Shown: piece by piece, positions 1 through 64,000 of the stretch | Layout of the letters: the number at the start of each line of letters is the position of its first letter | Numbering within the stretch: position 1 is the first letter of the stretch | Origin: Candidatus Eiseniibacteriota bacterium | GTDB lineage: Bacteria > Eisenbacteria > RBG-16-71-46 | Assembly: GCA_963717505.1 (NCBI GenBank) | Contig: OY970342.1 | Location: 1,248,001 to 1,312,000, forward strand | Reading direction: 5' to 3' | DNA: 64,000 nucleotides | Notes under the pieces: model-generated | What the model saw: the letters and a program-made list of their open reading frames with translations, nothing else | Databases searched by the model: none | What the model was told of the DNA's origin: nothing | Program-made: the position numbers and the translations under genes

Positions 1-1454
1 CCGACGATGCTCCCACCATCGAGCGAGAGACGCGCCTGGAGCGCGTCGTAACCGGCGTTGTGCACGCGGACACTGCTGTCCCGGAAGCCACCCAGCTCGC
101 GGGCGCCAAGATACAGCGTGTCGATCGGCACCAGCGCGCTCGAGTCGAGCGAGGCCACGGCGTGGTCGAGCACCGTGCCGGTGAGCGAGACGTTCGCAGT
201 CGGCAGATCGACGTCGTCGCTGGCGATCGCGAGGGTCCCAGCCTTGGGGCCGGCAGTCGCCGTCGACATGCCGATCGGGTGGACGTTGCCCGGGGACCCG
301 GTCAGGGCCTCGAACGAACCCGCCGGAGCCGTGAACCCTGCCGGCGGCGTCATCGAATAGGTCAGCGCATCGACCGGCAACAGGGTTCCGACGTTTTCGA
401 CCGTCAGGTTCTGGCTCGCGGCCCCGCCCACGATCGCAGCCCCCAGGTCGAGCGCGGTGACCACGCCGATCTTGGCCGGGAGCTGCAAGGTGGCAACCAC
501 CGGCAGGTGATCGGCGGCCAACTTCAAGGCGTCGGCGACCGCGAGCGGGACGGCGTCATTGCGGCCGTCTTGATTCACCGACTCGTTGAAGTGCTGGCCG
601 TCGTTGCCATAGGGCGCCTGGCTGACGAACTCGACTTTTTGGCCATCGGCCATCGCGTACGAATGAAGGAAGAAATCGAAACGGTCGTCGAGTCCGCCGC
701 CGCTCTGACCTGCAAGGCACCCGGAGGCGCACGGCGCCTGCGAGTGGAAGAAGCGATAGGCGAATTGATTCCAGGTCCCGGGCAACGTGGCGGAATCACG
801 TAGGCGGCCGTCGTCGTCGGCCTGGTCCTCGAGCAGGCGGAGGTAGCCGCCCTCCCAGTCCCCGTAGAAGTTGGTGTCGCCGCCCAGCAGCAGGTTGGGG
901 ATCGCGGGCGACTGCACATTCAGCGTGTTGCGCAGGTTGGTGCACTCGGTTCGCCGCGTCGCCGAATCCGCCAAGGTGTTTCCGGCCTTGAAATGAACGG
1001 AGTAGATGCGCAGGCGGGCCTGGCTGTTGGTGTAGCCGCGCGGAGTGATCACCGCCTGGTAGACGTCGCGTGGTCCCCCAGTGACCAGTCCGGCGAGGTT
1101 GGCGATCCCCGAGACGGTCAACGAGTCGTAGTACAACGTGCTCTCGGTGCTGAGCAGGAATCCCGCGTTCTTCCACACCCGACTCGAATTGGTGTTGCGC
1201 AGCACGTTGATCAGGAAGGAATCGGCGCCGGCTGGCGTCGCCAGTTCCTGCACGATCAGGACGTCGGTATCGAGATTCTGCATGACCGTCCGGAACAGCG
1301 GCTGCCGGGTGCTCAGGGCGCTGCCCGGGTACTGCCAGAGATTCCAGGTCGTGACCTTGAACGCATGCGCCGTCGAGGCCCCGAGCAGCGCGATCCCGAC
1401 GGCGCACCAGACCGGGCCCCGAGGACGTGACTTCCGGCGCATCGTCGGGGGCAT
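1..1454 (-). CDS. Secreted endonuclease/exonuclease/phosphatase (EEP) family protein, 3' end runs off the window; paralog of the upstream gene
   Basis: Not in the ORF track (no stop in window). Hand translation from ATG 1454: signal peptide, then TWN, VQE, HFKA, GGDTNF, GGLDDRFD and ADHLPV EEP motifs, followed by Ig-like segments. Confidence 0.88.
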   Translation of the reverse strand, partial: MPPTMRRKSRPRGPVWCAVGIALLGASTAHAFKVTTWNLWQYPGSALSTRQPLFRTVMQNLDTDVLIVQELATPAGADSFLINVLRNTNSSRVWKNAGFLLSTESTLYYDSLTVSGIANLAGLVTGGPRDVYQAVITPRGYTNSQARLRIYSVHFKAGNTLADSATRRTECTNLRNTLNVQSPAIPNLLLGGDTNFYGDWEGGYLRLLEDQADDDGRLRDSATLPGTWNQFAYRFFHSQAPCASGCLAGQSGGGLDDRFDFFLHSYAMADGQKVEFVSQAPYGNDGQHFNESVNQDGRNDAVPLAVADALKLAADHLPVVATLQLPAKIGVVTALDLGAAIVGGAASQNLTVENVGTLLPVDALTYSMTPPAGFTAPAGSFEALTGSPGNVHPIGMSTATAGPKAGTLAIASDDVDLPTANVSLTGTVLDHAVASLDSSALVPIDTLYLGARELGGFRDSSVRVHNAGYDALQARLSLDGGSIV

Positions 1455-1459
1455 TCGGG

Positions 1460-3477
1460 CTACTTCACGACGGCGAAGCGAACGACCGTGCGCCGCTCGT
1501 CGCCGGTCATGCGCAGGAAGTAGACGCCCGGCCCGAGCGGGGCACCGCCGTCGCGCACTGCCCGCCACGAGAGGGCGTGCCGGCCCGGCTCGAAGCTGCG
1601 ATCCACGGGGGTCGCCACGCGCCGGCCGGCCAGATCGAGGACGTCGAGACGCACCCGTCCGGCACGCGCGAGGTCGAAGCGCAGGGAGGCCGCACCGGAG
1701 AGCGGATTGGGCGCCGGCGCCAGCAATCGGGTGACCGACGGGAGGGGCTGATCGGGCGTCGAGACCGACGGGCTGCGTACGATCCCACGCAGCGCGATCA
1801 CCAGATCGGCGTGGGTTTCGGCGCCGGGCAGCGACTCGTCGGCGCTCGCGATCCGCATCTCGCCCGTGTAGACCACGTCGGGCACGGCGCCGCCTTCGTC
1901 GAAGCGCACGGTGTAGGTCCGACCGACGCCGGCAAGCAGCGCGTCACCGCCGTCGACCACCGTGAACAGCGGGCTGCCGGTGATCGAAGGCTCCTGAACT
2001 TGAAGCCGAGCCTGGTTCGCGTCCCAGCCGAAGTTGTGAATACGAAGGTCACGGTCGGCGAGGGTGCCGGACTCGCCGTCGAACGCGAGGGAGTCGGCCC
2101 CATTGGCGATGACGCTCGAGTCGAGCGAAGCCACCGAGTGATCGAGAATCGTCGCGAACAGGTCGATGTCGTAGAACGGCGCATCGGCAGCGTCCGAGGT
2201 GACCGTCAGAATGCCGGCACGCGGACCCAACTCCCCGGGGTCGTGGCGATGGTGACGATCTCGCTCTGGCCCGGCGGAATCTCGCCGCCCGCGGGGGCGA
2301 GAAAACCCTCGGACGTCGACAGCGTGTAGGTCAGCCCGTCGGCCGGCGCCACGGCGGGGTTCGTGATCGTCAGATCGGCGCTGCCATCCCCGATCAGCGT
2401 GCCGAAATCGAGCTCGACGGCGGCATTCAGGATCGCCGGCAACCGGAGGTCGACGCGGATCGGCAGATGGTCCGCCGACATCTTTAAGGCATTTGCGTAA
2501 GCCGCGCCCTCGGGCAAGGTTGGAGCGTCCGTGATGTTCAGGTTGAAGTGTTGCCCGTCGTTGCCGACCGGAATGTAGGTATTGACCAGGAGTTCGAGCC
2601 CGTTGCCGTCGTTCAGCGCATAGGTGGGCAGGAACATGTCGAAACGATCGTCGAGCCCGCCGGTGGCGGCGCCACTCGCGCACGGGGCGGCGAGGCACGG
2701 ACTCTGGGTGTGGATCGCCGCGAGGCTGGCTGTGTTCCAAGTGCTCGCTGGAGCGTTCAGCGGGTCGTAGAGCCGGCCGTCGTCGTCCGCCTGGCTCTCC
2801 TTGAACTTGAGAAACGCCGGCTCGTTGCCCGTGTAAATGTTGAAGTCGCCCATGAGGATCGCATGGGTGCCGGGCGGCATGGCGTTCATGCTGTCGCGAA
2901 TGCCGATCGCCTCGGCGTGTCGCTGAGCCACATCGCCCGAGGTGTTGCTGGCCTTCAAGTGCTGCGAATACACGCGGAACTCGGCGGCGTCACTCGAGTA
3001 CCCGATCGGCCTCAGGCGATAGCAGTCGACCAAACGAAGGTTGGTCGCTGGATTCGGGTACCAGCTCCAGTGGCCCAGCAACTCGACGCTCGCCGGTTTG
3101 TAGAACAGCGCATTGTTGGTGTCGTTGCCGTCGTTGAAGGGTGCGGCGACCCACTGCCCCGGCTCCATCGTGTTGAGCACGTTGGTGAGAAAGCCGTCGA
3201 CACCGACCTGGCTCTGCATTTCCTGGACGACGACCACCTCGGCGCCGAGCGGCTCGAAGATGGTGCGAAAGAGGGGATTGCGGGTCGGCCCACTGGGGCC
3301 GGGGTAATTCAGGATGTTGTAGTTGACGATCCGGAGCGCCAGGGACTCCGAGGTCGCCATCAGCGCGAAAGCGGCGCTGATCGCCAGGACGCGCGCGATG
3401 GCCGCAGAACTGCGGCGGAATCGCGGGGAAATCGGCAAGAACGAACCGTCACCGGGACGGGCCATATCGGGGGCCAT
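1460..3477 (-). CDS. Secreted EEP-family protein with C-terminal FlgD-Ig/T9SS-like sorting domain; one frameshift near 2235
   Basis: ORF 2206..3477 has YNI, VQE, HLKA, GDFN, DDRFD and ADHLP motifs; ORF 1460..2740 continues with Ig domains and a PNP...DLAGRRV...GVYF tail; the join is at a ccccgggg run needing one extra G. Confidence 0.88.
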
Positions 3478-3665
3478 GCGGTCTCCTGGGAGAAAAGAGC
3501 AGCGATGCCGGCGGCCCGATCGGACCGAGGGGTGGTCCTCGAGGGCGAGACGGTCTCAGCAATGGCTAGCCAGCAGGGATTCTAGCGGGTCGGGGGGTGG
3601 GTCCGGAAGGGTGGGATTGTGGGGGCCGGCGGCCGCTGCGGGTGGCGGCCGCCCAGGGTGCTTCG

Positions 3666-3908
3666 CTATTCGATTAGCACGAAGGCGCAGATCGCCTCGG
3701 CCCCGCCCTGAAACGACGGGTCGTGGGCCGCGAGAATTCGAGCAAACGCACACACCTTGTGCGCCCAGCGGGAGGACCAATCCGGCTGCGGGTCGATCAC
3801 AACCGGGCGCTCGGGCGCGGCGTGGCTCTCGGCCCGCACCGTGCCCGGGGTCAGGAGGATCAAGGCGAGTCCCACGACGCCGACCGCACGGCGAAAGGAT
3901 GTGGACAT
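3666..3908 (-). CDS. Small secreted peptide (80 aa) with C-terminal CX20C hydrophobic core (peptide D)
   Basis: GAGG RBS 7 nt before ATG; Sec-type signal ending VRA; core VCAFARILAAHDPSFQGGAEAICAFVLIE. Confidence 0.75.
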   Translation of the reverse strand: MSTSFRRAVGVVGLALILLTPGTVRAESHAAPERPVVIDPQPDWSSRWAHKVCAFARILAAHDPSFQGGAEAICAFVLIE

Positions 3909-3933
3909 GGACGTGCCTCAGGGGGGCGAGGGA

Positions 3934-4059
3934 TCAGATGTCGTTGGCGATGATGAACGCGCACAGCATGGCGCCACCCCAGCGATCGATCAGGCTGCCG
4001 ATCGACAGGCCATAGGCGCAGACCACCACGCCACACCAGGAAGCCAGGACTTCGTTCAT
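3934..4059 (-). CDS. Short leaderless peptide (41 aa) with CX18C core (peptide C)
   Basis: GAGG 5 nt before ATG 4059; MNEVLASWCGVVVCAYGLSIGSLIDRWGGAMLCAFIIANDI; resembles the peptide D core. Confidence 0.72.
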   Translation of the reverse strand: MNEVLASWCGVVVCAYGLSIGSLIDRWGGAMLCAFIIANDI

Positions 4060-4094
4060 TGGGTCCTCGAGCGCGGGGGCGGGTCCAAGTCGAA

Positions 4095-4373
4095 TCAGCG
4101 TCCGGGGGAGAAATAGTCTTCGAGGTCGACGTGAATCGCGTAGAGACACGCTCCCAACGCGAGCCCGCCGACGCCGGGAACCTCCCAGGCGATCTTCCAA
4201 CTAACTCGGCACACGGCCCAGGACAAGCGGGTTTCGTTGCGCCGGGCTGCCTCGGCATCGGTGGTCGCCGAAGAGCTGTCGGGAGTTTCGGGCGCGGAAT
4301 CGGCGGACCCCACGCGTGCGAACGGCAGCGCGAGCAGGCCCGCGAGGATCAGGGGGGCGAGACGGCGAACCAT
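4095..4373 (-). CDS. Small secreted peptide (92 aa) with C-terminal CX20C core (peptide B)
   Basis: GGAG RBS before ATG 4373; signal peptide, acidic/Ser spacer, core VCRVSWKIAWEVPGVGGLALGACLYAIHVDLED. Confidence 0.75.
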   Translation of the reverse strand: MVRRLAPLILAGLLALPFARVGSADSAPETPDSSSATTDAEAARRNETRLSWAVCRVSWKIAWEVPGVGGLALGACLYAIHVDLEDYFSPGR

Positions 4374-4412
4374 GTGGGGCTCCATCCCGGGGGACGACGG
4401 CGGGGGCGTGAC

Positions 4413-4541
4413 TCAGAGATTGTCGAGGGCTTCCAGTACGTGAAGCACCAGGCACGCGAGACCACTCGCGGCGCCGACGATCGGGATCCAGCGAAGCGGG
4501 CTTTCGAGGCTGCAGAGGGCGGCGATGGCCCCGTTGAACAT
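4413..4541 (-). CDS. Short leaderless peptide (42 aa) with CX19C core (peptide A); below the ORF-track cutoff
   Basis: GGAGG RBS 7 nt before ATG 4541; MFNGAIAALCSLESPLRWIPIVGAASGLACLVLHVLEALDNL; resembles the peptide B core. Confidence 0.72.
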   Translation of the reverse strand: MFNGAIAALCSLESPLRWIPIVGAASGLACLVLHVLEALDNL

Positions 4542-4668
4542 GACGATACCTCCGGGGGATGGGTCACCGGGGGCGGTGTCGACCGGCGGGCGGGATGTCC
4601 GTGGGTCGACGTCACCGGCGGGGCAAGTCGGGGTGACGGCGCCGCTACCGGTTGGAGTCGCCGCTACA

Positions 4669-4683
4669 GCACGGCGCGTGCCG
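4669..4683 (-). promoter_or_regulatory. Sigma-54 (-24/-12) promoter candidate for the four-peptide cluster
   Basis: Minus strand CGGCACGCGCCGTGC = GG-N10-GC, ~130 nt upstream of peptide A. Confidence 0.55.
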
Positions 4684-4740
4684 GGCGAGCCAACTCGATG
4701 GGGGCAATTCCCGCCGCGATCGAGCCCGACCCAGGAAGGC

Positions 4741-5505
4741 TCAGCGCGTGTCGCCGTTCCCGCGCACGCGATCCCACAGGATTTTCAGCGGATCGTAGAA
4801 CCGATCCACCACCCGCTCCTTGAGCGGGATGATCGCGTTGTCGGTGATGTGAATGCTCTCGGGGCAGACCTCGGTGCAGCACTTGGTGATGTTGCACAGG
4901 CCGAGGCCACCTTCGTCGCGCACGAACTTCAGCCGATCGGCGCCGTCGATGGGGTGCATCTCGAGCCCGGCGATGCGCACGAAGAAGCGAGGTCCGGCGA
5001 ACTGGTGCTTGAGTTCGTGGCTGCGCAGCACGTGACACACGTTCTGGCACAGGAAGCACTCGATGCACTTGCGGAATTCCTGGGCGCGGTCGACGTCTTT
5101 CTGCTCCCAGCGCCACTCGGCGCCGGCGCGCGGCGTGAACGGCTGAATGCGCTGGTTGACCTCGTAGTTCCACGACACGTCGGTCACCAGGTCCTTGATG
5201 ATCGGGAAGGTCTTCATCGGCCGCACCGCCACCGGCTGGTCGTGCGGCATGTGGTCGAGCCTGGACTTGCACATCAGCGCCGGCTTGCCGTTGACCTCGG
5301 CGCTGCACGAGCCGCACTTGGCCGCCTTGCAGTTCCAGCGCACCGCGAGATCCGGGGCCTTGTGCCCCTGAATCCAGTGAATCGCGTCGAGCACGACCAT
5401 TCCGGGCTCGACCGGCACGTCGTAGCTCTCCATGTGGCCGCCGGAGGCGTCGCCGCGAAACACCTGCATCTGGATCTTCCGGTTCGCCGTCGCAGTGTCG
5501 CTCAT
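4741..5505 (-). CDS. sdhB: Succinate dehydrogenase/fumarate reductase iron-sulfur subunit
   Basis: Starts MSDTATANRK with ATGA overlap on the sdhA stop; CKAAKCGSC, CIECFLCQNVC and CNITKCCTEVCP cluster motifs. Confidence 0.95.
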   Translation of the reverse strand: MSDTATANRKIQMQVFRGDASGGHMESYDVPVEPGMVVLDAIHWIQGHKAPDLAVRWNCKAAKCGSCSAEVNGKPALMCKSRLDHMPHDQPVAVRPMKTFPIIKDLVTDVSWNYEVNQRIQPFTPRAGAEWRWEQKDVDRAQEFRKCIECFLCQNVCHVLRSHELKHQFAGPRFFVRIAGLEMHPIDGADRLKFVRDEGGLGLCNITKCCTEVCPESIHITDNAIIPLKERVVDRFYDPLKILWDRVRGNGDTR

Positions 5506-7322
5506 CCGACCTTCTCCTTGGCGGGCTCGAACAGAACTTTCAGCTCCTCGGGCATCACGGGCAGCGGCGTCGGCCCAACATTCATCCCGGCACCACTCAG
5601 CCGCGCGCACATGTTCACCGTCGAGAACTCGGCGCTCGGTTTGGGGAAGTCGAGGCGTGAATGCGCACCGCGGCTCTCCTTGCGAAGCAACGCGCTGCGA
5701 GCGATGACTTCGGACACCGTGATCAGACGCAGCAGGTCGCGGCTCATGTGCCAGCCCGGGTGGAAGACCCGCGAGCCCTCGACACGCACCGTCTGCGCCC
5801 GGCGCTTGATCTCGGCCAGCTCGCCGATCACCGCCTCGAGGTCGGATTGTATCCGGAAGATCCCGACTCGGGTCTGCATGGTCTTCTGCAGGTCGCGGTG
5901 CACCGCGTACGGGCTCTCGCCCTGCGCGCGCTCGAACGGCGCCAGCATCAGGCGGATCTCGTCGTGGACTTCGGGCTCGCTGACGCTCGGTGCGGAGGCG
6001 AGTCCCTTGGCGTACTGCGCGGCCGCGAGCCCGGCCCGGCGGCCGAACACGATCAGGTCCGACAGCGAGTTCCCTCCCAGACGATTGGCGCCGTGCAATC
6101 CGGCGGCGACTTCGCCGGCGGCGTAGAGACCGGGCACGGTCGCCGCCGCGGTGTCGGGCTCGACCCGAATGCCACCCATCATGTAGTGCATGGTCGGGCC
6201 GACTTCCATCGGCTGCTTGGTGATGTCGACGTCGGCCAGCTCCATGAACTGGTGGTACATCGACGGCAGCTTCTTCTGCACGCGGTCGGACGGCATGTAG
6301 CTGATGTCGAGGTAGGCACCACCGTGCGGCGTGCCACGACCTTCCTTGACCTCGGTGTAGATCGCACGCGCGACGTTGTCGCGGGTCGAAAGCTCGGGCG
6401 GGCGGCGTGCTTCCGTCTGGCGTCCGGCAACCGCGGCCTCGACCCAGGCGCGCGCTTCGGCCTCGTCTTCGGCGTACTCGTGCTTGCGCTCCTCGGGCAG
6501 GTACTTCCACATGAAGCGCTCGCCCTTCTGGTTGCGCAGGATGCCGCCCTCGCCGCGCACACCCTCGGTGACCAGGATGCCCATGACGCCCGGCGGCCAC
6601 ACCATGCCGGTCGGGTGGAACTGGACGAACTCCATGTCGATCAGCTCGGCGCCCGACTCGAACGCCAGCGACTGCCCGTCGCCGGTGTATTCCCACGAGT
6701 TGGAGGTGATCTGGAATGCCTTGCCGACGCCGCCGGTGGCGAGCACAATCGCTCTTGCTCGGAACAGCACGAACGTGCCGGTGGCGCGCCAGTAGCCGAC
6801 CGCACCCGCGATTCGCCCGCCGTCGAGGAACAGCCGCGTGATCGCGCACTCCATGTAGGTCTGAATGCCCTGATGTACGGCACGGTCCTGCAACGTGCGG
6901 ATCATCTCGAGCCCGGTGCGATCGCCGACGTGCGCCAGACGCTTCCAGGTGTGACCGCCGAACGCGCGCTGGAGAATCTTGCCGTCCTCGGTGCGATCGA
7001 ACAGCGCGCCCCAGTGCTCGAGCTCGCGAACGCGATCAGGTGCTTCCATCGCGTGGAGCTGCGCCATGCGCCAGTGATTGAGGAACGACCCGCCCTTCAT
7101 GGTGTCGCGGAAGTGAGTCTGCCAATCATCCTGGGGATCGACGTGGGCCAGTGCCGCAGCGACCCCGCCCTCGGCCATCACCGTGTGCGCCTTGCCGAGC
7201 AGCGATTTGGTCACGAGTCCGACCGAAGCACCTTGGGCCGCGGCCTCGATCGCGGCGCGCAGCCCGGCGCCGCCGGCGCCGATCACCAGAACGTCGTGTT
7301 CGTGGACTTCGTACTTCTCCAT
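5502..7322 (-). CDS. sdhA: Succinate dehydrogenase/fumarate reductase flavoprotein subunit
   Basis: GAGGAG FAD motif, KAHTVMAEGG covalent-FAD His, QFHPTG, HYMMGG, HGANRLGGNSL, ESRGAHSR. Confidence 0.97.
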   Translation of the reverse strand: MEKYEVHEHDVLVIGAGGAGLRAAIEAAAQGASVGLVTKSLLGKAHTVMAEGGVAAALAHVDPQDDWQTHFRDTMKGGSFLNHWRMAQLHAMEAPDRVRELEHWGALFDRTEDGKILQRAFGGHTWKRLAHVGDRTGLEMIRTLQDRAVHQGIQTYMECAITRLFLDGGRIAGAVGYWRATGTFVLFRARAIVLATGGVGKAFQITSNSWEYTGDGQSLAFESGAELIDMEFVQFHPTGMVWPPGVMGILVTEGVRGEGGILRNQKGERFMWKYLPEERKHEYAEDEAEARAWVEAAVAGRQTEARRPPELSTRDNVARAIYTEVKEGRGTPHGGAYLDISYMPSDRVQKKLPSMYHQFMELADVDITKQPMEVGPTMHYMMGGIRVEPDTAAATVPGLYAAGEVAAGLHGANRLGGNSLSDLIVFGRRAGLAAAQYAKGLASAPSVSEPEVHDEIRLMLAPFERAQGESPYAVHRDLQKTMQTRVGIFRIQSDLEAVIGELAEIKRRAQTVRVEGSRVFHPGWHMSRDLLRLITVSEVIARSALLRKESRGAHSRLDFPKPSAEFSTVNMCARLSGAGMNVGPTPLPVMPEELKVLFEPAKEKVG

Positions 7323-7346
7323 GCGCCGAGTCCCTGTCGCCCGTGC

Positions 7347-8249
7347 CTAGAGCCCGAGTGGCGTTGAAGTGGTGAACAGATCGAACGGGAAGATCACCCA
7401 GTCCTGAATGACTCCCATCGAGCACAGGCGAACGTAGAGATCGGCGAAGCAGACGCCGCCGAGACTCCACCATGCCCAGCCCATGTGGTGCTCGTTGAGG
7501 GCACTGACCACGCTCCAGGTCTTGTGGCGTGGCCCGCCGGCCGCGACGCACGAGAAGCAGTCGAGCTTCCCGCCGATCAGGTGGCGCAGCGAGTGGCACG
7601 ACAGCGTGTACATGGTCAGGAGCCCAGTGCTCGCCAGGATCGCCAGCGTGCCGCCGCCGATGCCGAAGCGCGTGCCGGTCGGGGTCACGAAGATTGCGGC
7701 TTTGATCACGTCCCACCACAGAATGACGAGGATGATGAGCGCCGCATAGAGGAAGTAGCGGTGCACGTTCTGCAGGATGAACGGGAACTTGGTCTCGCCG
7801 CAGTAGTCCTGCGGCCGCTCGCCAACCGCGCAGGCGACCGGGTCGGCGAAGAACGACCGGTAGTAGGCCTTGCGGTAGTAGTAGCAGGTGGTGCGGAAGC
7901 CGAGCGGGAAGATCAGGATCAGGAGCGCCGGCGAGAACCACTGCGGCAGCCACGACGGGCGGATGTAGGGCGAGAAGAACGGCGACAAATAGTGTCGGCC
8001 GTTTTCGAGGTAATGGTGGTGGCCCTCGCCGAGGATCGCGGCGTAGTTGGCGTAGCCGATCAGGAGTACCAGCCCGGTGGCCTGGAGAACCGGGATCAGC
8101 CACCAGAGGTCGGTGCGGTCGGTCTGGCCGAAGGATTCCTGGGCACCGCGGCCAGGGTGGGCGCCCTTGGGCGTTGCGCCGGTTGTGCTTGGCCCACGCA
8201 TTGAGCCGGCGGCAGCACCTCCCGACCAGCGACGATCGCGATCAGCCAT
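7347..8249 (-). CDS. SDH membrane anchor of the mycobacterial Sdh1 (Rv0249c-like) type
   Basis: Multi-TM protein first in the sdh operon; TCYYYRKAYYR, QNVHRYF, SCHSLRH and NEHHM motifs. Confidence 0.85.
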   Translation of the reverse strand: MADRDRRWSGGAAAGSMRGPSTTGATPKGAHPGRGAQESFGQTDRTDLWWLIPVLQATGLVLLIGYANYAAILGEGHHHYLENGRHYLSPFFSPYIRPSWLPQWFSPALLILIFPLGFRTTCYYYRKAYYRSFFADPVACAVGERPQDYCGETKFPFILQNVHRYFLYAALIILVILWWDVIKAAIFVTPTGTRFGIGGGTLAILASTGLLTMYTLSCHSLRHLIGGKLDCFSCVAAGGPRHKTWSVVSALNEHHMGWAWWSLGGVCFADLYVRLCSMGVIQDWVIFPFDLFTTSTPLGL

Positions 8250-8378
8250 GTGCGCTCTCCGGTTTTTCGACGGCGAAGGTCACACGAGGGAAACCGACCT
8301 CGGACCATACCACCGGGTTTGTGGAGGCCAAAGTCGCGCACACTCCGCGACGGTCCGCTACTCGGCTTCGCCGCCCCG

Positions 8379-9470
8379 TTAGCGCACGAACACTCGCGCC
8401 AGTCCGTAAGCCACCAGCGCCAGGAACACCCACTGCGCGGCACCCGCGGCGAGCGGCCTCACCCCCGCCGCCCGCAGCTCGCCGAAGCGAATCTGCAGTC
8501 CGACTCCCGCCATGCCGACGCACAAGAGCCAAAGATCCGCGCGCTGGATGAACGCGACCCACTCCTTGGGAATCACTCCCAGCGAGTTGATCGCCGTGAA
8601 GATCACGAACGCGGCCAGGAACCACGGCGCCGGGCTCACGTGTGCCGTGCCGGCCGCGACGTGGCGGCGGCGCAGCATCCAGCCGAGGTAGAGGACCACC
8701 GGGGCCAACAACGCGATCCGCGCGAGTTTGACCACGGTCGCGACGCGCGCGGCTTCGTCGCTGACGCCGAAGCCGGCCGCCACCACCTGCGCCATCTCGT
8801 GCAGCGTGGCGCCGTCCCACACGCCGAAGAAGAAGTCGGTCATGCCGAGGGCCGCGGCGATCAGCGGGTAGACCAGAATCCCGATGGTGCCGAGCAGCGT
8901 GATCACGCCGAGCGAGATTGCGGCGTCGCGTTTCTCGCCCTGGACGACTGAATCCGCGGCGACCACGGCCGAGGCGCCGCAGATGGCGCCACCGACCCCG
9001 AGGAGCAGGCCCATTTTTTCGGGTATCCCAAATCGGCGTGACACCCACCAGCCGAAGAACAGCGCGGCGAAGGTCGAGAGCACGACCACGCCGAGTGCCG
9101 GGCCGCCGATCCGCACCAGCTCACCGAGGCTCAGGCGAAATCCGAGTCCGGCGACCGCCCAACGCAGCAAAGGTCGTTGCGCGAGCCTCAGTCCCGGCTC
9201 GAGCGCCGGCGGCAGGCGCACCGTCGAGCCCACGATCATTCCCAGCACGATCACGAGCAACAGCGCGCTCAGGTGCAGCGTGTCCTTGATCCACGGCTGA
9301 TCGGCGAGCAGGAAAGCGGCGGTCGCAAGCACGACGCACGCGGCCAGCCCGGGAATGATTCGGCGCCACTCCGCGACGGGCGGGGTGGCGCCGGAAGACT
9401 TGGTTGCGCCGGTCGACAATGATGAGCCGGCGGAGGGCGCTTCGCCGGGCGACGTCGATGCGGCGCTCAC
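8379..9470 (-). CDS. YeiH/PSE family putative sulfate exporter
   Basis: About 10 TM helices; ICGASA, ATVVKLARI and MAGVGL signatures. Confidence 0.9.
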   Translation of the reverse strand: MSAASTSPGEAPSAGSSLSTGATKSSGATPPVAEWRRIIPGLAACVVLATAAFLLADQPWIKDTLHLSALLLVIVLGMIVGSTVRLPPALEPGLRLAQRPLLRWAVAGLGFRLSLGELVRIGGPALGVVVLSTFAALFFGWWVSRRFGIPEKMGLLLGVGGAICGASAVVAADSVVQGEKRDAAISLGVITLLGTIGILVYPLIAAALGMTDFFFGVWDGATLHEMAQVVAAGFGVSDEAARVATVVKLARIALLAPVVLYLGWMLRRRHVAAGTAHVSPAPWFLAAFVIFTAINSLGVIPKEWVAFIQRADLWLLCVGMAGVGLQIRFGELRAAGVRPLAAGAAQWVFLALVAYGLARVFVR

Positions 9471-10045
9471 GCCGTGTACGCCAGCTCCTTGTATTTGCGC
9501 AGGTAGGTGCCGTCGGTCATCGGCTCGAAGATGTGGCAGTGGGTCATCTCGCCGCCGTAGACGTGGAGCGTGATCGACGGGCTCGCGATCGGATTGGCGA
9601 TCGTGTGGTACTCGAACGGTGGGATCAGGGCGCCGGCCTCACCGGGACCCGCCCGCACCACGGTCTCCCGCTCGAACTTGACGCAGTCCTTCTCGGGATC
9701 GCCGCCGCGTACCGAGTACGACGTGACCTCGATCGTGCCGCGGTACACGCACTCGACGCACCAGATGCCGGCGTGGTCGTGGAGCGGCGTCTTCTGGCCG
9801 ACGCCCCACACCATGACCAGCACGGTGTAGCGGCCCTGCGGATCCTTGTGCAAGAGCCGGCGCGCGTAGCGATCGGGTGCCGGCTCGAGGAAAGGCGCCG
9901 GGACGAACGAGCCGCCGCTCGCCACGACGTCTTCGAGGACTTTCTTCACGTTGCGACATCGGATGGCATCGTCGGCCACGGCGACCGCCAAATCGAGGCG
10001 GCGGATCAGCTCGTGGACCATCGAGGAATCGGTCTGTGTCGTCAT
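9467..10045 (-). CDS. Cysteine dioxygenase-family thiol dioxygenase (cupin)
   Basis: YARRLL, TPLHDHAGIWC, EYHTIAN and TLHVY motifs; ATGA-coupled to yeiH. Confidence 0.9.
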   Translation of the reverse strand: MTTQTDSSMVHELIRRLDLAVAVADDAIRCRNVKKVLEDVVASGGSFVPAPFLEPAPDRYARRLLHKDPQGRYTVLVMVWGVGQKTPLHDHAGIWCVECVYRGTIEVTSYSVRGGDPEKDCVKFERETVVRAGPGEAGALIPPFEYHTIANPIASPSITLHVYGGEMTHCHIFEPMTDGTYLRKYKELAYTA

Positions 10046-10083
10046 GGTCTGCTCCTCCGGTTGCCGCTATCGTAGCAGAGCCC

Positions 10084-11366
10084 ATGGAGCCCACGCAGCG
10101 GCAAACGCCGCCGGTCCTCGATCCTTCGGTGCGCGCTCTGGGCGTGGTCTCGATGCTCAACGACCTGGGCAGCGAGATGCTGATTCGTACGCTGCCGCTG
10201 TTCCTCGCGAACGTGCTCGGCGTACGTACCGGCATTATCGGCGTGATCGAAGGTCTGGCTGAGAGCGCCTCGACCCTGCTCCGGCCCGCGACCGGTGCGC
10301 TCGCCGACCGCTGGGGTCGGCGCAAGCCCCTGGCGGTCGCCGGTTACGCGCTGTCGGCGCTCAGTCGGCCGCTCCTGGCGTTTGCGACGTCGTGGGGCTG
10401 GGCCCTCGCCTACCGCGTGACGGATCGCATCGGCAAGGCCGTGCGCACGCCGGCGCGCGATGCGCTGATCGCCGACCTGACTCACGCCAGCCACCGCGGG
10501 CGCGCATTCGGTTTCAATCGCGCGCTCGACGAGGTCGGTGGCGTGGGCGGAATGTTGATCGCCGCGGCCATCGTGTTCGCGACTCAGCAGGGCTCGGCGC
10601 TGCTGACCGCGGCGACCTGGAAGTGGATCGTGGCGTTCGCGTCGATCCCGGGGTTCTTCGCGGTCCTGGTGATCGCGCGCTGGGTGCACGAAGCGCCGCA
10701 TCATGACGCGAGCGGCCAAGCCGCCCCTGGCGCCATCGGGACCAGCACGTCGCCTACGGGGGACTCCGGCAGGAATTCTGCGCGGCCGCACGTCCCGCTA
10801 TCGGCCCTCGGCCGACCGTTCGCAATCTATCTCGTGTTGCTCGTCGATCTTCTCGCTCGGCAACTCGAGCGACGCGTTTCTCATGTTGCGCGCGCAGAAC
10901 GTGGGTGTGCCGGTGGGCGCAATGTTTCTGGTGCTCGCGGGCTACAGCGCAATGACCGCGATCACCTCGATTCCCGGGCGGCGTGCTCTCCGATCGTTTC
11001 GGCCGCCGTCGTCTGATGGTGGTCGGGGCGTTGATCTACGCCGCCATCTACTTCGGCTTCGCATGGGCGACTACTGCCTGGCACATCGTGGTGCTCTACG
11101 TGGGTTACGGGCTCTACTACGGCGCCTTCCAGGGCGCGGCGATGGCGCTGGTCGCCGATCTCGTGCCGCGCGAACGTCGCGCCACCGCCTACGGCTTCGT
11201 CCACGCCGCAGTCGGCATCACCGCGTTCCCGGCGAGCGCCGTGGCCGGCGTCCTGTGGCAATGGCTGGGCCCGCCGGCGCCGTTCGTGTTCGGCGGCGCG
11301 CTGGCGCTCATCGCCGGCATCGGCTTTTCGATGCTGCCGGGCGCGGTAGAGCGATCCGTGCGGTAG
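10084..11366 (+). CDS. MFS transporter, split by about two frameshifts (~10845, ~10980)
   Basis: GALADRWGRRK motif A, DRIGKAVRTPARDAL, FSLGNSSDAFL and SDRFGRRR spread over three overlapping ORFs. Confidence 0.85.
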
Positions 11367-11396
11367 AGTGACGCGTCACCGCCTGCGGAGGAAGCC

Positions 11397-12353
11397 ATGA
11401 AGTCCGCTCCACGACTCGCGACCGGCGCCGAGCCGGCGCCGCCCCGCCTCGAGCCGCTGCGCCGCGTGCTCGTGGCCACCGACTTCTCGAAGTCCGCACG
11501 CCGCGGCACCCAGCGCGCGGTGCGATTGCCGTTGGCACTCGGCGCCCGCATTCACGTCGTCCACGTGCTGCCGCCGCAGGATCGCCGTACCCGTCGGGTC
11601 GACGCCCTGCTCGAGGAGTACGCCGGCCGCGAGTTCCGTGCCCTGGTGCGCGAGATGGAGCGGGCCCTGCACCGCCAGGGGCGTACCGACGTTTCGGTCG
11701 AGAGCGAGGTCGCCTACGGCAGTGGATTCGTCGAGATCGTGCAGAGCGCGCTCGCGGTGCGCGCCGAGTTGATCGTGGTCGGGCGCATTGGCCGCCAGAA
11801 CTGGCGTCACCTGCTGATCGGGTCCACTGCTGAACGGGTGGTTTGGAGTAGTCCGATCCCGGTGCTGGTGACGCACGACAAAGAGCCGCGGCCCTACCGG
11901 CGGATCCTCGCAGCGCTCGACGGCACCCACGCCTCGCGTGCCGCCTTCCGCCTGGCGATTCGCCTGGGGGATGCCCAGCGCATGCGCGTGGAAGCCGTGC
12001 ACGCCGTGGACCTGAGCCTCCTGCTGGCGGTCCGGCGGGCGGGTGCCCCCGAGCGCCGCATTCGCGAGCTGGCCGACGGCGCGCGGCGCAAGACCCAGCT
12101 CTGGCTGGACGGCGTCGTCGACTCGGTGGGCGCCGATGCCGTCGACGTGCGACTGACCGTCGGCCACGGCCATCCGGTCGACGTCATCCAGAAGGCGATG
12201 GCGCAGCGCAAGCCCGACCTGGTGGTGCTCGGCACGCGCCGGCAGGGCGCCGTACGCCGCGCGTTGCTCGGCAGCGTCGCCGAGGCGATCGTGCGGCGGG
12301 CCAACTGTGACGTGCTGATCGCGCGCGAGCGCGCTACCGGGGGCTCGCGCTGA
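11397..12353 (+). CDS. Tandem-domain universal stress protein
   Basis: VLVATDFS...LIGSTAERVV and ILAALDG...LLGSVAEAIVRRANCDVL. Confidence 0.92.
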   Translation: MKSAPRLATGAEPAPPRLEPLRRVLVATDFSKSARRGTQRAVRLPLALGARIHVVHVLPPQDRRTRRVDALLEEYAGREFRALVREMERALHRQGRTDVSVESEVAYGSGFVEIVQSALAVRAELIVVGRIGRQNWRHLLIGSTAERVVWSSPIPVLVTHDKEPRPYRRILAALDGTHASRAAFRLAIRLGDAQRMRVEAVHAVDLSLLLAVRRAGAPERRIRELADGARRKTQLWLDGVVDSVGADAVDVRLTVGHGHPVDVIQKAMAQRKPDLVVLGTRRQGAVRRALLGSVAEAIVRRANCDVLIARERATGGSR

Positions 12354-12357
12354 CGGC

Positions 12358-13148
12358 CTAGCGCTTCATCAGTTGGTCGTAGATGATCTGGTAGGACTTC
12401 GGACTGATCCCCAGGTCGCCGCGGAATGGGCGATCGAACGCGAGCACCACGAAGATCACCAGCGCCATGAAGGCGGCGAGCAGGACGACGAGGATGAGGT
12501 GCAGTCTCGGATCTTCGACGCGAAAGAAGCACGACGCGAGCAGTGCGATCACCGCGCCGCCGAGGATCACCGACCACATGGCGCCGGGGAGAGCGATGCG
12601 CACCGAGTCGAGCCGTATGCGACGCGATCTCGATCATCCGGTTGTAGGCGCGACAGGGTTTCGGCGTGCAGGATCTTCTGGCCTTCGGTGGCCGGCTCGA
12701 AATTGTGAGATCGCTTGAAGCTCGTCCAGCGCAGAACGACCGCGCCGCGCGGCAACCGCCCCGCCTGCTCTCGGGCCACGCTTCGCGGATCAGGTATCGA
12801 GGTGTAGTTCCTGCAGCGCGTCCCTGAGCGCAGTCTGGATCGGCGCCGGGTAGCTTCTGACGTCACGGTAGAGCGCCGCGATGGCCGTCGCTTCCTGCGA
12901 GACCACTTTCGAGTGTCCGAGTACGTTTGCCAGACGTTGACCGCGATCAGGGCGACCGCGAGCCCGTAAAACACCATGATCGCCTGGACGATGGCGCCGC
13001 TGAATTCCGAGTCCTCGGTCCGAATTCGGAGCGAGGCAGAACGAATCGGCGCACGATCAGGAGCCCGCCGGCGGCGAACAGTCGCCAGCGTGAGGATCAG
13101 AGCCGGTGCGGCGATCACCAGGGGGATGTCGAACAGGAAGTTGAACAC
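12358..13148 (-). pseudogene. DUF4239-like membrane protein with several frameshifts (decayed gene or sequencing errors)
   Basis: Fragments VFYGLAVALIAVNVWQTYSD, FEPATEGQKILHAE and VLAFDRPFRGDLGISP lie in different frames. Confidence 0.7.
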
Positions 13149-13238
13149 GGGGGCAGGATGCAGTGGAAGTCCAGCCCGGATCAAGACGAAGTCAACGCTG
13201 GCCAAGGCTGGCTCCGGGCTCCTCGCCAACGGCACCGG

Positions 13239-13385
13239 TCAGGGGCGCCAGTCCACGGAGAGTCCGGTTGGCCAGTTCGGCTGCGTGATCACAACGCCCG
13301 TCAGGATCAGGACCCCCAGCAGCAAGACTCCGAATACGAGCCGAGCCGTGAGGTCCATGATTGCGTGATGGGTCGTTGCCGTCAT
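13239..13385 (-). CDS. Small single-TM protein (48 aa)
   Basis: GAGG RBS; MTATTHHAIMDLTARLVFGVLLLGVLILTGVVITQPNWPTGLSVDWRP; directly downstream of the OMP gene. Confidence 0.5.
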   Translation of the reverse strand: MTATTHHAIMDLTARLVFGVLLLGVLILTGVVITQPNWPTGLSVDWRP

Positions 13386-13421
13386 CTGTGCCTCTTCCGC
13401 GGTCACTGGGCGTGTGTCGGA

Positions 13422-13925
13422 CTAACGCGAGCGCCAGCCGTGGAAGGTGATTCCACCGAGGAGCGCAAACTGCGAGAATTCGCTTGCCGTGTAGCGCCCC
13501 TCGAAGAAGTAGTGAACCGCCGGCGCCGGGATCCGGAACCCGCCGATCAGGTTGAGTCCCAGTTGCGTGTCAGACTGGTTCGACCGCTCATCGTCAATGA
13601 AGTTGACGCCGAGGCCGGCACCGACGTACGGAGTCACCTGACCCTCGGCCATGAAGTGATAGTAAAGGTCGGCATTGGCGCTCAGATCGCCGACGTCGTT
13701 GGTCTTCCAGTACATCACGTTCGGGATCAGGTGCAGGCGGGAGCCATGTTGCTCGAACTCCATGTGTCCGGCCACCGCGATGGTTCCGTCGAGGTTCTCA
13801 GGCGTCAGGTACCCGAGCTTCCCTCCGAATCCGGTCAGGTTGAAGGCACTCGCCGGCGGCGGCGTGGCGAGGATCCCGACCAGGCAGATGCAGGCGAGGA
13901 ATGACAACAACAAGGTGATTCTCAT
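13422..13925 (-). CDS. Small outer-membrane beta-barrel protein (OmpA/OmpW-like)
   Basis: Signal peptide, amphipathic strands, TPYVGAGLG, near-terminal GITF; AAAGGA RBS before ATG 13925. Confidence 0.85.
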   Translation of the reverse strand: MRITLLLSFLACICLVGILATPPPASAFNLTGFGGKLGYLTPENLDGTIAVAGHMEFEQHGSRLHLIPNVMYWKTNDVGDLSANADLYYHFMAEGQVTPYVGAGLGVNFIDDERSNQSDTQLGLNLIGGFRIPAPAVHYFFEGRYTASEFSQFALLGGITFHGWRSR

Positions 13926-13969
13926 GATGTGGTTCCTTTCGAGGTGATCTGTGTGCTTCATGAACCAGT

Positions 13970-14098
13970 TGCCAGGGTCTCAAGCACCGCAGGAAGGGTG
14001 CCAGCGCCCGGTCGACCACCTCGATTCGCCCCGAGTGTGTTGCGGCGGAAGGCTTGGCGGTCTTGAACATCCCTGTGGCGGGAACCTGATCGACGCCC
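13970..14098 (-). repeat. ~130 bp upstream element, copy 1, containing sigma-54 promoter TGGCACCCTTCCTGC (13989-14003)
   Basis: Colinear with 18412-18541; shares the 17-mer ggcggaaggcttggcgg and ccggtcgacNacctcgat. Confidence 0.75.
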
Positions 14099-14178
14099 AG
14101 CTCACCGACGGATGAGGACAATCCTCCAACGCGTCGAATTCCATACAACTGGGATGTCAGGGACTGTCGAGGTCAGCT

Positions 14179-14367
14179 TCAGCCGATCTGGATATTCCTG
14201 ATATTGCCGAACAGCCCGAACACGTTGAGCACCCACAGGACTACGGCGATCACAGCCACGACGTTCATGATCCGTTTGATCTTGCCGTCCATCGGGATAT
14301 AGCTGTTGGCGAGCCACAGCAAGACTCCCATGACGACCAGGGTTACGAGAACGTTCACCAGTGGCAT
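14179..14367 (-). CDS. Thivi_2564-like small membrane protein (62 aa)
   Basis: MPLVNVLVTLVVMGVLLWLANSYIPMDGKIKRIMNVVAVIAVVLWVLNVFG; GGAG RBS. Confidence 0.8.
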   Translation of the reverse strand: MPLVNVLVTLVVMGVLLWLANSYIPMDGKIKRIMNVVAVIAVVLWVLNVFGLFGNIRNIQIG

Positions 14368-14473
14368 ATCAAACTCCAGTCTTGGGCGACCCGTGCTTCG
14401 CGGCAACCGAATCGGTCGCATTACTCCGGTTGCATGCCCCGCATCGTGCTGCGCGGTGGCGCCTTGGATGAAA

Positions 14474-14488
14474 GCATCATCCATGCCG
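14474..14488 (-). promoter_or_regulatory. Sigma-54 promoter candidate
   Basis: Minus strand CGGCATGGATGATGC (GG-N10-GC), upstream of the Thivi-like gene. Confidence 0.5.
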
Positions 14489-14737
14489 TCCGGCCGTCGA
14501 CAGATCAATTGGGGCGGGACTCGCGTGTATTCGGAAGGTTCAGACGGCAGCGGCGGGGTCTGCTATGGGAAACCGCCGGGATGAGTGCCAAGGCCACGGC
14601 TCGAGCGGCAGGATCTCCGATCTTTTTGGAATAACCGGCACCCGTTTCCCTTGCCGGACGGGCTTCAAACGTCACCCGGTCACAGCCATGGGGCGTGTTT
14701 GGGCGCTTTGTCCCCTGTTCCCCCACCGACGCGCAAT

Positions 14738-14752
14738 TGGCCCCGGGCTTGC
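14738..14752 (+). promoter_or_regulatory. Sigma-54 promoter candidate
   Basis: TGGCCCCGGGCTTGC (GG-N10-GC with TTGC), ~100 nt upstream of the general stress protein gene. Confidence 0.55.
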
Positions 14753-14854
14753 GAGTACGGTTCGTGCCCTGGACTCGCGCGCTATCGCGAGTCCGGACGA
14801 ATACCGAATCGGCTACTGGGCTGGTTTGGAATCACGCCACCTTGGAGGTGTTCC

Positions 14855-15394
14855 ATGTCGGACAAACTGACGGATCTGCAGCAGCCGATGATGGCTCGCA
14901 CGTTCCGTGATCGCGAATCCGCCGAACGTGCCTACGCTGCAATCACAGCACGCGGGTATAAGCATGATGAGATTCATCTCCTGATGTCAGATGAGACTCG
15001 CAGCCGCCTGTTCACCAAAGACGATGAGAAGACCGACATGGGCCACAAGGCGCTCGAGGGAGCCGGGGTCGGCGGCGCGGTCGGCGGGGTCGTCGGCGGC
15101 GCGGTGGGTGCCACCCTGGTGGGCTTCGCGGCGGCGGCAGCGGCATTGGCCATTCCGGGCCTTGGGCTCGTGATTGTCGGTCCGCTGGCGGGCGCCATTG
15201 CCGGAGCCGCCGCAGGCGCGACAACGGGAGGGTTGGTCGGCCTACTCGTGGGAGCCGGAATCCCTGAGGAGCGCGCCAAGGTCTACGAGACCGAGCTGAA
15301 GGAAGGCGGGATCGTTCTGGGCGTCCAGCCTCGTCATGAGGCCGATGCTCGGTACTTCGAAACCGAGTGGCAGGAACAGGTCACTCGCACGTAG
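14855..15394 (+). CDS. General stress protein-like, Gly-zipper membrane protein
   Basis: GGAGG RBS; FRDRESAERAY...GAGVGGAVGG...IPGLGLVIVGPLA...GIPEERAKVYETELKEGGIVLGV. Confidence 0.8.
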   Translation: MSDKLTDLQQPMMARTFRDRESAERAYAAITARGYKHDEIHLLMSDETRSRLFTKDDEKTDMGHKALEGAGVGGAVGGVVGGAVGATLVGFAAAAAALAIPGLGLVIVGPLAGAIAGAAAGATTGGLVGLLVGAGIPEERAKVYETELKEGGIVLGVQPRHEADARYFETEWQEQVTRT

Positions 15395-15593
15395 TTCGAT
15401 CACTGCTTGAAACGGGCGCCCCTCTGGGGCGTCCGTCTCTCGACCGTCATGTCAGACCCCACGAGTCGATTTTCGGGGTTGTGTTGAAGGTTCCAGACGG
15501 CCATCCTTGTCCCGCGACGCGAGAACCCGCGGGGGCAAGGCAGCCGGGCCAGAAGAACGCGGCGCCGATCGTCACCCCGTGCTGGAGTCGAGA

Positions 15594-17577
15594 ATGACGA
15601 ACTCGAAAGGTTCAAAGGACGAACCCAAGCCCAGGCGCGAACCCGTTGGCGGAAAGCCTGTCGCTGCAGGCCGAGCGGAGCAAGCCCCGGGTGATGCGCG
15701 GGTGTCCCTCGACGAAAATGCTCGGGCTTGGATTACCAGCCTGACCGCCACGCCGCCCTCGGCGAGCATCGCCCAGCTGCGGGTCGGCGAACTCGAGGAG
15801 GCCGAGAGCAAGCTCGCGTCCACCCACGAACAGCTCCGGCAGGAAATCTCGGAACGCGAGCGAATTGCAGCAGAAGCACGGGAAGCAGAGCGAGTCCTGA
15901 GGGAGGTGCGCGAGCGCTTCGAGACCGCGTTCGACAATGCTCCGATCGGCATGGCGCTCATCGCCATGGATGATCGCTGGCTGCAGGTCAATGATGCGCT
16001 GTGTCGGATCACCGGTCACACCGAGGAAGACCTGAAGGCGACGACGCTTCGGGCGATGACACATCCCGACGACATAGAACTCGACATACAGAGTGTGCAG
16101 CAGCTCCTGGCCGGCCAGATCCCCAGCTACCAGGTCGAGAAGCGGTACCGCCACGCTTGGGGTCATCATGTCTGGGTCTTGGTGACCGCATCGATCGTCC
16201 GCGACGAAGATGGAAGTCCTCTATATGTCGTTACGCAAGTCCAGGACATCTCGGAACGAAAAGAGCTCGCGCGGCGCCTCGAGTACCTCGTGGATCACGA
16301 CTTTCTGACCGGTTTGTTCAACCGGCGACACTTCGAGCAGGAGCTCACAAAGGAGACCGATCGAGTGGCCCGCTATGGGGGTCCCGGAGCCGTACTCGTC
16401 ATCGATCTGGACAACTTCAAGGACGTCAACGACTCCTTTGGTCACAAGGCCGGCGATGATGTGCTCAAGGGAGTGGCGGGGCTGTTGAGGGAGCGCCTGC
16501 GCCAAACGGATCTCGTGGCGCGGATCGGCGGTGACGAGTTCGCCGTGCTCCTTCCACAGACCGACGCCGACCAAGCACAGAGCATGGCCGACGAGCTGGT
16601 CAAGGCCCTGGGCCGGCAGGTCGCCGTGCTCGCCGATCGGTCGATCCATATCACGGCAAGCATCGGCGTCACGCTGTTCGAGGGGCTGACGGACATCGAG
16701 GTGCTCGCCTACGCTGACCTCGCCATGTACGAGGCCAAGGAGGCCGGGCGTAATCGGTTCGCGATCTATCGGCCGGCTCCGGACGGTAAGGAGCGAGGGT
16801 CCAGGCGGCTTGCCGAAGCGGAGCGGATTCGCAACGCGCTCGAGGAAGATCGCCTGATCCTTCACTGTCAGCCGATCCTCGATCTCGGCAAGAACGAAAT
16901 CTGTCAGTACGAACTCTTGCTCCGCCTCCCGGACGATCTGAGGACGGAACCGCTCCGTCCCAGCGCCTTTCTCTACGCCGCCGAGCGCTTTGGCCTGATC
17001 CAAGCCATCGACGGCTGGGTCGTGCGCAAGGCGATCGCCCTGATTGCCGAACACGCGCGGGCAGGGCTCAAGCTGGTGCTCAACGTCAACCTGTCGGGCA
17101 AGTCCATCGGAGACCGCAAGCTGGCGGCGCTTGTCGAGGAGGCTTTGACGGAAACCGGAATCGATCCCGCGCGATTGATCTTCGAACTGACCGAGACGGC
17201 GGCGATCGCCAATATCGAGGACGCCAAGGCCTTCGCAAGCCGACTACGTGGCCGGGGCTGCCAGATTCGCCCTGGACGACTTCGGCGCTGGGTTCGGCTC
17301 CTTCTACTACCTCAAGAACTTCCCCTTCGACTGCCTCAAGATCGACGGCGACTTCATCCGCGGCATCACCACCAGCGCGATCGACCAGCTCGTGGTTGAA
17401 GCCATCGTCAGCATCGCGCGGGGAATGGGGAAGAAGACCGTCGCCGAGTTCGTGGCCGACGAGGAGACAGCGGACCTTCTCCGAAGGATCGGAGTCGACT
17501 GCGCCCAGGGCTATCACATCGGCATGCCGAGACCGGTATCCGAGATGCTTCGTGTCGGGGGGTCCGCGCTGGTTTGA
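15594..17577 (+). CDS. PAS-GGDEF-EAL c-di-GMP signalling protein; one frameshift near 17265
   Basis: PAS/PAC (THPDD, EKRY), ARIGGDEF, YELLLR, FELTE; ALDDFGAG and KIDGDF lie in the shifted frame. Confidence 0.9.
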
Positions 17578-17598
17578 CGCCCGCCGGCGGCGGCCGGT

Positions 17599-18351
17599 CT
17601 ACCGATACCGAGTCTTGATCATGGCCCACGTCGCTCTGATTGTGGGCGTTGCCGTGTCGCCAGGGCTGGTGATGCTGTTCGAGTCCATGGTCACCGCACC
17701 CGTTTGCGCCAGGGCCCTGCCCGAGAGGACGGCACCGGTATTGAGTGTGATGCTCGCGCTGGCGAGAATATTGCCCTGCGTCGAGGAAGATATTCCGAGA
17801 GTCGCGGAGCTACCGACTTGCCACCAGACATGTCGATTCTGGGCGCCATTGGACATGATCACTGAAGATAAGTCGGCGCCTGTGAGTGTGCTCCCAATTT
17901 GGAAAACGAATTCGGCGCCCGGGTCGCCCTGGCCGTCGAGAGTAAGGGTTCCTGTCAACGGGACCGATGACGAAAAACAATAGACGCCCGGCCCGAGCGT
18001 CTTCCCGCCCAGATCCTGGCCGGTCATGTCGGTACCGCACGCCATGCTTGCCAGCAGATTGTATGCAGTGGTGAGGTCATCCTGAGCCTGTGCAGCGACG
18101 GGATCGCCAGCGTGAATCGTTCCTTCGGTGGGCTGCCCCGCAGGAAGGCCGGTAATCGCAGTGCCGGGGCTCACTCCCACATCCGCGTTGATTGTCGTCG
18201 CGCCGGTATTGGTGATCGTTGAGCCGGCCAGCACAGCGAAACTCGCCGCGGAGCCCAACCCGGACTGGGCGAATCCGAGTGAAGGGAGGAATAGCAACAC
18301 CGCCAGTCCAGCGCCGGCCACGATGGTCGAGTGCCGATATTCATGATTCAT
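17599..18351 (-). CDS. Secreted DUF3494 (ice-binding-like) protein with C-terminal TWAMIKTRYR tail
   Basis: FAVLAGSTITNTG, DLGGKTLGPGVY, FVFQIGSTL, VWWQVGSSATLG and GRALAQTGAVTMD motifs. Confidence 0.92.
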   Translation of the reverse strand: MNHEYRHSTIVAGAGLAVLLFLPSLGFAQSGLGSAASFAVLAGSTITNTGATTINADVGVSPGTAITGLPAGQPTEGTIHAGDPVAAQAQDDLTTAYNLLASMACGTDMTGQDLGGKTLGPGVYCFSSSVPLTGTLTLDGQGDPGAEFVFQIGSTLTGADLSSVIMSNGAQNRHVWWQVGSSATLGISSSTQGNILASASITLNTGAVLSGRALAQTGAVTMDSNSITSPGDTATPTIRATWAMIKTRYR

Positions 18352-18411
18352 GAGGAACCTCCGCGACGGCGAGAAGTGGTCCAACAATCAGGATGGAATG
18401 TCGTCCACAAA

Positions 18412-18541
18412 TGCCAGCCCTCGCGTTGCTGCAGGAACAGTGCCAGCCACCGGTCGACAACCTCGATCCCGGCCCATCGCGTTGTGGCGGAAGGCTTGGC
18501 GGCTTTCTATCTCCGCCGCGGCGGGTACCTAATCCGCGCCC
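18412..18541 (-). repeat. ~130 bp upstream element, copy 2, containing sigma-54 promoter TGGCACTGTTCCTGC (18431-18445)
   Basis: Colinear similarity with 13970-14098. Confidence 0.75.
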
Positions 18542-18656
18542 TGACCCCGGCCGGAAGAGGAGAGTCTTCCAACGCAGCGAAATCCATGCAACCGGGCGAG
18601 AGGAAGTCGTCCCGGCCTGAGGGGGACCGGGGGTTCGCGGATGTGAGCGCTTCGCC

Positions 18657-19130
18657 TCAGCGCCCGCCCGACGTCACCTCTGCCAGCGTGGCCCGGTAGA
18701 CCGAGTCACGCCCTCCGCCTGCAGCCACGGCGCGCCCGGCGAGCGCACGGGCCTCATCCAGGCTCCGCCCTTGTCTGAGCAAAGCGATCGCCAGGTTGTT
18801 CATCGCGTCGTAATCCGTCGTGGAATCGCTGAGCGCTCGCCGGTAGCACTTCTCAGCGCTGCTCCAACGCCCTGCCGCAGCCTCGATGTTGCCAAGGTTG
18901 ACGCGCGCCCGGGATTGGTGGGGATCGAGCTTGAGAGCCTTGCGGTACTCCTTCGCTGCCAGATCGAGCTTGCCGCTCGACTCGTATACGACGCCGAGGT
19001 CGTTGTGCTCGCTAGCCGTCAGCGGGTCGTGCAGCACCACCAGATGGGCGCAACCCGATAGTGCGGCAACCCATACCGACGCCAGCGCGAGCGCGACCAC
19101 GACCGGGCGGGCGAGGCCCCGCGCATTCAT
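18657..19130 (-). CDS. TPR-repeat lipoprotein
   Basis: LSGC lipobox; HNDLGVVYE, ARVNLGNI and AMNNLA TPR motifs; ATGA-coupled to the C39 gene. Confidence 0.88.
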   Translation of the reverse strand: MNARGLARPVVVALALASVWVAALSGCAHLVVLHDPLTASEHNDLGVVYESSGKLDLAAKEYRKALKLDPHQSRARVNLGNIEAAAGRWSSAEKCYRRALSDSTTDYDAMNNLAIALLRQGRSLDEARALAGRAVAAGGGRDSVYRATLAEVTSGGR

Positions 19131-19648
19131 GGTGACACTCTTCGGATGATCAGCGCCTGCGAACCCGCCGTCCGCCACCGTTTCGCGAGCTTGTCACCGT
19201 CCACAACGCTCGGTCGGGCCCCGCCATCATTCAGGCTGAAGGCCTCGCGTGCGGGATCCCAACCGGTTACCACCCCAAAGTGTGCGACCGTAAGCGGGGC
19301 TCGCCCGCTCTGGTAGAGGACGATAGGTGGCACTCCCAACACGAGCAGAGCGACCAACGAATCGGGGGTGAGGGTCGCGACCGTGGCGTCGTAGCCGGCT
19401 CGGCGCGCGGCGGCTGCGAGGTCTGTGATGAGCGACCCGCGCAGGATGGGATCGTATGCACTGTCTGCTTCATGAAGTGCCGCGGCGTCGGCGCCGTAGT
19501 AGCGCAACACCATTTCGAGCGCGGCCTGGCCGCAACGCTCGCGCTCCTGCACCACGATCGGTACGTCCAGGTCCACCACGGCCGCGGCCAGCCCGGAACC
19601 GGTGCCCGGCGAGGCTCCTAGCAGCAAAGCCACCAGCAGGCTCAGCAT
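19127..19648 (-). CDS. C39-like cysteine peptidase (PA2778-like), catalytic residues intact
   Basis: Signal peptide; QERERCGQAAL (Q, C), AHFGVV (H), LNDG (D). Confidence 0.85.
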   Translation of the reverse strand: MLSLLVALLLGASPGTGSGLAAAVVDLDVPIVVQERERCGQAALEMVLRYYGADAAALHEADSAYDPILRGSLITDLAAAARRAGYDATVATLTPDSLVALLVLGVPPIVLYQSGRAPLTVAHFGVVTGWDPAREAFSLNDGGARPSVVDGDKLAKRWRTAGSQALIIRRVSP

Positions 19649-19685
19649 CGTTTCACGGGCAATGCCTTGTCTCCGTGTTTGAGAA

Positions 19686-19835
19686 TCACAGCACCTTCCG
19701 GCCCTGAATGACACGAATCAGCACGACGATGATGGCGATGACGATCAGAATGTGGATGAAGCCACCCATCGTGTAGGACGTCACCAGACCGAGCAACCAA
19801 AGAATGATGAGCACGACCGCAATCGTCCACAGCAT
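19686..19835 (-). CDS. lmo0937/DUF5670-like small membrane protein (49 aa)
   Basis: GGGAGG RBS; MLWTIAVVLIILWLLGLVTSYTMGGFIHILIVIAIIVVLIRVIQGRKVL. Confidence 0.85.
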   Translation of the reverse strand: MLWTIAVVLIILWLLGLVTSYTMGGFIHILIVIAIIVVLIRVIQGRKVL

Positions 19836-20218
19836 CTGCTACCTCCCATGTTCTTCGATGGACGCGCCAGCGACGGTGTATGAGTCGACCCTGAAGCCGT
19901 CCTGTGCGGCCAGCGAGGAACGATAGAGAGTCTCCGCCCGCGCACGGAACGAACGCAACAGAAAATGCGAGTTAGCTCTCGAGCCGGACACAAGCGTGAC
20001 GTTGCAGTACCGCCTCAGACCCTGCGACTACCCAACCGTGTCCTTCCGAAGGACCTGGGGCTTTGAAGATCCCTGCCCTTCCTTTGCAGTTCATTGCTGC
20101 GCTGAAGGTCGTTCGTCGTCTTCCTTCCCTTTCAGGGGGCGAGTCCGGAGCAGGCGGAAAGCCCCCAAGCAGAGCGGCAGCACGGATCTAGCGGCAACCG
20201 GGAGGTAGCTTCCACCGC

Positions 20219-20233
20219 TGGCACCATTCGTGC
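20219..20233 (+). promoter_or_regulatory. Sigma-54 promoter
   Basis: TGGCACCATTCGTGC; lies in a 20-mer identical to 28585-28604. Confidence 0.7.
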
Positions 20234-20296
20234 GCTTCGAATGGGTCTGAAGCGGCAATGCCTTACTTGCGGTCCCCCTACTCTGAGGAGTTGTCC

Positions 20297-21361
20297 ATGC
20301 GTCATGCACACGTAGTTCGTCGATCACGCCCGGTCGCGGCGTGGTTCCTGGCAGTCCTTCTGATCGCGATGGCTGGATGCAGTTCGGATTCCGAAAACCC
20401 GGTCGGTCCTGGAGACACCGTGGCACCGACAATTAGTGCCACCAACCCGCTCAATGGCGCGATAGGCGTGGCGGTGATCACCGCTTCGTTCAGCGAGGCA
20501 ATGAACGCCTCTACGATTACGACGGGGAGCTTCGGCGTGAACGGGCCCGGCGCGACGCCAGTGGTTGGGACCGTCGCGTATGATGCGTCGACGAACATCG
20601 CGAGATTCACCCCTACAGGCGCCCTCGCGGCTGGTACGGCATACACGGCGACGGTCACGACCGGGGTCAAAGATGTCGCCGGGAATTCCCTGGCGAGTAA
20701 TCAGGCATGGAGCTTCACGACGTCGTCGACGGCAGGTGCCCAGCTGGCGCCGGCTCTCGGCGATGCGGGAGGCTTCGTGATTCTCGCGGGTTCGACGGCG
20801 ACGAGCACCGGCGCCACCGCGTTGACGGGCGACATGGGCGTCAGCCCCGGGACCGCAATCACCGGCTTCCCGCCGGGAACCCTGTCCGGCACGATCCACG
20901 CGGGAGATGTTGCCTCAGCGTCCGGCATGACGGACCTCACCACCGCATACAACGACGCCGCAGGAAGAACGGTCGGGCCGGTCAGTGTGGCCGGGAATCT
21001 CGGCGGGCTGACCCTGCCCCCGGGCCTCTATAAGTCCACGTCGTCACTTGCGATCTCCTCAGGCGATCTCACGCTCGACGCACAGGGCGACCCGAACGCC
21101 GTCTTCTTGTTCCAGATGGCATCGACGCTGACCACGACCTCTGGTCGTGCGGTGATCCTGAGTGGAGGTGCGAAGTCATCGAACGTGTTCTGGCAGGTCG
21201 GAAGTTCGGCGACCCTGGGAACCTCCTCCACCTTCAAGGGCACGATCATGGCCAATCAGTCGATCACTCTGAATACCGGGGCGACGCTGAATGGCAGGGC
21301 GCTGGCACGGATTGGCGCGGTAACGATGGCCGGCAATGCGGTGGTAATGCCAACGCCATAA
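20297..21361 (+). CDS. Lipoprotein with Ig-like (Big_5) domain plus DUF3494 ice-binding-like domain
   Basis: MAGC lipobox; FSEAMNASTI...GVKDVAGN Ig domain; LGGLTLPPGLY, VFWQVGSSATLG, GRALARIGAV. Confidence 0.92.
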   Translation: MRHAHVVRRSRPVAAWFLAVLLIAMAGCSSDSENPVGPGDTVAPTISATNPLNGAIGVAVITASFSEAMNASTITTGSFGVNGPGATPVVGTVAYDASTNIARFTPTGALAAGTAYTATVTTGVKDVAGNSLASNQAWSFTTSSTAGAQLAPALGDAGGFVILAGSTATSTGATALTGDMGVSPGTAITGFPPGTLSGTIHAGDVASASGMTDLTTAYNDAAGRTVGPVSVAGNLGGLTLPPGLYKSTSSLAISSGDLTLDAQGDPNAVFLFQMASTLTTTSGRAVILSGGAKSSNVFWQVGSSATLGTSSTFKGTIMANQSITLNTGATLNGRALARIGAVTMAGNAVVMPTP

Positions 21362-21399
21362 GGATTGCGAACACCGAACGGCGATACCACTGTAGGACG

Positions 21400-21461
21400 A
21401 CGTCGCGCACCTCGACCGGTTGAAGTCAGACCGGGATTGAGGTGTGCGACGTATTTGTCTT
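21400..21461 (+). terminator. Long hairpin with T-rich tail after the second DUF3494 gene
   Basis: ACGTCGCGCACCTCGA pairs with TTGAGGTGTGCGACGT (two G:U pairs), followed by ATTTGTCTT. Confidence 0.55.
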
Positions 21462-21847
21462 ATGACGCTCGAGAGAACATGCGCGTGCTCGGGCTGTTGT
21501 GTGCACATAGGTCTGTCATCTTGAGTGTAGGTCTGTGCTAGCGACTGTCGGGGCCCGATTTGTCTTGCGCTCGGTCGCGCATGGGTAGACACTGCGTTCA
21601 CTACCCGCTCGATGCACGGGGCGGCCCGAGGCCCGGCCCCCACACCGCACGCGAGCCACGAATCGCCTGACCAACCAACCTCGGTTGGCCTGCGGTCGAA
21701 TCTCGGACCGCTCACAGCGACGATTTCAAGGGAACCCGGAACAAGAGAATCCGGATCGTCCCGATACTTGATCATCATTAGCGATGAGGCCGCCGCATCC
21801 GCGGCAGTTCCTCACTTGCCAATACCTATCATCGAAGGAGTCGTCTC

Positions 21848-22477
21848 ATGCGTTATGCACCATTCATCAGCAGCGTCGCGCTGCTCGCGGCCACGGTCTT
21901 GTCGGGTTGTCGATCCGATGATGCGGCCAGTGAGAACAACGCCAACGGCAATGGCGGCACGAGCAACTACTTGAGTTTGCCGTCGGGCTCATCGATCGAC
22001 ATCACGCTGAGCACGCCTCTAACCTCAGAAACGGCCGGTGTCGGCACGGCATGGACCGGGTCGACTCGGAGCGCGGCGGTCGTCGATGGCCGGAACGTCA
22101 TCCCTGCCGGCAGCTCGGTCGCGGGCACAGTCACGACCGTCAAGGCAGCTCGCAAGGGTGACCGCGCCATGCTCGACCTCGGGCTCGCCTCGATCACGGT
22201 TGCCGAACACAGGTACTCGGTGCACGGCAGCACGGAAGCCATCATTGCCGGATCGACCCGAGCGCGGAACCTCGGTGCGATCGCCGGTTCGGCGGCAGGC
22301 GGTGCGCTGATCGGCAAGGTAGTCACCGGGACCGGCACGGGCGCAGTGGTTGGTGGCGTCATCGGCGCTGGGGTGGCAACCGGAGTCGTCGCCGCTTCGG
22401 ACGGGTTTCAGGTGGTACTCAAGGAAGGAACCCCACTCACGTTCACGACCAACGAGGCTGTCGCCGTGCGCCCCTAG
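21848..22477 (+). CDS. Lipoprotein with TrbI/VirB10-like beta fold and Gly-zipper
   Basis: LSGC lipobox; VIPAGSSVAGTV; GAIAGSAAGGALIG...GAVVGGVIGAG. Confidence 0.7.
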   Translation: MRYAPFISSVALLAATVLSGCRSDDAASENNANGNGGTSNYLSLPSGSSIDITLSTPLTSETAGVGTAWTGSTRSAAVVDGRNVIPAGSSVAGTVTTVKAARKGDRAMLDLGLASITVAEHRYSVHGSTEAIIAGSTRARNLGAIAGSAAGGALIGKVVTGTGTGAVVGGVIGAGVATGVVAASDGFQVVLKEGTPLTFTTNEAVAVRP

Positions 22478-22493
22478 CGCAGGCGCACACGAG

Positions 22494-22844
22494 ATGGCAC
22501 GAATTCCCCGCAAGTCGGACGGTCGGCGGATCTTCACCGACGAGTTCAAGCGTGAGCAGATCGAGCGCGTATGGCGCGGCGAGCTGACCCTTGCGGAACT
22601 CAGCCGAAAGCTGGGGATCGCACGGAGCCTGCTGCAGCGATGGAAGCGACTCAATCCCCAGGGGGCCGAAGTCAACGGTTCACCCAGGGGGCGCGTGACA
22701 CCGGCAAGCGCTCTGCCGACGGAGCGCTACATCTTTGAGCTCCAACGGCTGGTCGGGAAACAGACGGTGGAGCTGGAGCTTCTTCGCGCAGAGTTGGATG
22801 CACTCAAGAATCGACGGCGCTCCCCGGGAGCGTCGAGGCGGTAA
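22494..22844 (+). CDS. Stand-alone IS3-OrfA-like HTH protein (HTH_Tnp_1-like), no transposase catalytic ORF
   Basis: RRIFTDEFKREQI...LAELSRKLGIARSLLQRWK and coiled coil ELQRLVGKQTVELELLR; no DDE ORF or terminal IRs nearby. Confidence 0.7.
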   Translation: MARIPRKSDGRRIFTDEFKREQIERVWRGELTLAELSRKLGIARSLLQRWKRLNPQGAEVNGSPRGRVTPASALPTERYIFELQRLVGKQTVELELLRAELDALKNRRRSPGASRR

Positions 22845-22946
22845 TCGGGTCGGACGGTGAGCCTTTCAGCTCACCGCCGGGCCCCGCCGGTCAACTCGGG
22901 TCGGGGACGCCTCTGGCGTCGTCACGGCCGGAAGGGAAGAGCAAAG

Positions 22947-23162
22947 ATGAAACCCAGTGGATTCGCACTCGTGATTCTAGGAGTCCTCGCGCTTGTCTAT
23001 GGCGGAATCAGTTACAGCCGGCAGAGAACGGTCCTCGAGGTGGGTTCGATCACAGCGACTGCGACCGAGCAGAAGAACATTCCGCTGTCGCCCATCGTTG
23101 GAGGGATCGCGCTGGTCAGCGGCCTGGTTCTTCTGATGGTACCGAGGAAGCGCCTTGTCTGA
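22947..23162 (+). CDS. DUF3185-like small membrane protein
   Basis: MKPSGFALVILGVLALVYGGISY...IPLSPIVGGIALVSGLVLL. Confidence 0.75.
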   Translation: MKPSGFALVILGVLALVYGGISYSRQRTVLEVGSITATATEQKNIPLSPIVGGIALVSGLVLLMVPRKRLV

Positions 23163-23196
23163 ACCAAGACACATCAGGAACGAAAGGACGCTGTAA

Positions 23197-24264
23197 ATGA
23201 GGACGATTGAAGGCAGGTCGCACCTATTGCGGCGCATGGTGGCGGGCGCATTCGCCCTGACGGTCATGCTGACGATCGGGAACGCGCTTGCAGCGATCCC
23301 GACTACTACCGCGTACCACTTTTCATCCCACCCGATGATCTCAGGGACGGTGGTGACGGTAAACGACCACCAGATGGTCGTGAACACCGACCAGGGCGAA
23401 CAGATCACGCTGAACATGGATTCGCACACGATGGCGCCCCGAGATCTTGCACCCGGTATGGTCATGCGCGCCGATTTCGTGGCGCTGGATAACTGTCACT
23501 TCTACGCGCAGCGAATCATGCCGATTCGTAGCGGCATGTCCACGGAACGCCTCCAGGCCTACGCGAACACCAGTGACAGTCCCGAAGCGATTGCGCGCAA
23601 CGCCTCGGCCGTGGGCGGCGATCGCCAGCCAAGCAGTCAGGGTCAGGTAGTTACCGAGAGTTGGGAGCGCTCGTCTCACACGATGGACGAGCATTCACTC
23701 GGTGCGACGGTGACGGCAGGCCCGTCGACCGCCGACTATCAGTTCTCCACCCGGCCGATGATCTCGGGCAGGGTAGTGTCGGTGAACGATCATCGGCTGG
23801 TCGTCGACACCGATCAGGGCCAGCAAGTCGGCATGGTCATGGACTCGCGCACGTTGTTGTCCGGCGAGGTCGCGCCCGGTTCCGACGTGCGTGTCGAGTT
23901 CACGCAGATGAACGACGGTCGCTACTACGCGACGCGACTGAACCTGATCAGTAGCGACGTTGCCGACCGCGAACAGGCATACGCACACACCCGCGACAGC
24001 GACGTGCTGCTCGCCCGGAATTCGTCGGACTGCGGGTATTCGAGCGCCGAAACCGGGAGCGCCGCGATGTCCACCCTGGAGCTTCGCGAGTCCGTCGAAC
24101 CGCAGGACGCGGTCGTTGCTCAGAGTGTTCCGGTGCCGGTGGTCGAAGAGCTGGAGACGCTCCCGCAGACTGCAAGCGAACAGCCGTGGATCTTGCTACT
24201 TGGCCTGCTCGGGTTCCTGCTGGCGGGCCTCATCATGGTCGTGCGTGGTCTCCGGAAGGTTTGA
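23197..24264 (+). CDS. Sortase substrate: secreted protein with two internal OB-fold-like repeats and LPQTA sorting signal
   Basis: Signal peptide; repeats PMISGTVVTVNDH.. and PMISGRVVSVNDH..; C-terminal LPQTAS + TM helix + RGLRKV. Confidence 0.85.
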   Translation: MRTIEGRSHLLRRMVAGAFALTVMLTIGNALAAIPTTTAYHFSSHPMISGTVVTVNDHQMVVNTDQGEQITLNMDSHTMAPRDLAPGMVMRADFVALDNCHFYAQRIMPIRSGMSTERLQAYANTSDSPEAIARNASAVGGDRQPSSQGQVVTESWERSSHTMDEHSLGATVTAGPSTADYQFSTRPMISGRVVSVNDHRLVVDTDQGQQVGMVMDSRTLLSGEVAPGSDVRVEFTQMNDGRYYATRLNLISSDVADREQAYAHTRDSDVLLARNSSDCGYSSAETGSAAMSTLELRESVEPQDAVVAQSVPVPVVEELETLPQTASEQPWILLLGLLGFLLAGLIMVVRGLRKV

Positions 24265-24351
24265 TCGCGCATTGCCTCGGCGCGTCCACCCGGTGTTCGG
24301 GCTCGCTCGCCCCCCGGGTGGCACTGCTCCTGTCGCATGCCTACTCGCACC

Positions 24352-25032
24352 ATGACTCGGCACCTTCGGTTCCGCTGGCTGGAGATGGGTTTCCTGGCTC
24401 TCGGGCTGCTTCTTCTCGCGCTATGGTCCAAGACCGACCTCGAGTCGCGCCGGTTCCAGGCGATCGAGGGAGATCGGCTCGAGGCCGCGCTACGCGAGAC
24501 CGAATCCGGACCGTCCGAAGCCGCCGCGAGCAACGCGGCATTCGTCGACTTGCCCGCATCCAACCCGCCGAAGCCTCCAACAGAGCAACGGGGCGTACTC
24601 GGCAGGATCGAGATCCCCCGCCTGCGCATTTCGGCGATCGTCGCCGAGGGCTCGGATGTGAAGACACTCAAGCGCGCCATCGGCCATATTGCATCGACCG
24701 CGCTGCCCGGTGCCCCCGGCAATTGCGCGCTCGCCGGCCATCGCGACACGTTCCTGCGTGGTCTCGGAGGCGCGCGCGTAAACGACCTGATCCGCATCGT
24801 GACGCTCGAGCGCACGTACACCTACCAGGTGGAGTGGTGTGTCGTGGTCGAGCCGCAGCGTGTCGACGTCCTGGATTCGACGGCCACCCGCGCGTTGACG
24901 CTTGTCACCTGCTACCCGTTCAAGTTTGTCGGCCCCGCGCCTCAGCGGTTCGTGGTCCGGGCACGACAGGTCGAAGCCGTCGCGGGGCGCCTGGAAGCCA
25001 CTGCGACCAATGGAGGATTTGGTCATGAATGA
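24352..25032 (+). CDS. Class D sortase
   Basis: N-terminal TM anchor; IEIPRL, LAGHRDT (His), TLVTCYPF (Cys), QRFVVRA (Arg). Confidence 0.92.
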   Translation: MTRHLRFRWLEMGFLALGLLLLALWSKTDLESRRFQAIEGDRLEAALRETESGPSEAAASNAAFVDLPASNPPKPPTEQRGVLGRIEIPRLRISAIVAEGSDVKTLKRAIGHIASTALPGAPGNCALAGHRDTFLRGLGGARVNDLIRIVTLERTYTYQVEWCVVVEPQRVDVLDSTATRALTLVTCYPFKFVGPAPQRFVVRARQVEAVAGRLEATATNGGFGHE

Positions 25033-25125
25033 GAACCCGCAGGTCAAAGGCAAATGCGATTGCTGAACCCCGGCTCTGCCGTGGGATACTTGGAAAGTAG
25101 TCTCCAGTTGCCGAGGGTTACCCAA

Positions 25126-26472
25126 ATGCTCCGAGCGCTTTTCATCGACGATGATGCGGATTTCCTCCTGGGCGTGGCCGAAATTGCCACCAATGAAGGG
25201 TTCGCCGTCACCAGTGTCGGCACACTCAAGGAAGCTCGCGAGCATCTCGCGAGTGGCCCGGCAGACCTGGTCATGATCGACCTGATGCTGCCCGACGGCG
25301 ACGGGATCGGGCTGCTCAGAGAGCTCAAGGAGACGTCCAGTTCCGACGTGATCCTGGTTTCGGGTGTGGCCACGGTCGATTCCGCGATCGAGGCCCTGCG
25401 GCTCGGCGCCCTCGACTACCTCACCAAGCCCTTGGACAACCGGCGCCTGAAGGCGGTGCTCGCTCACGTCCTTCGCTTGCGATCGCTCAAAGAGGAAGTT
25501 GGCACCCTACGAAGTGAGCTCCGCAAGTTTGGCCGCTTCGGCCGGCTGATCGGCATCTCTTCCGCGATGCAGAAGGTGTACGACCAGATGATCAAGGTCG
25601 CGCCGACGGATGCCACGGTTTTCATCACCGGTGAGAGCGGCACCGGCAAGGAGATCGTGGCGCAAACAATCTACGAGCTCAGCAGCCGCCGCCGGGCCCC
25701 ATTCCTCCCATTCGACTGCAGCGCAATCCCTCGGGACTTGATCGAGAGCGAACTGTTGGGCCACGAGCGGGGCAGCTTCACGGGTGCGACCCAGCTGCGG
25801 CGCGGCTGCTTCGAGCGGACGAAGGCGGGTACACTGTTCCTCGACGAGATTACGGAGTTGCCGATTGAACTCCAGGTCAAGTTCCTGCGCGTGCTCGAGT
25901 CAGGGTCCCTGATCCGCGTGGGAGGAGAACAAGCCGTTCCAGTGAATGTGCGCCTGATCGCGGCCTCCAACCGCGATCCCCACGTGGCCTTGCAGGAAGG
26001 CAAGCTGCGGGAGGACCTGTACTATCGGATCAACGTGTTCCCGATCGCCTTGCCGCCCCTTCGCGATCGTGAGGGAGACGCGCTCTTGCTCGCGGACCAT
26101 TTCCTGGAGTCACTCAACGCCTCGGAAGGGACGTCCAAGCGCCTGAGTGCCGCGGCCCGCGACCGCATCCAAGCGCACCCGTGGCGGGGGAACGTGCGCG
26201 AGCTCAAGAACGAGCTGCAGCGAGCCTTCATCATGTCTGAGGGGGTGATCGAGTTCTCGGATTTGAGCGTCGGGCGGGGTCCCGCGCCGTCAAGCCCCAA
26301 GGTGGGAAGCTCGCTCGAGGAGTCCGAGCGCGATCTGATCCTCGCGACCCTGGAGCAGTGCGCCGGTGACAAGAAGAAGGCGGCGCAGATTCTGGGCATC
26401 AATCTCAAGACGCTATACAACCGGCTTCATCTGTACGCCGGTTCCGAGCCCGGGCATCGGGCCCCCTCATGA
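25126..26472 (+). CDS. NtrC-family sigma-54 enhancer-binding response regulator
   Basis: REC domain (IDDD, DLMLPDG, KP), GESGTGKE, GSFTGA loop, LFLDEI, WRGNVREL, Fis-type HTH. Confidence 0.95.
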   Translation: MLRALFIDDDADFLLGVAEIATNEGFAVTSVGTLKEAREHLASGPADLVMIDLMLPDGDGIGLLRELKETSSSDVILVSGVATVDSAIEALRLGALDYLTKPLDNRRLKAVLAHVLRLRSLKEEVGTLRSELRKFGRFGRLIGISSAMQKVYDQMIKVAPTDATVFITGESGTGKEIVAQTIYELSSRRRAPFLPFDCSAIPRDLIESELLGHERGSFTGATQLRRGCFERTKAGTLFLDEITELPIELQVKFLRVLESGSLIRVGGEQAVPVNVRLIAASNRDPHVALQEGKLREDLYYRINVFPIALPPLRDREGDALLLADHFLESLNASEGTSKRLSAAARDRIQAHPWRGNVRELKNELQRAFIMSEGVIEFSDLSVGRGPAPSSPKVGSSLEESERDLILATLEQCAGDKKKAAQILGINLKTLYNRLHLYAGSEPGHRAPS

Positions 26473-26516
26473 GAAGCCGGGGGTGTTAGGTATGAATCGC
26501 GGAAGGTGGACCCACC

Positions 26517-28401
26517 GTGCCTGAATGGTCGTTCCAGCGTCGCCTAATCACCGGAATGGTGTTGATCGGTCTACTGGCGATCCTGGCCAGTGGCGCATCG
26601 TTGTTCGCATCGCGAAGCCTCATCACTAGGATGGCGAGCGTGGCGACGGGCGAGAGCCGCGATCTCGCGGACGCCAGGGCGCTGCAGCTCATCGGTGTCA
26701 AGTGCATTGCGGACGTGCGCGCGTGCCTCCTCACGGGTGGCGCGCAATGGGCCCCTGCGGCAATCGCGGCAAGCTCCCAGTTGCGCACCCTGGCCACGAG
26801 CTTGCAGACGCGGATCGGGGATTCGAAGGGCCTTGCTCTTCTCGACGATGTCGTGGCTGCCGAACGCGCCCACGAGGGCGCGTTCCAGCGCGCGCTGATC
26901 GTCTCGGGCCCTTCCGAGCGCACGCCCGCGGCGTCTTATCTCGAATCGGTCCTGTTGAGCGCTGAACAGCTCGAACGGTCGCTGGCATTGTTCGTGACGC
27001 AACGTCGAATCGGCCAGGATTCGCAGCCTGGCGCCGTCGCGGGCGGCCGTGAGCCGCGCTGAATCCCTCCTGAGCGTCATCACCGTCGCGACGATCTTTC
27101 TATTTGCGCTGTTCTGCTGGTTGATCATTCGCACCCTCAATCGGAGTTACGGGTATCAGTCGTCCGCCCGCAACCTGGCTGAGAAGGGCGAGACCCAGGC
27201 GAACGTGACGCTGTCGGAAGTGGAAGCGGCCAGCCATCTGAAGGACGAATTCTTGGCGACCGTGTCGCACGAACTCCGAAACCCCCTGGCGCCGATCCTG
27301 ACCTGGACACAGTTGCTTCGAAGCGGCACGCTCGACAAGGAAAAAAGCCGGCGTGCGCTGGAAGTCATCGAGCGCAATGTCATCTCTCAGGCCCAGCTCA
27401 TCGACGATCTGGTCGACGTCTCACGCGTCGTGTCCGGAAAATTCCGGCTCGACGTGAAACCGATCGATCTGGTCCCGGTGATCAAGTCTGCGGCGGAATC
27501 GCAAATCCCGGCCAGCGACGCCAAGCACATCCGGCTGCAACTCGTTCTCGATGAACGGGCGGGTTTGATCTCGGGCGATTCGGAGCGCCTCCAGCAGGTC
27601 ATGTGGAACCTGATGTCCAATGCCATCAAGTTCACCCCCAAGGGCGGCAGGGTGCAGGTGGTACTGCAGCGGACGGGGTCGCAGGTAGAGGTTGCGGTCA
27701 GCGACAGCGGCGTCGGTATCGACGGGAATTTTCTGCCGCACGTCTTCGAGCCGTTCCAGCAGGCCACCGGCGGGTCCATGCGACGCCACGGCGGCCTCGG
27801 ACTGGGACTCTCGATTGTGCGCCACATCGTCGAACTACACGGAGGGGAGATCACCGCGGAAAGCGAAGGTGCAGGACTCGGCTCGAAATTCACAGTCAAG
27901 TTCCCGGTGCTGGCGACGGCTGGACGGGTCGCTGAACCGGTGCGCAGGCATCCGATCGCCGGGGACTCAGGTTCAGGGGCCCTGGCCGGGCGGTTGGACG
28001 AAGTCCGCGTGCTGATCGTGGACGATGAACCGAGCGCGAGCGAGGCACTTCTGGAGTTGTTCAATTCCTGCGGCGCGGATGCGCGGATCGCGGGGTCTGC
28101 CGCCGAAGCGCTCGCCGTGTTCGATGTGTGGCAGCCGGACGTCCTGGTCTCCGACATCGCGATGCCCGAGGAAGACGGCTACTCGCTGATCCGAAGGATC
28201 CGCCTGCGCTCCCCTGAGCGAGGTGGCGTTGTTCCCGCAGTGGCGCTGACCGCCTACGCCAAGATCGAAGACCGCGTGACCATCCTGGCCGCCGGATTCC
28301 AGATGTACTTGACGAAACCGGCGGATCCAAGCGAACTGGTCGCGGTGGTGGGCAGCCTCGCGAAGCGCCGAGGGCTGGACGAGCACAGAGTAGCTTTGTA
28401 G
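26517..28401 (+). CDS. Membrane hybrid sensor histidine kinase (sensor-HisKA-HATPase-REC); one frameshift near 27030
   Basis: TM-periplasmic-TM region split over two ORFs; VSHELRNPL, NAIKFT, DSGVGI, GGLGLGL, C-terminal REC. Confidence 0.9.
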
Positions 28402-28586
28402 ACCCGTCACCCTCGCTCCGCCGGATCCAGGTCCACCCAGACGCCCTCGGGTTGGTGATCCGGCCTGTCTCTTGGAGTTCCTTCCTCGGCACCTCGTCGT
28501 GCAGCGCTGAGTTGCGAATCTCGCGCACGGTCCCAACCCGATGGACCTCAGCGGTCTAGACGCGTTTCAGGGTCGCTTTCGCATGC

Positions 28587-28601
28587 TGGCACCATTCGTG
28601 C
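28587..28601 (+). promoter_or_regulatory. Sigma-54 promoter
   Basis: TGGCACCATTCGTGC, upstream of the OMP/PA2779-like/C39 operon. Confidence 0.7.
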
Positions 28602-28724
28602 GCTAAGAACCAGATAGCGACCAAATAGCGAACAACGGCGCGACCGTCTTGGCGCGCTTCAGCACCTCCATCGGGCGACATCAAGTCGCTCGTCTATCCC
28701 CAACTGGCCGTAGAGGAGTCCATC

Positions 28725-29294
28725 ATGACCAACAAAGACCTCCGCACGTTTGCGGAGCAGCAGCTCGTGGGAGTCTTCATGCTCGCCACTCTTACGATCG
28801 CAAGCGCGGGCGTGGCGCAGGCGTGGGAGATCATCCCCTCGATCGGCGTCACAAAATCTACGGACACGAACGCCGATGACGCTCAAGGCTTCGGTGGCCT
28901 CGCCGTCCGCGTCCCACTGATGTCGTTTCTCAAGGCCGAGGGTGGAATCGGGTATCGGCAGGATTCCTTTGGCGACGGCGATCTCGCGATCCGCCAGTGG
29001 CCGGTGACGGCCTCGCTCTGGGCCACGCCGCTGCCCATGCTCTACGCCGGCGGTGGCATCGGTTGGTACCGCACCACCTACGACTATGACAGTGCCCTGC
29101 CGATCGAGGACACGACCGATATGCAGATGGGAGTCCACCTGGGTGGCGGCATCAACATGCCGATCGCATCGAACCTCGGCCTCGACCTGAACGGCCGCTA
29201 CATCTTCATGCAGGAAGGCGACGATCTGCAGCTGCCGACGGAGTTCAATCCCAATTTCTGGACGACATCGCTCGGACTCGCGATCAGGTTCTAG
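28725..29294 (+). CDS. Small outer-membrane beta-barrel protein
   Basis: Signal peptide AQA; YAGGGIGWY, GVHLGGG; C-terminal GLAIRF. Confidence 0.85.
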   Translation: MTNKDLRTFAEQQLVGVFMLATLTIASAGVAQAWEIIPSIGVTKSTDTNADDAQGFGGLAVRVPLMSFLKAEGGIGYRQDSFGDGDLAIRQWPVTASLWATPLPMLYAGGGIGWYRTTYDYDSALPIEDTTDMQMGVHLGGGINMPIASNLGLDLNGRYIFMQEGDDLQLPTEFNPNFWTTSLGLAIRF

Positions 29295-29297
29295 ACC

Positions 29298-29717
29298 ATG
29301 ACAACTCGAGGAAAGCTGCACCCGTTCCCAAGAACGCTTCGCTTCTGGACGACGATCCTCGTGGTCGTGTCGATGAGTGCGATCGACATCTGCCCGGCGG
29401 TCGCCGGCCTCGCGCCCTCACGCGTCTCGGGTGCGACCAGCATCACCTCGGCACGCGATGCCGACATGCTGATGGCACAGCGAGTACTCGAGCACAAAGT
29501 CGTGGCGCAGAAGCTTCGGGACTACGGGGTGACGCCTGCCGAAGCACAAGTGCGGCTCGCCAGCATGTCCGACGACGACCTGCACACTTTGGCCAGCGCC
29601 TCCAAGGGTTTGCCCAGCGGCGGGGATGGCACCGGCGCGATCATCGGCGTTTTGCTGGTGATCCTTCTGGTCATCGTCATCCTCAAGCTGATGAACCGGG
29701 ATGTGGTGGTGAAATGA
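29298..29717 (+). CDS. PA2779-like protein (double-Gly motif before a C-terminal TM helix)
   Basis: KLRDYGVTPAEAQVRLASMSDDDLHTLA...LPSGGD + GAIIGVLLVILLVIVILKL. Confidence 0.8.
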   Translation: MTTRGKLHPFPRTLRFWTTILVVVSMSAIDICPAVAGLAPSRVSGATSITSARDADMLMAQRVLEHKVVAQKLRDYGVTPAEAQVRLASMSDDDLHTLASASKGLPSGGDGTGAIIGVLLVILLVIVILKLMNRDVVVK

Positions 29718-29769
29718 ACCTCCCGGGTAATCGATGGAGCGCGCGACGGATGCCTCCAAGAGTCACATC

Positions 29770-30591
29770 ATGAACAGTCTGCTCTTGGCGATTCTAATCC
29801 CACTACACTTCACGGCACCCGCGGACACGGTGGGTGTGGGCGCGGGGGCGCTGGTGTACTTGCCGGCGCCTCCGGTCCACGCCTACGTCTTCCACCAGCT
29901 CGATTCGAACGGGACGTTGACGGCGACCCCGGGGTACGCGGACTCGGCTGGAAGCACGATTCTCATCCCCCACGCACCGGGAACGCGGGAAACGGTATGG
30001 CTCACGCCCGGTGCGGATGGCAACCCCGTGACGATCTACATCATGTCGCTCGATGCGGGTGGCAACCTGAGCGCCCCGAGCAACGGATGCGTCATTGGAG
30101 AGCTTTCGATTCCTGCCCAGTTGGCGATGCGCCGCAGGGCCGGGACCGCACTCGATGTGCCTCTCGTGAGGCAGGCGCAAGAACGCAGCGGCCAGGCAGC
30201 GCTCGCGATGGTCTTGAGCTACCACGGGGCCGCCCCCGCCGCGCTTCAGGAGGTGGAAGGCGCATACGATCCGGTTCTTCGTGGCTCGCGTATCACTGAC
30301 CTCGCTGGCGCCGCGCGCCGGGCGGGTTACGAAGCTGCGATCGCAACGCTCACGCCGGACTCGCTGATCTACCTCCTGAGTCATGGCGTGCCGCCGATTG
30401 TGCTCTATGCGTACGGATCCGGACCCGCAACGGGCGGACAGTTTGGCGTAGTCATTGGCTGGGATGCCACCGAGGCGTCTTTCACGCACGACGGTACTTC
30501 GCGTCGGCGCGTGGCGCGCCGCGATGAACTCGTGAAGTGGTGGGAGCCCGCCGGCTCGCAGGCGCTGATCGTCCGGCAGAGGGCCCCCTAG
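29770..30591 (+). CDS. Secreted protein with N-terminal beta-rich domain and catalytically inactivated C39-like domain
   Basis: QAQERSGQAAL (Cys to Ser) and GQFGVV (His to Gln); rest closely parallels 19127..19648. Confidence 0.8.
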   Translation: MNSLLLAILIPLHFTAPADTVGVGAGALVYLPAPPVHAYVFHQLDSNGTLTATPGYADSAGSTILIPHAPGTRETVWLTPGADGNPVTIYIMSLDAGGNLSAPSNGCVIGELSIPAQLAMRRRAGTALDVPLVRQAQERSGQAALAMVLSYHGAAPAALQEVEGAYDPVLRGSRITDLAGAARRAGYEAAIATLTPDSLIYLLSHGVPPIVLYAYGSGPATGGQFGVVIGWDATEASFTHDGTSRRRVARRDELVKWWEPAGSQALIVRQRAP

Positions 30592-30651
30592 TCAGCTCTG
30601 ATGGTCGGTCCCGCGCCGACGTGTAGCGCGGCAGGGGATCGACGAGGAAGG

Positions 30652-31338
30652 ATGAACGTCGTGCGAAACAATTTACGTTTCGCGAGTATGTCGGCCCTGG
30701 CCGCTCTGGTGCTGCTGGGGGCGCCGGGATGTGCCATGAACAATGCCAGCAAGGGCGCAATTGTCGGCGCCACCGCCGGCGGCATCGGAGGCGGGGTGAT
30801 CGGCAACCAAACGGGTTCGACGGCGCGGGGTGCAATCATCGGGGCCGTGGTCGGGGGGACGGCGGGAGCGATCATCGGCCAGCAGATGGACCAGCAGGCC
30901 AAGGAGATCGAGCAGAACGTTCCGGGTGCCGTGGTCGAACGAGTCGGCGAGGGCATTCAGGTCACGTTCGCGTCCGGACTGTTGTTCGACTTCGACTCCG
31001 ACGTCGTTCGGAGCAACGCAGCCGGCAACCTGAACGAGTTGGCCAAGAGTCTGAAGAAGTACGACGAAGCGAACCTCATGATCGTGGGTCACACCGACGC
31101 CCTCGGTAGTTCCGAGTACAACCAGGGCCTCTCCGACCGACGCGCCGGGTCGGCGAGTCGCTACCTGACCACGCGAGGAGTCACCCGCCACATCGCCACG
31201 GCGGGACTAGGGGAGCGCGAGCCGATCGGATCGAACACGACGGAATCCGGCCGGCAGCAGAATCGCCGCATCGAGCTCGCGATCTACGCGAGCGCAGCCC
31301 TGCAGGAAGATGCAAGGCGCGAGGCGGGCGGTCGCTGA
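30652..31338 (+). CDS. OmpA-family lipoprotein with Gly-zipper
   Basis: APGC lipobox; VGHTD, YNQGLSDRRA and QNRRIE peptidoglycan-binding motifs. Confidence 0.93.
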   Translation: MNVVRNNLRFASMSALAALVLLGAPGCAMNNASKGAIVGATAGGIGGGVIGNQTGSTARGAIIGAVVGGTAGAIIGQQMDQQAKEIEQNVPGAVVERVGEGIQVTFASGLLFDFDSDVVRSNAAGNLNELAKSLKKYDEANLMIVGHTDALGSSEYNQGLSDRRAGSASRYLTTRGVTRHIATAGLGEREPIGSNTTESGRQQNRRIELAIYASAALQEDARREAGGR

Positions 31339-31357
31339 ACCGAAAGAATCGAAATCG

Positions 31358-33085
31358 ATGTCCGTGCATCGGCTGATCCCGGCGTGTCGACAGCTACGAG
31401 GGTGCCTGCGTTCCCTGGTGCGGGTGGCCCTCGCCCTCGCCCTCGCCAGTTCGCTCTTGGGCTGTGCCCGGCACGTCGCCCAGGCCGCCGATGATGCCGG
31501 TGCCCCATTACGGAGCCTCGTCGAATCGAGTCGGCATCCCGACCTGCACTGGCCCGCATTTCCTGAGTTCGAGCTCGAGATCGCGCGGCTCTATGAACGC
31601 GCCGCCTGGCGGCCGTTGTGGCTCCGGGGCACGCGGCCCACCGAAGCCGCAACCCAACTGATCGCACACCTGGCAGGCGCCGACAGTCTCGGCCTCGAGC
31701 CTGCGGACTACGACGCAGAGTGGCTCGATCGGGCGGCACGCAAGCTTCTCGCGGAGCGCGGCACGCCGACGCTGGACGAGCTGGCTCGATTCGATCTCGG
31801 ATTGTCGGTGGCCGCCGTGCGCTTCGTTTCGGCGCTGCATCGGGGCCGGGTGAGTCCTCGCGTGGTCTACGCAGAACTCTTCATCCCCCGCGCGTCCCTG
31901 GCCGTCGAGATGGCGGTGGACTCGCTCCGCGATGACAAGCAGCAGGGTTCGATCCTGGAGCGACTGCAACCACGCTTCCTCCACTACCACCTGCTCAAGA
32001 ACGGTCTTGCTCGCTACCGCGCCCTGGAGCGCGACACGAGCCTGGTGCCACTCCTCGGACTGCCGCGCATCGTCAAGCCCGGGATGCGCCTTCACGCGGA
32101 GACCCGGCTGCGCCTCTTGCTCGAAGCGACCGGCGACCTGGCTCGCCCGGCGCACCGGAGTGCCGCGGCAGACACGGTCTACACGGCCGAACTGGTGGCG
32201 GGAGTGAAGCAGTTCCAGGTCCGCCAGGGGATCGAACCCGACGGCGTGATCGGCCCGGCCACGGCCGCGCGGCTCAATCGTCCGTTCGTGCAGCGCGTGC
32301 GGCAGATCGAACTGGCGCTGGAGCGCTTTCGTTGGCTGCCGGCCTCTTTCGCCAGGCCGCCGATCATCGTCAACATCCCGGCCTTCCGGCTCTACGCCTT
32401 TCGCGGTTCGATCGACCGAGAAGACGACATGCTCGCGATGGATGTCGTGGTCGGCGATGCCTTCGACACGCACACGCCGGTATTCGCCGCGGAAATGCGG
32501 TACCTGATCTTCCGTCCTTTCTGGGAGGTGCCGGAAAGCATCATGAAGGCCGAGCTGGGTCCGAAGGCGTTGAGCGACCCCGAGTTCTTGAAGCAGGAGG
32601 CCATGGTGCTGGTGAGCGGAGAGTCGGACCGAGCACCCGTGTTGCCCGCGACCCCCGAGAACCTGGCGAGGATCGGAAAGGACCTGCGTGTCCGCCAGCT
32701 TCCGGGGCCCCAGAATGCACTGGGTCTGGTGAAATTCATTCTGCCCAATGCCCACAACGTCTACCTGCATGACACGGCGGCGAAAGGACTCTTCTCGAGT
32801 TCGCGCCGCGACTTCAGCCACGGCTGTATCCGGTTGAGCGACCCCGTCGCCCTGGTGGCTCACGTGCTGAGGGACCAGCCCGACTGGTCGGTCGAGCGCA
32901 TTCGCGCAGCGATGGAAGGAGAGGACAACACGAGGGTAAACGTGTCCCTGCCGGTGCCGGTCCTCATCGTGTATGCAACGGCCATCACCCGTGAGAACGG
33001 CGAAGTCTACTTCTACTCCGACATCTACGGCCTGGACAAGGAACTGGACCAGCTCCTCGAGAAGGGCTATCCGTACCCGAAGTAG
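31358..33085 (+). CDS. L,D-transpeptidase, YcbB/LdtD type
   Basis: Scaffold domain, PG-binding FQVRQGIEPDGVIG, VNIPAFRL, YLHDT...FSHGCIRL. Confidence 0.93.
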   Translation: MSVHRLIPACRQLRGCLRSLVRVALALALASSLLGCARHVAQAADDAGAPLRSLVESSRHPDLHWPAFPEFELEIARLYERAAWRPLWLRGTRPTEAATQLIAHLAGADSLGLEPADYDAEWLDRAARKLLAERGTPTLDELARFDLGLSVAAVRFVSALHRGRVSPRVVYAELFIPRASLAVEMAVDSLRDDKQQGSILERLQPRFLHYHLLKNGLARYRALERDTSLVPLLGLPRIVKPGMRLHAETRLRLLLEATGDLARPAHRSAAADTVYTAELVAGVKQFQVRQGIEPDGVIGPATAARLNRPFVQRVRQIELALERFRWLPASFARPPIIVNIPAFRLYAFRGSIDREDDMLAMDVVVGDAFDTHTPVFAAEMRYLIFRPFWEVPESIMKAELGPKALSDPEFLKQEAMVLVSGESDRAPVLPATPENLARIGKDLRVRQLPGPQNALGLVKFILPNAHNVYLHDTAAKGLFSSSRRDFSHGCIRLSDPVALVAHVLRDQPDWSVERIRAAMEGEDNTRVNVSLPVPVLIVYATAITRENGEVYFYSDIYGLDKELDQLLEKGYPYPK

Positions 33086-33235
33086 GCTCCGCCCTGTCCG
33101 GACGCCATCGGGCTGCACGGCAGCGCCTTGCGAGTCTTCTCGCCGAATTGACCCCCAGCGACCGTGGATATGGGGTCCAATGTTTCGCCTGCAGCCCACC
33201 GAGTTCGCGAACCCAGATCCCCTCAGGGAGGTCTA

Positions 33236-34162
33236 TTGAACCCAGTTCACCGAATCGCCGCGCTTGCTTGCGGGTCCCTCACCCTGATTGCCGCCTCCGT
33301 GGCTATGCCCGCCCTACAGAGCACATCCTCGGCGCCCGATAGCTCGGTGGCCAGCGTCGACAGCACGCTCTCGCCGCTGCTGGACGTCATGGGCTCGAGT
33401 GGCAATGTGCGCGCCTTGATCGGAACACAGGCTTCGTTGGCGGAGAGCCTCACGCTGCAGCCGATCCTCTCCGGGGTGCCGCTCGGCACCCCCGGCGTGC
33501 ACCGGTTGGGTCTGCCCGCGCCCGACGGAGACCCGCTGGTGGTGGTGACGCTCGAGTCCTTCAAAGCAATGAAGGGCGCGCGACTCGATGACTACCACGT
33601 CGGACACTGGCCGACACATGGGATGGCCGCGCACGATCCGTCCTACGCCCCGCCTCCCGGGTTCATCGCGGTGACACCGGAAAACGAGTCGACTCCGGTC
33701 TCGAAACGATTCTGCCTGCGCGACTTCTTGACCCACGATCAGCAGGACGTGTGGCCCAAGGTTCTAGTGCTCCGCGTAGGGCTGTTGGACAAGCTCGAGC
33801 TCATCGGTGAAGCATTGGAGCGACGGAGGCTGCCCGGCTTGCTCCACGTCATGTCCGGCTTCCGCACGCCGCAGTACAACGCAAAAGGTGTGGGCCCGAG
33901 GGGCGGCCGCGCCAGCGCCAGCCGTCACATGTACGGGGACGCGGCCGACGTGATCGTGGACGCGAACGGAGATGGCGTGATGGATGATCTCGACGGCGAC
34001 GGAACAGTCACGATACGCGACGCGCGCGTGCTCTATGCGGTGGTCGAAGACGTCGAGGTCCAGTACCCCGAGCTCGCGGGCGGACTCTCCGCCTACCCGG
34101 CGAACTCGGCGCACGGTCCGTTCGTGCACGTCGACGCCCGCGGGGTCCGCGCCCGTTGGTAG
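33236..34162 (+). CDS. Peptidase M15A-like (YcbK/MepK-related) metallopeptidase
   Basis: GGAGG RBS before TTG; SGFRTP, SRHMYGDAAD, FVHVD; EF-hand-like DANGDG/DLDGDG insert. Confidence 0.85.
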   Translation: MNPVHRIAALACGSLTLIAASVAMPALQSTSSAPDSSVASVDSTLSPLLDVMGSSGNVRALIGTQASLAESLTLQPILSGVPLGTPGVHRLGLPAPDGDPLVVVTLESFKAMKGARLDDYHVGHWPTHGMAAHDPSYAPPPGFIAVTPENESTPVSKRFCLRDFLTHDQQDVWPKVLVLRVGLLDKLELIGEALERRRLPGLLHVMSGFRTPQYNAKGVGPRGGRASASRHMYGDAADVIVDANGDGVMDDLDGDGTVTIRDARVLYAVVEDVEVQYPELAGGLSAYPANSAHGPFVHVDARGVRARW

Positions 34163-34439
34163 GCTGCGAAGCTCGCGTGATCAGTTGAGTCACGCTCGTG
34201 CAAGGGCTTGCGCTATCGACGGGCCCCAAGCATTCCGTTGCCCTGATCGAAATGAAGCGACAAGATTGTCCTCAGGGTGACGAGTCCACCACCCCCAGCG
34301 AGTACGGTCCAGCTACTTCGCATCGTCCTTCTCAACATCTTGAATCTCGATGCGACGGATCGCTTCCGGTCCTGTTCACTTTGTGCCGGACGTCGGCGGC
34401 GATCATGGAAGTGCCGCTTTCACGGCAAGAAAGAACAAA

Positions 34440-34910
34440 ATGCTGACTGCTCAGGACAACGCTACCATCGTTCGCGCACACTACGACGCCTTCAATCGGC
34501 GCGAAATGGAAAAAGACCTCTCGCTCGTGACCGACGACGTGAAGTGGCTGAACATCCCGTTCAACGTCAACTTCAGCGGGCACAAGGGCTATCGCGAGTA
34601 CCTCCAGAACTGGACCACCGCGATGCCGGATTGCAAGGTCGAAGTCCTTCACACGGTCGTCGGTGAAGAATGGATTGCCGTCGAGTTCATCGGTCGTGGC
34701 ACCCACACCGGTCCGCTGGTCGGACCGTATGGAACGACCATTCCTGCGACGCAGAAGAAGCTCGACCTCAAGTTCTGTGAGCTCCTCCGAATCAAGGACG
34801 GTCAGATCGCCGAGGCGCGCGTCTACTTCGACGCGGCGACCATGATGCGGCAGCTCGGCCTACTGGCTCAGACATCCACGCCAGGCCAGCCGGCAACCAC
34901 CAGCGTCTAG
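34440..34910 (+). CDS. SnoaL-like/ester cyclase family protein
   Basis: NATIVRAHYDAFN, GRGTHTGPL, IKDGQIAEARVYFD. Confidence 0.88.
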   Translation: MLTAQDNATIVRAHYDAFNRREMEKDLSLVTDDVKWLNIPFNVNFSGHKGYREYLQNWTTAMPDCKVEVLHTVVGEEWIAVEFIGRGTHTGPLVGPYGTTIPATQKKLDLKFCELLRIKDGQIAEARVYFDAATMMRQLGLLAQTSTPGQPATTSV

Positions 34911-34964
34911 CTGACATTCCGTCTAGTTCTCCGCCGTGGTGCCCACACGAGGCCACGGCGGTTC

Positions 34965-35468
34965 TTAGTTTGTGTCGTCCCCGGGCTTCTGTGTTGCGTA
35001 GCCAGGGCCCAGCAGGGAGAGCAGCAGCCCTGCCACGCTCAGCACGGCGAGCACCAGGTGAAGAGGCAAAGCCCCCGACGTGCCGGTCAACGAGAGCGGC
35101 TTGAAGGAGCCGAGGGCGAAAACACCGAGCTGGCCGATCGCGGCCACGACGTAGGCCAGCGGAATCAGGACGCGATAGCGCGCCACGACGGTGACGAAGA
35201 GGACGCCCAGCACCAACTGCTCGAGCCCCATGCGTGCAAAGAGGGCCACCACGTTCTGCGCGGCCCCGGCGGGATAGGAATCGAGCGGGATGTGCGAGAT
35301 GGATTGAGCGCCGCCATCGGGGTTGAAGATGTGCCCCAAGCCCAGCGCCACCCTCATCAGCGTGATGACGACGAAGATCCAGAGCGCCACCGGGTAACCG
35401 CGATAGTCATTGCCAAGACGCTTCGGGAAGATCCGATCCATCAGGGGGGCTGCGCGGCCAGAGGGCAT
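34965..35468 (-). CDS. Hypothetical membrane protein (4 TM)
   Basis: Hydrophobic segments and HIFNPDGGAQSI motif; start uncertain. Confidence 0.7.
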   Translation of the reverse strand: MPSGRAAPLMDRIFPKRLGNDYRGYPVALWIFVVITLMRVALGLGHIFNPDGGAQSISHIPLDSYPAGAAQNVVALFARMGLEQLVLGVLFVTVVARYRVLIPLAYVVAAIGQLGVFALGSFKPLSLTGTSGALPLHLVLAVLSVAGLLLSLLGPGYATQKPGDDTN

Positions 35469-35488
35469 GGGCTCGCCGGGGCGCAACT

Positions 35489-36049
35489 CTACGGTTCGGA
35501 GTTGGACGGGGGTGGCGGCTCACCGTACGTGAACCACATGATCTTCGAGCCACCCGGATAGAGAACCACGACGTAGAGGCGGTCGTGCTCCTCGTCGCGA
35601 ATCGGGGGCACGGGCTTGCCGGTCAGAGCCGTGATCAACGCGGGCAGCGTGTTGCTATGGCCGACCACCAGCGCGGTTCCTCCGTGCGTTTCGTTGCGGA
35701 TGCGCCCGGCGTGGGCGGTGACATCGCGGCCGCGCAGCACGTGGAGGGAGTCTTTGAGGGTCCTAGCGATCGGTTCGGCCGTCGCCCGCGTGCGCTGCCA
35801 CTCGGTGACGAACACGGTCGAGATCTCGGCATGCCCGAGCATTCTGGCGAGGAGGTTCGCCCGCTCGATGCCGGCGGTGGTCAGCGGCGGGTCGTTTCCG
35901 GGCTTGGTCGTGTCTTTCTCGGCGTGACGGACCAGAAAGACGGTGAGCGTCGAATCGTCGGGTGCGGCGGCATGAGCCGCGCGACCGCTGATCGCTGAAA
36001 TCGAAAGCGCGAGAACAGTGACGGCGGCACGCCACGTGATCGACGCCAT
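35489..36049 (-). CDS. Secreted histidine phosphatase (SixA/PGM-like)
   Basis: Signal peptide; VRHAEK, RTRATA, VGHSNT. Confidence 0.88.
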   Translation of the reverse strand: MASITWRAAVTVLALSISAISGRAAHAAAPDDSTLTVFLVRHAEKDTTKPGNDPPLTTAGIERANLLARMLGHAEISTVFVTEWQRTRATAEPIARTLKDSLHVLRGRDVTAHAGRIRNETHGGTALVVGHSNTLPALITALTGKPVPPIRDEEHDRLYVVVLYPGGSKIMWFTYGEPPPPSNSEP

Positions 36050-36540
36050 CAATCGAACTCGCGCACCGGTGGCGGCTGGTCGGGCCCGACGCGGCCGGTT
36101 TCGATGTTGGCGCGGAAGTAGTTCTCGCCCTTGACCGGCGAGCCCGCGAGCCGCCGGAGCATGGTGAGCTGACCGGTGTGGGTCAGCGCGTCGGCGATCG
36201 GGCCGGCCAGGATGCGTTCGGCCGGCGCCCCAAGCGGCGCGTTGGAAGCGAGCGATTCGTCGAGCGATTTCAAAGTCGCGAAGAATCGCTCGACCTCGCG
36301 GTCCCACGGCAGTGGGTCGTGCTTCGGCCACGCTTCCTTGCCGCGCACGTGCGACAGCGCCCAGTCCATCAGGTCCCCGATGTGCGCGAGGATCTCGATC
36401 GGCGTGCGCGTGCTCGGCCCGGATTTGAACTCGGCGAAGTCAGCGGGCGCCCCGCGCACCGCCTTGCCGCAGCGGTACGCGAGTACCGCCACGGCATGGC
36501 GCAACAGCGCGCGGGCTCCCTGTGATTCGCCTACGAGCAC
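36049..36540 (-). CDS. DinB-like protein; start uncertain
   Basis: [32 protein letters not shown]. Confidence 0.78.
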
Positions 36541-39500
36541 CCCATCGAGTTGCCGCAGTTCAGGCACTTGAAGCACGTGCCGTTGCGGATCGTGATGTGC
36601 CCGCAGTGGTCGCACATCGGCGTGTCGCCCGAGAACTTGCTTGCGCTGGTACTCGACGCCACCGTCCCCGGTGCCGACCGCACTCGTCGAAACGTCGGGG
36701 CGAACCGGCGCGGGCGCCGTGGGTGCCGCCCAGCCGGAGCCGCAGCCGCCGGCTTCGAATGCCCATTGCCGTTCCCGCCGTTCGCGCGGTGCTCGTAGCC
36801 GACCGGGTGCTGCGCGGCGGATTCCTTGGGCGCCAGCATGTCCTCGGGCACTACGTGCGCGAGATCGGTGCGGCCCAGGTATTCGAGACCGAGCACCCGG
36901 AACACGTAGTCGACCACGCTGGTGCACGCGCGAATGTTCTCGTGGCCGTCGACGCGACCGTGCGGCTCGAAGCGCGTGAACGTGAACTGGTCGACCAGGT
37001 CGTTGAGCGGCACGCCGTACTGGAGGCCCATCGACACCGAGATGGCGAAGCAATTCATCATGCTGCGGAACGCGGCGCCCTCCTTGTGCATGTCGATGAA
37101 GATCTCACCCAGGGTGCCGTCTTCGTATTCGCCGGTCCGCAGGAACAGTTTGTGTCCAGAGATGCGCGCCTCCTGCGTGAAGCCGTGGCGGCGGCGCGGC
37201 AAACGGCGCCGGCGCAGCTTGGGCGGGCCGGCCGTGGCCGTGTCTTCCGCCTTCTTGCTGGTGGCCAGCGGCTGGCTCAGCTTGCTGCCGTCGCGATAGA
37301 GCGCGACCGCCTTGATTCCCAGGCGCCACGACTCCATGTAGATCTTCTCGACCTCCTCGACCGTTGCCTCCGGAGGCAGATTCACCGTCTTGCTGATCGC
37401 GCCCGAGATGAACGGCTGAACCGCGCCCATCATGCGCACGTGGCCCATCGGCAGGATGAAACGCGTGCTGTGCGGGCCGCAGCGATTGGCGCAGTCGAAC
37501 ACCGGCAGGTGCTCAGGCTTGAGGCCGGGCGCACCCTCGACTGTCTGAGTGCCGCACACATACGCGTTGGCTTCCTCGATCTGGGCGTCGGTGAAACCGA
37601 GGAACGGCAGCACGTTGAACGTCGGCTTCTCGCGCTCGGCGGTGCCGACCCCGAGCCGGGTGAGCAGATCCTCACCGAGCATGCCGCGCCCGAAGGCGAA
37701 GCGCAGGTCGAGCATGCCGCGCAACGAGTCCTCGATCCGGTCGATTTCCGCCGGCTGAAGGCCGCGCGCGTGCAAGGTGTCGCGATTGATGTGCGGTGAA
37801 CCCTGCAGGGTTCCGCTCCCGATCGCGTGGCGCACGATGCGCTCGAGCGTCGGGTCATCGTAGCCGAGACGCTTGAGTGCTCCGGGCACCGACTGATTGA
37901 CGATCTTGAAGTAGCCGCCGCCGGCCAGCTTCTTGAACTTGACCAACGCGAAGTCAGGCTCGACGCCGGTCGTGTCGCAGTCCATGAGCAGGCCGATGGT
38001 CCCGGTCGGCGCCAACACCGTCGCCTGCGCGTTCCGGTAGCCGTGCTTCATGCCGAGCGTCACCGCACGATCCCAGCACTCGACCGCCGCGGCCTTCATC
38101 TCGCGCGGCGCGTACTGGTGGTCGATCGCGCGCGCGGCGTCGCGGTGGAGCCGCATGACCTCGAGCATCGAGTCGCGGTTGTGCGCGTACCCGGCGAACG
38201 AAGCCTTGCTCGCCGCCATCTCGGCCGAGAGCGCGTAGGCCTCGCCGGTCATCATCGCGGTGATGCACGCCGCGTAGCCGCGCGCCGCCTCGCTGTCGTA
38301 AGGCAGGCCTTGCACCATGAGCAGCGTGCCCAGGTTGGCGTAGCCGAGCCCGAGCGGACGGTATTCGTGCGAGCGCTTGCCGATCCTCTCGGTGGGATAC
38401 GACGCGAAGTCGACCAGGATCTCCTGCGCCATGAAGAACACGCGATTCGCGTGCCGGTAGCCCTCGATGTCGAAGCCGCTGTCGTCGCGCACGAATTTCA
38501 TCAGATTGACCGACGCCAGATTGCATGCGGTGTCGTCCAAGAAGACAAATTCGGAGCACGGATTGGTCGCTTGAATGCGATCGGTCGCCTTGCACGTGTG
38601 CCACTTCTGGATGGTGTCGTCGAACTGGACGCCGGGGTCGGCGCACTGCCACGCCGCGTTCGCGATCTGATTCCACAGCTCGCGCGCCGGCTGCGTCTTC
38701 CACACCTTGCCGGTGGTGCGCAGCGTCGTGCTCCACGGCCCATCGGCGAGCACGGACTCCATGAACCGGTCGGGCACGCGCACCGAGTTGTTCGAGTTCT
38801 GGCCCGAAACGGTCGCGTAGGCGTCGCCGTTGAAGTCCGAGGAATAGCCGGCGGCGACCAGGGCCGCGACCTTCTTCTCCTCGCGCACCTTCCAGTTGAC
38901 GAACTCCTCGATCTCGGGGTGGTCCATGTCGAGCACCACCATCTTGGCGGCGCGCCGCGTGGTGCCGCCCGACTTGGTGGCGCCCGCGCCCCGGTCGAGC
39001 ACCTCGAGGAACGACATCAGGCCCGACGAGGTGCCGCCGCCCGAGAGCTTTTCCATGCGCCCGCGCAGCTTCGAGAAGTTGGTGCCAGTGCCCGAGCCGA
39101 ACTTGAAGACCCGCGCCTCGTTGCGCGCCAGATCGAAGATCGACATCAGGTCGTCGCCGACCGACTGGATGAAGCAGGCCGAAACCTGGGGCCGCGAATA
39201 CGAATCCTTGGTGACCTGGACCTCGCCGGTCGCGAGGTCGGTGTAGAAGTTCCCGCCCGAGCCCTGGATGGCGTACTCGTGCCACAGGCCGCAGTTGAAC
39301 CACACCGGGGAATTGAACGCGCCGACCTGGTGCACCAGCATGTAGGCCAGCTCGCTCTCGAAGGCGTCGGCATCCTCGCGGGTCGCGAAGTAGCCGCCCT
39401 GCTCCTCGCCCGAGCGGCGAATGGTGTGGGCGATCCGGTGGACGACCTGGCGCACGCTGGTCTCGTGGCCGGGGGTCGCGGGCAAGCCCGCCTTGCGGAA

Positions 39501-39734
39501 GTACTTGCTGACGACGATGTCGGTGGCGAGCTGGGACCACTCCGCCGGCACCTCGACGTCGTCCATGCGAAAGACGACCGAGCCGTCGGGGTTGGTGATC
39601 ACCGTGCGGCGGCGCTCCCAGACCACCTCGTCGAGCGGGTTGGCCCCGCGGCGGGTCCAGCGGCGCGGTACGCGCAAGCCTCGTCCGGCAAGGTCGGAGG
39701 TCGCGGCGGAATCCTTGAGAATCGTGTTGCTCAT
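36531..39734 (-). CDS. nrdJ: Class II (adenosylcobalamin-dependent) ribonucleotide reductase with fused TSCPD/Zn-ribbon C-terminus
   Basis: [19 protein letters not shown] catalytic motif, [21 protein letters not shown]...[11 protein letters not shown]. Confidence 0.96.
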
Positions 39735-40285
39735 AGGGGACCTCCCTGGTCCACGCGAAGAAAGCTCTCGTCCCTGACAGCGGCGAGCCGAGACGATCCG
39801 GCGGGGCGCAGCTCGAATCCGGCTCGGTACGGCGCTGATCCTGTGACTTCTTGTCTTCGCGTGCGTGGGTTGAAGACAACAAATGCTCGCGGGCGTGGAG
39901 TCGTTGGGTCGCGAGCAGTGCGGGGCTTTATACCACCGAGGACCGTCGCGGCCGCAAGCGCGTTTTTCAGATCGAATGACGCGGCCTCGATCGAGGTCGC
40001 GACGTTTCGATCAGGTTTCAGCGGCGTTACGAGCGATCGTCTCGCTTCGACCCGTGGAACGGTCGCCGTGAAACGTGACCTAGAAATGACCTGCTGCATG
40101 ACCCAAACCCCGCGGTACTCGTTCCGAAATCCGGTCACGGGCTTCGGATATCCGTCAGGAGATTACGCCCATCGCAGCGAGTGCACAAGCGTGCAGGTCG
40201 GGGCCGTCGTCCGGACGTTGCTCCTGCGAGGCCTTGCTCGGGTTAGTCTCGCGAGGTCGATTCCCCCAATCGGAGGAGGCAACGC

Positions 40286-40726
40286 ATGATCAAGCGCACA
40301 GGATCAGCAGTCTGGAACGGCGGTCTGAAGGACGGCAACGGCTCACTCACCACTGGTAGCAAGACACTCAACCAGACCCCGTACTCGTTCACCTCCCGCT
40401 TCGAGAGTGGTCAGGGCACCAACCCCGAGGAGCTGGTCGCGGCGGCGCACGCCGGATGTTTCTCGATGGCGTTGTCGGTCAAGCTGGCCGAAGCGGGAAT
40501 GAAGCCCGAACGGATCGAGACCACCGCCACCGCGACGCTCGACAAGACCGACGCCGGCATGACGGTGACCGCGATTCACCTGGACCTGATCGCCGACGTT
40601 CCCAACGCGGACCCGGCCAAGTTCGAGGCCGCGGCACGATTGACCAAGGACACCTGCATCATCTCGCGCCTGCTGAACACCAAGATCACGCTCGAGGCCA
40701 AACTGCGGAGCAGCTCGCGGGCGTAG
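40286..40726 (+). CDS. osmC: OsmC family peroxiredoxin
   Basis: GGAGG RBS; GTNPEELVAAAHAGCFSMAL and TCIISRLL. Confidence 0.93.
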   Translation: MIKRTGSAVWNGGLKDGNGSLTTGSKTLNQTPYSFTSRFESGQGTNPEELVAAAHAGCFSMALSVKLAEAGMKPERIETTATATLDKTDAGMTVTAIHLDLIADVPNADPAKFEAAARLTKDTCIISRLLNTKITLEAKLRSSSRA

Positions 40727-40829
40727 TCACGGTCTGGGAGGTAGGGCCTTCGAGCCGCGCCGGGGTCGGTTTGGCCCGCGCTCGTGGCAGCTTCTTGCAG
40801 GCGGCGGTCGCTTCGGCTTAGATATTCGA

Positions 40830-41098
40830 GGTGTTCATCCGCGGCGCTCCTTCGGGAGTAGGCGCGGCGGAATCTCGCGGTCTGGGCGGCCGGGAGATCC
40901 GGGCGGGTTGGGACCCGCCGAGCGTGGCACGCCCGAACAGGAGGTGATCCCTTGGGTAGTTCCAGCGGCTTGATCGAGGTGGCGGCCCCGTAGGGGTAGA
41001 CCTCGAAGCGCGTGGCGCTCACGCGGGACACCCCGTTCCGGGGAACCCAACGCCACCAGATCATCGCAAAGGCCCCGGCGTGCAAACGCCGGGGCCTT
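40830..41098 (+). ncRNA. Putative structured RNA carrying a 13-codon micro-ORF (40952-40993) behind a 12-nt anti-SD-complementary site
   Basis: cUUCGg hairpin 40847-40858, several further stems, AGGAGGTGATCC at 40939-40950, GCAA-capped terminal hairpin. Confidence 0.5.
41069..41098. terminator. Perfect 13-bp hairpin between convergent transcription units
   Basis: AAGGCCCCGGCGT-GCAA-ACGCCGGGGCCTT directly after the phoX stop. Confidence 0.75.
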
Positions 41099-41099
41099 C

Positions 41100-42710
41100 T
41101 CATTGCCGCCGGGTGCCCCAGGGTCCGCGGATCGCGAACGTGATCCCCGGGTTCTGAATGTTCACGAACAGGGTCTCGCCATCCGGCGAGAAGCAGACGC
41201 CGGCCAGCTCGGAGCGGTTGATCGCGTTGCGCGCGAGCACGTAAAGCCCTCCGCGCGGCGTCAGGCCGACCAGGCGGTCGTCGTCGCAGCCGTCTTCCGC
41301 CGCGATCACGTCGCCGTGTGGCGCGTTGCACAGGTTGTCGGGACCATCGAGCAGCGATCGATCATTGGGCTCGACCACCAGCGTCAGCTCGTTCTTGACC
41401 ACGTCGAGCTTCCACACCTGTCCCGCGCGGGCCGGGCCGCCATTGGTGCAGCACAGGAAGACGGCGCGCTTGGTGTCGTCGAAGCTCATGCCCTCGCCGC
41501 GCGCGAACTGCGCGGCCCCCAGCCGATGACCCTGAGCGCGCGTGGAAGTCGGCGCCGTGCGCTCGATCAATTCCTTGCGCTCGACGCCATGCTCGGCCGA
41601 TCCGGCCGCGGCCGGGTTGCGCAACGGATCATCCGGGTCGCGTTCCATGTCCATGTCCGGATCGATGTCGGGAATCCGCACCCAGGCGATCTTGAACGGC
41701 TTGCCGATCGGCACTTGTTCGGCTTCGGGAGTCGGACTGAAGGGCGCGGTCGCGGCGATCGCGCGCGTCTGGCACTCGAGCGCCGAGGGTACTTCGCCCG
41801 ACCAGTTCTGCGTGCGCGCCGAAGGGCGCTCGATGATGCGCAGCGCCTCGAGCACGCCGCCCTTGCCCAGGTCGCCGGCCGCCAGCTCGAGGGGCGCTTT
41901 CATCCCGGCCGAGACGACGTCCGGCCGGAAGCGATAGAGGAGGCCGTCCTCGCGATCCTCGCTCAGGTAGACGTAGCCGGATTTGGGATCAACGCACAGC
42001 GCCTCATGATAGAAGCGCCCCATGGCCACGATCGGCACCGGCTCGACCAGTTCCCGGGCGCGCGCGTCTACCTCGAACACGTAGCCGTGGCGGCGCTCGG
42101 CGAGCGGGGTGCGGTCATGGTTCACCGGATCCGCGGGCCCCGGCAGGTAGGTGCACTCCTCGGCGCTGAGCCAGCTGTCCCACGGGGTGGCGCCGCCAGC
42201 GCAGTTGCGGAACGTGCCGGAAAGGCTCGCGAACGAGTTCACCAGATAGTCGTCCTCGTCAATCCACAACGTCGTCGTCCCGCCGGTGCCGAGCGGGTCG
42301 TAGGGCCGCACGCGACCGGGATCGACGCGCTCGGTCATACCGATGTCGATCTCGTGGTTGCGCACCAGCGCGGTCAGGCCGCGCTGGATGCGAAACGCGG
42401 CCATGCCGTCGTGGAGCGGGGGCACCGGGTCCCCGTTCGTCAGCTTCATGCTGAATCGTTCGTGCTGGGGAGCGCCGTACATCGCGGTCGAGAACGCGCG
42501 ATACGAGAACCCGGCGGGCAGATCGAGCAATTGCTTGGGATCGGGGACCAGCGGACCGTAGCCGCGCACTGCCTGCGTGGCGCCATGGGCCATGCGCGCC
42601 AGGACGACATCGAGGCTCGCCGGCGCCAGCGCCGCCGCACCCGCCGCGGCCGAGAGTCCGAGGAACCGGCGCCGGTCGAGCCGCCGGCGCCGCGACCGCT
42701 CGGGGCTCAC
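41100..42710 (-). CDS. phoX: PhoX-family (DUF839) alkaline phosphatase with Tat signal
   Basis: DRRRFLGLSAAAG twin-Arg signal; HDGMA, RNHE, NCAGGATPW, GRFYHEA, GPDN, ELAGVCFSPDG. Confidence 0.88.
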   Translation of the reverse strand: MSPERSRRRRLDRRRFLGLSAAAGAAALAPASLDVVLARMAHGATQAVRGYGPLVPDPKQLLDLPAGFSYRAFSTAMYGAPQHERFSMKLTNGDPVPPLHDGMAAFRIQRGLTALVRNHEIDIGMTERVDPGRVRPYDPLGTGGTTTLWIDEDDYLVNSFASLSGTFRNCAGGATPWDSWLSAEECTYLPGPADPVNHDRTPLAERRHGYVFEVDARARELVEPVPIVAMGRFYHEALCVDPKSGYVYLSEDREDGLLYRFRPDVVSAGMKAPLELAAGDLGKGGVLEALRIIERPSARTQNWSGEVPSALECQTRAIAATAPFSPTPEAEQVPIGKPFKIAWVRIPDIDPDMDMERDPDDPLRNPAAAGSAEHGVERKELIERTAPTSTRAQGHRLGAAQFARGEGMSFDDTKRAVFLCCTNGGPARAGQVWKLDVVKNELTLVVEPNDRSLLDGPDNLCNAPHGDVIAAEDGCDDDRLVGLTPRGGLYVLARNAINRSELAGVCFSPDGETLFVNIQNPGITFAIRGPWGTRRQ

Positions 42711-43711
42711 CGCCAGCGCAGGGACGGTGACAGGTCGTCGCCGGTGCTCGATTGCTCGAAGCCCTGGCCGACGACCGCAGTCGTCCGGTTGTAGTTCCAC
42801 ACGTCGAGCTTGCCGACGCCGTCGGAGCGCGCGGACTGATACGAGATCACGTCGCCATTCAGGCTGATGCTCGGCCGGCGATCTTCGGCATCGGTGCTGG
42901 GCAGATCGAGGCGGGTGAGCGACGAGTCCGAGAAATCGAACAGGTAGAGATCGAGATCTCCCTCGCCACCCGCGCGATCCGAGGCGAAGCACAGGAATCG
43001 CCCGTTGCCCGACAGCGACGGGTCGAGGTCGCGATCCGGAGAGATCAGGTCGGGCAGGTCGAGCAGCCCGAGACCCCGCCGCCAGACCAGCACGTCGGGG
43101 TTGCCATTGCGATCGGAGACAAACGCGATGGTGGTCGCGTCGTGACTGGGCGTGGGCGACATGTCGTTGAAGGCGGCCGTGGTGTCGAGCCCGGGCAGGG
43201 CCAACAGCGTGTCAGGTACGCCGTCCATCAACCGGATCCGCCGGAAGCCGCCGACCTGTTGGACGAAGGCCAGCTTGAGCAGGTCGCCGGAGAACTCGGG
43301 CTCGGTTTCGTCGTTCGCGGTGTTGACCCCGGGCAGCGCGACCAGTCCTGGAGGATTTGGTGCGCGATCGTAGAGCAGGATGTCGATGCCGGTTCCCCCG
43401 CCTCGAGCGCTCTCGAATGCGATCAGCCGCCCATTGCTCGAGATCGTCGGATTCAGGTCGGGGGCCGTGACGCTGTTCAGGTTGGGCACCGAGCGAAATC
43501 CGAGCTGATCCAGGTCGTACAGGTAGATGTCGAACTGACCCGGAATCTGGTTGCGGTCGCTCGAATAGACGACCAGGTGCTCGCCGCTCGAGTCTCCACC
43601 CGACGATGAAGTCGTGGCGTCGCACCCCGCGAGGGCAATCAAGGCGCACGCCAGCAGCCAGCCCGGCCGGGCGTTCTCCTGGGTCCCTGGCAAGCTCAGC
43701 CCTCCAGTCAT
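42707..43711 (-). CDS. TolB-like (PD40) beta-propeller lipoprotein
   Basis: LAGC lipobox; repeated P-s-xS-xdG-xx-iaF-xSdR units. Confidence 0.85.
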   Translation of the reverse strand: MTGGLSLPGTQENARPGWLLACALIALAGCDATTSSSGGDSSGEHLVVYSSDRNQIPGQFDIYLYDLDQLGFRSVPNLNSVTAPDLNPTISSNGRLIAFESARGGGTGIDILLYDRAPNPPGLVALPGVNTANDETEPEFSGDLLKLAFVQQVGGFRRIRLMDGVPDTLLALPGLDTTAAFNDMSPTPSHDATTIAFVSDRNGNPDVLVWRRGLGLLDLPDLISPDRDLDPSLSGNGRFLCFASDRAGGEGDLDLYLFDFSDSSLTRLDLPSTDAEDRRPSISLNGDVISYQSARSDGVGKLDVWNYNRTTAVVGQGFEQSSTGDDLSPSLRWR

Positions 43712-43845
43712 CGCGGCGGGGTTCGGTCCTAGGTAGTTCTACGTATGGCCGGGGAAGGAAGAGGACCCTAGCAGACGCTCGCGGCTGTCGCTATTCTTGT
43801 CCCGGAAACATCCGCCATTTCCCAACACGGAGGTAAGAGTCCCCC

Positions 43846-46497
43846 ATGAACCCGACTGCTCGGGCCTTGCTCGCACTTGGCCTGCTCGGGGCCGCGATCA
43901 CCAATTCGTCCGCTGCGTCCGTGCCGTCCGTGCCCGGACGCAATCTCGAACTCAAGGCGCAATTCAACGACTTTCCCAATCCGGGGGGGCCTTACGGCGG
44001 CACCGGATACGCGTCGTGCTGGGGTTACATGCACGGCGATGGCCGCGAGTACGCGATCATCGGCTGCAACCAAGGCACGGCGATCTACAACGTCACCAAC
44101 CCCGACAACGCCTATTTCGTGGCCATGATTCCGGGACCGCCGTCGCTGTGGCGGGAGATGAAGTCGTACCGCAACTGGATCTACTCGGTGACCGAAGGGG
44201 CCGGCGGCACCATGCAGCCGCTGCCCGGGGTACAGATCATCCGCATGACCGATCCCGAACACCCGGTGTTGGTCGGCACGTTCTCCACAGGATTCAGCCG
44301 GTCGCACACGGTGTCGGTCGACACCACCCGTGCGCTCCTCTACTGCAGCGGCACCCATGCCTCGAACGGCAACAACACCGCGCTGCGCATCCTCTCGCTG
44401 GCCAATCCCGAGGCTCCGACGCTGGTCACCTCATGGCCGGGCGTCAACACCAACAACACGTTCTACGTGCACGACTGTGTGCCGGTCGGAACCCGGCTCT
44501 ACGCCTCGTCGATCTACGTCGGCGTCCAGCGCGTGCTCGACGTCACGAACCCGGCCGCACCCGTCGAGTTGGCGTCGTGGACCTATCCCGGGGCGTATCT
44601 GACCCACAACGCGTGGCCGGACGCCACCGGCAGCTATATCTACGTCACCGACGAACAGAACGGGCAGCCGCTGCGCGTGTTCAACATCAGCAACCTGGCG
44701 TCGCCGACCCTGGTCGGTGAATGGACGCCGAACCCGCAGGCGATCGTCCACAACGCGCACGTGAACGGCAACGAGCTGTGGCTCGCCAACTACACCGAAG
44801 GCATTCGCGTGCTCGACATCACCGATCCGGCGCACCCTGCCGAGTACGGCTGGAGCGACACCTACGCCGGCCCCTCCGGCGGCTATTCCGGTGTGTGGGG
44901 CGTCTATCCCTACTTCCCGTCGGGCACCGTGATCGCCAGCGACATGCAGACCGGACTCTACGTGTACCGGCCGCAGCGCAACTACGGACGCGTGCGGGTC
45001 GAGATCACCGAAACCCACCCGTCGCGCTACGGCGGCTCGCATGGCAACCACGTCATGGGCGTCGATGGCGCCACCGTCTACCTGACCAGCCAGGGTGACT
45101 CGATCCGGACCACCGCCGAGGGCGTGGCCCAGTTCGCGCCCAACGTGGGCAGCCACACGGTGCTCGTCAAGAAATTCGGCTACTTCGACGCCAGCGCGAT
45201 CGTCGAGGTCGCGCAGGGCAGCTCGCAGACCGTGGTGCTCAACCTGATTCCGCGCTCCGCGGCCAATCTGTCGGGCGTGATCCGCAACGACGTGAACAGC
45301 GCGCCGCTGGAGGGAGCGGAAGTGAACCTGCGCTGGACGCCGATCCACCAGCACACCAATCCCGCCGGCCAGTACACGCTCCTCAGCGTTCCCGACGACG
45401 AATACCGCCTCGACGTGCGGCGTCCCGGGTTCATCCCCGGATCGTTCGTGCGCCGCATCGGGCCCGGGTTCGACGGCACGCAGAACTTCGAACTGACACC
45501 TGCCGCAGTCTGGGACCCGCTCAACACCGGAGCGGGCTGGACGGTCGGGGCTGCCGGCGATGAGGCGACTTCCGGTCAGTGGGTTCGAGTCGAACCGTTC
45601 GGCACCGGTGTCAGCGCGCCGATGCCCTATGACACGACCAACGGGACTGCGATCGGTTGGTCGCACGCGTCCCGTGCCGCGTCGGCCGCGTTGCGCGGAG
45701 TGAGCAAGCCCGGCCCAGGCCTGCTCCATGAAGGCCACGAGGCCGAAGGCGCAACCCCCGGCCAGGTGCAGCCGGAGACCGACCGCAGCCCCGATCCCGA
45801 CAGCCTGTGCTTCGTGACCGGAGATCAGCCGGGCAACACCGCGATCGACGCGGCCGATCTCGACGCGGGCAGGACGACACTGACGTCGCCCGCGTACAAC
45901 ACGATCAACATGTCGATCCCGACGATCGGTGTCTGGGTCTGGTTCTACAGCCAGTTCCGCGCCGACGATGATTGGCTCGAGATCTCGATCAGCGGCGACA
46001 ACGGTGTGAGCTGGGTGCCGGTGGAAACGCTGCGCGGCATCCACAACCACTGGGAAGAGGTCGCGATTCCGGTGGCGAACTACGTCACGCCGACTTCCCA
46101 GGTGCGCGTGCGCTTCGTCGCCGCCGACCTCGGCGCCGGCTCGGTGGTCGAGGCCGCGATCGACGACATCTCGATCTACGACGCCGCGACCGGCTCGCTC
46201 GGAGTTCCGGGTGAAGGCGAACGCGGACTGGAGTTTCGCGCGCCGTGGCCCAACCCGGCGACGGATGCCGTGCATCTCTCGCTCGGGCTGCCCGGGCGTG
46301 GGCAGGCCGACGTCGAGATCGTCGATGTGACGGGACGTCGCGTGCGGTCGCTGTTCCAGGGCTCGGCGACCGGAGTTCTCGCTCTGCGCTGGGATGGCAC
46401 CGACGATGCCGGGAGCCCGATGCCAGCCGGGGTCTACTTCGCGCGAGCGCGCACCGAGTTCGGTAGCGCGGTCGTCCGGTTCGCGCGCGTGCGCTAG
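43846..46497 (+). CDS. Choice-of-anchor B (LVIVD-repeat) secreted protein with carboxypeptidase-regulatory-like and FlgD-Ig C-terminal domains
   Basis: WGYMHGDGREYA, YVHD, THNAW, VHNAH, VWGVYPYFPSG; tail PWPNP...DVTGRRV...GVYFAR. Confidence 0.85.
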   Translation: MNPTARALLALGLLGAAITNSSAASVPSVPGRNLELKAQFNDFPNPGGPYGGTGYASCWGYMHGDGREYAIIGCNQGTAIYNVTNPDNAYFVAMIPGPPSLWREMKSYRNWIYSVTEGAGGTMQPLPGVQIIRMTDPEHPVLVGTFSTGFSRSHTVSVDTTRALLYCSGTHASNGNNTALRILSLANPEAPTLVTSWPGVNTNNTFYVHDCVPVGTRLYASSIYVGVQRVLDVTNPAAPVELASWTYPGAYLTHNAWPDATGSYIYVTDEQNGQPLRVFNISNLASPTLVGEWTPNPQAIVHNAHVNGNELWLANYTEGIRVLDITDPAHPAEYGWSDTYAGPSGGYSGVWGVYPYFPSGTVIASDMQTGLYVYRPQRNYGRVRVEITETHPSRYGGSHGNHVMGVDGATVYLTSQGDSIRTTAEGVAQFAPNVGSHTVLVKKFGYFDASAIVEVAQGSSQTVVLNLIPRSAANLSGVIRNDVNSAPLEGAEVNLRWTPIHQHTNPAGQYTLLSVPDDEYRLDVRRPGFIPGSFVRRIGPGFDGTQNFELTPAAVWDPLNTGAGWTVGAAGDEATSGQWVRVEPFGTGVSAPMPYDTTNGTAIGWSHASRAASAALRGVSKPGPGLLHEGHEAEGATPGQVQPETDRSPDPDSLCFVTGDQPGNTAIDAADLDAGRTTLTSPAYNTINMSIPTIGVWVWFYSQFRADDDWLEISISGDNGVSWVPVETLRGIHNHWEEVAIPVANYVTPTSQVRVRFVAADLGAGSVVEAAIDDISIYDAATGSLGVPGEGERGLEFRAPWPNPATDAVHLSLGLPGRGQADVEIVDVTGRRVRSLFQGSATGVLALRWDGTDDAGSPMPAGVYFARARTEFGSAVVRFARVR

Positions 46498-46524
46498 AAC
46501 GGACGAAACAAACGAGGTAGCGCC

Positions 46525-47535
46525 TCAGGGGCGTGGCGCCTGAGCCGTCTTGATTGCGGCTGCCAGCGTGGCGACCCGCGCCTGCAATGCGGCGTCCTGC
46601 GTGCGCACCGACTGGTACCCGAGCACCATGAGCGCATTGCGCCAAAGCTCGGCCTGGTCGGCGGTGAGCGCCCGTTTGGGCGGCGCCGGCAGGTTCTTCG
46701 CGAGCCAATCCGATCCGCGCCGGGTGGCGTCTTCGAGGGTCGGCATCGGGAAGAACGTGACCAGCTCCAGCAGGCCGACCATGGCACGCGCATGTTCGGC
46801 AACCGCCTGCCGCCCGGCGACGAACGCTCCGTCGGGCTTCTGCGCGCCGAGCGCTTCGACCATGGCGCGCTGCCCGAGTGCCGCGAAACGCGGCTCGTGA
46901 AAGGTGCCGTCTGCGAGTAGGAAGACCATGGCGTCGATCATCAGCAAGTCGGGTCGCGCCGCGTGGAGGCCGAGCAACTCGTCGCCGGCGCCGACCACCC
47001 AGTCCACCGAACGCCGGAGTTTGGGCAGCAGCAACGCCACCCGCCAGCGGAATCGCTGCTGGAGCGGACTGTTGGTGACCACGATCTCGGCGCGGCAGAG
47101 TTGCCCGATCCACCACGCGTTGCGCGTCAGATGCTCGGAGCGATCGGCGCTCACCGGCTCGAAGTCGCCGGCCGGCCGCTGGTAGGGCATCGCGGCCTCG
47201 ATCACGTTCCACGCCCGCTCGGCCGCCGCGGAGTCCGCCCGCACGCAAGCGTCCATGAACGCGATCAGCCCTGGAGCTTGCTGGTCGACGTGAACCCACG
47301 CGCCGCTCCGGTTGGGAGCGACGTGACCGCCGGTGTCGGGCGCCACCGCGGCGCACGCAATCACTCCGGGGGGCAGCTTCTTGAGCAGCACGACTTCGGC
47401 CCCCGAGACGATGTGCGCCGCAGCCGAGCCCGAGATCAACGCCAGAAGAAGGAGGGCCGAGCACGCCGCGCGGCAAACGCGCGCCGACCCGCCTGGCGCT
47501 GAAGGGAAGCGTGGGTCGACCGATGGGCGAGGCAT
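46525..47535 (-). CDS. Hypothetical secreted helical protein
   Basis: Signal-like LLLLALISGSAAA; start coupled to the HMA gene stop (TGATG). Confidence 0.65.
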   Translation of the reverse strand: MPRPSVDPRFPSAPGGSARVCRAACSALLLLALISGSAAAHIVSGAEVVLLKKLPPGVIACAAVAPDTGGHVAPNRSGAWVHVDQQAPGLIAFMDACVRADSAAAERAWNVIEAAMPYQRPAGDFEPVSADRSEHLTRNAWWIGQLCRAEIVVTNSPLQQRFRWRVALLLPKLRRSVDWVVGAGDELLGLHAARPDLLMIDAMVFLLADGTFHEPRFAALGQRAMVEALGAQKPDGAFVAGRQAVAEHARAMVGLLELVTFFPMPTLEDATRRGSDWLAKNLPAPPKRALTADQAELWRNALMVLGYQSVRTQDAALQARVATLAAAIKTAQAPRP

Positions 47536-47894
47536 CAATGCCGGACCAGGCCCAGATATCCTGGTCCAGCGCGGCGCACGGCGCCGGTCAGCGCGCTGTC
47601 GGCGACCGATCCATCCGCGACGACGATGGCGACTCGATCGTCGAGTTTGACGCTCGCCGAATGCACTCCTGCGACACGAGCCAGCGACGCTTGAACCTTG
47701 TCGGCACAGTCCTGGCAGATCATGCCGCCGACCTCGAGGGTCACCGACCGCTCGACTCCGGGTCCGGGGGCGACCAGCGTCGATTCGTTGGCCACGCGTG
47801 CTGCCGCCATCGGGTCCACGCGGTCGGTTTGGCCGCATGAGGCCACGCCAACGATCGTGGCGCCTACGAAGAACACCGTCGTAATGTGTCTCAT
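47535..47894 (-). CDS. Heavy-metal-associated (HMA) domain protein, probable lipoprotein
   Basis: VASC lipobox; GMICQDC metal-binding motif. Confidence 0.85.
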   Translation of the reverse strand: MRHITTVFFVGATIVGVASCGQTDRVDPMAAARVANESTLVAPGPGVERSVTLEVGGMICQDCADKVQASLARVAGVHSASVKLDDRVAIVVADGSVADSALTGAVRRAGPGYLGLVRH

Positions 47895-47956
47895 GCCACT
47901 ATCATCGGCGCTTGGTCCAACGGGTTCCAATCGGGTGTCGCGCGATCGCAGGCCCC

Positions 47957-47997
47957 TTGACAGTGAGCCGAACCTAATGGTAGTTAGTCCGCACTAA
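47957..47997 (+). promoter_or_regulatory. Sigma-70-like promoter overlapped by two DtxR/MntR-like boxes
   Basis: TTGACA 47957-47962; TGAG-N6-CTAA 47964-47977 and TTAG-N6-CTAA 47984-47997. Confidence 0.55.
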
Positions 47998-48215
47998 TGC
48001 GCGCCACAACGAACCACGAAACCTCGACGGATTCGCATTCGTCGACCCCAGCGGGAGACGGGAAACCGTTCGGTACGGCCCCCGGCCATTCGGTCATTCG
48101 CTCGAGTTGGATTCGCCGCCTGGGTGTTGCCGGATTCCTGTTCTTCCTGATCAAGGGCCTTCTGTGGCTCGCGGCCCCCGGTCTGCTCCTGCTCTGGGGA
48201 CAACTTGGCCGCTGA
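47997..48215 (+). CDS. Small membrane protein
   Basis: RRLGVAGFLFFLIKGLLWL segment; overlaps the heme oxygenase start. Confidence 0.65.
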   Translation: MRATTNHETSTDSHSSTPAGDGKPFGTAPGHSVIRSSWIRRLGVAGFLFFLIKGLLWLAAPGLLLLWGQLGR

Positions 48216-48876
48216 CCGACCCGACGGCGCGCCAGGCGTGGCCGGCATCATGGATCGGCTGCGGGAGGCCACTGCCGATCTCCACGCGAAAGCCGAAGGT
48301 CATCCGTTCCAGACTTCGCTGGTGCGCGGCACCGTCGCCACCGAGGAATACGCGCGCTGGCTCGGACAGATGTTGCTGATCCACACCGCGCTCGAGGGAC
48401 GGCTCGCGGAGTTGCGGACCCAAAGGTCCGAGCTTGGCCCGATGATTCGCGACGATCTGTTCCAGGCCGATCGGCTGCGCGCCGACCTGCGGCATCATGG
48501 CATCGATCCCGAGTCGCTGCGGCCGCTGCCCGCGACTGTCGACTTCGTGGCATGGATCGACCGAACCGCGAGCGAACGACCGCTGGCGCTGCTCGGCGCA
48601 AACTATGTGCTCGAAGGCAGCAAGAACGGGAACCGATTCATCGCCAAGGCGCTGATGCGCCGTGGCGGAGAGGTGCCGTCGTCGAATGCCGGATTCCGAT
48701 ACCTCGATCCGCACGGCGAAGCTCAGCGGCCGATGTGGCAGGAGTACCGGCAGACGATGAACGCGATGCCGATCGACCCAGCCGACGCCGACGCGATGGA
48801 GGACGCCGCACGACGCACCTTCGCGGCGATCACGCGCTTGTCGGACGATCTGGTGGGCAGCGCAACGACAGGTTGA
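48205..48876 (+). CDS. Biliverdin-producing heme oxygenase family protein
   Basis: RLREATADLHAKAE proximal His; YVLEGSKNGNRFI distal helix. Confidence 0.88.
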   Translation: MAADRPDGAPGVAGIMDRLREATADLHAKAEGHPFQTSLVRGTVATEEYARWLGQMLLIHTALEGRLAELRTQRSELGPMIRDDLFQADRLRADLRHHGIDPESLRPLPATVDFVAWIDRTASERPLALLGANYVLEGSKNGNRFIAKALMRRGGEVPSSNAGFRYLDPHGEAQRPMWQEYRQTMNAMPIDPADADAMEDAARRTFAAITRLSDDLVGSATTG

Positions 48877-48945
48877 CCACCCCCTCGCGGAGGGGGATAC
48901 TTCCCTCGCCGAACCGCCTCTCGGCACGTATCTCCTGAGGATTCC

Positions 48946-49368
48946 GTGATCCTGCGTTCCCTCGTTCGCTTCCTGCGGACGCGAGGCGGCATTGCTGTTC
49001 AAGCGCTGGCCTTTGTCATTGCCCTCGCGGGGCAGTTCGGCTCGCATGCGCACCTTGCCCTAATCCCCCACGCGGTCTGCTCCGAGCACGGTGACCTCAC
49101 CGATTCCGAAACCGATCATGGCCATTCCGGGGGCCAAACCGCCGAGTCGGGCCAGTGGATCGGGGTCTCGCCCGATGGAGATTCGCATGCCGCGCACCAC
49201 TGCATGGTGGTGTTGTCCCGCCGGATCGAAGTCATCCTCGATACCAGCCCCAGGTTCGAGCACTCGCTGTCGCCCGGCGACCACGCCATCCCCGACGCGC
49301 CGGTGGCGTGTCACTCCTCGATCGCCATCCTGAGACTCGCCCCGAAACACTCTCCTCCCACCGCCTGA
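48946..49368 (+). CDS. DUF2946-like His/Cys-rich small protein
   Basis: HAHL..HAVCSEHG, HAAHHC, C-terminal LAPKHSPP. Confidence 0.6.
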   Translation: MILRSLVRFLRTRGGIAVQALAFVIALAGQFGSHAHLALIPHAVCSEHGDLTDSETDHGHSGGQTAESGQWIGVSPDGDSHAAHHCMVVLSRRIEVILDTSPRFEHSLSPGDHAIPDAPVACHSSIAILRLAPKHSPPTA

Positions 49369-49685
49369 TCGCGCTCGCACGAGCGCGTCCCTCGGCGATC
49401 CGCCGAGGCTGCGCGTCCCAGCACCACTAGATCTCTTTGCACCCGATGAACCGACCGCGCGCCACGGGCATGGCTCGCGTTCGACCCGCGTTTTGGTGAT
49501 GCCGTGATCCGAGGGACGGACGAGGCGAGGCGGCCTCGGCGTCCCGCCCCGGTCCGGGGTTCGGGGGTAGTTATGGGCAGAAGGGACCCCGACCTCGGCC
49601 GGGCGGATTGCGGCTTCGGCGCAGGCCGTATTCCAAGCAGTGGCAGGCGGATGTTTCGGGGCACGCGGACCCTGGTTTCAGCTGA

Positions 49686-50879
49686 TCAGTCCTGCTTTGC
49701 GAGCCTCAACAGTTCGGGCAGGCTGAGGTCCTTCCCATACATCAGCATGCCCACGCGCAGGGCGGTTCCCGCCGCCTTGCGCATCAGCCACACGCTCGCG
49801 GCCAACAGCACCAGCCCGAGAACGATCTGCCAGGTCGCGGCCTGCCCCATGGCGACGCGCATCGGCATCAACATGGGTGAGAAGAACGGCACCAGCGACG
49901 TGACGATGGCGAAGCCGGCCTCGGGCGACGCCAGGACCGGCTCGAGGAAGAAGATGGGCAGGGCCGGGATCACGAAGAAGTTCCCCTGGAGCTTGGACGC
50001 CGACTGGAAATCCTTGAGCGTCGCCATGATCGCTGCGAATAGGGCCACGTAGAGGCCGAGTCCCAGCAGTCCGTACAGCGTACAGATCGCCGCGGTCATC
50101 GGGTTGAGCGAGCCGGGCATGGTCGGCACCAACCAGAGCAGGACCCAGATGCCGGCGAGCGCCCACACCAGTCCGTTCACCAGCCCGACCACGCTGAAGG
50201 CGAAGATCTTCCCGTCCATCCACGCCTGGGGCGAGATCGCCGACACGATGATCTCGGTCACGCGTGCCTGCTTCTCGCCGCTGATGCCGATGATCGCGTA
50301 GCTGCCGGCGATGAAGATGACGGTCATCAACAGGAGCATGAGGACCAGGGCGACGATACGGTCGATGCGCGAGGAGCGGGCCTGCGGGTCGGCGACTTCG
50401 ACCTTGACTTCGACCCCCGCCTCGAGGCGCGCGAGATCGCCGCGGTCGAGCCCGATCTCGGCCGCGCGCACGGCGCGCGCCAGCGTGTCGAATTGCTGGT
50501 CGATCGCGCGCGAGAGCCTCGGGATCTCGCGCCGCAGGATCAGCTCCGGCTGGCCCTCGGGGAACTCGGGGGGAACGAGCAGGGCGCCGTCATAGGTCTT
50601 GGCGAGCACCGCCCGGGTCAGGGCGGTGCGCTCGGCGTCGGCGCCGTGCACCTCGACCCATTGAACCGTGGCCATCGAGTCGGGTCGTGGCGCGTCGGCG
50701 TCGACCGCGATTCGATGGATGCGCTGGTCCGTGCGCCGCTCCATCCATTGGGTTCCAGCCATCACGCCGACGATCAGCGCTGGCGTGATCAGCACGGAGA
50801 CGATGAAATCGGCGCGCGACAGCGTGCGCCGCATTTCCCAGCGCGCCACCAGCCACCAGGCGTTCCGTCGTCCCGGCAT
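49686..50879 (-). CDS. ABC-2 transporter permease (NatB-like)
   Basis: EKQARVTEIIVS..GKI, SLVPFFSPMLMPMR, GMLMYGK. Confidence 0.9.
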   Translation of the reverse strand: MPGRRNAWWLVARWEMRRTLSRADFIVSVLITPALIVGVMAGTQWMERRTDQRIHRIAVDADAPRPDSMATVQWVEVHGADAERTALTRAVLAKTYDGALLVPPEFPEGQPELILRREIPRLSRAIDQQFDTLARAVRAAEIGLDRGDLARLEAGVEVKVEVADPQARSSRIDRIVALVLMLLLMTVIFIAGSYAIIGISGEKQARVTEIIVSAISPQAWMDGKIFAFSVVGLVNGLVWALAGIWVLLWLVPTMPGSLNPMTAAICTLYGLLGLGLYVALFAAIMATLKDFQSASKLQGNFFVIPALPIFFLEPVLASPEAGFAIVTSLVPFFSPMLMPMRVAMGQAATWQIVLGLVLLAASVWLMRKAAGTALRVGMLMYGKDLSLPELLRLAKQD

Positions 50880-51890
50880 TCAAGCCCCCTGGTGAACGGC
50901 GGCGGTGGTCGCGGCGCTCACGTCGCCCCCCACGGCCATGACGTAAACCTCGTGTAGCGACGGTGGGCGCATTTCGACCCGGTCGACCACGTACGATCCG
51001 GCGAGACCGGTGAGCACCGGGCCGAGATCCCGCGCCGCCGGCCACTCGACGCGCACGGTCAATCGTCCGTCGGCCGACTCGACGTCCGCGTCGCGCCCGG
51101 CCTCGCGCCGCAGCAGGTCGGCAACCGCGCGGGAATCGGCGGTCCCCGACCGCGGCCGGAGGTCGAGCCGCAGCACTTCGGTGTCGCGTGTCGCCGTGCG
51201 CCGCATTTCGTCGAGCGTGCCGGAGAGCAGCGCCCGGCCGCGGGAGATCAGCAGGAAGCGATCGCACAGGCGCTCGACCAGGCCGAGCTGGTGCGCCGAG
51301 AGCAGCACCGCCGCCCCGCGGGCGCGCAGGTCGCCGATCAGACCCAGGAACAGCTCTTGGTTCAAGGGATCGAGGCCCGAGAACGGCTCGTCGAGCACCG
51401 CGAGCATCGGGCGATGGAGGACCGCGGCCGCGAACTGCACCTTCTGCTGGTTGCCCTTGGACAGCGTGTTCACCTTGTGGCGGGCGCGATCGGCCAGCTC
51501 GAGGCGTTCGAGCCACCGCGCCGCCTCGGCGCGCGCGTCCGGCGTGGACATGCCGCGCAGCGAACCGAGGTACTGCAGGACGTCGATCACCTTCACGTCC
51601 TCGAACAGTCCACGCTCCTCGGGGAGATAGCCGACCCGGGTCGGGTCATAGTGCCGCGCGCCGCCGAACGAGATGCGCCCTTCGTCGGGACGGGTGATGC
51701 CCATGATCATGCGAAGGGTCGTGGTCTTGCCGGCGCCGTTGGGGCCGAGAAAGCCGAAGATCTCGCCGCCCTGCACCGCGAACGACACGCCATCCACTGC
51801 GCGCAAGGTTGCGAAGTTTTTTGTGACGTGCTCGACCGAGAGCACGTGGGACGAGGGCCCCGCTGCCGTGAACGTCGCCGCGCTGGACAT
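50880..51890 (-). CDS. ABC transporter ATP-binding protein (NatA-like)
   Basis: GPNGAGKTT, LSKGNQQK, LDEPFSGLDP. Confidence 0.92.
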   Translation of the reverse strand: MSSAATFTAAGPSSHVLSVEHVTKNFATLRAVDGVSFAVQGGEIFGFLGPNGAGKTTTLRMIMGITRPDEGRISFGGARHYDPTRVGYLPEERGLFEDVKVIDVLQYLGSLRGMSTPDARAEAARWLERLELADRARHKVNTLSKGNQQKVQFAAAVLHRPMLAVLDEPFSGLDPLNQELFLGLIGDLRARGAAVLLSAHQLGLVERLCDRFLLISRGRALLSGTLDEMRRTATRDTEVLRLDLRPRSGTADSRAVADLLRREAGRDADVESADGRLTVRVEWPAARDLGPVLTGLAGSYVVDRVEMRPPSLHEVYVMAVGGDVSAATTAAVHQGA

Positions 51891-51921
51891 GAGATTGGAG
51901 ACGCTACAAACTGCGCCGCTC

Positions 51922-53235
51922 ATGCGTCAACGCTCGATCGCTCCCTTTCTCGCGACAGTGGTCGCCGCCCTCATGGCCGGTTCGCCCGCGTGGGCCGCAT
52001 CCGCGGATGGCGCGCTCAGCGTTCAGCCGGTCCTGCTCGGACTGCTGCTCATCCTGGTCGGCGCCAAGCTCGGCGGTTCCCTGTTTGCACGCTTCGGCCA
52101 GTCGCCGGTGCTCGGCGAGCTGCTCGCGGGCGTGTTGATCGGCAACCTCGGACTGTTCGGCTACCACGGGTTCGACGCCTTGCGGGACCTGGGAGGCATT
52201 CAGCTCCTGGCCGAAATCGGCGTGTTGTTCCTGTTGTTCGAAGTCGGACTGCACACCAACGTTGGCCAGATGATGGCGGTCGGGGCGTCGTCCTTGATCG
52301 TCGCGGTGCTGGGTGTGATCGCTCCGATGGTGCTGGGCTATTTCTGTTCGGCGTGGTTCTTTCCGGGGCACAACGTTCTGACCCACTGGTTCGTGGGCGC
52401 GACCCTGTGCGCCACCAGCGTCGGAATCACCGCACGCGTACTTCAGGATCTCGGGCGGACGGCCAGCGTCGAAGGCCGGATCATTCTCGGCGCCGCGGTC
52501 ATCGACGACGTGCTCGGGCTGATCGTGCTGGCCGTAGTCGCCGGGATCATCCAGGCCGCCGATGCCGGACGGACATTCGATCCCAAGTCGGGCTTCATGA
52601 TCCTGCTCAAGGCAGTGGCGTTCCTGGCGGCGGCCGTAGTAGTGGGTCGCTGGCTGTCGAAGCACGCGTTCCAACTCGCGACCCGGCTGGGCGGCAGCGG
52701 CATGCTGCTCTCGACCGCCCTTGCCCTGTGCTTCGGGTTCGCGTTCCTGGCCGGGGCGGTGGGTCTGGCCCCGATCGTCGGCGCGTTCGCCGCCGGGCTG
52801 GTCCTGGACGACGTGCACTACCGAGACCTCCAGTCGCGCGACCACAAGCAACGCAGCATCCCCGAGTTGCTCGAGCCCCTGTCGACCTTCCTGGTGCCGG
52901 TGTTCTTCGTGCTGATGGGCATGCGGGTCGACCTGTCGGTCTTCGGCGTTCCCGGCGTGCTCGGTTTCGCCGCGGTGTTGACGCTGGCGGCGGTGATCGG
53001 CAAGCAGGTGTGCGCCTTTGGCGTGCTGGAACGGGGCGCCGACCGCTGGGCCGTGGGGCTGGGCATGATCCCGCGCGGCGAAGTCGGGCTGATTTTCGCG
53101 AGCATCGGCGCCACCCTTTCGATTCGCGGCGAGCGCGTGGTCGATGGCGCTGTTTTCTCCGCGGTGGTGGTCATGGTGGCGCTGACCACTCTGATGACGC
53201 CACCGCTCCTGGTTTGGAAAATGCGCCGATCCTGA
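51922..53235 (+). CDS. Cation:proton antiporter, CPA2 (NapA/KefB-like)
   Basis: ATSVGIT, AAVIDDVLGL, GMIPRGEVGL. Confidence 0.92.
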   Translation: MRQRSIAPFLATVVAALMAGSPAWAASADGALSVQPVLLGLLLILVGAKLGGSLFARFGQSPVLGELLAGVLIGNLGLFGYHGFDALRDLGGIQLLAEIGVLFLLFEVGLHTNVGQMMAVGASSLIVAVLGVIAPMVLGYFCSAWFFPGHNVLTHWFVGATLCATSVGITARVLQDLGRTASVEGRIILGAAVIDDVLGLIVLAVVAGIIQAADAGRTFDPKSGFMILLKAVAFLAAAVVVGRWLSKHAFQLATRLGGSGMLLSTALALCFGFAFLAGAVGLAPIVGAFAAGLVLDDVHYRDLQSRDHKQRSIPELLEPLSTFLVPVFFVLMGMRVDLSVFGVPGVLGFAAVLTLAAVIGKQVCAFGVLERGADRWAVGLGMIPRGEVGLIFASIGATLSIRGERVVDGAVFSAVVVMVALTTLMTPPLLVWKMRRS

Positions 53236-53254
53236 GGCGCGACAGGCCGCCCCA

Positions 53255-53545
53255 ATGAGCAACGACGATCACGCCATTCAAACCAAAGTCAAAGCGATCC
53301 TGGTGCGCAAGGGCGTCGACCTCGCGGGCGCCGGCTTCGGCGTCACGAACGGTGTCGTGACCCTCACCGGCGTCTTGAGCAGTTCCCATTTCGCGTCGGG
53401 AGGCGGCGCCCTGGATCACGTCGTCCAGGAGGCGCACTTGGCAAAGTGGCTCGAGCGCCAGATCAAGCGGATCTCCGGCGTGCGCGACGTGGTCTTCAAC
53501 CTCGACCACGTGAAGAAGGACGGCGCCCGGTTCCGGAGGCGCTGA
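53255..53545 (+). CDS. Small BON-like protein
   Basis: VTNGVVTLTG ... ISGVRDVVFNL. Confidence 0.6.
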   Translation: MSNDDHAIQTKVKAILVRKGVDLAGAGFGVTNGVVTLTGVLSSSHFASGGGALDHVVQEAHLAKWLERQIKRISGVRDVVFNLDHVKKDGARFRRR

Positions 53546-53607
53546 GGGGCACCGTGCGTGACACCAGGAACGTCGGGAACCGGACCGCACACGTCGCCGG
53601 CGGGACC

Positions 53608-54681
53608 ATGGGCAAGCTGCCGCCGGCGGATCTCGAACGACTGATCCGCGGGCGTCTGGGCGCGGAGCGTGACGAAGTCCTGCTGGGGCCGGGCCCGGGG
53701 CGTGACGCGGCGGTGGTGCGGGTTGGCGCCGGACGCGTCCTGGCGATCACCACCGACCCGCTGTCGCTGATTCCAGCCCTTGGACCCGAGCGCTCGGCGC
53801 GGCTCGCGGTTCATCTCGTGGTCTCCGACTCGTGGACCACCGGCATCCCGCCCGCGTGGGCGACCGTGAGCCTCGACCTGCCGCCGGATCTCGACCGGGA
53901 CGTGCTCGATCGCTACGCTCAGGCACTGCACGAGGAATGGGCGCGTCTCGGAGTCGCGGTGGTCGCGGGCCACACCGGGCGCTATCCGGGCTCGTCCCTG
54001 ACCATCGTCGGTGCGGCCACCGTGATCGGCATTGGCGACGAGGGGCGCTGGATCGGGGCGCCGTTTGTCTGTCCCGGCGATCGATTGATCGTAACCCGGG
54101 GTTGCGCGATCGAGACGACAGCGATCGCCGCGCACTTGTTTCCCCGGCGTTTCGAGCGGTTCCTGGCCGAGCATGCCGGTGTTCCTGGTGTCCGTGAGGC
54201 GGCCCTCGAGCGTGCACGCCGCCTGATCGATCAGGTGAGCGTCGTCGAGGATTGCCGGATCGCAATCCAATGCGGGGTGCGCGACCAGGGCGTGAGCGCG
54301 CTGCACGATGCCACCGAAGGCGGGGTTCTCGGCGGACTGGTGGAGTTCGCGTGTGCGGCGGCGTGCGATCTGCGGGTGATTCGAACGCTCATCCCCCTCA
54401 GTCCGGAAGCGCGCGCCGCGTGTGCAGCATTCGGCATCGATCCTTACACCGCGCTGTCCGAAGGCACGCTGCTGGTCGCCGCTCGTGCCGCGCACGCCGC
54501 ACGGGTTCTCGATGCGCTCCGTGCGGCCGGCATCGAGGCCGCGGAGGTTGGCGAATTCGTGCGTGGACCGGGCATAGTGTGGTGGGCGGAGTCCGAGGGC
54601 GAGGCGATCCGGGTGGCGGAAGCGCCACCGGATCCCTACTGGGCAGCGTACGAGCGAGCGATCCGCGAAGGCTGGGAATAG
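53608..54681 (+). CDS. AIR synthase/HypE-related protein
   Basis: MGKLPP, GPGPGRDAAV, TTDP, GHT, LHDATEGG, SEGTLL. Confidence 0.85.
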   Translation: MGKLPPADLERLIRGRLGAERDEVLLGPGPGRDAAVVRVGAGRVLAITTDPLSLIPALGPERSARLAVHLVVSDSWTTGIPPAWATVSLDLPPDLDRDVLDRYAQALHEEWARLGVAVVAGHTGRYPGSSLTIVGAATVIGIGDEGRWIGAPFVCPGDRLIVTRGCAIETTAIAAHLFPRRFERFLAEHAGVPGVREAALERARRLIDQVSVVEDCRIAIQCGVRDQGVSALHDATEGGVLGGLVEFACAAACDLRVIRTLIPLSPEARAACAAFGIDPYTALSEGTLLVAARAAHAARVLDALRAAGIEAAEVGEFVRGPGIVWWAESEGEAIRVAEAPPDPYWAAYERAIREGWE

Positions 54682-54694
54682 GTCCGGGAGGGTC

Positions 54695-55576
54695 ATGGCG
54701 GATCAGGTCGGCACCCGAATCAAGGAAGCAGCGCGCGCGCTGGCGGCCGGCCTGCGCATTCGGGCAACCGGGTTCATGGTCTGGGCCGGCGTGAGCCTGA
54801 TGGTGCTGGTCCTGTGGTGGGGACTCCGGAGCCATGAAGATCGCCTGCTCGAGCGCCTGATCCTGGTCGAGTCGCGGCAGCTCGAATCGTCCGCTTCGCG
54901 CGCGATCGAAGCCCGCGGCCTGGAAATGCTGCGCATGGCTCGTCGCTGGGAGGGCGTTGCCTCGCCGACCCTGGCCGATTGGGCGGACGACGCCGATCGC
55001 GTGGCGCGGAGCGACGCGCTGTTTCGCGCGTTCGAATGGCGCGATGCCGACCTCACGCCGCGCTGGACGACGCCGCTGCCCGCGGCGAGCGCCACCGGTG
55101 AGTTGGCGCCTCAATTCGAGGACGTGCGGCGCGACGCCGTGGCTCCGGCGCTGGGGAGCGACACCTACCACGTGTCCGCGAGCTTCGTCGGTCCGGAGGA
55201 ACGTCGTCAGATCCTGATTGCCGCACCGCTTCAACGCGACGGCCGGACGATCGGCGTGATCGCCGGCGTCCTGCGGGTCCGGGATCTCGCCGACACGCTC
55301 TCACTCCCCAACCTGCTGCGCGGATTCCAGCTCTCGATCAACGAAGGGGAGAGTCTGGTCTACGGTCCCGATCCCGCCGATATTTCCGAGACGTTGCGTC
55401 TGCTCGACAGCGCCCCGGTGCATGTCGGCGCGCTCGATTGGTCCATGGACTTCTGGCCGACCGACGAACGGCTCGATCGCCTGCGGTCGCCCTGGGCGCC
55501 GCTGACGCTGGTGCTGGGCCTGCTCGGGGCGATCGCGGCCGGGTATGCCGCGCACCGGCTGTCGCGACTGAAATAG
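54695..55576 (+). CDS. Two-TM membrane protein with CHASE/Cache-like extracytoplasmic domain and no output domain
   Basis: TM, periplasmic ILIAAPLQRDGRTIGVIAGVL, TM, then stop after a few residues. Confidence 0.65.
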   Translation: MADQVGTRIKEAARALAAGLRIRATGFMVWAGVSLMVLVLWWGLRSHEDRLLERLILVESRQLESSASRAIEARGLEMLRMARRWEGVASPTLADWADDADRVARSDALFRAFEWRDADLTPRWTTPLPAASATGELAPQFEDVRRDAVAPALGSDTYHVSASFVGPEERRQILIAAPLQRDGRTIGVIAGVLRVRDLADTLSLPNLLRGFQLSINEGESLVYGPDPADISETLRLLDSAPVHVGALDWSMDFWPTDERLDRLRSPWAPLTLVLGLLGAIAAGYAAHRLSRLK

Positions 55577-55879
55577 TCAGCGACGGCTGCGTTGCCGCAG
55601 CCGCCGCCGATGGAGGGTGAGACGATGCCGCGGAACGCTTATCAAGCTTCGTGCCCAGTAGGTCGGGGATTGAAAGTCGGGTCCGACCTCGGGGCGGGAA
55701 CCTAGCTCCGACCCGCATTCGGCGCGGCCCCGAGCGCACGGCCCCGCGTGCCGGCGAACCGTGAGGGTTGATTCCCTCGGCGACCGCGATCGCGGGCATC
55801 ATGCAGTTCGACCGCCCTTCACCCTGCAATCTGCGATACTGGCCGGCGCCGCGAGCCGTCGGAAACCCGGAGGACCCCC

Positions 55880-57631
55880 ATGCGCATCGCCGCCATCGAC
55901 ATCGGCACCAACTCGATTCACATGGTGATCGCGGGCGCCACCGGCTCCGGCGGCTTCGAGGTCCTCGATCGCGAGCGCGAAGTGGTGCAGATCGGCCGTG
56001 GCTCGTTCACCGCCGGCCGCCTGCGCGCCGATGCGATTCAACGAACCATCAGCGCGCTCACCCGTTACGTCCAGCTCGCCCGCCGGCACCAGGTCGACCG
56101 CATCCTGTGCACGGCGACCGCGGCGGTGCGCGAGGCCAAGAACGGCGGCGACTTCCTGACCCAGGCCCGGACGATCGCCGGCGTGACGCCGCGCGTGATC
56201 CCGGCCGAGGAGGAAGGCCGGCTCATCTATCTCGCGGTCAAGGGTGCTCTTCGCCTGCCGGAAGCACCGAGCCTGATGGTCGACATTGGAGGCGGCAGCG
56301 TGCAGTTGGTCGTCGGTAATCGCGACAAGCTGCAGCGTGTGGTGAGCGCTCCGCTCGGCGCGCTGCGGCTCACCGAACGATTGCTCGACTCGGACCCGCC
56401 TTCGCGGCGCGACCTGGCTCGCCTCGACCGGACGGTGCGCAAGGCCTTGCGCGATCCGCTGGGCGTGGTGGCAGCCCTCGAGCCGGAGCAGGCCTTCGGC
56501 TCTTCGGGGTCGATCCACGCGCTGGCCCACATTGCCCACTGGAGCGAGACCGGCGGCCCGATCACGCAGATCAACGGCCACGTTCTGTCCCTGGATTCCC
56601 TGCACGCGCTGGCTCGCCGGCTTCAGAAGATGACGACCGCCGAACGCGAGCGGTTGCCCGGCATCGACGCCCAGCGAGCCGAGATCATCGTGCCCGGTGC
56701 GGTGGTGCTGCGCCACATTCTCGAGGAGCTGGAGCTGGACGGCATCACCATCTCGGACTTTGGAGTGCGTGAAGGTCTGGTCACCGACTACATCATGCGC
56801 CACGCGCAGGAGATCACCGCCGCCGAGCGGGTCCAGGACTTGCGGCTGCGTAGCGTGATGCAGCTGGCCGAGAAGTTCCAGGCCAACCTGCCCCACGCGC
56901 AACACGTGACCAAGCTGGCCCTCGACTTGTTCGACGGGTTGAGGCCGATCCATAAGCTCGGCGACGCGGCGCGCGACGCGCTTCACTTTGCCGGCCTGCT
57001 CCACGACATCGGGTCGGCGATCGGCTACGACGCGCATCCCGAGCATTCCTACTACATCATCAAGCACGGCAACCTGCGCGGGCTCGCCGCCGACGAAGTC
57101 GAAATGGTGGCGAACGTCGCCCGCTTCCACAGCAAGAGCCGCCCGCGCAAACGAGTCCCCAGCTTTCGCGACCTGGATCGCGACGGACGCCGCACGGTGC
57201 GCTGGCTTTCGGCGATCCTGCGGGTGGCGGAGGGGCTCGACCGGAGCCACTACCAGCTGATTCACAGCCTGACCGTGGTCCGGCGAAAGGGGAGCGTGAC
57301 CGTGCGTGTCGCGGCTCGACGCGAAGCCCAGCTCGAGTTGTGGGCGGCACGCCGGCGTGCGGATCTACTCTCGACCTTGATTGGGGCTCCGGTGCGGATC
57401 GTCGCGGAGAAGGCTGCGGTCAAGGCGGCGAAGCCGAGCGAGCCCAAACCGGCCGAGGCCGGAAGGCCCGCGACCAAGGCGGGCCGTGCCGGGCCTGGTG
57501 CGCGCCAAAAAACCGCGGGCAAGTCGACCCCGGCCAAGCGGACCAAACCGCAACGAGCCATCGTCCGTCGCAGCGTCGGGCGCGGCCGGCGGACGCGCGG
57601 CAACGGCACGGACGTTCGCGCCCGCACGTGA
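55880..57631 (+). CDS. ppx: Exopolyphosphatase Ppx/GppA family with HD domain
   Basis: AAIDIGTNS, ATAAVREAKN, DIGGGS, GVREG, LLHDIG; basic low-complexity tail. Confidence 0.93.
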   Translation: MRIAAIDIGTNSIHMVIAGATGSGGFEVLDREREVVQIGRGSFTAGRLRADAIQRTISALTRYVQLARRHQVDRILCTATAAVREAKNGGDFLTQARTIAGVTPRVIPAEEEGRLIYLAVKGALRLPEAPSLMVDIGGGSVQLVVGNRDKLQRVVSAPLGALRLTERLLDSDPPSRRDLARLDRTVRKALRDPLGVVAALEPEQAFGSSGSIHALAHIAHWSETGGPITQINGHVLSLDSLHALARRLQKMTTAERERLPGIDAQRAEIIVPGAVVLRHILEELELDGITISDFGVREGLVTDYIMRHAQEITAAERVQDLRLRSVMQLAEKFQANLPHAQHVTKLALDLFDGLRPIHKLGDAARDALHFAGLLHDIGSAIGYDAHPEHSYYIIKHGNLRGLAADEVEMVANVARFHSKSRPRKRVPSFRDLDRDGRRTVRWLSAILRVAEGLDRSHYQLIHSLTVVRRKGSVTVRVAARREAQLELWAARRRADLLSTLIGAPVRIVAEKAAVKAAKPSEPKPAEAGRPATKAGRAGPGARQKTAGKSTPAKRTKPQRAIVRRSVGRGRRTRGNGTDVRART

Positions 57632-58965
57632 TGCGCGCGGTACCTCTGCGGCGGATTCTGCTGCTGGCAGCGATCGCGTTCCTCGGGACGTTCCGGGGAA
57701 CCGCGTTCGCCTCCGACCTGGTCGTGGACACGCGTCGCCGGGTCGAGCTGGTCGAAACCCGTCCGATCGAGACCACGCTCGGCAATCCCTCGCTCCGGCC
57801 GACGCTCGACACCTGGCTGACCATGATCGGAGAGGCGAAGACCCGCATCGATCTCGAAGGCTTCTACCTTTCCCATTGGCCGGGCGAGCCGATGGAGCCG
57901 GTGCTCGCCGCACTCGGAGCCGCGGCGAAACGAGGCGTTCAGGTCCGCATCGTGCTCGACAACGGTATGTACTCGACCTATCCGAATCCGGCGGACTCGC
58001 TCGCGCGCCTGCCGGGATTCGCGGTGCGCCGCATCGACATGCGCCGGATCGCCGGCGGCATCCAGCACGGCAAGTATCTCCTGGTCGACGGCCAGGACCT
58101 GTTCCTCGGCAGCCAAAACCTCGACTGGCGTTCCCTCAAGCACATCCATGAGCTGGGAGTGCGTGTCATCGACCGCAGCCTGGGGGCGGCGTTCGCCGAG
58201 GTGTTCGAGTGGGACTGGGCGGCGGCCGACACCACGACCTGGGTCGAGCTGGCGAAGCCGGACACGATCTCGAGCCGCGGCGGGGCGCGCGTGATCAGCC
58301 GCCGGCCGTCGCCGCCCAAGCCGCGACCGCCACTCGGGCCGATTCCCCTCGACATGTATGGGGAGAAGGGGTGGGTGGTGCCCAGTTTCTCACCGCGCGG
58401 CTGGATCCCAGATTCCACGCGCTGGGACCTGGACGCCATCCTCCGGCTCCTGACCTCGGCGCAAGGCGAAATCGTCGTCCAGCTCCTGACCTACGCGCCC
58501 GAGGAGTACGACGAGAAGGACGAGACGCTGGATGTGGCCCTTCGCGCGGCGGCGGCGCGCGGCGTGCGCGTGAAACTGCTGATCTCGGACTGGGTGGTCA
58601 ACGGCAAGGGCATCGGCTACCTGCAGCGTCTCTCGCGCGTGCCGAACATCGAGGTCAAGCTCTCGACGGTGCCGGAATGGAGCGGCGGCTACATACCGTT
58701 TGCGCGCGTCCAGCACTGCAAGTTCGCGATCGCGGACACCGCGCGCACCTGGATCGGCACCAGCAACTGGGGCCCGGGCTACTTCACCTCGTCGCGCAAT
58801 CTTGCGCTCACGTTCGACAGCCGCAAGCTCGCGGAACAGGCGCGCCGCGTATTCGAATCGGGCTGGTCGTCGACCTACGCCGCGGCCGTGAATCCCGACT
58901 CGACCTACCCCGAGAAGATTCGCGGCATGACCCCGCCGCAAGGGAAGCGCGTCTACGGGAACTGA
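57631..58965 (+). CDS. Secreted phospholipase D family protein (two HKD motifs)
   Basis: HGKYLLVD..GSQN and HCKFAIAD..GTSN; signal peptide. Confidence 0.9.
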   Translation: MRAVPLRRILLLAAIAFLGTFRGTAFASDLVVDTRRRVELVETRPIETTLGNPSLRPTLDTWLTMIGEAKTRIDLEGFYLSHWPGEPMEPVLAALGAAAKRGVQVRIVLDNGMYSTYPNPADSLARLPGFAVRRIDMRRIAGGIQHGKYLLVDGQDLFLGSQNLDWRSLKHIHELGVRVIDRSLGAAFAEVFEWDWAAADTTTWVELAKPDTISSRGGARVISRRPSPPKPRPPLGPIPLDMYGEKGWVVPSFSPRGWIPDSTRWDLDAILRLLTSAQGEIVVQLLTYAPEEYDEKDETLDVALRAAAARGVRVKLLISDWVVNGKGIGYLQRLSRVPNIEVKLSTVPEWSGGYIPFARVQHCKFAIADTARTWIGTSNWGPGYFTSSRNLALTFDSRKLAEQARRVFESGWSSTYAAAVNPDSTYPEKIRGMTPPQGKRVYGN

Positions 58966-59017
58966 AGGCGGCCGATGGGTGACACCGGCCGCCTCGAACC
59001 ACTACAGCATCGCGCGT

Positions 59018-61992
59018 CTACTGGATGCGCACCATCCGTCCGATCGCCGTCTCGCCACCCTGCGACAGCCTGAGCATGTAGACGCCGGCCGGCAGGCGAT
59101 CCAGCTCCGGAATGCGCACCTGGTGCGCGCCGGGACCGAGGTCGCCGACCTCGCGCCAGGCGACACGGCGCCCTGCCACGTCGAGGATGTCGAGTCGCGC
59201 GGGACCGCGGCGGGGAAGGCTCAGGACGATGCGCGCTCCGGGGACAGCCGGGTTGGGCTGCGTCCCCGCGAGCGCCAGGCGATGCGTGGTCGGTACGTTG
59301 ACCCAGGTCTCGGCGTAGATCTGGCCGGCCTCGTCGACCAGCCGATAGCCATAGCGCTCGCCCGGGACGACGGCGCGATCGGTCCACGCGATCATGTCGG
59401 AACCATCGCGTTCGAGCACGGCGACCGTCGCCCACTCGCTACCGGCCTGACTGCGCTGGACGCGTGCCACGGACAACCCGGGAGTGTGCCAGGCGAGCTC
59501 GACCCCCTCGGGGCTGGCGGTCGCCTGAACCAGGGACACCAGCACCGCGGTCGGGACGTCGCACGCGGCTTTGAGTCCCGAGATGCAGTTGATGATGTTG
59601 GCGTAGCCGGTCTGGACTTCGGGATCGTCTGGAGAGAGAGCCTCGAGATCGATCAGCATCTGATCGATGCTGTTGACGGATGATGCCGTCCACCGATAGA
59701 CGATGAAGTCACCGGGATCGATGATCGCGCCGTCGATACAGCAGCCTGCTGGCCAGACCATAGAGCCCGGGTAGACCACCTTCGATCAGAGCGCCGTCGA
59801 CCTCGAACATCGGGTCCGGCGTGCCGGTGTAGGCCGATCGGAACACCACCAGGTACTCGCGTCCACCGTTCTCGGTCGCATCGGGCCCCCAGGTGAAATC
59901 CAACGACCACGGTTGCGCCATTGGCGGGAGTACGTTGCCGTCGTCATCGGTGTTCACCCGCTCGACGAAAGCCGCGTCGAGCTGGACGTTGCGATCGACG
60001 TCCCACACCTGGAACGGGACGTCGTGGAATCCGCCGTACTCATAGCGCCGGCCAAGTGGCGACGCGGCGCCGTCCGAGGCCCGTTCGTGACGGAGGTAGC
60101 GGTAGGCCTTCTGGGGAATGGTGCTGAACCGAATCTCGACGGTTGCGAACGAGTCGGGATGAGTGGCCGGGTCGAGCGAGCTGCCGAGGAATTCCGAGGC
60201 CAACCCGGCGCCGCCGCCGAAGAAGGGAAGACCAAGATCTACTCCGAAGAGAGCGCGAGGGTTGGTCTGATTCCCATCGCCGTATTCGACCGCACTCAGC
60301 GACGAACCGCGTCTTCCGGTGCGAACCAGGTCGGCGACGGTGGCTCCGGTCACCCCCGGGCAATTCGCCGGGGTCAGGGGGCTCAGGATGATCGGGTCCC
60401 CGTTCGTGTCGTGAACTCCGTAGCGCGCGGCCATGACGTTGGCGAGCAGCGCCGCGAACTGACGCTCGGCCTCGAAACGCATCTCGGTGCCGGGTGACTG
60501 AAGCGTGCTGCACATTTCGGCGGCACTGGCCCCCCAGTCGAAGTACGCGGATTGCGCGTCCGCGTCTTGTGCGATCAGCTGAAGCTGGAAGGGGTCCGCC
60601 GCGCATTGGTCCTGCCAGAAATACAGCGAACGCGGGCAGACGGAAGGCTCGAAGCACGGGGGCACGCCCGGCAAGGGATCCAGTTGCGTGAAGTTCGACG
60701 CGTACGCCTCGGCCGTGAAGTCGGCATTGCAGCGCAGCTCGCTGATCGATGCGATGTGATTTGCACCCTGCCCGACCACGACGGCCACGACGACCTCGGT
60801 GGTTTCGCCCGGGCGCCAGCGTCACGTAGCTGGCGGTGACCAGCAATCGCTTGTCGGCGGCAGGCCCGTCGAACCAACCCGCGCCGGTCACCGGATCGCC
60901 CCGGAACATGAACTTGGTCTCGACCTGGTAGATCGGGTCGACGAACGGCGAGCCATCGGCCTGCAGTCCGCGCAACGCATTGGCGGACTCCTCCGTGCTC
61001 GAAGGGTCGGTGCCGTTGATGTATCCGGTGCAGCTGGTCATCGGCAATCCACCGAGCAGCCGAACGCCGACGGCGGGAGGAGTAGCGCCATATTGAATGT
61101 CTTCGGGAACCGCGTTGTAGGCGTAGCCCATGCTGCGTGGCTCGTCGGCGCCGATCATGTCGTCGGTGGCTCCGCCAACGTCGGGATCGGTCCAGACCCC
61201 CGGAATCAGCTGCTGAATGGTTTCGCTGCCGTCATTGATGATTCGGTAGCGAATGAAAACCGCGTCGCCCAGCGGCCCCGGTCGGTCGAATCCGAACACC
61301 GTTTGCTGCACCTCGACCCCAATCGGGTCGCTGTTGCCCGCATCGTTCGTGTGCAGCGAAGGATCGGCGTCGTTGTACACGCTCCACAGCATTTGGTCGC
61401 CCGAGACGTCGGGTCCGAGCACGTCGAGCGAATCGTCCCCACCTGGCGTATCGGTGTTGGGGAGTCGGTAGGTGCGGACCGGCGCGCCCCGGGGTGCGGC
61501 GCCCGCGACGTACTCGCTCCAACTGTGATGGAGGAGTGGATCTTGAGTGGGGTCGACCGGGACGACCTCGACGTGCGCGGAGTCCGCGGGATCGCCGGTC
61601 CATGCCTTGACCTTGTAGACCATGAGATCTTGTGCGCCGGCATCCTCCCAAACGCCCGGCGACAGAATGCGGCCGGCACCGTACTCCTGCGAGTACTCGG
61701 CGACCGTCACCCGCGTCGGTCCGGGGGGGAAGTCCGCGCCCAGCCACAACCCGCCGGCAAACAGCGCCGTCGTCGATGTTCCCTTGGGGTAGAGGAGCCC
61801 CGCATTGGCGGTCGTCAGATCCCACCCGAACGAACCGAAGTTGGTCACGAACATGTTGATCCGATTCACGTCGATTCGACGGAGCAGATCCTGCACGTGA
61901 GGTTGCGTGGTTCTGGAAGGGGCGGCGCCATGGGCCGCGGAGACGAGAAGGAGGAGAGAAGCGATCGGGACGAGCGTCGCGCGAGGAGTCAT
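59018..61992 (-). CDS. Large secreted protein with FlgD-Ig/T9SS-like C-terminal domain; frameshifts near 60810 and 59745
   Basis: Three consecutive ORFs (60040..61992, 59709..60788, 59018..59779); signal peptide; tail QPNP...DVAGRRV...GVYMLRL. Confidence 0.75.
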
Positions 61993-63015
61993 ACGGCCTC
62001 CGTAGTGCCTGGGCAGGGGGGGAGAGCGCCCACCAGCCTACCACCGCGAATCAGCCGGTCGAACGACTTTTGTGATTGGTCCGGAGCGCGCCGACCTCGC
62101 CCCAGGAGTGGCGAAACCAGCTCCCGAAAATGCTCGACCGCAGTACGTTCCTCGACCGCCAGGGCATCCTGGAGCCAGGCCACGGGTGGCGGGGGCGGCG
62201 CGTCCAGCGCGCCCCGGACCTCGGTCACCGCCTGGCGAAGGGTCGCATGGTCGTGCGCCTTGCCGAGCGCCTCCTGAATTTCGCGAAGGCGATCCACGAT
62301 TCGCGATTCGGTGCCGAGTGCAGCGTGCCAGCGCTCCTCGCTGTAGCGCCACTTCTTGACCGCAACGCGCGCGGCGTGAAACAGCTCGATCGCTGCGCCG
62401 TCGGCGACGGTCGCGGCCAGGAGTGCGTCGTGTGCGCTGCGTCGATCGGCCGCGAGTCGGCGGCGCACGCGGCCTACCACTTGGGGATCGCGCAACCGTT
62501 CGTCGAGCGCGACGATCGCATCTTCGAGGTGCAGCCGCAGGGAGCGCAGGCGCTCGGGCTCGATACGCTCGAGTGCCCCCCGGCGGTCGCGCGCATAACG
62601 CTCGCGCCACGCGACCGCGATGCGAACCAGCACTGCCGGCACGCGCGGAAGGTCCCGAGTGCGCCGCGCGAGTTCGGAGGTGTGGACCTCGGATTTCGCG
62701 CAACGGCCCGAACCGTCTCCGGGCGCGGCGCAGCAGGCGCAGCGCTCGGCGAGCGGGCCGACCGGCGAGGGCCGGCCGCCACATGCGCAGGCCGGCGGTC
62801 AACCGGCGCGCGGCAACGCGCAGGTCGTGGATCGCTTCGGCATCGGTGGCATGAGCGAGTGCCAGCCTTCCGCTGGGCGTCTGCACCGCACGCAGGCGCT
62901 GTCTGCGCACGCGCACCGCGGCGTCCGTGAGCAGGTCGAGCCGATGGCGAAGGTCGCGGGCCACGCGCGCCGCCAGGAGCTGGGCCGTAGGGGCGGGAGC
63001 AGCCCGAGCGGTCAC
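61989..63015 (-). CDS. CHAD domain protein (polyphosphate-binding family); frameshift near 62690
   Basis: IHDLRVAARRL, FHAARVAVKKWRYSEE, IQEALGKAHD across two frames. Confidence 0.8.
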
Positions 63016-63022
63016 CGGCCGA

Positions 63023-63745
63023 TCACTCCGCCGCCGGTCGTTCGCCCATGCTGGTGCCGCCGGAGAGGAGCAGCGCCGAGACCCGCTCGGCCAATGCCTC
63101 GGCGTTCTCACTGATCGGTCGTGTGGCGTCGAGCGTTTGAAAGTCGTACTCGCCCGCCAGCGTGTCCAGCTCCTGGATCACGCGCCCCTGATAGTTGATG
63201 AACGAGTCGTAGAGATCCTCGCCCATCGGCATGTCCATTCCCGATTCCCAGTAGTCGAACCCGCCTTGCGCCAGGGTGCGCGGCACCAGGTCCTCGACGT
63301 CGATGCGCAGGTAGAACACCGCGTCGGGTTTGAGCGAAAACGAATACACGTCCTTGATCCAGGCGCGATCGGCGCCACGCACGATGGCGCGAGCGATCAG
63401 CGAATAGATGTAACGATCGGTGAGCATGACGAAACCCGCGCGCAACGCGGGAATGATCTGCCGCTCGAGACGGTCGGCGAAATCGGTCGCATAGAACAGA
63501 TTGAACGCATTCACGCCGAAGGTGTTGCCGTCTTTCGCGCGGCGCAGGCCGCGGCTCGCGAGGTCGGAGCGGCTGAGGCCGGTCTCGGCGACCGCGTATC
63601 CCATGCGCTCGAGATGCTCGCGCAGGCGCGCGACATGGGTCGAGCGCCCGACGCCGTCGGTGCCCTCGATCACGATCAGCCAGCCGGTCAGGTCGCTGAG
63701 ATCGAGGCCCGGGATGCCGTCGCCGTAGGACTCGAACTTCTTCAT
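63023..63745 (-). CDS. Thymidylate kinase-like protein, copy 2 (Walker A GTDGVGRS)
   Basis: IVIEGTDGVGRST, DRYIYS, KPDAVFYL, DYWESGMD. Confidence 0.85.
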   Translation of the reverse strand: MKKFESYGDGIPGLDLSDLTGWLIVIEGTDGVGRSTHVARLREHLERMGYAVAETGLSRSDLASRGLRRAKDGNTFGVNAFNLFYATDFADRLERQIIPALRAGFVMLTDRYIYSLIARAIVRGADRAWIKDVYSFSLKPDAVFYLRIDVEDLVPRTLAQGGFDYWESGMDMPMGEDLYDSFINYQGRVIQELDTLAGEYDFQTLDATRPISENAEALAERVSALLLSGGTSMGERPAAE

Positions 63746-64000
63746 GCCCGTGCCTCCAGCCCCATGGTCGCCAGGTGCGGGCGGATCGCCCGCCGCAGGA
63801 GCTTCTGCTGGACCTCGACCGGCTGCACCGCGTCCACCGTCGACAGTTGGTATTCCTCGACGATCTGCTCGTACTCGTCGAGGATGCGCTCCTGGAACAA
63901 TCGATACGACTGCGAGACATCGGTGTGCAGGTAGAGATCCATGCCGGCCTCGTACCACTTGAGCCTGGGACGCCCGAGCAGGATGCGGCGCAGGGCGATC
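63742..64000 (-). CDS. Thymidylate kinase-like protein, copy 1 (3' part only)
   Basis: KWYEAGMDL...SYRLFQERILDEY parallels copy 2; ATGA overlap. Confidence 0.75.
   Translation of the reverse strand, partial: IALRRILLGRPRLKWYEAGMDLYLHTDVSQSYRLFQERILDEYEQIVEEYQLSTVDAVQPVEVQQKLLRRAIRPHLATMGLEARA

Follow-up and report, generated by a model that had tools for sequence, protein, structure and literature searches.

Chaplins of Streptomyces are secreted, hydrophobic peptides of ~50 residues that carry two conserved cysteines and form beta-rich amyloids. Small single-helix or hairpin subunits bind respiratory enzymes other than the Sdh1-type succinate dehydrogenase considered below; SdhF, for example, is reportedly a small accessory subunit of mycobacterial Sdh2. 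The Sdh1 operon of M. smegmatis is said to comprise five putative genes, the solved enzyme consists of SdhA, SdhB, and SdhC, and the mycobacterial Sdh1-type anchor holds a membrane-embedded Rieske-type cluster (PMC8054011). The closest analogue of the present locus that we found in print is gallocin A, whose peptides and immunity peptide were all modeled as hairpins, with an intramolecular disulfide that is essential in the two bacteriocin peptides (PMC10100652).

The window, i.e., the whole stretch of 64,000 nucleotides that was analyzed, contains four small genes, here termed A to D. Both this set and gallocin A comprise several small genes per operon, and in both, the peptides have about 40 to 60 residues, few positive charges, and two cysteines each; the models are antiparallel alpha-helical hairpins with facing cysteines, which for A to D are known from predictions. 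In gallocin A, an extra hairpin peptide of the same shape is the partner or immunity factor, and hairpin paralogues are also present in the A-D set. Unlike the gallocin A peptides, none of the four carries a double-glycine leader; Sec-type signals are present in B and D and absent from A and C. Moreover, no ABC transporter, regulator, or thioredoxin-like protein is encoded next to the four genes, and the host belongs to an uncultured diderm lineage and not to the Firmicutes. What the set has in common with chaplins is several small, hydrophobic paralogues that are secreted, each bearing a Sec signal and a single conserved pair of cysteines. In contrast to chaplins, A to D match no Pfam family (E ≤ 10) except for one chance-level hit of C, and their predicted fold is helical; leaderless paralogues, which are present in the A-D set, are not a chaplin feature. 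As with respiratory accessory subunits such as SdhF, tiny hydrophobic proteins are encoded beside enzyme genes, but the A-D family does not travel with the enzyme, and long polar spacers preceded by export signals are present in two of its four members.

Layout and coding evidence of the A-D cassette

In an ORF survey of the window, A to D were found co-oriented on the minus strand, separated by intergenic gaps of 25 to 39 nt (Table 1). GC contents at codon positions 1/2/3 were 0.67/0.47/0.79 (A), 0.68/0.58/0.77 (B), 0.52/0.48/0.83 (C), and 0.68/0.53/0.83 (D), with 0.69/0.46/0.86 in sdhA as reference, and plus-strand ORFs overlapping the four genes lacked this coding-type pattern. Shine-Dalgarno-like, purine-rich sites were seen by eye 4 to 7 nt 5' of each ATG (GGAGG in A, GGAG in B, GAGGA in C, and GAGG in D), that of A, 7 nt before its ATG, being the strongest of the four. 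An alternative upstream ATG of gene B at 4385 would yield a 96-aa product. Coding signatures in all four ORFs, together with the conservation of B, C, and D, show by computation that these are real genes, arranged as one tight cassette. The description given in an earlier note on this DNA, four co-oriented ORFs each with its own ribosome-binding site, was thus confirmed. The host is an uncultured soil-type bacterium.

Table 1. Positions and main characteristics of the cassette features (numbering of the window)
Feature	Position	Strand	Size	Cysteines (spacing in residues)	C-terminal tail	Remarks
Gene A	4413..4541	-	42 aa	Cys10-x19-Cys30 (19)	LVLHVLEALDNL	No signal peptide
Gene B	4095..4373	-	92 aa	Cys55-x20-Cys76 (20)	LYAIHVDLEDYFSPGR	
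Gene C	3934..4059	-	41 aa	Cys14-x18-Cys33 (18)	AFIIANDI	No signal peptide
Gene D	3666..3908	-	80 aa	Cys53-x20-Cys74 (20)	AFVLIE	
GC-only stem	3628..3653	-	9 bp, 8-nt loop			13 nt past the D stop, without U tract

In all four peptides, a run of hydrophobic residues comes after the second cysteine, with acidic residues behind it, matching the Cys-X18-20-Cys architecture with acidic tail that had been described before; their charge is neutral to acidic, and none is cationic. Gene C encodes an additional Cys9, which is unconserved. The N termini of B and D are basic, then hydrophobic, and end in small residues, with a polar spacer next; read by eye, they appear to be signal peptides ending at GSA/D (B) and VRA/E (D). 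B is thereby ordered into a signal-like N terminus, an acidic Ser/Thr/Pro-rich spacer, and the hairpin core, and D into a signal-like N terminus (…GTVRA/ES), a Pro-rich spacer, and the core. The division into leaderless A and C and signal-bearing B and D, likewise proposed earlier, held up to this extent.

The stem downstream of D possibly represents the 3' end of the transcript. The 89-nt stretch that holds it has a folding z of -1.83 and therefore does not stand out statistically, and the stem is absent from the list of a consensus terminator scan. An Rfam search of positions 3300 to 4900 gave zero matches at E ≤ 1, and a repeat search yielded nothing noteworthy.

Family relationships and predicted fold

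According to the earlier note, the four peptides form two short/long homologous pairs, A-B and C-D. The likeness within both pairs proved to be real but weak: BLASTP returned E values of 0.035 (A-B) and 0.028 (C-D), and among 10,000 shuffles the A-B score was equaled 28 times and the C-D score 229 times, against 867 to 2,619 times for the remaining four pairings. By sequence, the pairing scheme itself is weakly supported. In leave-group-out profile searches, types B, C, D, and E (a fifth, leaderless type present in relatives) recognized each other, with most scores equaled by 0 to 8 of 3,000 composition-matched shuffles; C was recognized by a profile lacking C types (2/3,000 shuffles) and D by one lacking D types (0/3,000). 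C was equally close to type E and to D. Gene A, in contrast, was unrecognized by the profile of the other types (score of 0.5, equaled by 1,093 of 3,000 shuffles). Judged by sequence, B, C, D, and E share one family template, and gene A is an orphan, linked to the set only via its architecture, its position, and its weak likeness to B.

B has three relatives with 65 to 72% identity, whose core is nearly invariant and whose leader and spacer vary. Relatives of C are P0011 (80% identity), P0015, and a copy in genome G084; those of D are P0007 (72%), P0008 (67%), P0009, P0017, and again a copy in G084. Starts and stops match among the relatives of B, C, and D, and the core is generally better kept than leader and spacer. 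In metagenome variants of B, the core had 10 codons with purely synonymous changes against 3 altered residues; for the spacer, the corresponding counts were 3 and 4. For gene A, a search of 5.8 billion proteins returned only the query itself; one related metagenome contig aligns gap-free with the final 25 codons of A and differs there by 4 synonymous and 2 nonsynonymous changes.

As with Pfam, NCBIfam contained no family matching A to D; PHROGs and PADLOC gave zero matches for the set, and profiles A2 and A3 had 0 matches among PDB chain sequences at E ≤ 10. An assignment of gene C to PF08040 was rejected, as the match (E = 0.31, 11.2 bits versus a cut-off of 27) is at chance level. PF10439 (class IIb two-peptide bacteriocins) did not match A to D at E ≤ 10; in the whole genome it produced one 12-bit match elsewhere, below the cut-off. 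ESM Atlas searches with B and mature D had best values of 0.79 and 0.82, under the lead level, and returned unnamed clusters throughout. We found no description of the family in the literature on hairpin, disulfide, and leaderless bacteriocins or on Eisenbacteria bacteriocins. The earlier note, too, had not recognized the family, and on sequence grounds the A-D set qualifies as a new, lineage-restricted, and very rare small-protein family.

AlphaFold2 predicted helix-turn-helix structures for C and D, in agreement, at the level of a prediction, with the helical hairpin proposed earlier. In D, helices span residues 44 to 62 and 64 to 79 (pLDDT 81 to 97), and the turn at residue 63 lies 10 positions after Cys53 and 11 before Cys74. 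In C, helices span residues 3 to 24 and 26 to 39 (mean pLDDT 74.2), and as the distance to the turn is 11 residues for Cys14 but 8 for Cys33, the opposition of these cysteines is only rough. In these models, the two cysteines thus lie roughly opposite each other, one per helix, as in class IIb/gallocin-type hairpins; their closeness and the hairpin geometry were deduced from the helix limits and from the kinds of structures matched. Foldseek found 0 matches in the PDB at E ≤ 0.001. The best Z values of a wide VIA-align search (5.1 and 5.6) were obtained with generic two-helix hairpins and fall within the range of common arrangements, so no structural relative can be named. A single complex prediction of mature D with C scored 0.02 against a mark of 0.32 and counts neither for nor against a complex. 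On the best explanation, the family consists of ~40-residue hydrophobic alpha-helical hairpins with one cysteine per helix. The B-type copy of G084 has Phe at the position of the first cysteine; the putative staple would therefore be dispensable in some members.

Distribution and genomic neighborhood

With the family profile, 3 of the 206 genomes available for the phylum proved to be clear carriers (4 of the 206 match at E ≤ 0.001, one of them marginally), and 8 small proteins were found among 1.84 billion representatives. All 4 matches in the own genome lie in the A-D cassette. Several candidates were discarded: a match in G035, within a 419-aa frame, is confined to the profile's signal and spacer region; for a match in G030 (23.7 bits in a 152-aa frame) membership was not established; and P0013 (513 aa, 7 stretches) and P0016 (1,014 aa, 13 stretches) repeatedly match a short part of the profile and are regarded as repeat or low-complexity matches. 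When 41 relatives were searched with B and D as single proteins, the matches were marginal only (E of ~1e-3 to 1e-2, frames of 90 to 418 aa). Pattern matches were also obtained in metagenomes and in the species collection with the alignment of B, and in metagenomes with P0008, but none was confirmed.

The gene content of the cassette differs between close genomes. B', C', D', and E' follow sdhB in G084, and B'' and E'' in G008, the B-type gene being located 3' of sdhB in both. C and D are adjacent in both genomes that have them and are both absent from the third carrier, and in the three carrier genomes B is always accompanied by a leaderless A or E. An SdhB tree of 20 genomes, in which 10 of 17 inner branches are open, does not settle whether the carrier genera, two in number, are sister groups, and so does not discriminate between transfer and vertical inheritance with losses. 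The database relative P0003 is encoded on a contig of 136,931 bases.

In the window, a type-F succinate dehydrogenase operon (sdhC-like, sdhA, and sdhB) is located upstream of A, and a gene for a secreted EEP-like/FlgD_Ig protein downstream of D. No transporter, modifying enzyme, or regulator was found among the adjoining genes, which agrees with the earlier note as regards enzymes and transporters. The distance between sdhB and the cassette is 200 nt, and since no terminator was predicted in between, cotranscription with the respiratory operon is possible. This would be odd for a bacteriocin.

Possible roles of the hairpin peptides

The earlier note had suggested two-peptide bacteriocins or pore formers, toxin-immunity pairs, or signaling peptides. 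Tentatively, we favor a competition-type cassette of exported, stapled hairpins and leaderless paralogues, a reading that is possible but may well be superseded. We infer export, disulfide formation, pairing, and membrane activity of the peptides as follows. B and D would be exported via their N-terminal signals to the periplasm of the diderm host, where a VKOR-type oxidation system might link the two cysteines into a staple. Homologs of Omp85 (8 matches above cut-off) and VKOR (80.6 bits) are encoded in the genome, which makes an outer membrane and periplasmic disulfide formation plausible. A and C, being leaderless and more hydrophobic, would remain within or attached to the cytoplasmic membrane. 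The exported B and D hairpins might then act as membrane-active peptides, with the leaderless paralogue neutralizing or completing its neighbor, comparable to the proposed role of the hairpin immunity peptide GIP for gallocin A. The varying gene content, the patchy distribution, and the unrelated small ORFs that other genera carry at this site are all consistent with a competition locus of the accessory kind. A Sec-type signal alone takes a peptide of a diderm cell to the periplasm only, and no route across the outer membrane was found among the neighboring genes scanned. The neutral to acidic charge of the peptides, the missing first cysteine of the G084 B-type copy, the rough opposition of the cysteines in C, and the failure of A in the profile searches also speak against this reading. 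The combination of a class IIb leader with a nearby C39-peptidase ABC transporter was not found. The only C39 leads, two stand-alone domains of 195 and 285 aa located 15 and 26 kb away in unrelated surroundings, were rejected, and the neighbors scanned around these C39-like matches contained no ABC transporter domain. It is a rather long shot that the locus represents the first Sec-dependent hairpin-peptide competition system in an outer-membrane bacterium, and the first in Candidatus Eisenbacteria, in which a leaderless look-alike would serve as mimic immunity or second pore half and duplication of a toxin core would have given rise to the leaderless forms.

Alternatively, A to D might be housekeeping or regulatory envelope or membrane proteins, most obviously partners of the type-F succinate dehydrogenase, which we regard as unlikely. 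The cassette directly follows sdhB on the same strand in 3 of 3 carriers, no terminator was predicted between sdhB and A in the window, and the 300-aa product of the sdhC-like gene is clearly homologous to the mycobacterial Sdh1 membrane anchor (7d6v_C, E = 1.3e-52). The M. smegmatis operon is said to have more putative genes than the enzyme has subunits, but the solved Sdh1 needs SdhA, SdhB, and SdhC only (PMC8054011). Furthermore, the same kind of sdhB is present in 20 of 41 related genomes, a frequency that contrasts with the rarity of the family; of 17 other loci with readable DNA downstream of sdhB, one (G008) had the family in this position, as had 1 of the 80 best SdhB loci in the species collection. 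In G006, the EEP-like gene lies immediately 3' of sdhB, and in other genera unrelated small ORFs occupy the slot. Across genomes, the co-occurrence with sdhC-like, sdhA, and sdhB that would mark an Sdh1 subunit was thus not found. It is less probable still that a leaderless hairpin binds its signal-bearing neighbor in the cytoplasm and is coexported with it, perhaps by means of the neighbor's signal and possibly by Tat, the bundle being an envelope signal or structural element. Leaderless and signal-bearing paralogues do alternate in the cassette, and the N-regions of B (VRRLAP) and D (FRRAVG) contain an arginine pair; among the sequences read, 5 of the 6 of type D and 3 of the 5 of type B have it. 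However, the pair is not invariant, the hydrophobic regions look Sec-like, and the residues following the pair presumably fit the Tat consensus poorly; for type E, with a GRAVY of 1.26 to 1.38, direct membrane insertion is therefore likelier.

Two further explanations have little in their favor. The cysteine pairs might ligate a metal or cluster between two peptides, with four cysteines per short/long pair, and the two conserved cysteines per peptide, the paired gene types, and the iron-sulfur-rich neighborhood (SdhB and an anchor of the Sdh1 type; PMC8054011) are compatible with this. We nevertheless consider it improbable: the B-type copy of G084 lacks one of the cysteines, the cysteines within a chain face one another in the predicted geometry, cluster proteins are poorly served by Sec, which exports chains unfolded, and neither His or further Cys ligands nor similarity to a metal-binding family were seen. 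Most improbable is that some or all of the ORFs are unexpressed, above all A, which might have arisen by chance or be a degenerating copy of the B core. Chance long ORFs are common at 66% G+C, and A, besides its lack of relatives in the protein search, is missed by the family profile. On the other hand, A combines the strongest ribosome-binding site with coding-type codons and Cys-x19-Cys, its likeness to B was rarely equaled by shuffles, and the matching starts and stops of the relatives of B, C, and D, together with the excess of synonymous changes in the B core, argue against unexpressed ORFs.

If A to D are membrane-active pairs, the design of disulfide-stapled hairpin bacteriocins would extend beyond Gram-positive bacteria, and toxin and immunity or partner forms would be seen to arise from one another just by acquiring or losing a signal for export. 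If they are succinate dehydrogenase partners, they would be new accessory parts of a recently defined enzyme class, type F. In either case, the small size and narrow range of the family limit its general importance as long as no function has been demonstrated. Most small proteins from uncultured phyla carry no annotation, and all four described here are without family assignment. Gene A is of a type that ordinary gene callers would miss.

Coding signals and architecture of the four peptides

In the four minus-strand genes A to D, G+C content was 0.77 to 0.83 at third and 0.47 to 0.58 at second codon positions (sdhA, 0.86 and 0.46), which in window DNA of 66% G+C is the pattern of real genes; the long ORFs that overlap them on the plus strand lacked it. 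By eye, GGAGG, GGAG, GAGGA or GAGG precedes each ATG by 4 to 7 nt. Together, these signals bore out the earlier note's proposal of four co-oriented small ORFs with their own ribosome-binding sites. Intergenic gaps span 25 to 39 nt, and A starts 200 nt after the sdhB stop codon. No Rfam family matched the cassette region at E ≤ 1.

Coordinates of the cassette and other features (window positions unless another locus is named)
Feature	Position	Strand	Remarks
Gene A	4413-4541	minus	42-aa ORF
Gene B	4095-4373	minus	92-aa ORF; 96 aa if the upstream ATG at 4385 is used
Gene C	3934-4059	minus	41-aa ORF
Gene D	3666-3908	minus	80-aa ORF
Stem-loop after D	3628-3653		GC-only 9-bp stem, no U tract; not statistically outstanding
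SdhB	4741-5499	minus	upstream of cassette; Fer2_3 and Fer4_8 domains
SdhA	5502-7322	minus	upstream of cassette
300-aa membrane protein	7347-8249	minus	before sdhA; matches Mycobacterium smegmatis Sdh1 membrane anchor (7d6v_C, E=1.3e-52)
YeiH-like membrane protein (Cons_hypoth698) and cysteine dioxygenase type I homologue	8379-10045	minus	upstream of dehydrogenase operon
Secreted EEP-like protein, split	1460-3477	minus	downstream of cassette; FlgD_Ig-like end; overlapping ORFs 2206-3477 and 1460-2740 in different frames
EEP-like paralogue, better kept	21-1505		58% identity to G084 protein
Peptidase_C39-like match, 195 aa	19127-19714	minus	beside TPR and ice-binding-like proteins
Peptidase_C39-like match, 285 aa	29734-30591	plus	after DUF6627 protein, before OmpA/glycine-zipper protein
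49-aa ORF, G008 locus L039	626-775	minus	very hydrophobic; coding-type codon pattern; shortly after peptide cassette
Relative of the 49-aa ORF, G084 locus L053	5771-5911		47% identical; about 3 kb further on

Parts of the cassette were covered, at 80 to 99% likeness, by contigs from two further metagenome runs. The B core showed synonymous-only changes in 10 codons and three conservative replacements (V82I, V65G, I61V), and the B spacer 3 synonymous changes and 4 replacements. The last 25 codons of A carried 4 synonymous and 2 nonsynonymous changes, and a single synonymous change fell in C. In one low-depth contig, a T was missing at 4059/4060, either the first base of the C start codon or the base before. 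Since the variant contigs have a depth of ∼2 to 3, single differences may be errors.

The C-terminal layout claimed earlier was seen in all four peptides: a cysteine, 18 to 20 residues with a Pro/Gly/Asp turn at their center, a second cysteine, 5 to 6 hydrophobic residues, and then acidic residues. A and C begin with the hairpin itself, without a leader. B and D start with a basic and then a hydrophobic segment ending in GSA/D and VRA/E, respectively, followed by a polar spacer; read by eye, these N termini are putative signal peptides. AlphaFold2 predicted D (6-row alignment; mean pLDDT 72.5, with 81 to 97 over residues 41 to 80) as helices 44-62 and 64-79, with Cys53 and Cys74 lying 10 and 11 residues from the turn, and C (4-row alignment; mean pLDDT 74.2) as helices 3-24 and 26-39, with Cys14 and Cys33 at 11 and 8 residues. 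That both models would be hairpins rather than one kinked helix rests on their best structural matches (Z 4.3 to 5.6, the level of a common arrangement according to the tool), all of which are short two-helix hairpins (the C-terminal domain of Vta1, the transmembrane pair of HtrII, c subunits of ATP synthase, and designed helix-loop-helix proteins). The hydrophobic helical hairpin postulated from the sequence is thus in line with the models of D and C, but its putative closure by cysteines would not extend to every member: the B-type peptide of the related genome G084 has Phe in place of the first cysteine, so the staple is not universal.

Relatives, pairing, and comparison with known systems

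Related cassettes lie directly after sdhB in two genomes from another genus of the same family. The one in G084, found via a profile of B relatives, comprises B', C', D', and E', a leaderless fifth type, and the one in G008, spotted by reading the DNA after sdhB, comprises B'' and E''. In a 5.8-billion-protein collection, B had three relatives with 65 to 72% identity (4 proteins at E ≤ 10 among 31 candidates, including B), in which the core was almost invariant and leader and spacer were variable. D had two (72% and 67% identity; 3 proteins among 6 candidates, including D), and A had none, the single candidate being A itself. A profile of ten hairpin cores yielded 4, 4, and 2 matches in the window genome, G084, and G008, all within the cassettes. 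Hits occurred in four genomes both across the order (102 genomes) and across the phylum (206 genomes); one of the four, marginal at 23.7 bits, was not counted as a carrier. The family occurred at 1 of the best 80 SdhB loci of the species collection. Among 1,835,955,588 representative proteins, the profile had 10 matches at E ≤ 0.001, eight of them small proteins of types A to E (including A itself, the G008 B type, and one previously known B relative); the other two, long and multi-stretch, fall outside this count.

Similarity within types was strong (Z 6 to 40). When each type was left out and scored with a profile of the others against 3,000 composition-matched shuffles, its score was reached by 0 to 5 shuffles for C types, 0 to 8 for D types, and 0 or 1 for two of the three E types and three of the five B types. 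Recognition was poorer for G008 B (168 shuffles), G084 E (80), and G084 B (72), and A was not recognized (score 0.5; 1,093 shuffles). The only resemblance for A was to B from the same genome (28 of 10,000 shuffles). The C-D score was reached by 229 of 10,000, and the remaining four pairs among A to D in the window were not significant. Two homologous short/long pairs, as originally proposed, hence represent the best-scoring arrangement, yet a weak one, and C is equally close to E and D.

No model or sequence in Pfam, NCBIfam, PHROGs, PADLOC, or the PDB matched the family, and no description of it was found in the literature searched. Among the published designs found there, gallocin A comes closest: its two secreted peptides (42 and 60 residues) have few charges and two cysteines each and are modeled as alpha-helical hairpins, with an intramolecular disulfide needed for activity, and immunity comes from a third small peptide, likewise hairpin-shaped (PMC10100652). 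Membership in the class IIb bacteriocins was rejected: A to D neither match PF10439 nor carry a double-glycine leader, and no C39/ABC transporter lies beside them. We conclude that A to D represent a real and rare family, a set of putatively cysteine-stapled helical-hairpin peptides. The genome (4.16 Mb) has just two Peptidase_C39-like matches, both of them stand-alone domains inside the window (table).

Genomic setting and likely function

Since the 300-aa protein encoded before sdhA matches the Sdh1 membrane anchor, the neighboring dehydrogenase is of the type-F kind, whose solved enzyme has three subunits (PMC8054011). The Sdh1 anchor of M. smegmatis holds a membrane-embedded Rieske-type cluster. 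With the sdhC-like gene, sdhA, and sdhB upstream and the EEP-like gene downstream, the cassette has no adjacent transporter or modifying enzyme, as first noted. In the species collection, the SdhB loci nearest to this one (75 to 81% identity among the top rows) mostly bore titles of Candidatus Eisenbacteria MAGs; by record title, close SdhB homologues also came from Acidobacteriota, Planctomycetota, and other phyla. The genome contains eight Omp85 matches over the cutoff and one VKOR match (80.6 bits), so that it is plausible that the cell has an outer membrane and forms disulfides in its periplasm; DsbB was not found in this 86.7% complete genome.

In the cassette, putatively exported and leaderless forms of paralogous hairpins alternate. 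C and D are always adjacent or jointly absent, and wherever B occurs, it is accompanied by a leaderless A or E. Close genomes differ in gene content, the family is very patchily distributed, and the post-sdhB slot of other genera holds unrelated small ORFs or nothing. These features are easier to reconcile with an accessory locus that changes fast than with a core role in respiration. We tentatively favor, at well below even probability, a function in which B and D would be exported, membrane-active hairpins and A and C their look-alike leaderless partners. Against it count that a Sec signal by itself takes a peptide no farther than the diderm periplasm, that the peptides are acidic to neutral, that no exporter or regulator was found near the cassette, and that the cassette may be cotranscribed with sdhCAB, as no terminator was predicted between sdhB and the cassette. 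The peptides might instead serve a membrane complex as a partner, for example the neighboring dehydrogenase; this is unlikely, and the family does not travel with the type-F enzyme. Still less probable is co-export of hairpin pairs, and binding of a metal between paired peptides seems the most doubtful.

The 687-aa G084 homologue of the EEP-like protein matches 3477-2230 and then 2308-1505; this break points to a frameshift near 2230-2308, which may reflect a pseudogene or an assembly indel. Directly after sdhB, G006 carries an EEP-like gene, G036 and G030 a 57-aa Pro-rich ORF, and three genomes (G005, G021, and G026; loci L030, L032, and L033) a different gene of 73 to 74 aa whose product ends in a conserved QE(Y/F)DF and carries two Cys-x2-Cys motifs that, by eye, resemble a zinc ribbon. 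G026 is an unpublished genome, whose publication needs the depositors' leave. The first 12 kb of the window held no relative of the hydrophobic 49-aa ORF that follows the G008 cassette and recurs in G084 (table).

Follow-up and report, generated by a model that had tools for sequence, protein, structure and literature searches.

The intergenic stretch between osmC and phoX most probably holds, with a probability that we put at about 0.6, a stand-alone small RNA of ~270 nt that is loaded with ribosomes as a mini-mRNA and constitutes the long form, specific to this lineage, within a class of mini-ORF RNAs that spans several phyla. In our reading, the element engages the ribosome as a mini-mRNA or a riboregulator, and its binding to the 30S subunit and its translation are predicted from its sequence.

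The element lies in the window, i.e., the whole stretch of 64,000 nt that was analyzed, where it is flanked by osmC (40286-40726, plus strand) and the convergent gene phoX (41100-42992, minus strand). This placement, given in a preliminary description of the locus, is borne out by the coordinates and by Pfam, which confirmed both genes, and the intergenic stretch with the element is present in a single copy in its own genome. The same description had recognized in the 12-mer AGGAGGTGATCC (40939-40950, plus strand) an exact complement of the 16S rRNA 3′ end. The only 16S gene detected in the genome ends in ...GGCTGGATCACCTCCTTTCT, and therefore the 12-mer is indeed the exact complement of the organism's own tail over all 12 nt. 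Within the family, the tail is identical in all 20 of the 89 genomes in which it is assembled, regardless of the presence or absence of the RNA. The 12-mer occurs twice in the 4.16-Mb genome, in the element and in the 16S gene itself; its single match in the window compares with a mean of 0.02 in 100 shuffled sequences, two of which contained a match. Its significance comes from the conservation of the element, because a lone 12-mer in 4.16 Mb is unremarkable (by our own arithmetic, ~0.5 occurrence of any 12-mer is expected by chance per genome of this size with equal base use). The parts of the RNA are as follows.

40795-40824, plus strand: promoter-like site seen in the sequence, with a -35 box TTGCAG (40795-40800) and an A/T-rich -10 region (~40818-40824)
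Roughly 40831-41104, plus strand: RNA gene of ~270 nt with its own promoter-like site and terminator
~40839-40867, plus strand: P1, 5′ hairpin with a UUCG cap (minimum free energy [MFE] fold; the homologous helix covaries)
40868-40901, plus strand: P2/P2a, bipartite hairpin with a conserved GGGC loop (MFE fold and covariation)
40902-40920, plus strand: P3, hairpin GGGCGGG-UUGGGA-CCCGCC with an invariant UGGG loop (covariation, helix 4)
40939-40950, plus strand: extended Shine-Dalgarno (SD) sequence of 12 nt, exact complement of the 16S 3′ tail
40952-40993, plus strand: mini-ORF MGSSSGLIEVAAP of 13 codons, with a TTG start (40952-40954) and a TAG stop (40991-40993), read from the sequence
Within 40976-40984, plus strand: internal SD-like GAGGTG (40976-40981), overlapping the 5′ strand of P6
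40978-40984, plus strand: P6 5′ strand, GGTGGCG (covariation, helix 7)
41051-41057, plus strand: P6 3′ strand, CGCCACC, with a conserved ACCCAA just before it (covariation and MFE fold)
41069-41104, plus strand: intrinsic terminator with a 13-bp stem (41069-41081/41086-41098), a GCAA loop and a T-rich tail (fold)

Transcription would start at ~40831, as judged from the promoter-like site. A TTGAC box is found 131-143 nt upstream of GGAGG in 28 of the 32 further long-form loci examined in the family (L002-L065), and its counterpart in the window is TTGCA, 145 nt upstream of GGAGG. At the other end, the terminator lies ~75 nt past the stop codon of the mini-ORF, and the element abuts the stop codon of phoX. 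Two of the tetraloop stems proposed in the preliminary description, the UUCG-capped P1 and the GCAA-loop terminator, thus belong to the RNA; the other cUUCGg stem (~40807-40819) falls in the promoter spacer and is not part of it. The second GAGGTG reported inside the ORF is present at 40976-40981. The fold of the plus strand is more stable than all shuffled sequences, both for the intergenic stretch (z = -3.54, 0/100 shuffles) and for 40831-41104 (z = -3.76, 0/200 shuffles as good), whereas the fold of the minus strand exhibits no excess stability (z = -1.79, 6/100 shuffles as good). The MFE fold of the window contains P6. A further helix, P5, pairs the end of the SD and the start codon with an internal stretch; it is weak in the window, where it contains two mismatches, and its predicted energy ranges among loci from -6.6 (window) to -15.6 kcal/mol. 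The predicted duplex between the SD of the window and the 16S tail reaches -25.5 kcal/mol, a value that extends to -35.4 kcal/mol in homologues, which lengthen the SD complement to 15-16 nt. A common A-to-G variant of the SD (GGTGGTCC) retains a G-U wobble with the tail. The motif CGUAGGGGA was considered as a mimic of 16S helix 45 and discarded, as helix 45 of the organism reads differently and the motifs tried are absent. Other GGAGGTGATCCCGTG-type sites in relatives were likewise set aside, since they fall inside long coding frames.

Conservation, context and expression of the element

Homologues of the element are found in 65 of the 88 other genomes of the family, 53 of them in the long form and 12 in a short form that is devoid of the 5′ domain, and also in three further families of the phylum. 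None of the family genomes carries both forms together. We regard the two as interchangeable and the 5′ domain as a probable accessory. In BLAST searches, positions 40876-41099 of the window were matched in relatives at 68-75% identity. Eighteen aligned copies (alignment A1) provided a consensus fold and the covariance model R1, which detects one copy in 55 of the 89 family genomes, including that of the window and one short-form match. The two remaining families of the order gave no convincing match to R1; among 151 genomes sampled from the phylum, the model matched 4 of 12 genomes of one family (f17, 126-142 bits) and the single genome of another (f8, 80 bits), with none of these loci belonging to the seed. 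The window itself scores 147.2 bits (E = 3e-43, model positions 1-267), partly by construction because it is among the 18 seed sequences, and family loci outside the seed (L044-L066) score 223-253 bits. The window displays the complete long-form layout, i.e., P1-P3, SD, start codon, ORF, P6, and terminator.

The consensus fold of A1 is accompanied by compensatory changes in 21 of its 66 pairs. In a larger alignment of 39 loci to R1 (A2), 96.1% of the cells are paired, compared with 88.4% in shuffled alignments, and 33 of the 66 pairs display compensatory changes; none of 500 shuffles matches the observed values, although these figures lean towards the model because the alignment was fitted to it. 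Strong support in A2 falls on P1-P3, the terminator, and one pair of P6. All 7 pairs of the helix homologous to P1 (helix 1) covary across the 39 loci, and the P1 sequence of the window departs from the family consensus. Compensatory changes affect 10 of the 12 pairs of P2/P2a (helices 2 and 3) and 3 of the 6 pairs of P3 (helix 4), in which 100% of the cells are paired; 10 of the 12 pairs of the terminator (helix 10) covary. In P6, 22 loci have G-C at pair 183:286, 12 have A-U, and 4 have G-U. RNAalifold also predicts a helix that would mask the SD (helix 5), but this helix has zero covariation in A2. The hairpin CGAGGT..ACCTCG that the preliminary description drew across the stop codon fared less well than P6, with which it overlaps: the repeat is there, but its comparative support is weak, with 88.4% of the CGAGGU/ACCUCG cells paired vs 86.8% in shuffles, a pairing percentage reached by 3 of 500 shuffles, and two compensatory cells. 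A pseudoknot of the P3 loop (UGGG) with ACCCA of the 3′ domain or with the GCCC that precedes the SD is retained as an idea at most, its partners being invariant and the single variable flanking pair showing no covariation by eye; the covarying hairpin GUUGGG/CCCAAC in the short forms had suggested it.

The short forms, present in 12 family genomes that all lack the long form, have the following parts.

~45 nt before the SD: promoter, seen in the sequence
SD and start codon: ACGCGGAAAGGAGGUG(A/G)UCCA-UUG
Reading frame: ends in ..WIAEVAVR
Hairpin: GUUGGG/CCCAAC, covarying
P6 partner: ACAGCCCACC, followed by the terminator

The 89 family genomes contain 95 occurrences of the pattern GGAGGTGRTCCNDTG, vs 9 of the reversed control. 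A covariance model of the short forms (R2) scores 17.6-31.6 bits on long forms and 17.7-29.6 bits on alphaproteobacterial loci, the latter match not being independent as these loci were chosen by their SD motif; at E ≤ 0.01, a search with R2 did not recover the window.

Across the 39 long-form loci, the flanking genes vary between genomes and the downstream gene may be on either strand, which argues for a gene that stands alone. The stand-alone small RNA proposed in the preliminary description is thereby upheld: the element, which carries a promoter-like site and a terminator of its own, is conserved in single copy amid variable flanks, and the contigs found in RNA libraries are confined to it. 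No match to Hfq was found in the organism's own genome (marker completeness 86.7%). Nine RNA-library rows contain part of the stretch; four runs were placed, two of which (X12 and X13) yielded the same table and probably represent a single data set. The contigs are as follows.

40866-41082: contig X12/X13, 218 nt, 4 differing letters
40868-41038: contig X5, 171 nt, 1 differing letter
40914-41067: contig X11, 154 nt, 1 differing letter

These metatranscriptome contigs come from three studies and fall entirely within the element, none reaching osmC or phoX; contigs of this kind cannot prove RNA origin, strand or ends, and the uncovered parts (5′ of 40866 and 3′ of 41082) are uninformative on the ends of the transcript. 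Contigs of relatives are also found in RNA libraries, one of which starts at AGGAGGTGATCCA followed by GTG. Because a single-copy locus was assembled alone from small community libraries (25-57 million letters), an abundant transcript is the best explanation, and the RNA is probably abundant.

The mini-ORF and alternative explanations

The arrangement of an SD, a start codon, and a short ORF reported in the preliminary description recurs across 52 loci with its start, frame, length, and stop preserved. Among the 39 long-form loci, the ORF has 14 codons in 38 and 13 in the window, it starts with UUG in 38 and with GUG in one, and it stops at TAG in 37 and at TAA in two. Among the 13 short-form loci, it has 13 codons in one locus, 14 in six, and 15 in six, and stops at TAG (12) or TAA (1). 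Thirty-nine loci were initially chosen by their SD-start motif, which biases the SD and start columns; in every one, the start codon comes one base past ..UCC and the frame has 13-15 codons. A motif-independent look added locus L066, whose SD has two changes and whose 14 codons end at TAA, and locus L071, which has a GUG start, 14 codons, and a TAG stop. Differences in ORF length between loci amount to whole codons, and the two independent changes of the stop codon are both TAG to TAA. The +1 and +2 frames close after a median of 1-22 codons, whereas the ORF frame is kept in all 52 loci, including over the variable loop of P5, where no locus (0/52) has an in-frame stop. The stop codon is preceded at 9 nt by GAGGTG in 38 of the 39 long-form loci and in 12 of the 13 short-form loci. 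Codons in the middle of the ORF vary freely; in the 3′ half, all three codon positions are conserved alike, and thus RNA structure alone could explain much of the conservation of the ORF. Indeed, a common Ala/Thr change in the ORF is compensated 70 nt downstream in P6. Comparison of the loci indicates that an RNA constraint and a frame constraint both act on the element, and that the peptide sequence appears loosely kept. The idea of a stop codon restricted to RF1, suggested by the exclusive use of TAG and TAA in the 52 loci of the phylum, was weakened by the TGA stop of L079, a long-form-like locus in a MAG labelled Fibrobacteraceae, and by the use of all three stop codons in loci of the type of CC2171 (RF01867, an Rfam family compared below), both among the matches listed.

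The mini-ORF could instead be the actual product of the locus, i.e., a micropeptide gene of 13-15 amino acids with a C-terminal ..[WL]I(A)EVA.. motif, the RNA structure merely tuning its expression. We hold this explanation to be unlikely, albeit one to be taken seriously, as the frame, start, and stop are kept, indels are whole codons, both TAG-to-TAA changes keep the stop, and one change looks synonymous (TCG TAG to TCT TAA in L066); moreover, ..EV.A.. recurs close to the C-terminal end of the ORF in both forms and in many CC2171 ORFs, and UGG is in frame in 96 of the 103 alphaproteobacterial loci of the CC2171 type among the matches listed. However, the N-terminal two thirds are unconserved even inside one family, the C-terminal codons are conserved at all three positions with the Ala/Thr change answered in P6, and UGGAUC, the conserved stretch that encodes Trp-Ile, complements the SD tail. 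Furthermore, the reading frame over P5 differs between the two forms, as 37 of 39 long forms have TGGA in frame 1 and 10 of 13 short forms have it in frame 0.

That the RNA is a structured small RNA that is never translated, its SD-like 12-mer and "ORF" being by-products of P5 and P6 or of pairing with target mRNAs, seems improbable to us. Such an RNA would fit the nucleotide-level conservation of the 3′ half of the ORF, P5 and P6 account for the UGGAUC, GAGGUGGC, and CGCCACC motifs, and Rfam lists the related families under non-coding sRNAs. Yet it would leave aside the variable P5 loop that is free of in-frame stops in 52 loci while the other frames close, the length changes by whole codons, the replacement of a stop by another stop alone, and the occurrence, in every member, of a start codon at ideal spacing behind a maximal SD.

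The GGA-rich SD-like motifs could also titrate a protein, the element then serving as a sponge for the translational repressor CsrA. The organism's own genome encodes CsrA (91.4 bits), the RNA contains several GGA motifs, including AAGGAGG and GUGGAGG, and it is seemingly abundant enough to be assembled from small metatranscriptomes. We nevertheless judge this proposal highly improbable: CsrA is encoded by 82 of the 88 family genomes, including genera without the RNA, and hence there is no signal of co-occurrence; conservation covers the whole 16S-tail complement GGUGAUCC(A) and tolerates one wobble-compatible change; the GGA motifs are mostly in predicted stems rather than in loops; and the fixed start, frame, and stop would be unexplained.

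Finally, in leaders of the trpL type a tiny ORF precedes a terminator, as in leader-peptide attenuators. A cis-acting leader or attenuator of a neighboring gene, or a shared 3′ end of osmC and phoX, is hardly credible here in spite of this resemblance, of the sensor kinase or GGDEF gene that comes next on the same strand in some relatives, and of the FMN riboswitch located downstream of six scanned short forms, given that the next gene in the window is convergent, that the family and strand of the downstream gene vary across the 39 loci, that the element has its own promoter and a terminator ~75 nt past the stop with no alternative pairing seen, and that the FMN riboswitch looks separately transcribed because a further TTGAC box precedes it.

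A possible mechanism of ribosome loading

For the ribosome-loaded mini-mRNA that we favor, the arrangement of the SD and of P5 suggests a stepwise course of events. The A-rich, unpaired core of the SD (AAGGAGG) would provide a toehold where the 16S 3′ tail docks, and the tail would then zip on into GAUCC(A) and displace P5. Short forms and CC2171 have UGGAUC as the internal stretch of P5, a hexamer that the 16S tail contains as well. Once bound, the ribosome would initiate at the weak start codon, translate 13-15 codons, and unzip P6 on its way. A reading of the sequence places the internal GAGGUG ~8 nt behind the P-site codon when the stop codon is in the A site, and a ribosome at the stop would therefore have a second SD-like motif at initiation-like spacing behind its P site, with which the tail may pair again. 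The RNA would in this manner be kept ribosome-loaded, and either translation would remodel the 3′ domain or the RNA would hold ribosomes. Its purpose may thus lie in retaining ribosomes, in sensing the capacity for translation, in exposing a region that acts in trans, or in supplying the peptide. The main constraint on the element would then be the act of translation, over the sequence of the peptide.

A doubtful but more far-reaching extension of this mechanism is that the element belongs to a cross-phylum class of abundant "ribosome-trap" mini-mRNAs that would comprise RNAs of Ca. Eisenbacteria, Gemmatimonadota, Alphaproteobacteria (CC2171), and Actinobacteria (Ms_IGR-5). In such RNAs, the SD would complement the whole free 16S tail, and the internal tail hexamer would gate it in such a way that only 30S subunits with an intact and unoccupied 3′ tail could invade, and the ribosome would idle or cycle on the tiny ORF, re-anchored by the SD-like site at the stop. 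If true, a ribosome-trap RNA would park or count free ribosomes, for instance during slow growth; alternatively, a trans-acting 3′ domain would be coupled to the translation capacity of the cell.

Relation to known RNA families

Two other kinds of known RNA resemble the element in part. Leader-peptide RNAs that act in trans as well, such as rnTrpL/peTrpL of Sinorhizobium, and other dual-function sRNAs combine an ORF of ~14 codons with a terminator on a short structured RNA that is remodeled by translation, but unlike leaders of this type the element has no regulatory codon run and no downstream operon, and its SD is maximal. No antiterminator pairing was found, as the consensus fold contains no alternative partner for the terminator. 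STAB-SD-type 5′ stabilizers, in which an SD-like sequence protects an RNA by binding the 30S subunit, are comparable in that a strong SD complement near the 5′ part could tether the 30S subunit and stabilize the RNA; however, the SD of the window is followed by a conserved start, frame, and stop, and it lies ~108 nt from the inferred 5′ end.

The closest relatives are found among Rfam families. The whole window has no Rfam match at the gathering level. The hit to a known Rfam family that the preliminary description had named as grounds for refutation is at most a weak one: positions 40928-41097 (plus strand) match CC2171 with 26.1 bits (E = 0.0015), far from the gathering cut-off of 75 and from the 86-97 bits that true alphaproteobacterial CC2171 loci obtain with the same tool. 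A search of the organism's own genome with RF01867 returned five weak matches elsewhere (best 20 bits), the element not being among them. Two loci score 31.6-35.6 bits for CC2171, and six short forms score 26.7-42.6 bits for Ms_IGR-5 (RF02471, cut-off 45), for which the window has no match at E ≤ 10. Every score that links the element to CC2171 and Ms_IGR-5 is therefore below the Rfam cut-offs; the resemblance to both families nonetheless appears real in layout and motifs.

Like the window, CC2171 has a 5′ end GAAAGGAGGUGAUCCA directly followed by a start codon and a small ORF, a long-range helix that encloses hairpins, and an intrinsic terminator at its end; it also has an internal UGGAUC complementary to the SD tail. 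The two differ in several respects. The window reads AGGAGGUGAUCC-C-UUG and has 13 codons, whereas CC2171 starts are GUG; it possesses an extra 5′ domain of ~100 nt (P1-P3) that covaries across the 39 long-form loci; and the CC2171 transcript starts ~15 nt before the SD, which fits the short forms of the family but not the window. A scan of species genomes with a pattern spanning the element family and CC2171 yielded at least 120 loci. Among the matches listed, 113 loci, mostly alphaproteobacterial by record title, are of the CC2171 type, three loci with Gemmatimonad titles have frames of 20-21 codons, and one is L079. Among the same matches listed, CC2171-type frames have 19-30 codons except for two (14 and 33 codons; n = 113) and use all three stop codons, compared with the TAG and TAA stops of the family of the window. 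The conserved UGG of CC2171-type loci lies, among the matches listed, at in-frame offsets of 33, 36, 39, 42, 45, 48, and 57, and its being in frame in 96 of 103 such loci suggests that CC2171 is translated. Among the matches listed, 49 of 113 CC2171-type loci lack the internal GAGGUG 9 nt ahead of the stop, and hence the SD-like motif is not class-wide.

CC2171 was first discovered in Caulobacter and was detected by Northern blot in Methylorubrum, and the available part of the source describes it as expressed and uncharacterized (bioRxiv 10.1101/2022.01.24.477521). Ms_IGR-5 is presented, in the available parts of the respective sources, as a validated, uncharacterized sRNA (bioRxiv 10.1101/2021.12.14.472595; PMC10454040; PMC8079986; PMC8780764). 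The main texts searched, PMC4633059 among them, do not state a function or translation for CC2171 or Ms_IGR-5, nor were the cross-phylum link, the conservation of the CC2171 frame, or the tail-mimic pairing found in them. In a comparison by model consensus only, Ms_IGR-5, whose source organisms are Mycobacterium smegmatis and Streptomyces, reads GGAAGGAGGUGGUCC ... UGGAC ... GAGGUGGCUGCCCGCUAG ... GCGAAUUCC..GCAG.CACC followed by a terminator, nearly the same string as the short forms of the family.

The element and its relatives in a candidate phylum would link two Rfam sRNA families of distant phyla, devoid of an assigned function, by one design, which consists of a maximal complement of the 16S tail, a start codon one base further on, a tiny frame-conserved ORF, an internal partner of the SD tail, a long-range helix, and a terminator. 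If this design works as proposed, it would represent a widespread way to load ribosomes on RNAs that are not conventional genes, and relatives of the element are present in culturable hosts, namely Caulobacter, Methylorubrum, Mycobacterium smegmatis, and Streptomyces.

Genomic neighbourhood of the element

The small RNA gene between osmC and the convergent phoX has a terminator hairpin that adjoins the phoX stop codon and therefore may end both transcripts:
window 41069-41104 (+), terminator hairpin of the element
window 41100-41102, stop codon of the convergent phoX

At loci carrying the short form, which lacks the 5′ domain (P1-P3), the element and the riboflavin operon form a conserved neighbourhood. 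Six of these loci have an FMN riboswitch (Rfam RF00050, 48.7-105 bits, two of the six matches being cut off by the locus end) directly 3′ of the element's terminator, and at a further one, L074, ribD and a lumazine-binding gene lie downstream:
L198, L199, L203, L204, L205 and L206, short-form loci with the FMN riboswitch ~170-230 nt further downstream than the element

Partial copy, look-alike sites and RNA-binding proteins

Genome G028 holds a second, partial long-form copy ~7 kb upstream of its full copy, consisting of the 5′ domain without the Shine-Dalgarno (SD) sequence or the ORF. This copy may have decayed from a duplicate, or it may indicate that the domain can exist alone:
L072 2001-2143, partial copy, 48.4 bits

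The SD-like sequence GGAGGTGATCCCGTG also occurs inside coding DNA (L211-L218; genomes G003, G030, G032, G091 and G035), where it recurs within an Ala/Arg-rich repeated coding region, several copies of which occur in one genome; these sites have no relation to the RNA element.

A CsrA homologue is very strongly conserved, scoring ~91 bits in nearly all genomes of the family, and no Hfq was detected in a search of the window's own genome:
G000:C1:3982879-3983037 (L075), CsrA homologue

Gemmatimonad loci and comparison with CC2171

Among the matches listed, three loci from records with Gemmatimonad titles (L077, L113 and L122) represent a further variant, with an unchanged SD, the start TTG TCT AGT, 20-21 codons and the C-terminal end ..WASDR....; the model of the Rfam sRNA CC2171 scores 35.6 bits against L077. 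In CC2171 itself, the alphaproteobacterial loci among the matches listed (within L076-L195) contain a frame-conserved ORF of ~21-25 codons that encodes a MSHC..P.S...TWILAS.EV.AA-like peptide, uses all three stop codons and keeps the conserved UGG in frame in 96 of 103 loci; CC2171 looks protein-coding or dual-function. Two CC2171-type loci (L124 and L128), in metagenome-assembled genomes titled Hydrogenophaga and Parcubacteria, may be mis-binned alphaproteobacterial contigs.
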